Source: Squalus acanthias
Taxonomy: Eukaryota
Reading direction: 5' to 3'
DNA: 64,000 nt
Assembly (NCBI GenBank): GCA_030390025.1
Contig: CM059432.1
Coordinates: 26,228,001 to 26,292,000 of the forward strand
In this document: positions 1 through 64,000 of the stretch, piece by piece
How positions within the stretch are numbered: the first letter of the stretch is position 1
Layout: each line of letters opens with the position of its first letter
Program-made: the position numbers and the translations under genes
The notes under the pieces: generated by a model
What the model was told of the DNA's origin: nothing
Database searches by the model: none
The model's input: the letters and a program-made list of their open reading frames with translations, nothing else

Positions 1-1870
1 CAACACGAAAATTTGACAGGCAGCTAATGAGGTGTCTTACTCCAGTTGGCCACTTGTAAATCAAACAGAGCAGACATCCTCACATTTCATGGTTACAATC
101 TGAATTGAAACCAGAAAAAATCCAAAGCGAGCTACAACAAAAAAAAATAATAACTGAAGCATTTTAAAGGTCTGAGTGTGGAGGAATTAATTATACTCTG
201 GGTGGAAACTTCAAACTGTAACTAATTGAGCTGCTTTGTAAGCAGACTGAAGCTTCATTTGCAAACAGAACAGACTGAGGGCTGGATTTTCTCAGCGGTG
301 TCGGGATAGCTGGTTGCCGGGTTCCGGTCCCACTCAGCCGGAGTGGGACGCGTCATCAGCCGGTTTCCTTAAAGGGACCATGGCCACATTGAGTTTGACA
401 GTTGTTCTGTCAGTGTTTTACATCATTGAGGTGCTGCAAACACTGATAAGCACTGCACAGAGGTGGACGGTTGCACCCAGGCTCTCCAATGACTCCCTCC
501 ATATGCTTATAGAGGGAGTCACAGCACGCAGGGCGGATCGCTTCCCTTCCAAGGGCGGAAGAGACCTCCCCAGGACATCAAAGCAGTCTGGTTGCACATT
601 GCACAGGAGGGTAAAAGCAGGGATGTCATCAGGAATCCCTGGCTGCAGTGGCACCAACCTTTCAATGATCTCAGTGGATCATGAAACGTTACTGCAAAGC
701 CACACTCAAACTCACCCTGCTGTGTCACTCAACACATCCCCATCACTCTGCCTTCCATACCCTTCTCCTGCACATCCTTACTCACACCAACTTACCTTGC
801 ACCTCCATCCATCCCTCTCTATCTACATTATCACTTCCCCATCTCACTAGCCATTCCTCACACTCACCCTCATCCTACTGCAAGCATACCAACTAACAAC
901 ACACAAGGGTAGGCACTTGAGAGGTTTAGCCAATGTCCATGCGAAATTTCTGGTAATGTGTTGTCATACAGTGAAATCTATATTTTCAACACTGCCCCTT
1001 ATTGGACAGATCTGTGCGCACCTTGAGAAGTGTCTTACTGAGTTCCAGTGAATGTTGAGACATAACTTCCCCCCCCCCGACCTGCTATTGTGAGGAGTGT
1101 GAAAGGAATGGCTTGGACATTATAGGGATGCTTTACGGTGCTGGTGTGGGATGGTGTCAACCTGGCGCATCATGTGGCAGGCAGGGTTTACAGTGTCAAG
1201 TGAAGTAAATGTGGCCATGGTGATGCCATCCCTGGCCTCCCGGGCAGCAGAGTTCTCAGGGGCAGATGCCCTGTGCAGCATTAGGTGATGGCGGAGAAGG
1301 TTGTTGTTGTTGCTGCTGGTGTGCCTGGTGATGTTGGTGTTGGGGCTGAGCGTGTAAGGAATCAGAGGAGCAAGCTGAGATAGTTTTTAGGGCACCGATG
1401 TTGCTGCAATAGATGGCAGCTGCAAGTGAGATGACAGAAGCGATCTGTCAATAGTGAGAGAGGTTGTTCCAATGAGGTCGCACTGGAGATACAATTGGCT
1501 CTAAACACTTGCAAGCTAAAGAAATCTCTATGGGGGAAATATTTGGTTGCTTTGCGCCTCCCGTTAATGGGGCACAAAGCAACTAGCACCTGGGCGCGGC
1601 AATGTTTGCGCCGCTCGCGAAATTGACCAGACATTTTGCGGTGGCGCTAAACACCATCACAACGATCTCCTGCGCCCGCAGATCGTGACGTCTGCAACGC
1701 CCCGGTAGGGCCCTGGACCGGATATTGAGTGGCACCCCCTGCCTTACTGCCTGCCGCTAGCAACGACAGGTTGAGGGGAGCATTTTGCAGCCGGGAAGGG
1801 ACTGGGGAGCGCTATTTAAAGGCGACCGCTTCCTGCCTTTTGTTGACGGCGACATTTTTGCACCACGCAT

Positions 1871-1873
<3 letters not shown>

Positions 1874-1904
<31 letters not shown>

Positions 1905-1911
1905 AGAGAGA
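1874..1911. repeat. (GA)n microsatellite
   Basis: Direct reading: GAGAGA... run with a short CA interruption. Confidence 0.95.
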
Positions 1912-2259
1912 GACTTCTGGAGAGATTCAACACTGTGTGAAGGAGTTTTGGGTACTGAGCAGCACTTTGCAGGTTCATTTTGATTTGACCTTCCTTACAT
2001 CGATTTAGAAGAGACTATGGGGGCTGCACTCTGAGCTCTTTCCCTGGGTCTCTCCATTGTTCTTTCCAGCAGAATTGATGTACAGGTCTCTCCAGGCCGA
2101 GATTCAAGGCTGCAATGAGCAGGGTGTGGATGGAGAGCAAGATAGACCCTCCCCTTTAAGAACTGGCCGGCGCCAGTGTGTCTGTGTTCTATTGCTGACT
2201 GACATCACGAGCTTCAACAGCGCTCTGAGGTAGCGCCTCGCTCCTCGGCGTTAGCGCCT

Positions 2260-3647
2260 TAAGGAAGTGGGGTAGCATTGCTGGTTAAAGAGGGGATTAA
2301 CACAATTGTAAGGAAGGATATTAGCTCTTATGATGTGGAATCTGTATGGGTAGAACTGAGAAATACCAAGGGGCAGAAAACACTAGTGGGAGTGGTGTAT
2401 AGACCCCCAAACAGTAATACGGAGGTTGGGGATGGCATTAAAAGGGAAATTAGAGAAGCGTGTAATAAGAGCACAGCAGTTATCATGGGCGACTTTAATC
2501 TACATATAGATTGGGCTAACCAAATTAGTAACAATACTGTGGAGGAGGAATTCCTGGAGTGTATACGGGATGGTTTCCTGGACCAATATGTCGAGGTACC
2601 AACTAGAGATCAGGCCATCTTAGACTGGGTATTATGTAATGAGAAAGGATTAATTAGCAATCTTGTTGTGCGAGGCCCCTTGGGTCGGAGCGATCATAAT
2701 ATGATCGAATTCTTCATTAAGATGTAGAGTGAAGTAGTTGACTCAGAGACTAGGGTCCTGAATTTAAATAAAGGAAACTACGATGGTATGAGGCGCGAGT
2801 TGGGTAGGATTGATTGGGGAATGTCACTCAAAGGGTTGACGGTGGATAGGCAATGGCAAACATCGCATGAATGAACTACAGAATTTGTTCATCCCAGTTT
2901 GGCATAAAAATAAAACAAAAAAGGTGACTCAACCGTGGCTAACAAAGGAAATTAGGGATAGCATAAGATCTAAGGAGAGGACATATAAATTGGCCAGAAA
3001 AAGCAGAAAACCTGAGTATGGGAGCAGTATAGGATTCAGCAACGAAGGACAAAGGGATTAATTAAGAGGGGGAAAATAGAGTATGAGAGTAAGCTTGCAG
3101 GGAACATAAAAACTGACTGTAAAAGCTTTTATAGATATGTGAAGAGAAAAAGATTGGTGAAGTCAAGCGTAGGTCCCTTGCAGTCAGAATCAGGGGAATT
3201 TAGAATGGGGAACAAAGAAATGGCAGATCAATTAAATACATACTTTGGTTCTGTCTTCACAAAGGAGGACACAAATAACCTCCCAGAGATGTCGGGGAAC
3301 ATAGGGTCTAATGAGAGGGAGGAACTGAAAGAAATCAGTATTTGTAGGGAAATAGTGTTAGGGAAATTGACGGGATTGAAGGCCGATAAATCCCCAGGGC
3401 CTGATAATCTGCATCCTAGGGTACTTAAGGAAGTGGCCCTAGAAATAGTAGATGCATTGCTGGTCATCTTCCAGAGTCTATAGAATTTTGGAACAGTACC
3501 CATGGATTGGAGGGATCAAGGGATATGGGGAGAAGGCAGGGACAGGGTACTGAATTTGGATGATCAGCCATGATCTCATTGAATGGCGGAGCAGGCTCGA
3601 GGGGCTGAATGGCCTGCTCCTGCTCCTATCTTCTATGTTTCTATGTA
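2260..3647 (+). mobile_element. CR1-clade (HER1-like) LINE fragment, internally deleted
   Basis: ORFs 2278-2727 (APE endonuclease: VYRPPN, IMGDFN, LDWVL, SDHN) and 3139-3483 (KSPGPDNLHPRVLKE). The sequence then jumps to the 3' UTR and CTATGTTT tail. 8-bp TSD TAGCGCCT at 2252-2259 and 3648-3655. Confidence 0.9.
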
Positions 3648-4207
3648 TAGCGCCTGATTTAATGCTCCAATCACCTCTAGGGGCAATAGAAGCCAAGTTT
3701 GCAGTCGGAGGCGATAATTAGCACCAGGCGCTAAACTTTGCGCCCAGCCGATAATTGCGATACCAAGTTTCTCCCCCTATATGTCTTACAAATGCAGTAA
3801 CCAACAGTTTCTGTGCTCTGAAACTAACCACCTGCAACATGGCATCCTTTACACCACTTCTGCAGCTGTCAGCTTATCAGATACATCAGAGCAGACTCAA
3901 CTCACGCCAGGGTGAGCTGGCGTGTTCCCCGAGCAGCGGGTAACCCGTGGGGAGCACGTAAAATTGGAAGAAAGCCTCAAAATACCATTAAATTGGCTGT
4001 TAACAACCCATTTAATGAGCTCAATTGTCTCCCCCACCGCTTGTTGTCGGGTCAGTTCTCAGTTGATAGACCCGACACCTGGGAGACTCGCGTGGAGGCG
4101 GGTTGACAGCGGGTTTCCTACCCACTGTCAATCTTTGTTATTTTGACAGCGGATCCACCTCCAAACCCGCACTCTGAGCGCCGGCAAAATTCAGCCCCGA
4201 GTGTCTA

Positions 4208-4305
4208 CAACAGCAAAATACTGCGGATGCTGGAAATCTAAATTAACAGAAAATGCTAGAAACACTCAGCAGGTCAGGTAGCATCTGTGGAGAGAGAAAC
4301 CGAGT
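4208..4305 (-). repeat. Penelope-type repeat fragment
   Basis: AAAATACTGCGGATGCTGGAAATC...CAGCAGGTCAGGTAGCATCTGTGGAGAGAG, the same family as 4770-5130, 11817-11928, 13200-13400 and 47720-47930. Confidence 0.55.
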
Positions 4306-4769
4306 GTCTAACTGGAGAAAATGGATTCCATAAAGTACCATTTTAAATATCTGTACCCCACATGGTAGATTCATAAAGCACGTCTTGCCAGTCTTTTTTT
4401 TCCCTGTTGCAAATTAGGTTTTTCAGCACAACAGGTTCGCAATTAACAGCTGGAATAAAATTCAAGTTGCAGACATGGTTACTCCTGAATGAAAAGGGTC
4501 ACTTAAAACAGTCAGATTTCCAAGTCAGGTGGCCAACATGGATGACAGTGAACACAATAAGAACTTGTTTGAAGTAAATCATACTCCTTGAAAATTGCCA
4601 CCGAGTTTTCTAATCTGCCAATTTGAAAAAAATATGTAAGAATTGCACAGGAGTACATATTTTCTCGCAATATTTTCTCCCCTCAAACCCTGAGGGCACT
4701 GACCGCTTACTTTGGTCCAGTTCTTGGCACACCAGTAACCCTGTAGTATATCAAAGTGCCAATTGTTTA

Positions 4770-5130
4770 TTTCAAATATAAACAGAAAATGCTGAATATA
4801 CTTAGCAGGCCAGGCAGCATCTGCAGAGAAGAAACACAAACACAGTTATCGTTTCAGGTCTGTGACCTTTCGTCAGAACTGGAAAATGTTACAGATGCAA
4901 CAGGTTTTAAGTACAGGTCCAGGGAAAGGGGGAGGAGAGGATAGAACTAAAGGAAGGTCTGTGATAGGGTGCCCCTCCCCTCTTTCCCTCCCTTAATATT
5001 TCCTGCAGACGAAAAGTCACAGCCCTGAAACGTTAACTGTTTCTCTCTCCACTGATGCTGCCTGGCCTACTGAGTATTTCCAGCATTTTCTGTTTATATT
5101 TCAGATTTCCAGCATCCGCAGTAATTTGCC
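4770..5130. mobile_element. Pair of oppositely oriented Penelope-type repeat fragments
   Basis: 4775-4881 and 5005-5105 are reverse complements of each other, and each carries a (degenerate) hammerhead-like core. Confidence 0.6.
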
Positions 5131-6340
5131 TTTTTAATATGTATTTCAATCTATTTACCATAAGGAGCATTACAGTCAAGACCAATCTTGTCCTCACCCA
5201 ACATCCCAAAGACATGCATTTTCAGCAGGGATTGCTGGTTAGTAATAAAGGTTTTACCGCTCCCTAAGTCAGGGCATTGGTGCTAATTGTAGCATCCACA
5301 ATACTACCTCAGCTGAAATGAGCTCCTCAGCAAGGATTACACCTGGGATGTCACTGTACTGCTCAGCTACTCAACTGGATGAATTCATTGAGTCATTGCT
5401 ATACACTAACATTTGCCTTTGTTTCACATGCGTACATTCTTTTTCCTCTATGCTGATAGGAACAGGAGTAGGGCATTTCACCAAGCTTGTTACATTGTTG
5501 AACAATAGGAGCTTCATTCTCAGTGATCATGCCAGCACTGATGAGCTGTGTGACATGGAACCTAAACTAATACTGATACCAACACCAGCATTACCAGTTT
5601 TTTTTTTCCAAATACATAAATGATTCAGAAATGCAAATCATTTCATTCGCTTTTCTTTCTCCCACCAAACTAGGAAACATTCCTTACGCATCACGTTGAT
5701 ACTTCAAATCAAAGAACTCCCATTAAGTTGCATTATTTCTGAAATTATTTACATGTATGGATTCAAGAGTTTAAGTGTACAGTAATTGAAAATAAGATCC
5801 TTACTGAAATAATCAATGTCATCTGCACAGATGTATTTATACTAAGGATTTAGGAAGTGGTAAAGTTGGAGAAAATTTTAAAAAAAACAAGGCATTGATC
5901 ACATGCATTGAAATCTAATTATAGAAACAAGTCAACCAGTGCCAGGGAAGGCATTACATTTGTACCTATTAGACCCACATTCTGAGCACGAACTTGGCTT
6001 TTCAGATAAATTGGTCATTGTTAGGTTGTGATGCAGATTTCACAATAAATTTCAGGGTGATATTTTACATTTACCTAGTACAGCAGCATTTGCTGCTCAA
6101 TTACCACAGTTTTGCATGAAAAGTCCCAGAAGCAGTGAAAATTCCCATTTATGAGTGAATCTGAACCACAACATACAACGACATCATTCCTGCACACTTC
6201 AATTGTGAGGGTCTATCTGGTTAGGATGCTGACCTAAAATAATTAGTTAGGTTACTAATTTAGCAACAATCTGTACAGATACTGATGAAAAAAAAATCAA
6301 CATTAAACAGTAGCAACAGAAGCCAAACAGAAAACTAATC

Positions 6341-8458
6341 ATAGAAGGTTACAGCACGGAAGGAGGCCATTTCGGCCCATCATGTCCGCACCGGCCAACA
6401 AAGAGCTATCCAGCCTAATCCCACTTCCCAGCTCTTGGTCCATAGCCCTGCAGGTTAGAGCATCCCAAGTGAACAGCCAAGTACTTTTTAAATGTGGTTA
6501 GGGTTCCTGCATCTACCACCCTTTCAGGCAGTGAGTTCCAGACCCCCACAACCCTCTGGATGAAGACATTTCCCCCTCAAATCCCCTCTAAACCTTCCAC
6601 CAATTACTTTAAATCTGTGCCCCCTGGTTTTTGATCCCTCTGCTAAGGGAATTAGGTCCTTTCTATCCACTTTATCTATGCCCCTCATAATTTTATACAC
6701 CTCAATAAGGTCTCCCCTCAGCCTTCTCTGTTCCAAGGAAAACAGACCCAGCCTATCCAGTCTTTCCTCGTAGCTAAGGTTCTCTACTCCCGGCAACATC
6801 CTTGTAAATCTCCTCTGTACCCTCTCTAGTGCAATCACATCTTTCCTGTAATGTGGTGACCAGAACTGCACGCAGTACTCTAGCTGAGGCCTAACTAGTG
6901 TTTTATACAGTTGAAGCATAACCCCGCTGCTCTTGTATTCTATGCCATGGCTAATAAAGGCAAGCATTCCGTATGCCTTCTTAACCACCTTATCTACCTG
7001 GCCTGCTACCTTCAGGGATCTGTGGACATGCACTCCAAGGTCCCTTTGTTCCTCTACACTACTCAGTGTCCTACCATTTAATGTGTATTCCCTTTCCTTG
7101 TTAGCCCGCCCCAAATGCATAACCTCACACTTCTCCGGATTGAATTCCATTTGCCACTGTTCTGCCCACCTGACCAATTTATTGACATCTTCCTGCAGTC
7201 TACAGCTTCCTTCTTCAGTATCAACCACATAGCCGATTTTAGTATCATCTGCAAACTTCTTAATCATACCCCCTATATTCAAGTCTAGATCATTGATATA
7301 TACCACAAAAAGCAAGGGACCTAGTACTGAGCCCTGCAGAACCCCACTGGAAACAGCCTTCCAGTCACAAAAACACCCATCAACCATTACCCTCTGCTTC
7401 CTGCCTCCGAGCCAGTTTTGAATCCGACTTGACACTTTGCCCTGGATCCCATGGGCTTTTAACTTCGTGACCAGTCTGCCATGTGGAACCTTATCAAAAG
7501 CCTTGCTAAAGTCCATATACACTACATCAAACGTACTACCCTCATCTACCCTCCTTGTTACCTCCTCAAAAAATTCAATCAAGTTTGTCAGACACGACCT
7601 TCCCTTAACAAATCCGTGCTGACTATCCTTGATTAATCCCGTGTCTTTCTAAATGAAGATTTATCCTGTCCTTCAGAATTCTTTCCAATAATTATCCCAC
7701 CACCGAGGTTAGGCTGACTGGCCTGTAATTACTCGGTCTATCCTTTTCTCCCTTTTTAAACAAGGGTACCACATTAGCAGTCCTCCAGCACCACACCTGA
7801 AGCCAGAGAGGATTGAAAAATGATGGTCAGGGCCTCTGCTATTTCCTCTTTTGCTTCACTTAACAGCCTGGGATACATTTCATCCGGGCCTGGGGATTTA
7901 TCCACTTTTAAAGCTGCTAAACCCCTTAATACTTCCTCTCTCACTATGTTTACTTCATCTAATATTTCACACTCCTCCCCCGATAGCAATGTCTGCTTCG
8001 CCCCTTTCCTTTGTGAAAACAGACGCAAAGTATTCATTAAGAACCCTACCAACGTCTCCCGCCTCCACACACAGATTACCCTCATGATCTCCAATAGGCC
8101 CTACCCTTTTTTTAGTTATCCTCTTACTGTTAATATATTTATAAAACATCTTTGGGTTTTCCTTGATTTTACTTGCCAAAAAATTTTCATGCTCTCTCTT
8201 TGCTTTCCTAATATCCTTTTTAATTGCACCCCTGCACTTTCTGTACTCCTCTAAAGATTCTGGAGTATTTAGCCCTCGGTATCTGTCATACGCCGCCCTT
8301 TTTTTCTTTATCCTATCCTGTATGTCTCTAGACATCCAGGGGGCTCTAGATTTGTTAGTCCCACCTTTTTTCTTTAAGGGCACATATTTGGTCTGAACCC
8401 TCCAGATCTCCTTGAATGCCTCCCACTGCTCTGACACTGATTTACCTTCAAGTACCTT
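6341..8458 (-). mobile_element. 5'-truncated CR1 LINE (ORF2 RT region, frameshifted)
   Basis: ORF 6524-7582 has RT motifs (DFSKAFDKV, QGSVLGP, FADD). Upstream ORF2 pieces lie at 7774-8437, and a 3' tail is present. CTAATC flanks both ends (6335-6340, 8459-8464). Confidence 0.92.
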
Positions 8459-9929
8459 CTAATCTGAAACACCATTTACAACATCCAATTATAAAAGGGT
8501 TCTTCGAAGAGTTACAGAACGAAGTTAATGAAGGGTCAATTGGGTGGACGATGGGATGAATTTCTATTGCTTTGGACTAGATATTTCATTGTCTAATTAT
8601 CTTGAAAGGCCCATCAGCATTCCATCAACAGAGCTCAAGTAAATATCAAAATTGAGCAATCAAGAGCAGATCTTTCTCCCCCTTAAATAAATCTGGTGAT
8701 TTGTCAGCAGAGAACAAGAGTTATCGGTGAACAGAAAAACAGTGCCAATTGGTGCAACCAGCAAAAATAAATAAAGTATAACTACATATATGAAAATCGA
8801 CTGAATAAATTCAGATAAAAACAGTAGGTTTGCACAGAGCTAGTAGGCAGCCATCCCAGAAATAATAGACATGTATATATGTTGTACTCAAAATCCATAT
8901 CTGCTACAGAATGCAATGTTCAACTCCTATATAGGTCCAGCACAATACCCTTCAGCAGAATGTATCCTAGCAATGCCAAGACTTCCAATAATGTAAGCAC
9001 TATATGGGCTTGTGTTTCTGACCACCTGGTAGTTCAAGACACTACTGGAATCTATGTCAGCAAGTATTCCAAGGGTCCCTACAGACACACTACTAATTGT
9101 GTGGATTTGACCCATTATAACAAGACCTGGAAACCTGCCGAATGTTGGAAATGCTGATCTTGTCACCACAAATTCTCTTGTCTATGATGTTTGCTGTGCT
9201 CTTCAGCACAGCTGATTCTGTAAGTGCATGACCTTTTCTTTATTGCAGGGCAGAATTCAAAAGGAGGAGGGGGGAAAGACTTCATTTCCTCAGCAAAATA
9301 CCAACAGGGCTCAATTACTGCACCTATCATTGGGTAAAAATGCCACATCTAAGTAGATTATAGCAGCTGGTACTTTTTTTCCTCGTTCTGTTCTTAAATG
9401 TCAACTATAGCAACTGCATATTGGGAGAGACACTTCTTACATATTAGTCTTAAATCTGCTTCTATATGCATTTTATTTGAATACACTTTTTAAAATGTGT
9501 ACTTAGGTTAATTTGAATAAATCTGTACAATGTATCAGTTTAGTTTTGCAATGAATATCTAGGTCAGGGTTAAACATTAAATGTTACCATCTATATACTA
9601 TTGTACATATATATCTATATTAAAAATCTACACAAACTTCCTGTCAAATTTTCCATCATAAATTCCAATGTCCACATTTCGAATGGAAACTGCTTATGTA
9701 AACTTGTCACGCTGTAATTACACCCTCCCACCAGTTAAAGTACTGCATTGTTACCACCGACAGGAGGGTGAAATTATAGTGTGACAAGTTCACATTTACA
9801 TTATAAATGTAGACATAGGAATTCAGAATGGATATATAAAAGTTAGAACAGAATACATGACCTTAAAATGGGGAATGAATTACATCTTCACAGCTTGGTC
9901 CAATTATCTCCTAGTCTTGGTTTAGTATA

Positions 9930-10335
9930 GAACTATGTTAGATGTCGGAAGGGGACTCTTTTCGCAGAGAATCATCGATCTCGGGAAAAAGTTGCCAGTT
10001 CGTGCAGTGAGTGTGGATTTGCTGCCAAAGTGCAAAAGAGAACTGAACAAGATCATGGCTGAGGTCGGTATGTTGGGTAATCTGCCTCATGGTCAGTGTG
10101 GTCTCATGGAAATTGTTTTAATCGCCTTCAAGGGTAGGAGGAATTTCCCAGAAATGTTATTCTCCCCTAAATTTGCCTACGTTTTTTTTTTATTTCCATT
10201 TTTGCCTCTCCCAGGACATTACATGGCTGCTGATAGGCAAGAGGATTTATGATCACGGTGCTTAACTGACTGTATGACACAGGCTCAATGGACCAGCTGG
10301 TCTTTTCCGGTCTGTCATTTTTGTATGTTCGTATT
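9930..10335 (+). mobile_element. Old CR1-like LINE 3' end
   Basis: Degenerate 'LFSQRIIDL..KLP' ORF2 C-terminus plus a 3' UTR stem (TGGACCAGCTGGTCTTTTCC) and tail. Confidence 0.55.
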
Positions 10336-10577
10336 TCCCAAGTGCAATGCCACAGCAGATCGAATAGTATAATATAAAAAAAAATTGTCTGTGAGTGCAA
10401 TGATCATGTCTATGACTCTAATGTTCTTCTTCCTAATTACATACACTTAATCAGCTTGTTGTTCTGCTTTCTAATTGATTATCCCCCCCAGTCACATTAC
10501 AATAAAAACAAATTCTACAAACCAGCAATTACATTTCATATAACTGCCACGACAGACAAAGAGAGAAAACAGAAGCT

Positions 10578-11817
10578 CTTTGAGGATGTAACTAGTGGAG
10601 TAGACAAAGGGGAACCAGTAGATGTGGTGTATCTGGATTTTCGGAAGGCCTTCGATAAGGTCCCACACAAGAGGTTGGTGAACAAAATTAGGGCACATGG
10701 AATGGGGGGTAATATACTAGCATGGATTGAGAATTGGTTAACAGACAGAAAACAAAGAGTAGGGATAAACGTGTCTTTTTCAGGATGGCAGGCTGTGACT
10801 AGTGGAGTACCGCAAGGATCGGTGCTTGGGCCCCAGCTATTCACAATCTATATCAATGATTTGGATGAGGGGACTAAATATAACATTTCCAAATTTGCTG
10901 ATGATACAAAGCTAGGTGGCAGTGTCAGTTGCGAAGAGGATGTGAAGAGGCTTCAAGGGGATCTCGACAGGCTCAGTGAGTGGGCGAGGACATGGCAGAT
11001 AGAATATAATGTGGATAAATGTGAAGTTATCCACTTTGGTAGAAAAAACAGAAAGGCAGAGTATTTCCTAAATGGTGAAAGACTGGGGAATGCAGATGCT
11101 CAAAGGGACCTGGGTGTCCTTGTACACGAGTCACTGAAAGTGAATGTGCAGGTGCAGCAAGCCATTAGGAAGACAAATGGTGTGCTGCCCTTCATTACAA
11201 GAGGATTTGAGTACAGGAGTAAAGAAGTCTTACTCCAATTATATAGGGCCTTGGTGAGACCACACCTGGAGTACGGTGTACAATTTTGGTCTCCTTACCT
11301 AAGGAAGGATATACTTGTCATAGAGGGTGTACAACAATGGTTCACGAGATTGATTCCTGGGATGGCGGGACTGTCATATGAGAAGAGATTGAGTAAACTA
11401 GCCCTGTATTCTCTTGAATTAAGAAGAAGAACAAGAGGGGATCTCATTGAAGCATACAAAATTATTACAGGGCTTGATAGGATGGATGCTGGGAGAATGT
11501 TTCTCTTAGCTGGGGAGTCTAGAACCAGGGGCCACAGCCTGAAGATAAAGGGTAGGCCATTCAGGACTCAGATGAGAAGAAATTTCTTCACAGAGGTTGG
11601 TGAATCTTTGGAATTCTCTACCCCAGAGGGTTGTGGAGGCTCAGTCATTGGGTATATTCAAAACAGAAGTCGATAGATTTCTGACTAGTAGGGGCATCAA
11701 GGGATATGGCGATAGGGCTGGTGAATGGAGTTGAGGCAGAAGATCAGCCATGATCTCATTGAATGGCGGAGCGGGCTCGAAGGGTCGAATGGCCTACTCC
11801 TTTTCTTACGTTCTTAT
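10578..11817 (+). mobile_element. 5'-truncated CR1 LINE (RT domain and 3' UTR)
   Basis: ORF 10456-11676 reads from FEDVTSGVDKGEPVDVVYLDFRKAFDKV through PQGSVLGP and FADD. The N-terminal ~40 aa are flanking read-through. Conserved 3' UTR stem-loop and tail. Confidence 0.92.
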
Positions 11818-11928
11818 GAAACGTTAACTCTATTTCTCGCTCCACGGATGCTGCCTGGCCTGCTGAGTGTTTCCAGCATTTTCTGTTGTTATTTCAGATT
11901 TGCAGCATCCGCAGTATTTTGCTATTGT
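11817..11928 (+). repeat. Penelope-type repeat fragment
   Basis: GAAACGTTAACTC...GCAGTATTTTGCTATTGTA, a near-exact reverse complement of 13198-13310. Confidence 0.6.
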
Positions 11929-12154
11929 AGAAGGTGGAGATATCCATTCCTACCTATCGCTACAGTTACTACATCTCCCCATAAAGACGAGTATGAAGTA
12001 TGGGGCTGATAAATGTAGAGTAAGTGAATTAGAGAGTTCAGGTAAAAGCATTAAAGCAGGTGGAGAAAGAAAGACATCTGGGCGTTCATAAGGTATCACA
12101 ATTGTGTGGGACAGGCTGGATGGACCAGAGGGTCTTTTCCTGCCCTTCATTGTC

Positions 12155-13192
12155 CGTATTTCTCATCTACATGTTGCCCCTTGGTGACATCATCCGAAAA
12201 CACAACGTCAGTTTCCACATGTACACTGACGACACCCAGCGCTACCTCACTACCTCTTCTCTCAAACCCTCCACGGTGTCTAAGTTGTCAGACTGCTTGT
12301 CCAACATACAGTTCTGGATGAGCAAACATTTTATCCAATTAAATATTGGGAAGACCGAAGCCATTGTTTTCAGTCCCCACCACAAACTCCGTTCCCTAGC
12401 CACTGACTCCATCCTTCGCCTTGACATCTGTCTGAGGCTGAACCGCACTGTTCAACCTTGGTGTCATATTTGACTCTGAAATGAGCTTCCGACCACATAT
12501 CCGCAGCATAACAAAGACTGCCTATTTCCAACTCCGTAACATCGCCAGTCTCCGCCCTTGCCTCAGCTCATCCGCTGCTGAAACCCTCATCCATGCCTTT
12601 GTTTCCTCTAGACTTGACTATTTCAATGCACTCTTGGCTGGCCTCCCACATTCCACCTACGTAAACTTGAGGTCATGCAAAACTTGGCTGCCCGTGTCCT
12701 AACTCGCACCAAGTCCCGTTCGCCCATCACCCATGCTCGCTGACCTACATTGGCTCCCGGTTAAGCAGCGCCTCGATTTCAAAATTCTCATCCTTGTTTT
12801 CAAATCCCTCCATGGCCTCGCCCCTTCCTATCTCTGTAATCTCCTTCAGCTCCACAACCACCCCCCTCCACCCCCGCCCCCCCTCACCTCCGAGATACCT
12901 GCGCTCCTCTAATTTTGCCCTCTTGAGCATCCCTGATTTTAATCGCTCAACCTTTGGTGGCTGTGCCTTCTGTTGCCCAGGCTCAAAACTCTGGAATTCC
13001 CTGCCTAAACCTGTCCGCCTCGCTACCTCTCTTTCCTCCTTTAAGACGCTCCTTAAAACCTACCTCTTTGACCAAGCTTATGGTCACCTGAGCTAATTTA
13101 TCCTTATGTGGATCGGTGTCAAATTTTTTGTCTTAAAATACTTCTGTGCAGCGCCTTGGGACGTTTTACTACATTAAAGGAGCTATATAAAT
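12155..13192 (+). mobile_element. L2-clade LINE 3' fragment
   Basis: Decayed RT/C-terminus: IYMLPLGDIIRKHNVSFHMYTDDTQ, LIHAFVSSRLDYFN, SFKTLLKTYLF. 3' end GCTATATAAATAC. Confidence 0.85.
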
Positions 13193-13197
13193 ACATA

Positions 13198-13410
13198 ATA
13201 CGATAGCAAAATACTGCGGATGCTGGAAATCTGAAATAACAACAGAAAACGTTGGAAAAACTCAGCAGGCCAGGCAGCATCCGTGGAGAGAGAAAGAGAG
13301 TTAACGTTTCAGGTCGATGACCTTTCGTCAGAACTGTGAAGAGCCGGAAATCAAATAGATTTAAGGCCAGAGTAAAGCTGGGAAAAGGGGGAGGGGATAA
13401 AAGAACAAAG
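13198..13410 (-). repeat. Penelope-type repeat fragment
   Basis: Same family as 4770-4970; includes the hammerhead motif. Confidence 0.6.
13298..13336 (-). ncRNA. Minimal type I hammerhead ribozyme motif
   Basis: Minus strand reads CAGUU-CUGACGA-A-AGGUC-AUC-GACCU-GAAA-CG-UU-AACU. This gives stem I AGUU/AACU, core CUGANGA, 5-bp stem II, GAAA, palindromic ACGU in place of stem III, and a UH cleavage site. Confidence 0.65.
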
Positions 13411-14059
13411 GGGGAGATGAAGAGACATTAAGAGACATTAAGAGATATGCAAGGCTAGAGGTGGTGTTAATGTGACAGATTAAGGCTGAAAGAAGTGTGA
13501 AATCCACTGGCAGAATGAAGGACAGCTGCCAGCTTCTAGGAGGAAAAAAAAAGGTGGGGGGGCAAATAAAATACATGTTGTTGTATGTTCGTAAATGATT
13601 TCTCCTCCCATGCCTGTCTATGTTGTGCTCCAGGGATCCATCTTTGCTTTCTTCAAATGCAAACTGCTACAGCTACAACATCAACAAGCATGGAATCAGC
13701 TTCCAAATGTCCACCACGGACACCCAACTCTACCGCTAACACCACCACTGACTGGAGGGCCATCACAGTACTATCCAGTATTAAGTCTTAAATTAAACTT
13801 CCTACAGCTCACTACTGGCGAAACTGAAACCATCTGTTCACCGCTCAACAGCACCGATGGATTTTTTGTTTCAACGCCATCAATTTCCCTGGCAGCTCAC
13901 TTGGGCTAAAACATCCTTCCTCATAATAGGTCTATGGCCAAAACCATTGGTGCAAATTTAGACTGGTAAGTTTGAGGCAGTAAGCATTACTGTCTCGTTT
14001 TATTGCCTCACCCATCCCCATCTCTGTAATGCCCTCCAGCCCTACAATCCCTCTGAGAA

Positions 14060-17038
14060 CTGTTGGGATGGGCACCAGCATATAGTAGAAAAGAGAAATA
14101 AGGTGTATAAAAGAGTAAATATGTTGGATAGTACTAGAGGTGGTAGTAGTACCATATTAGATAGGAGCAGACTAAAAGACTACGAAGCATTCTAAACCCA
14201 TTTTTGAATTTATGTACGTAAACGCACAAAGTGTGCTGAATAAGGTTGGTGAGCTACAAGCACAATTAGCCGTGTGGCAATATAATGTTGTGGCAATAAC
14301 GGAAACGTGGCTTAAAAACGGTGAGGACTGGGCACTTAATATTCAAGGGTACAAGGTGTTCAGAAAAGATAGGGAAGGAAAAAAGGGTGGTGGGGTGGCA
14401 GTGCTGATTAAGGAAGACATTGTACTGTTGGAAAGGGAGGATGTCCTTGAGAGGACAAGGACAGAATCCATTTGGTTAGAGTTGAGGAGCAAAAAGGGTA
14501 TGATCACGCTATTGGGGGTATTGTATAGGCCTCCAAATAGTGAGAGGGAGGTAGAGGAGCAAATCTGCAGGGAAATCACAGAGATATGCAAGAGCTTTAG
14601 AGTGGTGATATTGGGGGACTTTAATTACCCAAATATCGATTGGGATAATGCTCGAATAAAGGGAAAGGAGGGGGAGGAATTTCTGAAATGTGTTCAGGAG
14701 AATTTCCTTGACCAATATGTTCTTGGCCCAACTACGAAGGAGGCATTGCTGAATCTGGTGCTGGGGAATGAGGTGAGCCAGGTCGACCAAGTGTCTGTGG
14801 GAGAACACTTGGGTACGAGTGATCATCTTATCATAAGATTTAGATTAGCAATGGAGAGGAGCAAGGAACAATCTAGAATGGAACTTCTAAACTGGAATAG
14901 GGCTAACTTCAATGGGATGCGAAAGGATCTAGCCAGGGTAAAATGGAACCAAAGACTGACAGGAAAAACTGTAACGGAACAATGGGTGATCTTTAAGGAG
15001 GAGATGTTCCAAGTACAGGCTAGGTACATTCCAACAAGAGGGAAGGGTAAGAGAACAAAAATAAGGGCTCCTTGGATGACGAGGGAGATAGAGAAGATGA
15101 TGAAACAAAAAAAGAGGTTGTATGATGCACGTCAGGTGAATTCTTCAAAAGGAGAACCAGACCAAATACAATAAGTTGAGAGGGGATGTGAAGATGAAAA
15201 TAAGATTGGCAAAGAAAGAATATGAGAGTAGAATGGTGGTTAACATAAAAGGGAACCCAAAAATCTTCTACCGGCATGTAAACAGTAAGCGGGTAGTAAG
15301 AGGCGGGATGGGGCCTATTACAGACAACGAAGATGATAAATGTTTAGAAGCGCAGGGCAAGGATAGAATACTCAATGAGTACTTTGTATTTACTAAGAAG
15401 GTGGATGCTGACAAAATATCAGCAGAAGCAATGGAAGGGGTGAAAATTGATAGACAGGATGTACTAGAAAGGCTGGGTATGATTAGAGAGGACAAGTCGC
15501 CTGGTCCAGATGGCTTGCATCCCAGGTTGCTAAGGGAATTGGGGAAGGTGATAGCGGAAGGGCTTGCCATAATTTCCCAATCTTCCATAGATGTGGGCGA
15601 GGTGTCTGAGGATTGGAAAGTGGCAAATGTGACACCATTGTCCAAGAAAGTGTGTAAGGACAATCCTAGTAACTACAGGCCAGTCAGTTTAACATCAATG
15701 GTGGATAAAGTTTTAGAAACAATAATCAAGGAAAAAATTAACGGGCACTTGGAGAGGTTTAAGCTAATTAAGGAGAGCCAACATGGATTTGTAAAAGGCA
15801 GATCGTGTTTGATTAATCTAATTGAATTTTTTGTTGAAGTAACAGAGAAAATTCATGAAGGGAATGCAATGGATGTTGTCTACATGGATTTTCGGAAGGC
15901 ATTTGACAAAGTACCACGTAGAAGGCTGGTTAACAAAATTGAGGCTCATGGAATAGGTGGGTCAGTGGCAGCTTGGATAAGGAATTGGTTTAAGGACAGA
16001 AAACAGCGAGTTGTGGTAAATGGCTGTTTTTCAGACTGGAGGATGGTAGACAGTGGTGTTCCCCAAGGGTCAGTGCTGGGGCCACTGCTTTTTTTGATAT
16101 ATATATAAAAAAATGACCTGGATATTGGAATACAGAGTAGAATTTCTAAATTTGCCGATGACACCAAACTTGGGGGTGTGGCAAACAGTGATGATGATAC
16201 CAATCGACTGCAACAGGACATAGAAAGGCTAGCAGAATGGGCAGACAAGTGGCAGATGGAATTTAATAGAGAGAAGTGAGGTGATGCATTTTGGCAGAAG
16301 GAACAGGGAGAGGCAATATACACTTAATGGCACAGTTTTAAAGAGTGTGCAGGGACAGAGGCACCTGGGAGTTAATGTGCGTAGGTCCCTGAAGGTGGCG
16401 GGACATATTGAGAGAGTGGTTAACAAAGCATATGGGATCTTGAGCTTCATAAATAGAGGTATTGAGTACAAAAGTAGAGAAGTTATGCTGAACCTTTATA
16501 AAGCACTGGTTAGGCCACAACTGGAGTATTGCGTCCAGTTCTGGTCACCACACTTTAGGAAGGATGTGAAGGCCCTTGAGAGGGTGCAGAGGAGATTTAC
16601 CAGAATGGTTCCGGGGATGGGGGATCTTAGCTACAAGGACGGGCTGGAGAAGCTGGATTTGTTTTCATTAGAGCAAAGGAGGTTGAGGGGTGATTTGAAA
16701 GAGGTGTACAAGATTATGATGGGTTTGGATAGGCTAGATGGGGAAAGGCTGTTCCCACTAGTTGATGGTACAAGGACTAGGGGACACAGATTTAAGGTTT
16801 GGGCAAGAGATACAGGGGGGGATGTGAGAAAAAACTTTTTTACGCACCGAGTGGTGATGACCTGGAATTCGTTGCCGACGGAAGTGGGGGAAGGGGAGAC
16901 TGGATCGGCACTTGAGGGAAATAAACTTGCAGGGTTAAGGGGATAGAGCGGGGAAATGGGACTGACTGGATTGCTCTAAAGAGAGCCGGCGGGACTCGAT
17001 GGGCCAAATGGCCACCTTCTGTGTTGTTATGACTCTCT
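14060..17038 (+). mobile_element. CR1 LINE with nearly complete but broken ORF2
   Basis: ORFs 14212-15174 (endonuclease: YVNAQS, ITETWL, GGGVA, LGDFN, SDH), 15176-16108 (RT) and 16281-16946 (C-terminus). Stops and frameshifts present; TATGACTC tail. Confidence 0.93.
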
Positions 17039-18345
17039 GGCCGCGATCTTACGGGCAACACGGTGGCATAGTGGTTAGCACTGGTGCCTCACAGCGCCAG
17101 AGACCCGGGTTCGAATCTGACCTCGGGTGACTGTCTGTGTGGAGTTTGCACATTCTCCCCGTGTCTGCGTGGGTTTCCTCCGGGTGCTCCGGTTTCCTCC
17201 CACAGTCCAAAAATGTGTGGGTTAGGTTGATTTGGCTATGATAAATTGACCCTTAGTGTTAGGGGGGATTAAATATGTGGGGTTATGGGGATAGGATGGG
17301 ATATGTTAGGGGGAATTAAATACGTGGGGTTACGGGGGTAGGGTGGGATATGTGTACTGTGGGGATTAAAGCAGGGACAGGGTACTGGATTTGGATGATC
17401 AGCCATGATCGTATTGAATGGCGGAGCAGGCTCGACGGGCCGAATGGCCTACTCCTGCTCCTAGATTCTATGTTTCTATGTTTCTATGTTTCTTACCTCT
17501 CGGTGCGGCTTGGGGGCGGGACAGCTGCCTCCCGGGTTCCAATCCCGCCCCCAACGACGTCCGAAGCTCAGACGTGATTTTGCGTGAATTGGCCTTGTTC
17601 AGCCCACCCTGCGGGCTTGCTGGACAATTAAGAGAAAGCCGGTGTCAGATGATCTCAGTTGATGACGCGTCATCTGCCGGTTTTCTTAAAGGGGCCATGC
17701 ACAATTTTTTTTGACAGGTGATTTTCAATGTTTGACAGCATTGAGGTGCTGCAAACACTGACAATCACTGTACAAAGGTGAGCCCTTGGACCCAGGCTCT
17801 CCAGTGACTCCCTCCTTAGGCTAGAACAGATGGCAGCTGCAGGTGAGGTTACAGAAGCGATCTGTCACTGGTGAGAGAGGTTTCCCAATGAGGTGGGACT
17901 ACACAAACAATTCAAAACTTGTCACCGACAGAAAAGTCTAAATACATTAAAAAAGATTTTCCCAACATTTCCTTAACTCTGAAACTCACCAGTGTACCAT
18001 TGGATCCTTCACACCACTTCTGCAGCTGTCATCAGTGCACAAACATTACAGTAGACCTCATAGCACGCCACACTTACCTGGCGTGATGTCCGGACATCGG
18101 GAAGCCCGCAGTACACCTGTCAAAATTGCAAAAAGCCTCTTAACTGCCTGTTAACAAGCAGTTAAGTGCCTATAATCTTCTTCCCGCCGCTAGGTGTCGG
18201 GTCCATGCGCAAATCGGGGACCCGACACCTGGGAAGATTGTTTGGAGGCGGGTTGACAGCGGGTTTCCGACCCGCTGTCAATCTTTGCGATTGTGTTGGA
18301 TGTCCCGCCTCCAAACCCACCCCGAATGCCGGCAAAATTCCGGCC
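17039..18345 (+). mobile_element. Non-autonomous Harbinger element (family A, shorter deletion derivative)
   Basis: Ends GGCCGCGATCTT / AAAATTCCGGCC. Internal blocks (GATGACGCGTCATC, GAGGTGCTGCAAACACTG, GACCCGACACCTGGGA) are shared with 279-4197 and 45538-47306. Confidence 0.75.
17053..17490 (+). mobile_element. HE1-like V-SINE (tRNA-derived head, V-domain, CR1/HER1-type tail)
   Basis: Pol III A box (TGGCATAGTGG) and B box (GGTTCGAATC); V-domain (TGTGTGGAGTTTGCACATTCTCCCCGTGTCTGCGTGGGTTTCCTCCGGG); LINE-like 3' end with (CTATGTTT)n; TSD TCTTAC (17047-17052, 17491-17496). Confidence 0.88.
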
Positions 18346-18561
18346 TATGACTCTATATTCCACGGCAATCCAGCAGCAGCAGGGGGAGGGTGTGGAAAGG
18401 GGACAAAAAGCAACATAAACCGCAGAACCCCTGAAGTTTACCTCAATCTAAAGCTAGAGACAACTTGATTTTCAATACTTTTGCAGGTTCTCAGATTTTA
18501 TTCAGTACAGCGACATGATGCTGGTAAATCAGATGTTTTGGTGAGCTGCAGGCACAACTTC

Positions 18562-19640
18562 CCGCTCCCTCATCGTTACCTCTGGTGTCCCCCAAGGATC
18601 TATCCTTGGCCCCCCTCCCACTTCTCATCCACATGTAGCCCCTTGGCTACATCATCCAAAAATACAGCGTCAGTTTCCACATGTACACCCTGCTGACGAC
18701 ACCCAGCTCTACCTCACCATCACTTTGCTCAACCCTTCCACGGTCTCTAAATTGTCTGACTGCAGGTCCGACATCCAGTTCTGGATGAGCAAAAATGTTC
18801 TCCAATTAAATATTGGGAAGACCAAAGCCATTGTTTTCGGTCCCCGCCACAAACTCCATTCCCTAGCCACTGACTCCATCCCTCTCCCTAACATCTGTCT
18901 GAGGCTGAACCACACTGTTCGCAACCTTGGTGTCATATTTGACCCTGAAATGAGCTTCCGACCACATATCTGCAGCATAACTAAGAATGCCTATTTTCAC
19001 CTCTGTAACATCGCCCGTCTCCCCCCTTGTCTCAGCTCATCCGCTGGTGAAACCCTCATCCATGCCTTTGTTACCTCTAGACTTGACTATTCCAACACAC
19101 TCCTGGCTGGCCTCCCACATTCTACCCTACATAAACTTGAGGTGATCCAAAACTCGGCTGCCCGTGTCCTAACTCGCACCAAGTCCCTGTTCACCCATCA
19201 CCCCTGTGCTCGCTGACCTACATTGGCTCCCGGTTAAGCAACGCCCCGATTTCAAAATTCTCATCCCTCCATGGCCTCGCCCTCCCTATCTCTGTAATCT
19301 CCTTCAGCCCCACAACCCCCCCCCCCCCCCAGAGACATCTGTGCTCCTCTAATTCTGGCCTCTTGATCATCCCTGATTATAATCGCTCAACCATTGGTGG
19401 CCGTTGCCTAGTCCCTAAGCTCTGGAATTCCCTGCCTAAACCTGTCCGCCTCGCTACCTCTCCTTCCTCCTTTAAGACGCTCCTTAAAACCTACCTCTTT
19501 GACCAAGCTTTTGGTCACCTGCCCTAATTTCTCCTTATGTGGCTCGGTGTCAAATTATTTGTCTTTTAATACTCCTGTGAAGCGCCTTGGGACGTTTTAC
19601 TACGTTAAAGGCGCTATATAAATACAAGTTGTTGTTGTTG
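18562..19640 (+). mobile_element. L2-clade LINE 3' fragment
   Basis: GVPQGSILGP-like start; ORF 18725-19216 (LQLNIGKT, RNLGVIFD, LIHAFVTSRLDYSN); (GTT)n tail; homologous to 12155-13192. Confidence 0.88.
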
Positions 19641-21930
19641 AATCTATTTGGCTTGAGTTAAGGAACAGAGGGGGAGCCATTACATTGTTGGGAATTTGTT
19701 TATAGAGCTTCAGACAGTGAGAAGGAGATAGATCAGAAAATTTCAAAGGGGTGTAGAGTAGTACTATTAGGGGAGACTTTAATGACCCAAATAGAGACTG
19801 GGAAAAACATAGTGATACGGGTAGGGAAGGAGAGGAATTTCTGATGTGTACAGGAGAACTTTTTCGATCAATATGTCTCCAGTCCAACAGGAGGGAAGCA
19901 GTTTTGGATCTGGTTCTGGGAAATGAAGTAGAACAAGTGGAGTGTGGTACAGTAGGAGATGATCTAGCTCACAGTGACTACAACATAATTCGGTTTAAAG
20001 TAATTATGGAAAGAGACCAGAAAATCTCAAAGGTAAAAACTTTCAACAGGGGAAGTGCTAATTTCAGTGATTTAAGAAGGGACCTAGCACAGGTAGATTG
20101 GAAAAGGTGATTACAAGGAAAAGCAGTAATGGAGCAATGGAGGGGATTCAGGGAAGAGATAGTTCAAGTACAAACTAGGCATATTCCTTTGAAGGGAAAA
20201 GGTAGAGCATCCAAAGCTAATGCGCCTTGGATAACAAAGGAAATAAAAGTTAAAATAAAACAGAAAAGGAGGCTTATGATAAATTTCAGGAGCAAGATTC
20301 AGTTAATAGCCAGGAAGATTATGGAAAGTACAAGAGGGAATTGAAAAAGTTAATACGGGAGGCAAAGAGAGGTTATGAGAAAAGATTAGCAGGCACCATT
20401 AAATTGAACCCTAAAACATTATATAAAGTGCAAGCGGTTAGCTAAGAGAAAAAGTTGGGCCTATTAAGGACCCAAAGGGAAACTTTCATGTAGAGGCAGA
20501 GAACATGGTTAAAGTCTTAAATGAGTACTTTGCATCTGTCTTCACAAAGTAAGCGGATGATGTGAAGGTTACACAAGAGGAAAGTTATGGACAGGACAGT
20601 AATAGAGAAGACATACTAAAACGATTAGCATTACTGAAAGCTGACAAGTCACCTGGTCCAGAAGGAATACATCCTAGGTTTCTGAATGAAGCAAAGGTAG
20701 AAATAGCAGAGGCATTAGTCACGATCTTTCAATCGTCACTGGATACAGGAGTAGTGCCGGAGGACAGGAGGGTTGCTAATGTTATACCACTATTTAAGAA
20801 AGGATAAACCAGGAAACTACAGGCCAGTCAGCCTAACATTAGTGGTGGGGAAGTTATTTGAAACCATTATCGGGGACAAAATTAACCCATGCCTTTCCAA
20901 ATGAAGTTTTATCAAGAAGTGTCAGCATGGATTTGTTAAAGGCAAATTGTGTCTCACTAACTTGACTGAATTCTTTGATGAGGTAAGAGAGAAAGTGGAT
21001 CAAGGTAGTGCAGTAGATGTTGCATATCTAGACTTTCAGAAGGCATTCGACAAAGTGCCACACATGAAGCTTATTAAGGAGATGGAAGCCCATGGATTTA
21101 AGGGGAAAGTGGCGGTATGGATATAAAATTGGCTCAGTGACAGGAAGCACAGGGTGGTGGTGGATGGATGTGTTTCAAACTGGGAGGCAGTTTGCAGTGG
21201 TGTTCCCCAAGGGTCAGGTTTGAGTCCATTACTTTCAATTTTTATAAGTGACCTAGACTCGGGTGTAGGGAGCAGCATTATACAGTTTGCAGATGATACA
21301 AAACTTGGCAAAGTAGTGATAGTGACGAGGATAGTTATAGGCTTCAGGATAACATAAACAGGATGGTGAAATGGTCAAAAGCATGGCAGCTGGAGTTCAA
21401 TGTGAAGAAGAGCGAAGTGATGCACTTTGGGAGGACTAATATGGAAAGGCAGTATACTATAAATGGCACAATTTTGAAAAGTGTAGATGAGCAGAGAGAC
21501 CTTGGTGTCCAAATACACAAATCCTTAAAAGGTGGAAGGGCAAGTTGATAAGGTGGTTAAAAGGCGTATAGGTTTATAAATAGAAGAAAAGAATATAAAA
21601 GCAAAGAGATCATACTAGAACTTTATAAATCACTGGTTAGGCCTCAGCTGGTGTACTGTGGACAATTCTGCGCACCACACTTCAGGAAAGATGTAAAGGC
21701 CTTAGAAAGGGTACAGAATAGGTTTACCAGGGATGAGAGACTTCAGTTACGACGAGAGGTTGGAAAAGGTAGGACTGTTCTCCTTGGAACATCTAAGAGG
21801 TGGTTTAATAGAGGTTTTCAAGATGATGAGAGGTTTTGATAGAGTAGAGAGAGAAAAATTATTCCCTCTGGTGAGTTAGTCAATAATTAGAGGTCATAGA
21901 TTCAAGATCTAGAGGGGAGATGAGGAGACA
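19641..21930 (+). mobile_element. Decayed CR1 LINE ORF2
   Basis: Fragmented endonuclease and RT motifs (LDLVLGNE, KSPGPEGIHPR, SGVPQGS, FADDTKLG). Confidence 0.85.
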
Positions 21931-22485
21931 TGGGAACAGGAGGCGGCCATTCAGCCCGTCGAGCTTTTTCTGCATTTAATTAGATCATGGTTGATCTGTA
22001 TCTTAACTCCATTTACCCACCTTATCCCTTAATATCCTTACCTAACAAAAATCTATCAATCTCAGTTTTGACATTTTTCAATTGCCCTAACCTCAACAGC
22101 TTTTTGGAGAAGAGAGTTACAGATTTCCATTCCCCTTTGTGTGAAGAAGTGCTTCCTGACATTAGGCCTGAACAGACTAGCTCTAATTTTAAAGTTGTGC
22201 CCCCTTGATCTGGACTCTTCCACATGAGGAAATAAGATTCTCTCTATCTACTGCATCATATCCTTTAATCATCATAAAGACCTCAATTAGATCACCTCTT
22301 AATCTTCTTTACTCTACAGAATGCAAGCTTAGTCTATGCAACCTCTCCTCAATTTAACTCTCTAAGCCCCGGTATCAGTCTGGTGAATCTGCACTGCACC
22401 CATCGAAGGCCAATATATCTTTCCTGAGGTGCGGTGCCCAGAACTGAACACAGTACTCCAAATGCAGTCTAAGCAGAGCTCTACA
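21928..22485 (-). mobile_element. CR1 LINE 3' fragment (opposite orientation)
   Basis: Reverse complement of a CR1 3' UTR and C-terminal coding sequence (KTEIDRFLLGKDIKG). Confidence 0.75.
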
Positions 22486-23629
22486 CAAGCTCTTAAATTA
22501 AGTCTGCCAGATCGGCTCAAGTCACAGATGTGGAATCCACCTTTCTTGTATCATGATGTGGTTTCCGCAGCAGCTGGAATATAGAAAAACACTGCCCATG
22601 TGCAAGCTGTGCATGCACACTTGTTTAAGGTACCTTTCCTAATTATGACTCTATGTACCTGACAGCAATACATTTCCTAACACGCAGGGCAAGCATGTAC
22701 AGATCTGCAAACTCAAAAAACACTTTGAGGCTTGCACGAGTAGGCTATGCTACTCGGCTCATTCGCAAACAGAAAACTATAGCCACCTCTAGAAGCAAGA
22801 TTCTTTTGGTTTATACTGCCATTGGGTGCGTTGCTGCCTTGGGAGGCATCCAAAGTAACCTCTTCTGATGGTGCACATTGTCGCCAGAGACGGCAGAAAC
22901 TCTGTTTATTTTACTGCCACCAATATCAGAACTGCTCAGTGACAGCTAGGTAAAGTTAACATTCTATCGAAACAAGAAGCATGTGAAGGTGTCTTTGGTA
23001 CTGGTGCTATTTACTGTTGTTCAACAAGAACTTTGAGAAACAGATGTCTTCAAATTATAACTAATGAACTTGAAATGTGCACAAGATGAAAGTGATAGAG
23101 ACATGCGTGAAATTTTTCAACAGGCAGACAAAATGCATTAGAACCATCAAAGCTTAAAGCCACTCTGCCCATTATATCTGTGCCAGCTCTGTTAGATTAA
23201 TCCAAAACTAATCCCATTGCCCTGCTCTGTCCCCATAACTATCTTCTTCCACGTCAAATACATATCCAATTCTCTCTTAAAAGTTACCATTCAAGTTGAC
23301 TTGTCACTAACTCCCAGCCTTATTATTCTTCTGAAAATTATGGTCTTTTAATAACATTTATTAAACCTTCTCTGCTCCAGTGGAAATAGTCCCACTATCT
23401 CAAGTTTATTCTCATAAATATATAGTTTGCCATTGCTAGCATAACCTTGGCGAATCTGCTGTACGCTCTTGATGTCTATAATGGGACACCCAAAACTACT
23501 TACAGTACTCTCAATTGTGGCCTAAACACTGACTTGTGCAAGTGTATTATTTCTTTGTCCCTGTACTCTATGCCCCATTTATAAAATTCAATACACAAAC
23601 GGAACGGCAAATCATAATGTCTCCATTTG

Positions 23630-24500
23630 CAGGCTTAATAGGGGCTAAATTGGGCTATGCCTCTTTTAGGAGCCCTACGGCCACCTAACGCTCAGAAATT
23701 GGGTCCGATATGTGCATACACACTTCCGATGGGAAGTGCGCCGGATGCCATCTTGGTAAAGGGGTTTGCAAGAACGCACCAAACGACCACTGGCAGCATG
23801 CTGAGCAGGCAGATCATGACGCGAATCAGTGTGCAACGCTGATTTGATGCCAGCACTGCCGTTTTCCAACTTCCCACTCCAGCCAATGCCCTGTCTTAAC
23901 CTCACACAGCTGAACATGACTTTAAACAGAATGATGGACCCCCCCACCAGCGCTATTTAAAGGGATCATGAAATACTTACAGGTTAGTTGCTGGATTATT
24001 TCTTCTTGCTGCTGGTGCAATTGTACATGTTTTTGGAGCTTTCCTATGCTTGGTTAAAGTTTGAATAGTCTGCAGGGAGTGGTCTGGCTGGTGCCGAAGT
24101 ACTTTTTGTTCATTTAAAAGCTTGTGCTGGAACAAGTTGCTTCCAGACATGGGTCACCTGGTAGGGCTTCCTCTGGGAATTGAACATGATTGGGAGAATG
24201 AAGAGAGGCCACGCAGAGCAAGACAAGCTGCTAGAAAAGGGAGGAGTACTAGGAGGAGAAGGACGACTCTCAGCAAGAGGCCATCTCCGTCAAGGGTCTT
24301 TAGGGAGCAATTCGCTTATATCAACTTCAGCAAGGAGGACCGATCTCATTCCCTCTTGCCAGAGATAAGCAGGCAGAGCAAACACAAAGGTTTGCACTGA
24401 GTGCATGCTTTCCCATGCTGCAGGGTGCCATTGACTGCACACACATTGCCTTGCATGCGCCTCATGTGAACTCGGCCATTTTCATGAACCGAAAGGGATT
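23630..24500 (+). pseudogene. Harbinger element fragment with N-terminal transposase remnant
   Basis: ATG at 24149 gives MGHLVGLPLGIEHDWENEER...RPSPSRVFREQFAYINFSKE. After a deletion, another frame reads FPMLQGAIDCTHIALHAPHVNSAIFMNRKGFHS (HARBI1-type first catalytic D). Homologous to 58890-60400. Confidence 0.8.
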
Positions 24501-24720
24501 TCACTCCATTGCAGCTGCTGGGTGACCAATATTTATCCCTCAATCAACCTCACAAAACAGATTATCTGGTCATTAATCTCATTGCAGTTTGTGGGACCTT
24601 GCTGTGCTCAAGCTGGCTGCATTACAACAGTAATTGCACTTCAAAAGTACTTGACTGGCTGTGCAACCCTTGGACATTCTGAGGTTGTGATAGGTGCTAT
24701 ATAAATGCAAGTATTTTCCT
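24500..24720 (+). mobile_element. DeuSINE (SacSINE1-like) 3' part
   Basis: CCAATATTTATCCCTCAATCAAC...CAGATTATCTGGTCATT...CTTCAAAAGTAC...GCTATATAAATGCAAG. Confidence 0.75.
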
Positions 24721-24959
24721 TTTTCTTACTACTTTAAAAAAACACATTAAAAGCAAAACAAAAGCCTTGAAGTAAGAACAGCAGAACTGATCATGCATGG
24801 ATGGATGCCATATCAGGGAAGCTTAAAAAAGATATAAATCTAGGCAATGGGAAAACAACAAATTAAAAAATAGCCAAAGTTGATAAATTAAATCACAAAT
24901 CTTGCAATAAAATCATGCAAGTTAACAGTATGCCGTAACACATGCTACACTGACCTCTA

Positions 24960-25800
24960 CCTATAAAAACTCAAACAATTAAAATGCTAGAAGACATATC
25001 CTAGAATTGTCAAGGAAGTGAGCAATTGGTAATCCTCTGGTTAATATTTTTAGGATTGCGATACATACCTGAAGACTGAAGGACAGAAAATATTATTTCA
25101 ATATTTAAAACATGTGTGAGGCATGAACTTGGTAACTATAAGCCAGTTAGCCTAATAACTGTAGTGAAGAAAATGCTTGAGCATTGTACAGTACACTATC
25201 AATGTTCATCATGCTATCAAACGTCATCTAAAAGAGCACAGAGCTCGGATTTACAAACTGTTTAAGAGTCACAAATCAACTTAATTCTTTGAAGAGATAA
25301 ATAAATGAATGAAGTCTACCCAGTTGAGTTTCACAAAGACATTTGATAAAGTTCCACAAGACCTTTAAAGGCAGCTACGGCTTAAATGAATGGCAAATGA
25401 CCTACCTGGCAACAGAAGTTAAGGACTGATAAATAAAAAGGCTGAGGCAGTGACTACTGAAGTGCTACAAGAATTCTTTGCTGTTCACACTATTTATAAG
25501 CAGCACTAAGAAGTACTTCTTAAACTGTTGAATTTTCTGATGACATTAAGCTGTGTGGCCAGATTATAAAATGTTAATGTCCTTCAAATAGATCTGACCA
25601 ACTAGACAGATGGGCTGAGGAATGGCAGATGGATTATCAGGTGAATAACTGCAAGGTATTCCACAATAGAATAGTAAACATGCATATTTGACGAGGAGGT
25701 GCCCATTAAGATTGAAAATGAAAATAATTTGACTGTTACTAACAAACCTAAATCATGTACTGGTACATATTTTATTGCAAGTGAAAACAAGGTACTGTAC
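24960..25800 (+). mobile_element. Highly decayed CR1-like LINE
   Basis: Residual GNYKPVSL, (A)FDKVP, FSDDIKL and WAEEWQM-like motifs across frames. Confidence 0.5.
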
Positions 25801-26384
25801 CTTCTTCACTCGAATAAATTTTTAGTGAGGCCACTTTTGAAAAACTATATGCAAAATATTGTATGAAAACAGCAACTGTAAATAAAAACGTTTGGGATAA
25901 GCAAAAAAACACAATCATCACCAATGAGCAAATTCAATCAGCAAGATTAAAGTACTTGTTTGAAGAACAGAATTACTATGTATATCATTTATTTTACTCA
26001 GCATTGAGTTAATTCCATATCATGATGGTAGGCTAACCTTGCAACCTTACTAAATGTTTTATCCTATATACCCTGCATATTAATCATACATCATTCATTT
26101 ATCCCCATTCATTTATCCCAGTAATACAGGGTGACAAGCATTTAAAGTTGTTTTAATTACTATTTGGTATAATCAGTATTTTGTCTTTTTCCTTACACCC
26201 AGCTGTGAAGCACCTTGGAACGTTTCTTTACACTAAATGCACAATACAAATGCAAGTTGTTGTAGTAAATCATTACTTTAAATTTAATTATTTTGTTTCA
26301 ATCTACTCTTATTAACTAACGTGCTCACTTCAGATCTTTGCAGGCATAAAAGAAAGCAGCTTCCTCCGTGTTAGCAGCTCCCAC

Positions 26385-26800
26385 AGTGTTAGACATGGCT
26401 CAGTGGTAGCAAGTTTGCCTGAGTTAAGCAGGTTGTGGTTTCAAGTCCCACTCCAGGGACTGAAGCACAAAATCTAGGCTGTCACTCCAGTGCAGTACTG
26501 AGGGAGGGCTGCACTGTTGGAGGTGCTGTCATTTGTCTGTCATCTCAGGTGGGCTTAAAAAGTACCATTGCACTATTTAGAAGGGAAGTTCTTTCCGATG
26601 TCCTGGCTAATATTTATCCCTCAATCAACATCACTAAAAGAAATTATCTGGTCATTATCCTACTGTTTGTAGGATCTTGCTTTGCGCAATTTGGATACTG
26701 CGTTTCCTACATTACAACAGTGACTACACTTCAAAAGTACTTAATTGGCTATATAGCACTTTGGGACACCCTGATGTCATGAAAGGCAAGTCTTTTTTTT
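26385..26800 (+). mobile_element. DeuSINE (SacSINE1-like), near full length
   Basis: tRNA-like head (TGGCTCAGTGG, GGTTTCAAGTCCC), GTGCAGTACTGAGGGAG, Deu-type core and tail. Confidence 0.78.
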
Positions 26801-27044
26801 AAGTCTGCATCCAAAAAACCATGAAATTAAGATTCATTCAACACTTGGATAGATTTCACTTAGCATTATGTACAAATTTGGTCTACTTTAAATATACCAA
26901 CTGTTATGCACTTCTAAAGGAAATGGCAAGTTAGAATTGTTCTGTGTTCTCATCCACACAAAGTTCCACTACCCATTATCCCAGACCTTTCCAAGCTCCA
27001 CTACCTTTTCATGTACCAATGAGTTAAAAATTTGTGTGATGTTA

Positions 27045-27320
27045 AAGTGAGGCTCTTTCAGGTGGACATAAAAGATCCCTTGGCACTATTTGAAGAGCGG
27101 GGGAGTTCTCCCGGTGTCCTGGCCATAATTTATCCCTCAACCAACATCACTCAATTAGAGTATCTGATCATTATCTGGACCTTGCTTTGCACAAAGTCAC
27201 TCCTGTATTTTGTCTACATTACATCAATGATTACACTTCAAAAGTACTTCATTGGCTGCAAAAGCATTTAGCATTTCCAGAAGTTGCAAAAGGTGCTATA
27301 TATATGAAAGATCATTCTTT
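27045..27320 (+). mobile_element. DeuSINE (SacSINE1-like) fragment
   Basis: CAGGTGGACATAAAAGATCCC...TTATCCCTCAACCAACATCAC...CTTCAAAAGTAC. Confidence 0.75.
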
Positions 27321-28306
27321 ACGCCTCTATTGGGGCTCCCTTATAAATAAGTCAGTATAAAATTACATTTTCGCAATTGCATTTTACTGTGTTTTGATAT
27401 GGTACTGCAAGATTACTTTTACACTTACAAGTTCCTGCTCTCATTATTCTTTTAAGTGGTGACATTCAGAGCATTTCTATGATAATGAAACTCCATGCTC
27501 CAACACTATATTAAATTTGGAAAGCAGCAGTACTTAAAGGATATTATATAGCATTGATCCCTGTTCTACTCCTCTTTTCTTCCTCCCCAACCTTCAACAA
27601 AATTCTACCACACAAACCCCCCTCCCCCCACTACTGTTTTTACTCCTACTTGCTGTAGCTTGGGAATAGACTAGACTCAACATGCAATGGGACTGAAATG
27701 CATTCAGTGATCCCTTGACAGTCTGACAGTCACACTCCCACTATTGCTATGATGAGCTGGTTTCAGTTTCTACAAAACTATGTTAATTTTGAGTCACATT
27801 GTGGTCAACCAGCACTATACTGAAGATCTGTTTTAATAATATAATACAGGTGTTGAAAGTAATTTCAGAGTCCTAAACAGTCTGACAATCATGTACATGA
27901 CAACACAAGAACAATTTAATACAGAATGTTCTGAACAGTCACTTCTAGCACTAGATTTATTTAATGTATTAGCTGATCTCCCTTTGGCATTGCTCACAGG
28001 TAGTCTGATTTCTGCGGCATGGTTTTGAGGTTTTATTGCTAAGATAGAGTTGTGTTGAATCTGTCCTACCCCTTTAAAGGCAACTACTCCTCACCGTTAT
28101 TGGAAAATGGGCACACTATGCACATCCCGAGATTAATTAGAGCATAACTATTGAAGAAAGCTGCCATAGACTGCCAACTGATTTTTAAAGCAAACAAAAA
28201 TATATTATACAAAAATCTTATTCTTTAATGCTGTAGAATTTGATTTATATGATGATCTTAATTCATCAACTCAAATTATTACCACTACAGACCCATAAGC
28301 ATAGTG

Positions 28307-29065
28307 CAGTGTTCTCCAATAGATTAGCCACTAGCCACATGTAGCTAATTGAGAATCAAGATGTGGCTAATTGCATTTTTGATTAGTAAATGAAAGTGAG
28401 TGATAGACGCCGTTACTGGGCATGTGGTCTCAATATTCACAGTTCCATAATATATGCATATGTACTTTAACCCTTTTATCCATTTCTTGGTAAAATGGTA
28501 AAACAACAAGTATTCTTTGTAATGTGTGCTTTACCTCCTCGGTTACTGCTTATTGATTTTCCGCTAAAATGGTGTTTAACATGAGTAAAAACACCGGACT
28601 TCAGCACCATGGAAACACTGGATAGAGAGTTCAACCAGCTGGAATAACTGCTCCAGACCAGCAGAAGAAAGCAAACCCAACCAATAACAAGCAGCTCCAG
28701 CAAAGCATGTCATGGGAAAGGGCAAGCACCATCCAACTGCGTTCTGGATGAAGAGTAAAGACAGGTCTGGCGCATCTTGTTGTGCGAGTCAACATTCTCA
28801 GCAATCACTCTGATGAAGTTAAAGTGCTGCTTTGCTAAAAATCCTAGAAGCTACACTAAGATCAGCTGTGTCTGATAAATTCATGCCAGAATTCCAAACT
28901 TTGGTGAAAGAGAAAGACTGCAAAGTTTTGCAAGTAAATCTACACATGAAGTACATTTACCTGCATTATGCATTAAGGTGTTTTCTACTAACAGTGCATG
29001 TGGTTAAAAAGGTGTTGGCATAGCCATGCTTGTAGCTAGTCAACAATTTCTACGGAACAACACTG
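28307..29065 (+). mobile_element. Old hAT-Charlie (Charlie1/MER3-like) deletion derivative
   Basis: TIRs CAGTGTTCTCC / GGAACAACACTG; subterminal TAGCCACTAGCCACATGTAGCTA; transposase C-terminal remnant LEATLRSAVSDKFMPEFQTLVKEKDC; degenerate 8-bp TSD GCATAGTG / TCTTAGTA. Confidence 0.7.
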
Positions 29066-31037
29066 TCTTAGTATTAACATAGCTGCAAAATGCTCTTTCC
29101 AGACATATTTGGAAGGCCAAAACCTGAAAATGTACAGTTCAAGCACATGTAGCTGGAAAATTTCACATGCTCATTATGTTTTACTGAAGACTTGGTGACA
29201 TCACAGCAGGAAGTTCGACACAAAATGTTTGCTTCCAGACTATCTCCAAGTAGCAGTTCCAAAACAAATTAACTCCCTTCAAGATATTTAGGATTATGCA
29301 ACAATTCCATAAAGAATGCTTCCCTTAATAATGTTTATTATTACAATTATAAATCAAGCTAAGTCAACCGTACAAGCTCCAGACATTCTTACTGGAGTGG
29401 TAGCAAACAGAATAATGAATATTGAAATTACATATCCACAAAAAATTATCACAGTAACACAGAATGCAAGAGTTTATAAGCATAAAAAAGCCTCGTCTTT
29501 GACAAACTACTAAGCTCATGTTGACTTCTAGTAAAGCACATCTACCTGACGTGACTTGAGTGTTTGTGTCAGGGAGCTAATAGCCTTCTCACAGAGGATG
29601 GTGCTTAAACACCCAAAATTAATATAATTTTATTCATTTAAATAAGCCCATAAGCTTGATGCAGAAACATAAGCCCAATTCAAGCAGTTATAATAAATTT
29701 CATTTCATACTGTGGCTGTAATATTTGCATTTACTGGTTTCATAAGACTAATTTCAAGATTAGACTAGGTTTTAAATATACACTAACAGGCCATGGCTTG
29801 AAATGAATTCTTATTTATACGGCAAAGATCTTTCTATGCAATATGCAAGTGCTAAAGACTGTTATTTCTCACAAATGTATACTCAAATCTCAAACCTCTG
29901 GAGTGCTTCTCTTACATTATTCGGTACATTGAATTATCTCAGCTGAACTGGGTCCTTTATAAAACCATTAGGCTCTGAACCAGGTACTGGAGATCTGCTT
30001 TGCAAAAAACTACATGCGCAATGCCTTTGCCAAAGCTTGCTGTTTCATCTAGTCATACTCTCACTGTTCCAACTGCATTTTGCTCTTTCGCCTCGCTCTC
30101 ACACAAACTCATATTTTGCTTACTCGCCAGTAAGTTAGCTCCCTGCATGTCCCAAGAAAAAATTATGCTGCAAAAATCTATCCCTTGCTAAAGGCATAAG
30201 AGATTTCATGGCAGAGTCCCTTTTCATACCAATAAATGTTTTTAAATAACCTCACTAGACACGTCTGCTAGCTGTAAATCAGTATTACTAAAAAAAACTT
30301 TAGTCACGTAGCAGCCACTTGCTCCTGAAGCGGCCACATTTTTGAAAAGTCAGCAACAAAATTCACTCAGCCTTCCTCTATGCATGGTTATCAGATCAGG
30401 TTTAGGTTAGCATACAGAAAATGATTATCCAGAAAATCTGAATAAACTCAATCATAATAGCAGTGTGAGGGCAACCATAAAAGATGCTGAAGCCTATTAG
30501 ATAACTGATAGCAAGCATTAAGCAAGCATTAAGGACCAGGGACACAAAAGCTGTTTTTATACTGGTAACAATAGAGTGTTTGCAATACCTGTTTTCAAAA
30601 AAATGGGGCCATGCACAGCTTACCTCAACCCCAATGAAAAACTACCAGATTCAGAAAAATCTGTTTTATCCAGACACTCTTGAAAATTGCAGTCTCTGCT
30701 TAATAAATGAAGAACAACTTTTTAATTTTTTTTTGCCAAATTGGGTTTGGGTGGTGCAGAGATTTAGCATTCTCGCTTTCCTTTCCAGGACTGGAATTGA
30801 AGTCCAGGCTGTGATAAATGTCTCCTCTCACAACTGGCTGCAAGGCATTCTAATTAAAATGAGTTTGTGCATTCTCAACCTAGTTCCCAGTTGGCACAAA
30901 CCATCACCAACTGCTCATAATTTGGCAGTTTCAAGCAGAGAGACAGAGGACAGTTTATCGGTGAAGTGGAAAATTTCACACTTTAAAAAAAAGTTATTTA
31001 AACTACAAATCATAACAGAATAAAATGGTAAATATAA

Positions 31038-31126
31038 CATAGAAACATAGAAACATAGAATCTAGGAGCAGGAGTAGGCCATTCGGCCCGTCGAGCCTGC
31101 TCCGCCATTCAATACGATCATGGCTG
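31038..31126 (-). mobile_element. Short 3' tail insertion of the HE1 SINE / HER1 LINE family
   Basis: Reverse complement matches ~17400-17490; (CATAGAAA)n tail; TSD ATATAA (31032-31037, 31127-31132). Confidence 0.85.
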
Positions 31127-34100
31127 ATATAAAATTTATAAAACATAATAAATGTTGAAATACTGTAATAATTGATGGCAACATAAAATAAAGCACAGGA
31201 TATTATTGTTAGAACTCTGAAAACACTGAAGAGCTATCAAATACAGAGCCTGCAAACAACTGAGGGGGGAAGATTCCACATACCACAACTTGAATAAAAG
31301 ATCAATTGACAATCTGTGATTTATGATCTTGCTGCACATCTTCATGGTAAGGGATTATTTATGCGAGTTTGGCTATTTGCTGGGAGCTCTAAATGTATTG
31401 CATCAGTACTGGCAGTCCTCCAGAAGATAACACCTTGACCAGACTGTGTGCAGAACTGAGCTGGCTACAGCAGAAAATCCCCTAAAGGAGATATCATACA
31501 CCCATCTTCCAATAGTTGAAGCAGATATCTGTGAAAAGCTGTACTTCCATCCATGTTAATTATATGGGTTAAGACTTGTTCTTGTAGCAGAGTTGAAGAA
31601 GTTTTCTGACTACTTTATGCTGGCTTTGGGTGCTCAAGTGGAAAAATGCTCCATTCCTCATCACCTGATAATCATTAAAAAAAAAACACCAAAAGTAGAA
31701 AAGAAGCCGAATGCCAATAGTCACTAAGTTTCAACAGTCAGAAGGCATTTCACTTAAATCAAACAAACATTCAAGTGCTGCATAATCACACTAAGACACT
31801 GCACATATGTATTTCATCACTTACTCATATAGCTGCCATCCATGTGTCATATTCCTGAGCTCTTTTGCAGAACAAAATAAGTGTGAAAATGTATTCCAGA
31901 GTTTTATTTAACAACAATGAAATACATTTTCCTTGGCTGCCTTCAGAAACTGGTCTGAGGAAGCTTGTTGTTAGCCCAAATGAAGGCTTAACCAGAAAGG
32001 TACAGCACAAATATTTGTTTTGCTATTCTCAGTGGTATAATAAGGTAACAAGAATACTCTAAGGGGTAAGACGAGTCATGACAAAATAAAAGCTCTACCC
32101 TACCCCCTACTGTAAAACCTTTCGAAGTACAGCTGTGCAGAAAACAGCAAGACGAACAGCCTGCCTAAACAAACCAAACCAGTAGTATTATACTTTATTG
32201 CCCATTACACAGCTGTGGCATGAGATGGTCAATGAAACATAGGGATTTTATTTAAAAAAAATATTTATTCAGTGACAATTTACTACCATTGTGTGTACCC
32301 ACAAGAATATAAAGGCTATTCGCTCCTTAAAAGGGTCATTTTTGATTCAACTTTCTAATCTTAATTTTGATAAAGTGCCTTTATAAAGCCGTGATAGAAG
32401 CGGATGCGTTTCTGAAGGATGCCACAGAAAATTCATAGAATATAAAGGGAAACGAAAAGTGAAATTAAGGAAGATTTTTTTCTTTCTAAACATACTATAC
32501 AAAAATAGAGCACAGTAATTTTAAAAACTAAAAAGCAATTCAAAGCCACAACTAAAAATGAATGAACATTTGTGAAAGGGGCGGGGGGGAAAGCAGCCAA
32601 CATTCCTGATGTGCCTGCCAAAACCAAAATACAATTTAATGCCTATCTAAACCAACTGCAGAACCATCACAAGGCAATTTCAAGGGTCTGTTCCTAATGA
32701 ATTTCATGGCTGCAATATCCCTATTCATTGGCCCTAGAACCCCAACTTCAAAACTAAACATACTGTTCAAAAGCCAAACAATGTATTTTAATTCCAGGGT
32801 TCAATTTCAACACAAGCACGTTTTTAAAGCCTAACTGTCTTGTTCAATGTTATTAATCCTTTTCTAAATTACATAACAAAACAGTTTTTAAAGTCAGTTT
32901 TCAGGATCCTGCATACGCCTGTACAGGCTTTATAGGCAATAATTACATTATACTGTAGTTTAATAGATATGTCTATTCAATCAGCTTACTCTTGTGGACA
33001 GAGACTTAAACAAAGCAGGTTTTAGCATACTGGGAAATAGCTACAGTATTCAAAACCTTAAAAATTTCTAATGCCAATGAAAATGAAGCTCAAATTATTT
33101 ACACAAGAGCATATTCAGCACCTACGAGTTGATTGCTTCATGTATTTGATCTGCACCACGAGCAATTTTTGTAGTCCATTTTAGGGAGACAACAGGCTTT
33201 GAACTACCCCAAGCTTGATGGATGATGGTCATCAAATAGCTTTTAAAACAAACTTCACATAAAATTTTACTGGACATTTCTTAAGTATTGAAATCCCCTC
33301 TGGCACTTTACAGCAATACAGTCCTTAAAGAGAACATATATAAGCGCAATAAAATAAAATATCTAATCGATTAGGATAACAAACGTCAAATCAGTGGTTG
33401 AATGGCAGGAGACTACATTCCTGAAACAACACAATTAATTACAAAATTAGTTGAAAACTTCTAACGCATCAGCTGCTTATATTCCCTGCAGCAAAACTCT
33501 TGTGGTTGCTAAACTGAAGTCATTATGCATGGCTCATCCATTTCCCATTGGAAAAATTATCTTTTCAAGACTCTCTCTGGCCATTAGACCAATGACAACA
33601 TTATAATAGCTTGATTACCTTTACAGTTACATTGAATATTCCATCAGATTTTATGATGGAATTGAGAACAGGAAACTCTTCAGCCATGTCACCCATTTCA
33701 ATACAAAATAAACCACGCTGGAATTTGCAGTGTAACCATTATTAGACAGGTAGTGACAATCCCTGAGCTATCATCAATGAGCTTGTTAATGAATACAATG
33801 TTTTACTACAAATTAATGCCAATTCTCACTAAAGGATCACTCGGATTCCATAATCCACTAAACAAGGTAATGAATATTCCTGTGTGGAGTTGTATGCTAG
33901 AATAGGGAACTGAGCTAATTAAAGCACTCACGGCAAGGTCCTTTTCTACTGATCAGTCTGTTCATTACCATATATTGAATAGTTATTAAGGTCTAAAAGG
34001 AGGGAGCCTTAACGTAATACTCAGCTGAATTTTCAAATTTAATAGCACTCATTCAATAATGGTAGTCAGTTTGCAAAGTCCCTTCATATGCGTAGCTTTC

Positions 34101-37100
34101 GCTCTACTGCTAAAACCGATTTTGCAAGGTATGCCATGTGTGAAATGTATTGATTCCACCTCTCCCAAATTAAAGCATTCAAAACGACTATCCGTTGATG
34201 TACCGCAAAACACGTGCACAAACAATTAAATTTGAACATCTCTTAAAGATGTTTTTTGACAAAAGTGGAAAAAAACACAAGCAATAATTGATCGGCATAT
34301 TAGGAAATAATTTCAAAAATCATTCAGGCCACATGAAACAGCTAAATGAAACTAGAAAACAGTTCTGCACAGCAGACTACTGACTTCATTAGGACGAATA
34401 CAGTCACCCGCAGTTCAAAGGCTAAGCCATCTTTTTCATTTTTTTGAAATAAGGTTCCTTTCCCTGAATTGCCAAATACTCAAATATAGAACAGAAAGAA
34501 ATTCAAGCAACAGAGCACTTCAATATCTGGGTCCACAAACTGAAATCACCACAATAAACCAAACAAGAATATAAACAATATTACAGCCCCTCTCTTAATA
34601 CAACTGCAGAATCATTTGGAACTGTCATGACACTACTGCTGTGTTTACTTCAACAATATGGGCTTTTAAAGAGCATTGAAATCCAGTCAGCTGGCTGATC
34701 AGTTCACTTATTTGCATAATATAAAAGTTTAGCATATTCATAAATTGTAATCACTTATGTGGTAAATGTACAGTGTTAAATCAGCACAAATTCATTATCT
34801 AATCCAAGCACAGAATTCCAATGCAAAATTCCTGTTCCTGATATCATTACAGATTTCTTGATCTATATAGTATTTATCAACATCTGTCTGCACAATGAAA
34901 TTCACAGGGTTATAGAAGTAGTTCTCATTTTAATCAAAATTCCATCTCCTCCGATGATAATACAGAATGCATCTACCAGGAGCATGAAACAAGTTATCAG
35001 GTTCCACTGTATTTTCCAATGTTGAAGATCATCAGTATAACAAGTTCACAAAACAAACTTTGTGAACTTTTTACAGTATCAAACACATACCACATCCATG
35101 CATGCTTACAAAATATCACTAGCTATTTGTGAAAGCAGATAACCATGCACTTAAAGGACCAGGTTATCAATTTCAGGTCAGCTCGATAAATAAAAGATGC
35201 AAAGTCTGCACAGGCAATTTTAGTGTTGTGAAATAATCAGATTGCATCTGTTTTCCTTTCGCTACCAAGCTGCTACAAAACTTGGGTTTTAAGATTATCA
35301 CTCATATTCAGCACGGTGTAGTCAGCAGGTATTGAAATGGTTATTCAAATACATAATTTAAAAAAATGATGTTTTTGTAAATATACATAGTAGTTAAATT
35401 TTGTCTTAAACATATAAAAGTGAATATTTTCCTTCTATCCTTGCCAAAGTAAATGCTGCAAGAATTTGAGACAATAGTCATCTGATAAATTGCTGTTGGT
35501 GGCAGCACATGTGCAGTTTAAACACTTCAACGCCCTTGAATTGCAAGGCTACTTTTCCATATTTAAATGATTTGACTATACATTTTATTTTACCCTACAA
35601 CTATGAATTCCAAGTCAGTTCAAAGTATGTAAAACAGCCAATACAGTGGCATGTGAAGTCAAATGACACGCTCCTCCCTTTTTAATGCAAGCACATCAAT
35701 CTTCTTTGCACAAAATCCCACATTCAAACTAAACATTTAAAGTTACTTAAATATCTTGTGTTCAACTATAAAACAATTTTCACAAGAACATATTAGTATC
35801 TGAAGAAGTTGTCACAATGTAGTTTCAAGTTCGGTCTGACGAAGTTGCATTGGTATTGCGAAGATGCAGCAGGAAGCAGCTCTGACTCCAGCAGCAGTGC
35901 CTTAATATAAACAAGCCCAGTAGTAGTGCCTCCAGAGACAAAACGTATTGATTTCTCCCTACACTACTGGAAGCAAAGTGCTTCCAAAAGCAAATATAAA
36001 TGGGTGTCATTGTATGCTGCATGTTGCTATTTTGTTATGGGGGTGGGTGGGCAGAATGCTCACACTACATGCAAAGTCTGCAGCCAAAAATCTAGAAGTC
36101 CTGATAACTTCTGAACAAACAATCTGGGTGTTTAGTTACTTCACTGATGCTGCCACTGCTCTGAAATCTGCCTCACAATGTAGATGGGGTGAAATCCAGA
36201 GCACCAGCAGCCTCACATAAACACAACATAAAATAGTCACTATTGCTATTGCTAACAAAAATGTATGTCAAGCAAATACCCTGAGGAATTTTACACTCCT
36301 TTCCTCCCAGAAAAGCCCTAAATTGTGCAATCTTAATCTAACCCAGTCAGCAGAGGGTTTATACTTCCACTAAGAACTTGCAGTAATATACTTCCATATA
36401 AGAATTCAAATGCAGTAATGCAACACTATAGACAATGTGCCTATAAATCTACAGAGTTAAAGGTACATATACAAAATTTTGATTCGGTATGTTTGAAAGT
36501 TAAAAAGGATTGTCACTGCTGAGAAAGTTAAATATGGTGCTCAAGCCATTTGTATTTCGACGATAAACTTTAGGTCACTAGATTCCACACATCCCTCTAA
36601 GTTTGTGAAATCTTTAGCAAAATGCTAAAGATTTAAATAAGTTATATATCCATATTTCTCAATACATTTTGAATTTGTCTGAACTTGATTAATGATATTA
36701 ATAAATATACTACACATACAAATCCAAGATTCGTTTTTTTTACAGCCCACCATAAAAATATTGCACATTCAAGAGGTAAAGTGCCATTAACCATGGCCGA
36801 TCAACAATTAAAATATATCTAATTTAATTTTGCAGCTAATTACAATAAGACTTGATCAAATAACATCTTCATTATCATTTTCCCTCTGCCCCAAGAAGAT
36901 ATTAATTTTGCCTCAGGTTAACAGCTACTTTTTGACTCACTTATATGTAAACATTTTCGTACTGTGTGCTTTACTGTTTATCCATCTTTCAGGATGTCTC
37001 CAAAAGTACCTCTGAAGACACCAAAATAAATAATGAATCAATTAATATTGAAACCATCTGAGACCAATGGCAAAAGTAGTGCATCTAATTTTGTTTCTCT

Positions 37101-38003
37101 CTCCAAAGGATCCAGTTTTTAATCAGAACAAAAGGTTCTAATGAGGTTTGGCATTTCTTCAGGTTAAACAGGGAATTTAACCAGAGATGCATTATATATT
37201 AAAAGATAGACCTTTTAGACATATGCGGAACTCCTGAACTGCAACCACAGTCACTTTGCCTACATGAAATCTAATTTTATATTTTATAATATATATACAC
37301 ATGCACATTTATAACATACGTACATATATATTCTAAGGAAATTTTAAGACGAGGGAAAACTATTTCATAGAAGCTCACAGGACGAAAACACTGTAAATGT
37401 GCTGCACAATACAGTGAGGCTGAAGAATGATTCAACAGGAGTACATTAAATCCTCGGACATGACTAAAACTAAAACCACATCAACAGAGTGATTTAAAAG
37501 GACTCTTCCCAGTGGCAAGCATGGTTTTACAATATTTTTTGCCTGCATTCCGCGAAGCTACGTATAAATCTCAATCATGTGAGCTGCTTGAATAAAACTG
37601 TCTCCAAAAGAAAAAAAACATTAACCCTTGAAAATATATATTTTTAAAAAAAGAGCTAAAAAAAAATGTAAAAATCAAGACACGCATCCCTTGGATGGGT
37701 GATGAGAAATGTCTGGAAGTCAAGAGTGTAACTGAACTGACAGACAATGCAAAATAAATTACTTCAGTTGTTGAAAGAAAAATCATAAAAATCTCATTAA
37801 CTTGGGAACTTTTCCCATAAAAAAATATATATTTGAATGACCAAAAATAAGGAATAAGCTCCTTTTCAATCTGGTTTTTAATAAAAACTTGTTATGCCTT
37901 CTTGATTTTTTAATAAATTATTACAACACATCTGCTGTGAATTAAGTTATTCCTAAAGAAGAATAATTAGAAAGTTTATATATATATAATATTCTTCTTC
38001 TAC

Positions 38004-38094
38004 CTGCTGTCACCAGCCTGGTGGCATGGACGAAAGAAGGGTCCAGACTGTCCTTCTCGGCCATCAGCTCGGGCAAGTATTTCTCATCCTCCAT
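38004..38094 (-). CDS. KHDRBS2: First coding exon of a KH-domain/STAR RNA-binding protein (KHDRBS2/SLM-1-like; paralog assignment not certain)
   Basis: ATG at 38094-38092 gives [30 protein letters not shown], the QUA1 dimerisation motif of Sam68/SLM proteins. The exon has 91 coding nt and ends in a phase-1 donor (G|GTAGA at 38004/38003). The start-to-KYLPEL spacing and FVHA best match KHDRBS2. No exon 2 was recognised in 1-38000. Confidence 0.85.
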
Positions 38095-38339
38095 CCTGCA
38101 GCAAGGGGCGATGTGAGGGTTCTTTTTTAAAAATATATTATTCAATAATTATTTAAAACCAAAAAAAAATCAGCAAAAAAATGTCCCAACTCTGCCGTTG
38201 AATTACCGTGTTGGGTATATTTAATAATTTTGAAATATGTATGTAACATAGAGAAACGGTTCCGAAGGAGAGTAAAAGATCCCGGTCTGAGGTGTCAATG
38301 CCGCCCCGTGTCCCTCTACCGTTGATTTTTCTCACTCAC

Positions 38340-38780
38340 TCCTTTTCTTTCTCTTCTTCCCCCCCTTCAGGCGACAACGCAGATTATAAAGAGAGAGAAA
38401 GAAATCAAAAATAACCGTCCGCTGCCTCCCCGCGACCCCGCCCCCCTCGCACGCCAATTGGCTGAGCCCGCGTCACTCAAAAGCGTGTCTTTATTGCTAT
38501 TGGACAGCATTTGTCCGTCAATCAAACGCGCTTGACCTATCGTCTCACGGCTTTATTCCTCGTTTTCAAACGGCCTGCCTTGCCCGGCCAAGCTTTTGTT
38601 GTGGCAAGTGTTGTCCCGCCCCCTCCTCCTCCTGATCTGTCAATCATTCTTCTCGCCCCAGCCCCTTACTCCCCGCCGCCACTCTCCGCATCCTTTCGTG
38701 AGTGGGTTGGCGGCACGTCAATCAAAGCCGTCGCGCCGCTCCCTCAATGCCCTGGACCCATCTGCTTCCGCAAGGTAAAA
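38340..38780 (-). promoter_or_regulatory. GC/CpG-rich promoter of the KHDRBS gene
   Basis: CpG-rich patch in otherwise AT-rich DNA directly upstream of exon 1. It has GC boxes (CCCCGCCCC ~38436, CCCGCCCC ~38615), CCAAT boxes (CCAATTGG 38454-38461; ATTGG 38499-38503), TGATTGAC motifs and a TATA-like TTTATAA on the minus strand at ~38385-38391. Confidence 0.75.
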
Positions 38781-40211
38781 TAATTCCTAAACTGTAAAGA
38801 AATAAAGTGCTTTCTTCCTTGTGAAGATAGTTTCAAGGTAGTTTAACGTATATTTTTATGCAATTTATTATCGCATTCGTTTTATGCATTCAGCCACTAA
38901 GATCATATTTGTCATTTTATTAATGTCGAAGAGAATTCAAATCCATCGCAATGAATTGCAACGTGTTAATTGATATTTTGTTATTCTTTTTGCAACAAGA
39001 ACACAAACGGGTGAGGTATTTTAACTCATTTCAGTGAGTCCGACTGAAAATAAACCATAGCTGATAGGTCTGTGATGGGTTAGGGGTGGATAAACAGTGC
39101 TTGCTGCAGGTTCACTGGGAGAAGTAGTTCAGTACTTTAGTAAGTTTCTTTTTGGGAAGTGGCAATACTGCCTCCCTGTGGTTTAACTGTTGTCTGCAGC
39201 TTTCCCAACAAACTGCTGCATTGATTGATGTGAAAGCATTTATTCAGTCAATATGAGCAATATCTCTTGTTTATTCAGTCGCATCTCTTCATATATCACT
39301 ATTGTGTCAGGATTAGCGCATCTCCGTGCAAGTATAATTAATGTGAGATTAATTAGGCATAGCATTAGAGTATCCCTCTTTTCCAATTCCCTTTAAATGA
39401 AGCGAAACTCTAATCCAGTAGATATTTTCCCCTTTTTGTCGCTTCTCTCCTGAAGGTGTTCAATTTTGCTCCAACCACCCTCAGTTGCACGCCCAAGTAG
39501 TCATTCTTCAATGAGCTATTGAGCTGTAGAGGGTATCACAGTAATATTTGATGCATCCTGATATCTCCAGCAATAATCATTGGATGCTGGTCAGGAGTGG
39601 GAACTCTGAATGTCTTTTTCCCAACTCTAGACCACAGAGACAGCGAGACTAATCGTAGTGCCTTGAGTGCTGACATCTTACTTGTAACAAAAAGAGTGTC
39701 AGGTAGAATGCAGTGATTTGATTTTTTTAAATCATATTTATTTATTAGTAAATCAAAAACCCCGAGCTTCTCGGTTTGTGCATATCTTAGCCAGAGTTGC
39801 AGTACGGCCACTACAACTGATCTCAGTACCCCTGTTCCAGAGATGGATGAAAAGAACCAGTCAGTATTCCTGCTGCTGATTGCTGCCTCGTCACCCTGCA
39901 GCAAAGTGCACATGTATGGATATCTGAATGGGGCTCAGCTGTGAGGCCAATGGGCCGGGGATGTCAATCCACCTGCTTCCCGACGTCGGCCAACTCTTCC
40001 GTGATTCAAACCTCACTCCGACACCAATCCGGTGAGATTCCCATTGTATTGGAGAATCTAGGTCTCATTGTCTAGACTCACTTGAAGATTGGACTCTTAG
40101 GTGAGTTACCTACCTGGAGGGATGTGGAACCTTAGCCCATCCTGAGCCAAGACCTTCAGGAGAGGAAGGAAGGCATTTGAAGGTTTGTTTAATTATCAAA
40201 ATCCCAGATCA

Positions 40212-40775
40212 TTTAGAATCATAGAAATTTACCGCACAGAAGGAGGCCATTCGGCCCATCGTGTCTGTGCCGGCCGAAAAAGAACTATCCAACCTAATCC
40301 CACTTTCCAGCTCTTGGTGCATAGTCTTGTAGGTTACAGCACTTCAAGTGCATATTTTTAAATGTGATGAGGGTCTCTGCCTCTACCACCCTTTCAGGCA
40401 GTGCGTTCCAGACCCCCACCACCCTCTGGGTGAAAAAAATTCTCTTCAACTCCCCTCTTAATCCTTCTACCAATTACTTTAAATCTATGTCCCCTGGTTA
40501 TTGACCTCTCTGCTAAGGGAAATAGGTCCTTCCTATCCACTCTATCTCGGCCCCTCATAATTTTATACACCTCAATTAAGCCTCCCCTCAGCCTCCTCTG
40601 TTCAAAAGAAAACAACCCCAGCCTATCCAATCTTTCCTCAGAGCTAAAATTCTCCAGTCCTGGCAACATCCTGGTAAATCTGCTCTGGTACCCTCTCTAA
40701 TGCAATCACATCTTTCCTGTAATATGGTGACCAGAACTGTATGCAGTACTCTAGCTGTGGCTTAACTAGTGTTTA
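40212..40775 (-). mobile_element. CR1 LINE 3' fragment
   Basis: ORF 40394-40669 (ERLDRLGLFSFEQRRLRG); same subfamily as 6341-8458. Confidence 0.9.
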
Positions 40776-41469
40776 ATGTCTTGATGACAATTTGCTTTGA
40801 CGGAATTACAGTTACAATTTAGCTAATATCAGAGGCCACAACAGGAAAGCTTTAATAGGTTATAAACGTCATTTGAACTCCAGGATCAGGTTACAGCATT
40901 TCACCTACTCCTTTGGTGTGTTGTTGTTTGAAGTGTTATATTATGTCCCTAGAATTTCCTGATAATCAACTGCAAATGACTGTTCAATAAACTTGCAGCA
41001 GTTATTTTCACAATTGTTCATTCTCCTGTATTTACATAATCATTTATCAATGTTGCAACTCACACTGACAGTGACTGACTGCTAGGTAAGGCCAGTCTTA
41101 CGTGCACTTAAAAAATTGAATAAACCAACCCATGAAGTTAACCATTTATAATCATTGTTTTGGAATTATGTGTCCACAAAAGGTGGGGAATGTCAGTCAG
41201 TACTGGCAGATGGAACAATTTCCATTCTGGGGCCTCAGGCCCAGCATCAAGCACTCTCAAGCCAGGTATACTGTGCTTAGGCGTAGAGTGAAGTTTCCTC
41301 TAGACTGCCACAACAACCCAATCTTAGAACAGCATCCTCCACTGCACAGTGACATTCTTCCTCGTTTCATGTGCTTTGGGACATATTGATGAGATGAAAG
41401 GAGTTTTTCTTTTTCTTTTGGATTGAGTCTGATAGTTATTTTTTTCCTGATGATGAAAATTCATTGAAA

Positions 41470-42135
41470 AGCTGAGCCATGGTTCAGCAGTAGCACTCTC
41501 GCATCTGCGTCAGAAGCTTGTGGGTTCAAGTCACACTCCAGAGAGTTGAGCACAAAATCTAGGCTGACAGTTCAGTGCAGTACTGAGGGAGTGTTGCACT
41601 GTCGGAGGTGCCATCTTTCAGATGAGACATTAAACCATGTCTGCCCTCTCAGGTGAACATAAAAGATCCCATGGCACTATTCGAAGAAGAGCAGGGGAGT
41701 TCCCACGGGTGACCTGACCAATATTTCTCCCTCAATCTATCACTAAAACAGATGATCTGGTCATTAATACTCTGCTGTTTGTGGGAGCTTGCTGTGCCCA
41801 AATTGGCTGCCGTGTTTCCTACATTACAACAGTGACTACACTTCAAAAGTACTTTATTGGCTGTAAAGTGCTTTGGGACGTTCTGAGGTTGTGACCGGGG
41901 AGAACTCACCTGCTCTTCTTCGAAATAGTGCCATGGGATCATTTACATCCACCTGAGGACAGACGGGGCCTTGAGTTAACATGTTATCCAAAAGACGCTA
42001 CCTCCAACAGTGCAGCATTCCCTCAGTACTACACTGGAGTCTCAGCCTAGATTTTCGGCTGAAGTCTCAAGTAGGACTTGAGCCCGCAACCTGCTCACTC
42101 AGAGGTGAGTGCTACCAACTGAGCCACAGCTGACA
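41470..42135. mobile_element. Two abutting DeuSINE (SacSINE1-like) copies in opposite orientation
   Basis: Plus copy at ~41470-41893. Minus-strand 5' half at ~41894-42135 (GGGAGAACTC...CCCTCAGTACTACACTGG...CTACCAACTGAGCCACAGCTGACAC). Confidence 0.78.
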
Positions 42136-42844
42136 CAAAGTACAACGCAAGAAATGTGAAGTACCCGTAACAGACCAGGTATCAACCCAGTGTAAAATTT
42201 AAGATTAGTGGAAATTAGGTCTAATTTAAACATCAGGGAGTATAGTTTCCGCTTTGGGCAGAATCTGGGCACAAGGTTTGCTTGAAATTGCGCTGGTTTT
42301 ACCAAAGTGAAGTTATGGTTCAAGTTTTGGCACAAACTTATTTGCATAATCACAAACGTAAATCTTCCATGAACCGGGCTGCGTAATAGAATGTAATTGG
42401 ATTTATTTTTCTTGGCATTAAAAAATATTACTTGATGTATTTAAGAGTGGTAATGTGGTGCAGTTTATTAATACAGTTGAAATTGGGTTTATCACAAAAA
42501 ATAAGCATTATTAATAAGAGTGTCTCATCCACCACCTTTGAGTAACCTGATTTTAAATCATGGAAGATGACTTTTTTTTAAAAACTAACTGAACCATTTA
42601 CTAGCTTTATTGGTGTACACTAGTCAGTTTAATGTGCCTACGAGTGCCTTTGCGCCTAAAAACACAAGCTTAATTTGAAGAGCCTCCTTGAACGGTCGTA
42701 AACGGGCGCTTTCGGCAGAAACTTGCCACGCTCAATATTTCGATCTGGGGGCATTTTGTGGGTGGGGCCGGCTTCCAGCACAATGTTTTTTAACCAGTGT
42801 TAAGATCGCGGGAACTTTCCTCAGTCTTCCCTTTTTCCTACAAT

Positions 42845-43625
42845 CTACATAGAATCATAGAATCATAGAATCATAGAAGATAGGAGCAGGAGTAGGCCAT
42901 TCGGCCCCTCTAGCCTGTTCTGCCATTCAATGCGATCATGGTTGATCATCCAAATTCAGTACCCTGTCCCAGCTTTCTCCCCATATCCCTTGATACCTTT
43001 AGCCTTAAGAAATATATCCAACTCCTTCTTGAATCTATTTAATGAATTGGCCTCTACTGCCTACTGTGGCAGAGAATTCCACAGGTTCACCACTCTCTGG
43101 GTGAAGAAATTCCTCCTCATTTCTGTCCTAAATGGCTTACCCCTTATCCTTAGACTGTGACCCCTGGTTCTGGACTCCCCGACCATCGGGAACATCCTTC
43201 CTGCATCTAGTTTGTCCTGTCCTGTCAGAATTTTATAAGTTTCAATGAGATCCCCTCTCATTCTTCTAAACTCCAGCGAGTATAAGCCCAATCGACCCAA
43301 TCTCTCTTCATACGTCATTCCTGCCATCCCAGGTATCAGCCTTGTGAATCTTCGCTGAACTCCTTCCATGGCAAGAACATCCTTCCTCAGATAAGGCGAC
43401 CAAAACTGCACACAGTACTCAAGGTGTGGTCTCACCAAGGCCCTGTACAACTGCAGCAAGACATCCTTGTTCCTGTACTCAAACCCTCTCGCTATGAAGG
43501 CCAACATACCATTTGCCTTCTTAACCACCTGCTGCACCTGCATGCTTACCTTCAGCGACTGGTGCACAAGGACACCCAGGTCTCGTTGCACTTCCCCTTC
43601 TCCCAATCTATTGCCATTCAGATAA
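42845..43625 (-). mobile_element. CR1 (HER1-like) LINE 3' fragment
   Basis: ORF 43061-43606 (QRDLGVLV, RPHLEYCVQFWSP, FFTQRVVNLWNSLP); (CATAGAAT)n tail. Confidence 0.92.
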
Positions 43626-43737
43626 TAACAGTCTTTTAAAATCTAAATTTGGCATTACCTAACCATTAGTTATTGTTTTGCTTCATCTTCCCTGCTCTAT
43701 GGGGTGTTGAAACTCGCAAATGTAAATTATCAACTCG

Positions 43738-43868
43738 GGAACATAAGAACATAAGAATTAGGAACAGGAGTAGGCCACACGGCCCCTCGAGCCTGCTCTG
43801 CCATTCAATAAGATCATGGCTGATCTTTGACCTCAACTCCACCTTCCCACCCGATCCCTAGATCCCTT
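43738..43868 (-). mobile_element. CR1-type 3' tail fragment
   Basis: (AACATAAG)n tail and GGAGTAGGCC...GAGCCTGCTCTGCCATTCAAT stem. Confidence 0.75.
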
Positions 43869-43894
43869 GCTTACCTATCTGCAACTACAAGTGG

Positions 43895-45385
43895 AAATCA
43901 TAGAATAGTACAGCACAGAAGGAGACCATTTGGCCCATCGAGTCTGCACCGGCTCTTTCGAAGAGCAATCCAGTTAGTCTCACTCCCCTGCTCTTTCTCC
44001 ATATCCCTGCAAGTATTTATCCAATTCCCTTTTGAAGGCTACTATTGAATCTGTTTCCACCACCCTATCAGGCAGTGCATTCCAAATCCTAACCACTCAT
44101 TGTGTAAAAAGGTTTTTCCTCATGTCGCCTCTGGTTCTTTTGCCAATCATCTTAAATCTGTGCCCTCTGGTTAGCGATCCTTCAGCCATTGGAAACAGTT
44201 TCTCTTTATTTACTCTATCTAAACCCATCATGATTTTAAACACCTCAATTAAATCTCCTCTTCGCCTTTTCTGCTCTAAAGCGGAACAACCCCAGCTTCT
44301 CCAATCTACCCACCTAACTGAAGTCCTTCATCCCTGGAACCATTCTAGTAAATCTCTTCTGTACTCTCTCCAAAGCCTTCACATCCTTCCTAAAGTGTGG
44401 TGCCCAGAATTGGACACAATACTCCAGCTGGGGTTGATCTAGTGTTTTATATAGATTTAGTATAATTTCCTGGCTTTTGTACTCTATGCCTCTATTTATA
44501 AAGCTTAGGATCCCATATGCTTTATTAACTGCTTTGTTATCCTGTCCTGTCACCTTCAAAGATTTGTGCACAAATACCCCAAGGTCTCTCTCTTCTTGCA
44601 TCCCCTTTAAAATTGCACCATTTAGCTTGTATTGTCTCTCCTCATTCTTCCTCACATTTTTCTGCATTGAATTCCATCTGCCATGTGTCCGCCAATTTCA
44701 CCAGCCTGTCCATGTCCCCTCGAAGTCCAGTACCATCTTCCTCACTGTTTACTACACTTCCAAGTTTCGGGTCATCTGCAAATTTCAAAATTGTGCCCTG
44801 TACCCCAAGTCCAAGTCATTAATGCATATCAAAACCAGCAGTGGTCCTAGTACTGAACCCTGGGGAACTCCTCTGTATATCTCCCTCCAGTCTGAAAAAC
44901 AGCCATTAACCACAACTCTCTGTTTTCTATCCCTCAGCAAATTTTGTATCCATGCTGCTACTACCCCTTTTATCTCATGGGCTTCAATTTTGCTAACAAG
45001 CTTAATATGTCGTACTTTATGAAAGTCCATATACACAACACCAACTGCACTACCATGATCCACCCTCTCTGTTACCTCATCAAAAAACTCAATAAAGTTA
45101 GTCAAACAAGATTTGCCCTTAACAAATCTGTGCTGGTTCTCCTTTATCAGTCCATGCTTGTCCAAGTGGCTGTTAATTTTCTCCTGGATTATTGTTTCTA
45201 AAAGCTTCCCTACCACCGACGTTAAACTGACTGGCCTGTAACCGACAGGTCCATCCTTCTCCCCTTTTTTCGAACAAGGGTGCAACGTTTTCAATCCTCC
45301 AGTCCTCTGGCACCACCCGTGTATCCAAGGAAGACTGAGGCCAGCACCGCCACAACTTCCACTCCCACTTCCCTCAGCAACCTTT
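43895..45385 (-). mobile_element. 5'-truncated decayed CR1 LINE
   Basis: ORFs 44314-44667 and 44785-45294 ([20 protein letters not shown]); 3' UTR and tail. Confidence 0.9.
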
Positions 45386-45537
45386 CAAAGTAGTGGCATA
45401 GATTTTAAGCAAAAGAAATGCTCTCAAAAGTGCAGAAAACCAACTATGTAACAAGGATATCTGCCACATCCTAGCTAAAGTCCAGAGTATACTCTATTTA
45501 ATAAGATGGATGATCTACATGAGCACACCAGATACAG

Positions 45538-47306
45538 GGGGCTGGATTTTCCCAGCAGAGGCGGGTTCGCGGCGGGAGTGCTGGTTGGCGGGTTCCGGTC
45601 CCGCTCCTAGCTGCAGCCACTCTGTCAAAAGGATTTTCCGTTGATAGGGCTTGTTAAGCCCGCCTTGCGGGGTTCCCGGCCAATTAAAATGAAGCGTGTC
45701 TGATGACATCATTTGATGACGCGTCATCAGCCGGTTTCCTTAAAGGGACCACAGCCACATTGATTTTGACAGTTGTTCTGTTAGTGTTCTGCAGCATTGA
45801 GGTGCTGCAAACACTGACAAGCACTGCACAAAGGTGCACGGCTGCACCCAGGCTCTCGCATGACTCCCTCCACATGCTTATGGAGGGAGTCACAGCACGC
45901 AGGGAGATTCTCTTCCCTTCCCATGGGCGGAAGAGACCTCCCCAGGACACCAACACAACCTGGTTGCACATTGCACAGGAGGGCAAAGGCAGGGATGTCG
46001 TCAGGACGACCAGGCTGCAGTGGCACCAACCTTTCAATGATCTCAGTAGATCACGAAACGTTACTGCAAAGCCATACTCAACCTCAACCTGCTGTGCTAC
46101 TCATCACATCCCCATCACTCTGCCTTCCCTACCTTACTCCTGCACATCCTTACTCACACCAACTTACCTTGCACCTCCACCCATCCCTCTCTCTCTATAT
46201 TATCACTTCCCCATCTCACTAGCCACCCCTCACACTCACCCTCATCCTAGTCCAATCATTCCAACTAACAACACACAAGGGTAGGCACTCGGGTGTTTTA
46301 TGCAATGTTCATGTAAATTTTCTGTTAATGAGTTGTCAAACATTGAAATCTTTATTTTCAACACTTTGCCTTATTGTACAGATCTGTGCTCACCTTTGGA
46401 AGTGTCTTAGTGAGTTGCAGTGAATGGTGAGACATAACGGTACCCCCTGCAATGGTGATGAGTGTGAAAGGAATGGCTTGGTCATTATAGGAATGCTTTA
46501 TGGTGTTGGTTTGGGGTGGTGCCAACCTGGCGCATCATGTGGCAGCCAAGGTGTACAGCGTCAAGTGAAGTAAATCTGGCCATGGTGATGCCATCGCTGG
46601 CCTCCCAGGCAGCAATGTGGTCGGGTGCTGATACCCTGTGTCCTGTGCAGCATCAGGTGATTGCGGAGAAGTTGTGTTGTTGTTGGTGATGTTGGTGTTG
46701 GGGCTGATCGTGGTGGGATTCTGAGGAGCAAGGTGAGATTTTTTCAAGGGCACCGATGCTGCTGGAATAGATGGCAGCTGAAGTTGAGATGACAGAAGCG
46801 ATCTGTCAATGATGAGAGAGTTTGCTCCAAGGAGGTGACAGTGGATAGAGAGTTTACTCCAAACATTTCCAAACTGCATACAGCTCAAAAGTGTTTTCCA
46901 AGTCCTGAAGGCTCAGGTTCTGACATTGGAAAGTGACCAGCTGTGAAATGGTAGCTTTCATACCACTTTTGCAGCTGTCACCTATTCACAGCAATGGGGA
47001 GACATAGAGAACCCAACCTACTTATCTGACATTATCTCCAAACAACAGGAACCCCGTTAAAAATGTGGTAAAATAGAAAAAGGCTGGCAAAATAGTAGTT
47101 AACAAGCACTTATCAAGTAGTTAACTATCTTAAATGCCTCACCCGCCACTTGGTCTCGGGTCTGTTCTGAAATCGCAGACCCGATACTTTGGAAACTGAC
47201 ATTGAGGTGGGATCGCGGCGGGTTCCCAATCTGCCGTCAATCATTTCGAATTTAACAGCGGAGCCGCCTCTGAACCCGCCCTCTGAGCGCCGGCAAAATC
47301 GCGGCC
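45538..47306 (+). mobile_element. Non-autonomous Harbinger element (family A, least interrupted copy)
   Basis: Ends GGGGCTGGATTTT / AAAATCGCGGCC. The plus strand encodes a Myb/SANT-like segment (APRLSHDSLHMLMEGVTARREILFPSHGRKRPPQDTNTTWLHIAQE...QWHQPFNDLSRS). The minus strand retains a transposase-like C-terminal tail (REASDGITMARF at ~46570-46610). Confidence 0.82.
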
Positions 47307-47719
47307 AGGGACTTTAGATTTACAGAAATAGCTGAAGAAGCTTTATTTCTGATTCTGTAGATGTGATTCTCAATCTCCAAACACCTGAATTCAATGTGAA
47401 AAAAGCACATCAGCTCCGTACCCCACCTGAGACATCAACCAGTCAAACCAAGGATTCATCCTAACCGACTGAAGCTGCTAGGAATACACCAGCAATATTT
47501 TCTTCAATAAGAGTTTCTAGAGTTTTGTTTTTTCAGAGACTGTTTCTCTGGCCAGTTTCATTACAAGATAGCTCGCCCACCCTGGGCTACTTCACATAGT
47601 TGGTGAGAGCTTAACCACTTCTTCCCGATCCCTACTGGTGCCTCAGGTCATTCATGACTGAAACTAAAGCAGGAAACCCTTTCAAGTAGTGATCGAAGGA
47701 AAGCACAGTGTGCAGTCCA

Positions 47720-47935
47720 ATATAGAAACAGAAAATGCTGGAAGCACTCAGCAGGCCAGGCAGCACCCATGGAGAAAGAAACAGAGTCAACGCCTCAGGT
47801 CGACGACCCCGCGTCAGAACTGGAAAAAGCCATGTAACAGATTTTAAGCCGGTGCAGAGGCAGGGAAAGGGGCAAGGGGAGGAAAGAACGAAAGGGAAGG
47901 TCTGTGATAGGGTGGAAGACAGGAGTGATTGAATG
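47720..47935 (-). repeat. Penelope-type repeat fragment with degenerate hammerhead core
   Basis: Homologous to 4770-4970; the core reads CUGACGC...GAGGCG (mutated). Confidence 0.55.
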
Positions 47936-48354
47936 ACGAAAGGGCTGATAGTACAAAGGGAAGAGTTTTAAAATTTGAGCAAAAACTCTCATCAACGGTC
48001 TGCCAAATAAAAGGTATACGTTTGCACAAGAAAATGCCAGTATTGTACTTCTGCATTGGCATCAGCTGCAGTACTGACATGTGCAGAACTAAACCCAATG
48101 GCCTAACATTCTCCAGTGTTATGTTCAGAGTGGACTAGATCCACGGCATAGGTCAACTTCAAATTAAAGCTGGCTTCATTTGGATGCATATCAAATTAAA
48201 ATTTGCAATGTTTACGTGCTGCACTTTTGGCATGCATTCACAGTCAACCCAAACTGGCTGATCCCGTCACATACATCAGGCCACCAGGAATGAATGTAAT
48301 GGATTAAATCTGATGCACAGTGTGTTCACATTGATTTTTTTTCAGGGAATAGTC

Positions 48355-48740
48355 TCATGCCTCATTGGATAACTGCACTTTGGTGTAGTACTGAACCACA
48401 TTGACCAGGAAGGATTCCAGGTTCAAACTCTGAACTGAGCTGAGTTACCAGATATCCGCCGAGGTTGGGATGGAGGCCCCGCATAAGGTTGGCGGGGGGA
48501 AAAATTCAGTAAATATTCCCTCTACTGATCGCTGTCCAGTAATCCCTGCTGGGAAGTTTACACAGGGAGATAAAAGGTAAGGGTAGGATCTGGCTCAGCT
48601 GTGGTCTCCACATTCTCTGTCGCACTCTCTGTCTCAGCTCACACAAAAAGAATGATCATTTTAGCAGGCTGCCTGAGAATGGTTGGTGTCCATGGATTTG
48701 TGCACCAGCAAGAGCCAGTGTCAACAGGAGCAGAAACAAA
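48355..48740 (+). repeat. Ancient SINE-like repeat (unclassified)
   Basis: Shares blocks (GACCAGGAAGG..CCAGGTTC, GAGTTA.C.GAT.TC, GGCTCAGCTGTG) with 49310-49560 and 39770-39950, and in reverse with ~5135-5390 and ~39440-39620. Confidence 0.4.
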
Positions 48741-49987
48741 AAATTCTTATTCTTATTTGATGCGGTTTTATCTAGATTTTAAAAATGCGGATCAAAAACT
48801 TTCTCTTGAAGCAACACTTTTTAAAATTGGTAGATTTGTAATATGATATAATTTGCAATTATACATAATAGATTATTGAAGAGCAGCTGCCTTTTATACT
48901 TTGAAAATGAAAAAAAAATTAACTTCTGAGGTACAAATGGAAACATATCTCCTCCTCACAACGTTGAAGTCTGAATGGTCTCACGAGGAGTTGATCCAGA
49001 CTGCTCTCAGGCAGATTGAAGTATCCAGACTGACAGTAACATTGATAGAGGCTCAAAAGAATCTCTGGGTAAAGGAATGTTGCTCAGACAAACCAATCCA
49101 GCATTTTATAAAAAGTGGGGGGAAAAAGAGGAGTGCAAAAACAGTTAGTGGTTTGTTGAAAAGTAAATCACCCAATTAATACCAGACATGGAAGCGCTGC
49201 CACATGAGGTAATTTATTTTTCTATAAATTACAGGGTTACATGGTGTGTTTTTATTTTTACTTCATTGTTTATTTAAGTTATATTTTAAAGATTAAGACA
49301 AGCTCCTTCACCAAGCAGTTGAACTATACAGATGAGGAAGGTCCCAGGTTTCATCTTTCATCAGTATTGAGTTAGCTGATCTCAGAAGGGGGGACAGTGG
49401 TATGGGGGCTATAATTGGCTCCATCACTTTGAGGTATGGAGAGAAAGTCTACTAGGAATACTGCTGCAGATTGTATCCAGCAAGTATATGAACATCAGGC
49501 GAGAATAGGATCAAGCTCAGCTGAAGTGCTGAGCATTCTGTTGACAGGCACTGCCTAGGACCGTACAATCTCCCAGAAACCTCCATTCCCATTGCTAACT
49601 AAGATAGTCATGCAGAATGTTGAATATATCTGAAATAAAAAGAAAAAATTCTGGAACTGCACAGCTGGCAGATCAGCATCCATAAGAGAAAAGATAAGTG
49701 AACAAAAGATAAGTGAATTTCTATTTCATGTGCGTTCTTGTATTGAAATTGTTGATCAACATATTAACTGCTTTTACTGGGAGTCTAATTCACAAATCCA
49801 TAAATTGTTAAGGAAAAATGGTGGAAGGCTGCAGTGTGGTCCATGGTGAGGTTATTGTACTATGATGCAGTTGACACAGCAGTTAGGACACTCAATGTGG
49901 AAGGCAACTGAAGCACACACTAACTTCATGCAGAAAACAATTGAGGGCCATTACTGGGTACAGTCATCACCAGGTCACTCTGATACA

Positions 49988-50595
49988 TGGACCATGTACA
50001 GCAGGCACCTCAAAGCACTGGAGAGGTACCACCAACGCTGCCTCCGCAAGATCCTGCAAATCCATTGGCAGGATAGGCGCACCAACGTCCGTGTTCTTGC
50101 TCAGGCTAACATCCCCAGCATCGAAACTTTGACCACGCTCGATCAGCTCCGATGGACGGGTCAGATTGTCCGCATGCCCGATACGAGACTCCCAAAACAA
50201 GCGCTCTACTCGGAGCTCCGGCACGGCAAGAGAGCCAAAGATGGGCAGAGGAAATGCTTCAAGGGCACCCTCAAAGCCTCCTTGAAAAAGTGTAACATCC
50301 CCACCGACACCTGGGAATCCCTGGCCCAAGACCGCACAAAGTGGAGGAGAAACATCCGGGAAGGCGCCGAACACCTCGAGTCTCTTCGCCAGGAGCAAGC
50401 GGAAGCCAAGTGCAGGCAGCGCAAGGAGCGCACGTCAACCCAAGCACCCCACCCACCTGCCCCTTCAACCACCGTCTGCCCCACCTGTGACAGAGACTGT
50501 AGGTCCCACATTGGACTCATCAGTCACCTGAGAACTCATTTTTAACGTGGAAGCAAGTCATCCTCGGTTCCGAGGGACTGCCTAAGAAGAAGAAG
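49988..50595 (+). mobile_element. RTE-clade LINE 3' fragment
   Basis: TWTMYSRHLKALERYHQRCLRKILQIHWQDRRTN...LRWTG.IVRMPDTRLPKQALYSEL; C-terminal C2H2 CPTCDRDCRSHIGLISHLRTH; (GAA)n tail; 11-bp TSD ACTCTGATACA (49977-49987, 50596-50606). Confidence 0.9.
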
Positions 50596-50850
50596 ACTCT
50601 GATACACCTTTTTATTTGAGAAACCTGCGTGAAAGGCAAAGGCCCACAGTGCATATAGCACCAAGGTTGAAAAGAGTAGGAGAAAAGACAGGATACATTA
50701 AGAAGTAGTTATTGGTGATGCCAAGCTTGATTTGTTTTTAAAGCCAGTAGATTGTATGAGGAAGGGAATACTAAGGGAGATAAGGAGCTCCACAGTTTTG
50801 AAATCCTGGCTAGAAAATAATAAATTAGAGTAAGACTGCAATAAGTCTTG

Positions 50851-51632
50851 GGGGGTGATTTTGTCAATGGGGGCGTGTTGGAGGCGGGACTGCTGCTTGT
50901 CAGGTTTCAGTCCCGCCTCCATCGGCTTGTGGCCAACCCACGCTATTTTCCCTTGATTGACCTTGTTAAGCCCGCCCAGCGGGCTTAGCAGGCCAATTAA
51001 GGGAAAGCCGGTTACAGAGAACGTCAGCTTATGACGTTTCATCTGTCAAAAATTTTTGACAGATGAATTGTCATCGTTTGACAGCTCTGTGAAGCTGACA
51101 AACACTGACATTCTCTGCTGTTTGACGAGTTCTTGTATTCAAGACTCATCAAACCTCTTTTGTGAGCAGAAATCAGTTGGCTGTTGCATCAGAGAATGCA
51201 GCAGCCATCTGTCATCTCTGCTGGTGAGATGTGGGAGTCTCCGGTTCCCCAACTGTTGAAGCCTGCAGGAAGAAACAAAGGTAAGTAAACATTTTCTATC
51301 ACTTTACACTCACCTCACATACTTACCTCTCCACACTTGCACCCATCACTTACCACCACAGCGCACTTTTGGACCCCTCCGATCCCCGCAGACCCACTGC
51401 TCGCCTCGGTGACCCTGGCAGGGTTTCCCGACGTCGGGAAGCCCGCGCCTCTGGTGGAAAAATGGCTGTAATCCCCTTCCCGCCTCCAGGAGACGGGACC
51501 CCGCACGGGTCGGCTACCCGCCTCCTGGGAAGATGGCACAGAGGCGGGTTGGGTACCCGCCCCCAGATTCTGCCATTTTCCTGGCAGTCCCGCCTCCAAA
51601 CCCGCCTCCCCAGAGCTGGCAAAATCCAGCCC
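50851..51632. mobile_element. Harbinger-type MITE
   Basis: Ends GGGGGTGATTTTG / CAAAATCCAGCCC; 3-bp flanks TTG/TCG; subterminal GGAGGCGGG/CCCGCCTCC motifs as in family A. Confidence 0.72.
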
Positions 51633-51674
51633 TCGATTTCAACACAGTGAAGATGAAGGGAAGAGTGTGAAGAA

Positions 51675-51922
51675 ATATAAAGATCTTGCATTTATATAGC
51701 ACCTTTTACGTCCTCAGTATCTCCTAAAATGCTTTACAGCCAATGAAACACTTTTTTTTGAAGTGCAATCACTGTTGTATTGTAGGAAATGTGGCAGCCA
51801 ATTTGCGCACAGCAAGGTCCCACGAACAGCAATGTGATAATAACCAGATAATTTGTTTTAGTGATGTTGGTTGAGGGATAAATATTGGCCAGGACACCGA
51901 GTAGAACTCCCCTGCTCTTTAT
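51675..51922 (-). mobile_element. DeuSINE (SacSINE1-like) fragment
   Basis: CTTGCATTTATATAGCACC...GTTGAGGGATAAATATTGGCCAGGACACC. Another shorter piece lies at ~52170-52325. Confidence 0.75.
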
Positions 51923-53234
51923 AGCCAATTAAGTACTTTTGAGTACAGGGTATCAGTTGAAGCTCTGGATAAACAAGAGGGGAAAAGTCACAAGGGCACT
52001 GACCACAATAGAAAGAGAAAGACGAGAAAGATTCTCATGGAGAAAACAGCAGTGTACGGTATCACGAACTAGTGAGACACGGGTTTGATCTGCTGAGTCA
52101 GCAATCTCAGCACTATTCCTTACGAAAGACGCCAAACAAAGATCAGTGTCTACCTAATGGGGAAAGAAAGAATGAAAGAAGAAAGAGCTTGCATTATTCT
52201 AGTCCCTCAAGACACCCCAAAGCACTTCATAGCCAATGAATTACTTTTGAAGTGCAGTCACTGTTGTAATGTAGGGAAATAAGCAGCCAATTTTCACACA
52301 AGGTCCCATAAACAGTAATAACAGATCGGATGAAACTGCATCCTATCGTTCCATGGCGCTTCTGAGAAATGTAAAGCTTTTAAGGAGTGAGCCTTCTTCA
52401 ATCTAAAGGTAACTTTATGTACCCACAAACAAATCATCAAGTAGCTGTATTCTGGGCGGATTATTCACAATTACTTCACGATTTTCCTGGGCGATTTCCG
52501 ATGTTATTTTCTTCCCATAATCTAAGAATAGTAAACACTGCCGTCTGATTTTCGTTAGAAGAACGTCAGAGTAGAAGACGAGACATAACACAATTCCACT
52601 ACATTTGCCCAGTTTGGGAGTAGAAATTAAATAACAAATGACTCTAAAAAGTAGTTGACTTGTCAACCTGGGGAGGGGGTGTCAGGAGCCTCATTACAAA
52701 CACAGAACCAGAAATTAATCATAGTGATTCTCTCTAACGGCAGTGTTTAACGTCTACTCTGCACAGATGGCAGTATAATTGTTACAGGGCCATTATATTA
52801 TCAGTTCCATCTCTGAAATGTTGCCCACCTCCATTTCTATCTCATTCCCACTGCCGCTGAAACCCTCTTTTTGCCTTTGTAACCTCCATATTAGGCTTTT
52901 CTAATACCCTGCTCGCTGGTCTCGCTCAACCTACATACAGTCCAACTCACCCAGAGCTCTGTTGCTGATTAAGTTTCATTTACCTATCAACCATCTTTGC
53001 CGACCTTCATTAGCTCACCATTCATCAACGCATGAGCTTCATTTTGGTAAAAAAAAAATAACACCAGTAATTATATTATGAATGGAAATAGGCTGGTTCT
53101 GTGAAAGAGCAAAGTGATTTGGAATAGAGGATCACAGGACATTAAGGGCAGAACCTCAGGTTGCTGCGGCTGTTAACAAAAAGCTAATGGCATTCTAAGT
53201 TCTTTTACATGAAATACACATTGTAAAAGTCAAT

Positions 53235-53400
53235 TAGAAACATAGAAACATAGAAAAATAGGAGCAGGTGTAGGCCATTCGGCCCTTCGAGCCTGTTCCA
53301 CCATTCAGTATGATCATGGCTGATCCTCTATCTCAATACCATATTCCCGCTCTCTTCCCGTACCCCTTGATGCCTTTTGTGTCTGGAAATCTATCTATTG
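53235..53400 (-). mobile_element. CR1 (HER1-like) 3' tail fragment
   Basis: (CATAGAAA)n tail; near-identical to 57381-57545. Confidence 0.8.
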
Positions 53401-54459
53401 GTAATGATGTCCTTAGAATCTTTCGCACACTTTTGGTCCCGTCCTCTAATTCCTTTCCTAGCCTTGCTTGGGTCCAACCTTAAACAGGAAAGTGAATAAA
53501 TATAAGGGGTACTAAAAATCTATACTATGGCATAATTCTGCAGGGAGTGACCAGAAATTGGACTGGGACTTAAATACATAGGTCAAAGCCTCTGCTGGTA
53601 GCTTGTGGAAGGATCTGTTTTGGGCAGAAACATTGTCCACCCAAGACATGGTCCCTGACTGATATCAGGCGGGATGGGGTCGAATGGGAGGGAATTCATA
53701 TGCTGAGAATTTCCCTGCCCTCAGCGTATGCTGGGCCCTTCGTATGGCAGATGTGGGACCCACCTCAAGGTCCAGGCCTGGCTCCTGAAGAAAATAGGCA
53801 GCTGTGTGGAGAGAACAACCCCTTTATAAAAGAGTGTGGTTGCTTGCCAGACATATGGTCACAAGGTACTTTGGCAGGGTGTGTTATGCCAGTGAATCTT
53901 TATGGTCAAGCTGTTGATGCACAGCAGTTTCAGATACAAATCCTGATCTGACTTTCCAAATACAATGAATCCAGGAGACGTGATCACTTGCAGTAGGTAG
54001 TTTAAGACACCTAACTGTACCCTGGCACAAAGCTGGTCCAATGGACATCCTGAATTCCCATTTCCACCCCTCCCCCACTTTCTGGGACCCCTGACTTTCT
54101 GCCGCTTTCCACTGGCCTACCTCCCGTTTTGGGCAGAAAGTCGGGAATGATGCCCGGACGTTAAAATTGGCTGGGCTTCCCATTACCGCTCCGGGATGGG
54201 CTGGCTATTCATTAGGCCGCTTTCTCGCCCGAGAGTTCAAATTCCCACCGTTGTATTCTGCAGTATAATAGCACCCTCATAAAGCAGAAATTGGGACTGT
54301 TAAAACAGAAGCTTATATTTGGATTATCTAAGAAATTTGTTTCTTTGACAAACAATCTATCCCAACAGAAAATAATATCACACAACCCTCCTCTTTGGTG
54401 TCTCCCAATGGTTTTTTTTAACAAACCGAAGTTTATTAACTTCATTGTTAAGTGCCACC

Positions 54460-55235
54460 TTGTATCAGTCAGGATTCAAGCCTATTCCAGGAGTTGAGCA
54501 CAAAAACTAGGCTGAGTTGCCAGTGTAGTACTGACAGAGTTAACGGTGCTATCCTTTGGATGAAATAGTAGCGTAGTGGTTATGTTACTGGACTTGAAAT
54601 CCAAAGGCCTGCCCTCATAATGCTGAGAACGTGAGTTCAAATTCCACCATGGCAGTTTGCGAATTTTAATTCTGTTTGGAAAAAAAGCTGGAAATTAAAA
54701 GCTGGTATCAGTAAAACTGACCATGAAGCTGTTGGATTGTTGTAAAAACCCAACTGCTTCACTCAAGTCCTTTAGGAATGGAAACCTGCTGTCCTTAAAT
54801 GGTCTGGCCCCACACCAACACGGTTGACTCCCTGAAGTGGCCTAGCAATCCACTCAGTTTTGAAGGATGGCTATAAATGCCAGCCTTGCGAGCGAAATGC
54901 ACACACCGAAAATGAATTAAAAAATGCTAAATAGAGGCCATTGTCTGTCTATTTCTTTTTGGTTCAGGCGGGTGGTAAAGATCCATTGCACTATTCATAG
55001 ACAAGCAAGGAGTTCTCCTGGTGTCCTGGCCAACATTCCTCCCTCGACGAATGGCATAAAAAAAAATCAGCAGATCATTTGCCGATTGTGGAATCTTGCT
55101 GAGTGCAAATTGATTGCTGTATTTGCCTACATAACAATAGTGACTACACTTCAAAAGTAAATCATTATGAAGTGCTTTAAGATGTTTCATAGAAATATGA
55201 TACGGCACTATATAAACGCAAGTTCTTTCTTTCAC
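54460..55235 (+). mobile_element. DeuSINE interrupted by a second tRNA-derived SINE (~54568-54925)
   Basis: DeuSINE head at 54460-54565 and body at 54925-55235. The insert has A/B-box-like GTAGTGG and GAGTTCAAATTCC and an A-rich end. Confidence 0.6.
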
Positions 55236-57079
55236 TCAGTCAACCTATGAATAAATAAATCTAAATATAGGTTTGTGGCTTCTAGTTTGAGGGCACTTGT
55301 GCACATTCAAGGTCACTTGTGTAACTCAAGAAGCAACAGTTTACCAATTATAGCCCCCAAAATGCATTCAACGTTTGCTTTGCTATACTCGTGAGATCAA
55401 TTTACTTTCAAACTAGGAAACAAAAAATGTTTTTGCCCACTTCAAAAACACTACAAGCCTGCTCTTTGTGATGTCAACTGTTATTAATCTCTTTTCTACG
55501 ATGAAAGGCATGAATAATGCAAATTTAACCAGGTCATTTAATGTTGACTGTGAGCACAGAATGAAACGGCATGGGAATAAAATTAACTCTCAAGCCAGAG
55601 ATTAGAATATTATTTTTCCTCTGAGTAGAATAGTCTCAGTAAAAGTTGTAAACATTGGCTCAGTTAATAACTTTAAAAAACTGGATAATTGTTAGGTTAA
55701 GAATGATGTAGAGATGAAGACAGGCAGAGAGGCTCAAGTGCTCTACATAACACGATACTTCTGTATCGATCTTCACTTGTATCGCCTGGCGTTAACGTTG
55801 CTACAATGGCTTCAAAATGGCGTCGGTCACCTTACCGACCCATTAACACCGATGAAGAGGCTGCCGACATTTTGAAAAGGACCTACTGCTGGGCACCCGA
55901 AGCGCCTGCCTGTTTCTTAGGACCTTGAATGCCATTGTAGGTCGACACCTAAAAGCGATGGAGCCTAGGAGGCCCAGCCGAAGTAAGTTTGTGAGGCCCA
56001 AAGGGGCAGGAGTGCTCCTGCCCATCCCAGGACCCCCACCCTCTGCATTTGCAACCCCCTCCCGCACCTACTTTGCTGGTGGCTGAGGTGGCCAGGTATT
56101 GGGAGGCCTCAAACCGGCAAGGTGCAGGTCAGGACGCCCTTTTGGTGCTCCACAGCGCACCAGCCCGATGTTAAGAGGCCGATGCTTCAAATGGCGGCTG
56201 GCTCTTTGTCACCGGTATGGGCGACCGGATGGCGCGCTTCATGACCCCTTCCTGTGCGCCATCGAAATCTTATCTGTGAAAAAAAAATGGTCAGGGCGGA
56301 ATAATGTAGGTTGTAAAATTCACTAAGTATATTTGGGTGCTAGAGAAATTTCACAAGTGTTACTATCTTGGAGATTTTACCTGCACGTGTTCCTCTCATT
56401 CAGGAAATTGAGTGGTTTGGGGAGAGTCTCTCATAAGATCAACTGCACCTGTCATCAGTAGTAGAGAAAATGCTAGAAACTATTATTAGGGACGTGGTAA
56501 CAGGGCACTTAGAAAATCATAATGGGCCGGAATTTGCAGTGGGTAATAACAGCGAACTAACAGCGTTCGCCATTATTACCGCTTTGAAACTGACCGCAAC
56601 TTCAGGATGTAGTGCATGCGTATCTAGTGAGACCACACCTGGAGTACTGCGTACAGTCTTGGGGGTTGAAATTGGATTAGGCACGAAAACAGGCATGGGG
56701 ATCGCAAAGCGGTGCAGGTAGCACGCAAAATTCAAGGCCAACCTTCTCACCCCAGTACAGCCCAGGCTGGCTGAAGCTTGCAAATCAATCGAATATGCCA
56801 TGAAGAAATTACGTGTGTATGCACAGATCAAGTATGGTGGGGAGAGAGTTCAAGTACATAAGAATGGGGACACCTTCCAATACTACAGCAGGAGCCTGAA
56901 ACCTGTGTTGCCACATAAAGTTTCTCATTTTAGGCATTTCACTGAGTGCACTGATTCCTGGCTATGGGAGCCAGGAGGGTGGTAGCACAGAGCAGCCAAT
57001 GTCGGGCAAGTGAATGATTGACTGCAACTTCGGGATTTACGTGTTTAGATGCGCATACGGTACATCCTGAAGTTGCCGC

Positions 57080-58723
57080 GCTGGAACAGACTGTGCTGGA
57101 GATAATTGGAGGGGCCATCACTGAGGCCGTGGCGTGCGGCGAGGTTGAAAGCGCTGCTGAAGACGGTATACTCATACCTAGTCCTGCTTCACACATCCCA
57201 CTTCCCCCTCATCGCACAATCTCTTCTCACTTCCAAGCTGCTGAGGGTGTAAGCTTGCACATCTTGCATCCCCCCCCCACCGCCGCCCTCACTACCACCC
57301 GACCCTTGTGCCTTTCTCATTTCAGATACCCAAGAACTGCTAGCAGCCCAGCCAGTCCCCGACCAAAATGGCACTGCACCTAGAAACATAGAAAAGAAAA
57401 TAGGAGCAGAAGTAGGCCATTTGGCCCTTCGACCCTGCTCCACCATTCAATATGATCATGGCTGATCCTCTATCTCAATACCCTATTCCCACTCTCTCCC
57501 CATACCCCTTGATGCCTTTTGTGTCTAGAAATCTATCTATCTCCTTCTTAAATATATTCAGTGACTTGGCCTCCACAGCCTTCTGTGGTAGAGAATTTCA
57601 CAGGTTCACCACCCTCTGAGTGAAGAAATTTCTCCTCATCTCAGTCCTAAATGTCCTACCCCGTATCCTGAGACTGTGACCCCTCGTTCTAGACCCCCCA
57701 GCCAGGGGAAACATCCTCCCTGCATCCAGTCTGTCTAGCCCTGTCAGAATTTTATACGTTTCAAACTTTAGAGGGTAATATAGAGGCAGGATCTGCATGT
57801 GGTGAGTCACCAGGCACTGTGGGCTGCAGCCAGGCCAGGGGGAAAGGGTAGCTTGGGTGCCAGCTCCCCGGAGGGCGAGTTCGCACATGAGTTCTGCTGC
57901 ACTGGACTCGAATGAGGACTTCGATAGGGTGGCCTTCAGAACAAGGATGATAGGTATGCACACAGAAAAGCTTGGTGCAATGGCAGGTCTACTAGAGAAC
58001 CTCTTGTTAGTGTCAAGGATCATGGAGGTGTCCGGCTCCAACATTGCATGGGGCTTTGCGTGGAGCTTGGAGCCCATGATTTCCAGGGTGGAAGTGATGG
58101 GCAACTCCTTTAGAGCAATTGTGGACCCAACCATGATGCTGGGTGTGATGGGTGATGTCGCAGCTTCCATTGCAGCACAAGCGTAGGCGAGCCAACATCT
58201 GAATGCTGCCGCGAAAGCTCAGACTGCTCTCATGCAGTGGAAGGTTACTGCCACGCAAGTTCAGACTGATGCCATCATGGCTAGGTTTACGAGTGTGGAA
58301 AGGGGGTTGCAGGATCTCTCAGCAGTCCAGCAATCTGTCCTTCACCAGATGGCTAGGAATACTGAGGCGCCGGCCCGGAGGAGTGGCAGTGGCTCCATGG
58401 AGCAAGAAGCTGCTGTCCTTTCTCAGGATGACAGCATTCATCCTCCCACCACTGCCACTCCACCAGTACCCTTGTTGCTGCCTGTCAGCCAGCCAGCCCA
58501 GATTGCTGCTGCCCATGGCGAGGTGGTGCAGTCTACAGCCGGGCCTTCTCGGCCCAGAGCTGCTCGAGGTCGCCCTGCAAGGCCATCTGCAGTCTCCCCC
58601 ATGGAAAGTCAGCAGCCTTCCACCAGCCATGCTGCAACCATGGTGGTAGCACTGCATAGGAGCACTAGAATATGCAAAGGAGCACGAAAGACAGACACTA
58701 AGGGAATACACAAGGGTGGTTAG
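57080..58723 (+). pseudogene. Harbinger second-ORF (Myb/SANT partner protein) C-terminal remnant, apparently spliced
   Basis: LEQTVLEIIGGAITEAVACGEVESAAED, then donor-like GACG|GTATAC (~57164), a pyrimidine-rich intron, and acceptor TTCTCATTTCAG (~57325). ORFs 57857-58186 and 58232-58723 (coiled-coil-like, ending HRSTRICKG) converge on the transposase. Confidence 0.6.
57381..57763 (-). mobile_element. CR1 (HER1-like) 3' fragment inserted in the Harbinger element
   Basis: ETYKILTGLDRLDAGRMFP...RRNFFTQRVVNL plus 3' UTR and tail. Confidence 0.9.
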
Positions 58724-58889
58724 TTGACCTTGTTATGTAGTATTGGATTGAATCATTTATAAATTATGTTTGAAATGTTTGTTTTGTGGTGGCTTTCATT
58801 TCAGCTTTGTGCCCAAAAGAATGCGGTGATGTTCCGTGACCGAGGGATGGTAAGGTGGGAAGATTTGAGCAACGGGGATCAGGGGTTTC

Positions 58890-59991
58890 ATTCATTGGAA
58901 CCGAAGTCTGATGAAGCACTCACGGACAGCCCATCCAAAACAGGGATTTGCTGCCTGCCTCCTCCCTTCCTGCTCCTCCTCCTCCTCCTCCTGCTCCTCC
59001 TCCTCCTCCTCCTGCTCCTCCTCCTCCTCCTCCTCCTCCTCAGGTGGTCGCAGAACCCGAGGTGGCAAGGACTATGTCCTCATGATGGCCAAGTTGTGCA
59101 GGATGCAGCAGATCACCACGAAATGGGACACCCACTCCGGCGTGTACTGGAGAGCTCCTCCCAAGTGGTCAAGGCAGCAGAACAGTTGCTTTAGCACCTT
59201 GATGGGAGGTTAGTCATCAGCCAGGTGTACAGCAGATAGCCCTTGTCTCTGAGCAGCCACCCTCGGGTTCAACACGGTGGCTGAAAGATTGCTAGCATGA
59301 AGGCATCATGACTGCTGCCAGGATACCGAGCATTCACCATCATGATATGCTGGGTGTGGTCGGCACACCAACTGCACGTTAAGTGAGTGGTAGCCTTTGC
59401 GGTTGCGGTACATCTCAGGATTGATATGCGGCGCCCGCAAAGCCACGTGTGTGCAGTCGAAGGCGCCGTGCACCTTGTGGAAGCCCAATATCCTGGCAAA
59501 GCCACATGCACACTCCTCCTGCTTCTCTCTGTTCAGAGAGAAGACAATGAAGTCCCTTCTTCTGGAGTACTGAGCCTCTGAAACCTCCCTGATGCAGCGA
59601 TGGACGGAAAACTGGTAGATGTTAACTATGTTACCTGCTCCAGACTGGAAGGATCTGGTGGCGAAAAGATTCAGGGCCATGGTCACCTTGAGGGCCACTG
59701 GCAGCGCCGTCGTCGCCCTGCTCCGAGGCTGCAGGTCTGGTTCCAAGAGGTGGCAGAGTTCTGTGACCATCTCCTTGGTGAAGCAGTGCCGCCGAACACA
59801 CTGCTCCTGCCTTAGGTGCAGGTAGGAGACGTGCTCTCGGAAGACCCTTGGTGGGTAAGGCCTCCTGCTGAGAGCCCTCCTGCCCCTCCTCCTCCTCCTC
59901 CCTCTGCGAGCAGCTTGTCCTCTTCTTTGCTGCCTCTGCTCCATCTCCCTGTCATGCTGCAGTGCGGGGGGACTGCAAGTAGAGCCCCCAT
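58890..59991 (-). pseudogene. Harbinger/HARBI1-type DDE transposase pseudogene
   Basis: ATG at 59991 (MGALLAV). Motifs RPYPPRVFRE, ALPVALKVTMALNLFAT, VHGAFDCTHV, YRNRKGYHSLNVQLVC, then after a frameshift ARYPGSSHDAF, WLLRDKGY, LKQLFCCLD and CCILHNLAI, with an acidic C-terminus. Several frameshifts and a deletion near the catalytic E. Confidence 0.9.
58958..59041. repeat. (CCT)n triplet repeat, encoding poly-Glu in the transposase C-terminus
   Basis: Direct reading; GAG codons on the minus strand with occasional CAG. Confidence 0.9.
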
Positions 59992-60487
59992 GACTGGGAG
60001 CAAGTGGTCTGAGCAGAGCCCTTGAATTCAGAAACAAGGCCTTCTCCACTTGCAGCACCACTCCCTGTCACCTCACCAACTTGAAATAACTCTAGAAAGC
60101 TCCAATCAGTTCCACAAACTTACACAGAGCCAGTAGAAATCAAAAAGCACATTACCTGAAAGTTGTTGATGATCCCTTTAAATATCGCTGGTGGGGTTCC
60201 CTTGTGCAGCTGATTGCACTTTCAGCTGTGCGTGCATTTGGAGAGGGCGTGCAGTCGAGCGGCGACGCCCAAAAAAGCAGGTCGTGCATCAAATCAGCAT
60301 TGCACGTTGATTGACTTCACGATCTACCTCATTTGCATTCTTCTGCCAAATGCAGGCAACAGCCGCGCTACCGACCTGCCCAAGATGGCGACTGCCGCTG
60401 CCCATGTGGCCGGAAGTGAGGCAGCCGCCATTTTTCTGCCGAAACCAGCCTTAAATGCTGGCGCTAAGAGGGGGAATTTCACGGCCT

Positions 60488-60690
60488 TAGAATCATAGAA
60501 TGATAGAATGATACAGCACAGAAGGAGGCCATTCAACCCATCGTGCCTGTGCCGACGCTTTGGTAGAACTGTCCAATTAGTCCCACTCCCCTGCTCTTGC
60601 CCCTTAGCCCTGTATTTTTTCCCCCTTAAAGTCTTTTTCCTTTCCTTCAATTCTCTTTTGAGTGTTACTATTGAGTCTTCTTCAGTCATC
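60488..60690 (-). mobile_element. CR1 3' tail fragment
   Basis: TAGAATCATAGAATGATAGAATGATACAGCACAGAAGGAGGCCATT. Confidence 0.75.
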
Positions 60691-60735
60691 ATACTCAGGC
60701 ATCATATTTTCTCTATGCATCACACTGCACTTGAT

Positions 60736-61499
60736 GGCCCAGAAATTCGCCTCTCCGGCTTGCCGCGGGGGTAAGGATCGCGCGCGCTCTTACCTACCGT
60801 GCCTGCCGTTGTGTTTCGGGCCCACGGGAACTTCAGCTCCTGGTCCTGCTCCAAGTGCCGGCGCGCAGTGCTTGCATGTCCCAGGGGCGTAGTTAGTGCG
60901 ATGCATCCCCTGGGATCACGTGGGCCATGGAGAGCCAATGGCAGCAGACCATCTTTCATTCATAGATTTGACAGGAGACCTGTCAAATCTGTGAATTGAA
61001 ATCGGCCCCAAAAGAACAGCTAAACTTAAAATAATTTTTTTTTAAAACCCATCACATTTATAAAATAACTATAGTTAAATAAATTAACCACTTTAAACAA
61101 AAATTTTAATTTTTGAAAAAATTAAAATACTTTTTAAAAGTGATAAAAATAAACTTACCTTTCTTTAAAGTATCTAAAAAAGATAAACCTGTTGAAAAAA
61201 ATTTAAATTATACTTAATTAACCACTTACCTTGTTGAAAACGGGTCTTGCGCCTCCTTTTTAATAGCGTAGTTTCTTCAATACTTACCCTCGCGTAGAAA
61301 CCTGAAAAAAAATCTAAGTTTGCTGCGTGCACGCAGCCTCTAGCGCGCACGCGGTTCACCTAGGAACCGCTACCTTCACCATACCGGAAGTTCCGGTTTC
61401 CCGCGCATGCGCAGTGCATGCAGGAAACCGGCACTTCAGGACGCATTACGGGTGAGTACGGACTGTGTATTCACCCGGGAAGGGCCGAATTTTTGGCCC
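60736..61499. mobile_element. Harbinger-type MITE
   Basis: TIRs GGCCCAGAAATTCG / CGAATTTTTGGCCC; exact TSD GAT (60733-60735, 61500-61502); GC-rich arms with an AT-rich centre. Confidence 0.8.
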
Positions 61500-61831
61500 G
61501 ATATGTTATGCAGCTGCATAACCCCAGCTATATTTCTTTCACTGGTTTTTTTTATCATCGTTTTCCATTAAACAGTAGCAATTTCTGGAAAAACTGTACT
61601 ATTATTCAGGTTTGGAGGAAGATTCTGATTAAAAGTTTTGGTTTAAGTATATATATTTTTAAGTAGTGCTTTTTGGTAATATAATTCATTTGTTTTCCAA
61701 GAACCAATTTATAAACGCTTACTTTACCATCGCTGAGAAAATCTCATAACTTCTTTACAAATTCTTTGAGTGAAGATGTGTATCTTTCCTGAATATCAAC
61801 AACCCAGCAGTCCCTTGCCTCGTAACACTGT

Positions 61832-64000
61832 GGGTTCGATTTTGCCAGGCCCGAGGAGGCGGGATTGGAGGCGTGTGAGTTGGCGGGCGGGCCCTATCCC
61901 GCCTCCGAGCAATTTACCCAAAAGTGTGTTTTCTGACCCCCTTTCCATCCCGCCTCCAAGAGGCGGGATAGGCCCTTAAGGCCCTTAACAACCACTTAAT
62001 AGCCTCTATAATCCCATTTTGAGAGGGCTTTCCGATTTTTAGTCATTCCCCCCATCCCTCATGCCTCCTCTGGAACACACCAGGTAATGCTGGCGGCCTC
62101 ACAAGTGGATTGCTTACAAACAGCTGCAGCTCCACCATTACAAAGGAGTTTTCACCAATGATAATTTGCAGGTGGCAGAACTTTGTTGTTTCAGGTCTGG
62201 GGGAACTTTTAGCAGGCATACTCAGTGTTGTGGAAGTTTGGAGCCTGGGAAACCCCTCTCCCCACCTTGACTAAGCGCTTCCTCAACTGAGGCATATACC
62301 AGAAGCATGGCAACCATTTAATTCCTTTCCTCCTGGACATCAGATTTGGATGAAGACCAGCCGCGGCAGCAGCAGAACCATGGGCAACAGCAGCACCAAC
62401 AGCAGGAGCATCAACAGGAGCGCCAAGCTGCTAGTCACCCACCTGAAGATGCACAGGCCAGAAGTCGCCAGTGTGCGACCATATGGCTGGCCGAGATGCA
62501 AGGGACACACTCATGTTGGTCACATTTGCTTAGCCTGTACAATCAAACACTTTTGCCTCACACCTTCTTACCAGAGCATCGACAATGGACAAGAACCTGC
62601 GGATTCCTATCACTCTGACCACCATACTGACAATTGCAAGTCGCTCTAAGCCCTCATTGTGGAAGTCCCATTTGCGAAATGACACAGGCCACAACTTCAA
62701 CAGTTTGCCATCAGAATTTTTTATCACAACAAGCAACTGGTGGCATTTCAAAAATAAGCACAACATAACACCCAAGTGACTACCCTTGTGACTACTTGTG
62801 CATTATCTTTCTCTTACGCGTGCTCCTACGTGGTGCTTCCCCTGTGGCTTCAGCAGATGTGGAGGCCCCTTGCTCACTTTCTTGCTGCTCCTGCCTCGAC
62901 ACCTTTGGCGGCTGTCCTCTGGGGTTGCGAACCTGTGAGGGCTCGGCAACAGTCTGCTGCTCCTGCGGCTGTGCAGGGGATGAGACGCCCATCTCAGTTG
63001 GGTGAGGACTCTGGTGGGGCTCTGACCGAGGGCTTTGCAGTGGCATGGTTGTTTGAGCGCTTGGAGAGGAGCCCCCACTTCCTTGTTGTCTGCCACCAAC
63101 ATCCCTCTCATGGGTCAGCCCCACTTCAGAGCTAGCAAGTGGCTTGACAGCACCTTGCTGCACTTCAGGGGGGCCATGAGGAACCGTTTCTGCACTGGAA
63201 GTCCTACTCCAGAGGACTTCCATGAAGGTCTGGTTTCTATGCTCAGTAGCTGACCATCGCTCCTCAAGAGATGCCAGTCTATTCTGAACAATGACCATGT
63301 TTTCTACACTCTGGCAACTTAGCTCCTCCATGGCCGTAGCCATCCTCTCCTCTACTGTAGCCATCCTTTCCACGGAGGTTGTCATCCTTTCCGTGGTGAT
63401 GCGTTCATGCGCGAATGCCTCCACAAAGGCTCTGCTCATGTTCGCGATGGACTCCTCCATTCGCTCGACACTCGCAGCGACCCTGGAGACAAAACCTGCC
63501 AGAGACACCTGCACCTCTTCCTGGAGTTCCAGCACCGTTCTCATTCTGGATGGACCCAGAGGCACAAGGTCGACATGCAGCTGAGCCGAGCTGGCAGAGT
63601 CCTGCACCCTCTGACGAGGACTCTCCACTGCTGTCCCTGTCTCCACCATCTGCTAATGCTCACTTGTGAGCTGTGATACACCAGGTGCCAACACTACTCT
63701 ATCTCGTGAAGGTCCCACCGAGGTGTGAGTGTCTGCGCTGGTGCTGGATGCGCTGATTTCTGCTGAGGCTGCGCCCTCAGAGGTTGCAGCTTCCTCTGAG
63801 GAGTCTGGAAGCTCAGGCTCTTCCTCCTGGACAGTGGGGACAGGGGCTTTCGATGGTCCTGTGGGGGAGTAAAGGAAAGAGTTAGAGATGTGAGGTCAAG
63901 GTTACATGAACATTGAATAGTGCAGATGATCATAAGTCAATCTGTTAGAGCATCAGATTCATTATCAGTGACTCATGCAATGTCAATGAGAGAGATGCCA
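61832..64000. mobile_element. Harbinger element running off the window end, with partner-ORF remnant on the minus strand
   Basis: TIR-like GGGTTCGATTTTGCC at 61832 and GGAGGCGGG subterminal motifs. Gln-rich transposase-like N-terminal remnant at ~62308-62480 (+). Minus-strand exon from acceptor CCCCACAG|G (63858) through ORF 62792-63649, ending PRRSTRKRK. Confidence 0.7.

Follow-up and report, generated by a model that had tools for sequence, protein, structure and literature searches.

Introduction

Can a hammerhead ribozyme motif that lies in sense orientation within the first intron of a splicing-regulator gene cut the pre-mRNA of its host? The question is raised by a stretch of 64,000 nucleotides of the Squalus acanthias genome (C8:26228001-26292000, hereafter “the window”), whose minus strand carries such a motif within the gene KHDRBS3. 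An initial annotation of these letters had suggested that the nascent intron may contain a self-cleaving RNA. Our analysis leads to another reading, which we hold with high confidence: the motif is the minimal hammerhead of the end repeat (pLTR) of a young Penelope-like element (PLE), present here as a lone truncated insertion in KHDRBS3 intron 1 and likely inactive in the pre-mRNA. PLE hammerheads as such are already published (PMC4209133), and the present motif is a genuine, well-formed addition to that class. Neither the family nor the locus is described in the literature covered on hammerheads or Penelope elements in sharks or chondrichthyans and on a KHDRBS3 ribozyme, most subscription journals and Repbase lying outside that scope. 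Supplement file 2 of PMC4209133 holds no “shark” or “Callorhinchus” entry.

The host gene

The first coding exon of the host gene is found within the window:

38004..38094, minus strand: KHDRBS3 coding exon 1, with the start of the Qua1 domain (Pfam Qua1, E 1.4e-13; 30 codons)

The second Qua1 exon (C8:26170646-26170723) is outside the window, which places the hammerhead in intron 1 and in sense, exactly as had been annotated for a KHDRBS gene; the intron runs to C8:~26170720, a length of ~95 kb. The gene is KHDRBS3: its KH exon (exon 3, C8:26147328-26147438) is identical to human KHDRBS3 in PDB 5EL3 at 37/37 residues. Two further paralogs are present in the genome, on C9 and C3267, and by elimination the C9 paralog would be KHDRBS2. 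Upstream of exon 1, a GC-rich segment (38400-38700) with several CCAAT-like boxes is probably the promoter.

Architecture of the motif

The motif itself occupies 37 positions of the window:

13299..13335, minus strand: minimal type I hammerhead with a 4-bp stem I, a CUGACGA core, a bulged A, a 5-bp stem II, GAAA, and a palindromic ACGU replacing helix III

Read along the minus strand, the 5′ strand of stem I (AGUU, 13335-13332) is followed by the CUGACGA core (13331-13325), by an A bulged between A9 and position 10.1 (13324), and by stem II (AGGUC/GACCU, 13323-13311) with its loop AUC. Then come GAAA (13310-13307), CG, U16.1 (13304), U17 (13303) and the 3′ strand of stem I (AACU, 13302-13299), with cleavage predicted at 13303/13302. 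These letters agree with the annotated hammerhead, from the complete set of core nucleotides and the lengths of stems I and II to the ACGU palindrome and the cut. Compared with the minimal hammerheads (min-HHRs) of PLEs, the motif has the CUGANGA...GAAA...UH core with stems I and II, the extra nucleotide between A9 and 10.1 (A13324), and the palindromic 15.2-16.2 (ACGU) in place of helix III. The G10.1-C11.1 pair that is typical of PLE min-HHRs, although outside the descriptor, is absent; the pair is A-U in the window copy, a point missed in the initial annotation. Scanning with hammerhead models, as proposed there, gave a divided answer: a core pattern has a single match in the window, where shuffled sequences average 0.01 (1 of 100 shuffles having a match), but an Rfam search of 11000-16000 at E<=10 returned no hammerhead family, only two unrelated weak matches.

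A solo copy of a Penelope-like end repeat

The motif lies in a short insertion whose ends and target site can be delimited:

13195..13571, minus strand: solo 5′-truncated pLTR (3′ end) of a young Penelope-like element, 377 bp
13195..13280, minus strand: first ~86 nt of the element ORF, with ATG at 13280-13278, in frame with the 955-aa ORF of full-length copies
13569..13576, minus strand: upstream copy of the apparent target-site duplication ATGTATTT, an identical 8-mer at both ends
13189..13196, minus strand: downstream copy of the apparent target-site duplication ATGTATTT
12160..13195, no strand given: older LINE fragment whose A/T-rich tail is the PLE insertion site, with an 86% paralog at 18622-19626

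The older LINE fragment is presumably of L2/CR1 type. Over 368 bp the insertion is 99.5% identical to the terminal part of L036, a copy that has the ORF, and in an alignment of 24 copies (the window copy and 23 others) all have one common 3′ end followed by unrelated 3′ flanks. On the other side the window copy stops at 13571, whereas other aligned copies extend further 5′. The apparent duplication measures 8 bp, of which 3 bp are left when the element is credited with the bases that its ends have in common with the duplication.

Apart from this insertion, five fragments of the pLTR repeat are scattered through the window:

4774..4881, minus strand: sense pLTR fragment, older, likewise of this family and in intron 1, 8.46 kb downstream of the window copy; stem II and the core are unbroken, but position 16.1 is A
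11817..11929, plus strand: antisense pLTR fragment, truncated within the hammerhead
5008..5146, plus strand: antisense degenerate pLTR fragment
4206..4305, minus strand: sense pLTR fragment without hammerhead
47716..47895, minus strand: degenerate pLTR fragment upstream of KHDRBS3, core broken

The complete sense motifs nearest to the window copy are 20.0 and 24.4 kb downstream in the same intron, which holds three in all. Tandem hammerhead units, the hallmark of non-LTR retrozymes, were sought at 13299-13335: there is no array, and the copy has no tandem partner.

Two polypyrimidine tracts ending in AG or GG are found 3′ of the hammerhead (13300-13281 and 13250-13231, minus strand), and they could serve as cryptic 3′ splice sites in sense intronic copies. 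As a candidate acceptor of a PLE intron these stretches were rejected, both of them varying between AG and GG among copies. Elsewhere in the window, 57598-63652 contains long ORF fragments (e.g. 59306-60067, minus strand) and neighbouring low-complexity ORFs, and a similar element flanks L034; we take the ORF fragments to resemble a Harbinger-type transposase.

The age of the insertion can be judged from contigs of other organisms. In X17 and X19, two organisms from one study, a low-depth contig matches the unique flank 13576-13900 (325 nt; 12 substitutions, one 10-nt gap), then runs straight into the opposite flank. Since the contig continues directly from flank to flank, the orthologous site is empty in both, these being the two informative runs of four (X21 and X22 have no flank coverage). 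The insertion in KHDRBS3 intron 1 is by this comparison recent, the empty sites being those of other organisms and polymorphism within the species being a separate matter. Conservation at the orthologous site, as a domesticated ribozyme would have it, is absent in X17 and X19.

A large family of EN+ elements

A search of the genome for this repeat gave 674 candidates, 40 of which were scored, and all 40 are 93-100% identical. Two loci, L031 (C18:26938000-26947999) and L034 (C23:42197500-42207499), hold a 3200-bp unit organized as pLTR-ORF-pLTR with a hammerhead in both pLTRs, which bears out the earlier suggestion of a Penelope-type minimal type I hammerhead with palindromic helix III. In both elements the stop-to-stop frame is 1004 aa long, or 955 aa from the first in-frame ATG. 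The two pLTRs of L031 are identical over 477 bp, and L031 and L034, both full-length and with intact ORFs, show 99.8% identity, so that the family is probably still active. Inverted 5′ copies are found in L032 and L037, among nine extended loci. At L002, a PLE copy and its inverted partner lie inside a ~32-bp minisatellite array.

What kind of PLE is this? The element ORF matches RVT_1 (E 2.6e-5) and GIY-YIG (E 6.6e-4) in Pfam, both below the curated cut-offs, and contains DKG, YIDD, a CX4CX2C linker (residues 821-829) and a CxxC within the GIY-YIG endonuclease. A single ORF with reverse transcriptase (RT) and C-terminal GIY-YIG is the mark of EN+ PLEs, and their other features are present too: pLTRs, partial tandems, 5′ truncation and inverted copies. 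The CX2-5CxxC linker between RT and EN that distinguishes the Neptune/Nematis type is also found. By its motifs alone, under the definitions of PMC8557442, the element is thus assigned as an EN+ Penelope-like element of Neptune/Nematis type.

The hammerhead is extremely abundant: a 33-nt pattern has 23,880 exact matches in the genome (a reversed-pattern control has 0), and four looser patterns differing at pair 10.1-11.1 together have 51,142. Its position relative to the ORF deserves attention: the predicted cut precedes the first in-frame ATG, which opens the 955-aa ORF, by only 22 nt (L031:2976-2999; window 13302-13278, minus strand). The three letters of this ATG are retained, in turn, by 62, 66 and 61 copies among 66.

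Apparent constraint on the hammerhead fold

Across the four patterns, pair 10.1-11.1 is A-U in 32,008 matches, G·U in 18,375, G-C in 543 and A·C in 216, these being counts of copies and not of independent events. The A·C mismatch is rarer than the 478 expected under independence (odds ratio 4.4). By hand count among the matches listed, 49/100 of the G-C matches have one loop that occurs in 0-4/100 of each other list; this signature indicates that G-C includes a subfamily of its own, and A·C, having no loop signature, looks like decay. The pair is G-C, G·U or A-U in expanding subfamilies of very different size, and the youngest copies seen are A-U.

Variants were surveyed in family copies anchored 3′ of the hammerhead, from which 23/89 were dropped because the hammerhead was not covered at >=60% identity. 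In the 66 of 89 copies retained, some rows of which are misaligned truncations, frequent variants are confined to sites that tolerate change: N7, 10.1 and loop II, and less often 15.2 and H17. Frequent two-sided changes of stem I are absent from these 66 copies, which contain one single-copy double change.

A second PLE family is present in the same genes. It has different stems I and II, an AGCU palindrome and a variable loop II, and four of its motifs are located just 3′ of ORF pieces with 28-41% protein identity to the first family. Between the two families compensatory changes are seen in stems I, II and III, and the fold is kept. One hammerhead of this second family lies at C8:26158430 (minus strand), with many other sites in the C9 and C7 gene bodies, often as inverted pairs. 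Covariation in stems I and II across copies had been put forward as a check on the motif. Between families it is found in all three stems. Within the family it is seen at one pair, and a frequent two-sided change of stem I is lacking there. Structure-preserving variation among families thus exists, in few independent events and with two-sided changes mostly between families. Overall, the fold appears, from these patterns of variation, to be selected in the element.

Does the solo copy cut KHDRBS3 pre-mRNA?

Published work gives a lone min-HHR little chance. Monomers are inactive, dimers and trimers weakly active (PMC4209133, in the part available); the Anolis PLE hammerhead cleaves only with the element protein, and in the accessible part of the same report no RNA-seq reads end at the cut site (PMC11167929). 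In our predictions, the window copy folds with a minimum free energy of -9.2 kcal/mol, its core paired at 0.6-0.99 probability, against -6.5 for the hammerhead monomer. Likewise, the active dimer is predicted at -10.9 kcal/mol and two inactive monomers at -18.4. Nearest-neighbour energies ignore the contacts of the hammerhead core, which makes this folding result a weak one. The stability of the single-strand fold is nothing unusual when compared with shuffles (z -0.28).

If sense copies were cut, and cutting were costly, they should be depleted in transcribed strands. Orientation was counted over 1.62 Mb in three gene bodies, namely KHDRBS3 (220 kb), its C9 paralog (400 of 446 kb) and a 1-Mb glypican gene on C7. 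Complete motifs are sense in 25/48 cases and antisense in 23 (p 0.89; one shuffled control gave 0 matches), the descriptor missing a sense copy of intron 2 in which the cut site is followed by an additional A. When five inverted pairs are removed by eye, 20 sense and 18 antisense motifs remain. Family copies of all kinds are sense in 44/89 cases, and the core is intact in 18/34 sense vs 15/32 antisense copies (Fisher p 0.81). As a control, CR1 copies in the three genes are sense in 108/228 cases. Taken separately, KHDRBS3 has 4 complete sense motifs vs 1 antisense, and 15 complete motifs lie in sense in the pre-mRNA of the glypican gene. In these three genes sense copies are thus unlikely to be strongly costly; a mild cost is compatible with the counts, since inverted pLTR pairs contribute to both strands.

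Among 22 runs, all consisting of contigs, X1 and X5, which are RNA only by guess, have contigs over the repeat portion, and none of those listed bridges the junctions of this copy; being assembled sequences, they cannot show RNA ends. Given the published inactivity of monomers, the core-sequestered predicted fold and the lack of strand bias, cutting of the host transcript is unlikely, and the solo copy likely does not cleave host RNA to a meaningful extent. The suggestion of self-cleavage in the nascent intron, at any meaningful level, was therefore not upheld, the motif being a lone pLTR without tandem partner, sense copies being as frequent as antisense ones, monomers being inactive in published tests and the orthologous site being empty. 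The three complete sense motifs of intron 1 do make long-range dimers formally possible.

Proposed history and alternative explanations

By analogy with published PLE work, the endonuclease would have nicked the A/T-rich site, and reverse transcription would have started inside the ORF, ~86 nt from its beginning, and broken off after 377 bp. If the hammerhead works at all, it would do so in RNA of the element: in tandem transcripts, two copies at a distance of 3.2 kb could build helix III through ACGU, or the element protein might chaperone the fold. The solo copy in its 95-kb intron would adopt the core-sequestered fold and be spliced out uncut. The sense orientation of the window copy is a coin toss.

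Several other explanations have to be weighed against this one. Even in the active element the hammerhead might be a relic that has lost its function and persists only through its linkage to the pLTR. The dominance of forms without G10.1-C11.1 and the absence of frequent two-sided stem I changes within the family fit such a relic, as does the finding that hammerhead mutants had no effect on insertion in vitro (PMC11167929, available part). It is nevertheless made unlikely by the restriction of high-frequency variants to tolerant sites, by the shortage of A·C pairs, and by the second, distantly related family, which keeps the fold through compensatory changes in three stems, even if these represent few independent events. 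Quite improbable, in our estimate, is a solo copy that cuts KHDRBS3 pre-mRNA slowly or only under certain conditions, when paired with a second sense copy of the intron or aided by the element protein, and so slightly lowers or modulates output. Such cleavage could draw on an intact set of core nucleotides, on the two complete sense motifs 20.0 and 24.4 kb away together with the intact catalytic half 8.46 kb downstream, and on protein that intact family ORFs could make available, protein-assisted cutting being published for the Anolis PLE (PMC11167929, available part). Against it are the absence of sense depletion in three genes and the weakness of dimers even in adjacent constructs (PMC4209133, available part). 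Moreover, only ~86 nt of ORF are kept here, compared with the first 172 nt that the Anolis RNA needed in the insertion assay, a requirement that may carry over to this family.

That the motif is a domesticated intronic ribozyme, selected by the host to regulate KHDRBS3 splicing or expression in the manner of CPEB3 or HH9/HH10, has next to no probability. Its sense orientation in a splicing-regulator gene and its intact core could be read that way, but it is 99.5% identical to unrelated copies, one of >50,000, without helix III and without any locus-specific change, and the empty orthologous site in two organisms largely refutes such an origin. A last proposal, a long shot in our view, concerns the element: cutting of read-through transcripts 22 nt before the ATG could free a capless mRNA and initiate its translation, and the protein might also activate solo copies in trans. 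Translation start through cleavage by a viral type I hammerhead has been described (PMC13725137, available part). If the proposal were true, tens of thousands of sense intronic copies, the one in KHDRBS3 included, would be conditional pre-mRNA cutters when the element is expressed. The reading that we prefer is still that of a lone, probably inactive remnant of a PLE end repeat.

Comparison with known systems

As a host regulatory element, the motif is recent transposon debris and of no importance. The family is of modest value for understanding what PLE hammerheads do, with the intact elements L031 and L034, >51,000 motif copies, a G-C/G·U/A-U series and a cut just upstream of the start codon, and the balance of sense and antisense copies over three long genes is an indirect in vivo sign that lone min-HHRs do not harm pre-mRNAs. 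Among host intronic ribozymes, HH9 and HH10 are conserved, single-locus and active as monomers. The CPEB3 ribozyme (PMC10274809) is likewise conserved, single-locus and monomer-active; like it, the window copy is a motif of self-cleaving type lying in sense in an intron, but in contrast to CPEB3 and HH9/HH10 it is a lineage-specific repeat copy that has no helix III. The non-LTR retrozymes (bioRxiv 10.64898/2026.07.22.740005, available part) share a type I hammerhead of PLE pLTR origin, but theirs stands in tandem non-coding arrays whereas here it belongs to a solo truncation of an autonomous element.

The resemblance is closest to PLE systems, each compared through the portions available of its report. 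With the published PLE min-HHRs (PMC4209133) the motif shares type I topology, the missing helix III, the palindromic 15.2-16.2, the extra nucleotide between A9 and 10.1 and the 4-bp stem I, and at the level of the element the hammerhead in both pLTRs, the thousands of solo copies and the nearby inverted pairs. Pair 10.1-11.1 is A-U in this family (G·U in older copies) and a highly conserved G-C in theirs, and the >51,000 copies found here compare with 4,000-9,000 in coelacanth and Xenopus. With EN+ PLEs of Neptune/Nematis type (PMC8557442) the element has in common the single ORF with RT and C-terminal GIY-YIG, DKG, CxxC inside GIY-YIG and the linker Zn-finger motif, as well as partial tandems, 5′ truncation and inverted 5′ copies. 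Finally, PAc, a Poseidon element of Anolis (PMC11167929), also has its hammerhead at the pLTR-ORF junction, insertions ending shortly inside the ORF and an A/T-rich target. The insertion reaches ~86 nt into the ORF here and +111 to +118 in PAc; the PAc cut falls 26 nt downstream of the start codon, whereas that of the present family falls 22 nt upstream of the first in-frame ATG; and Poseidon lacks the linker Zn-finger that this ORF possesses.
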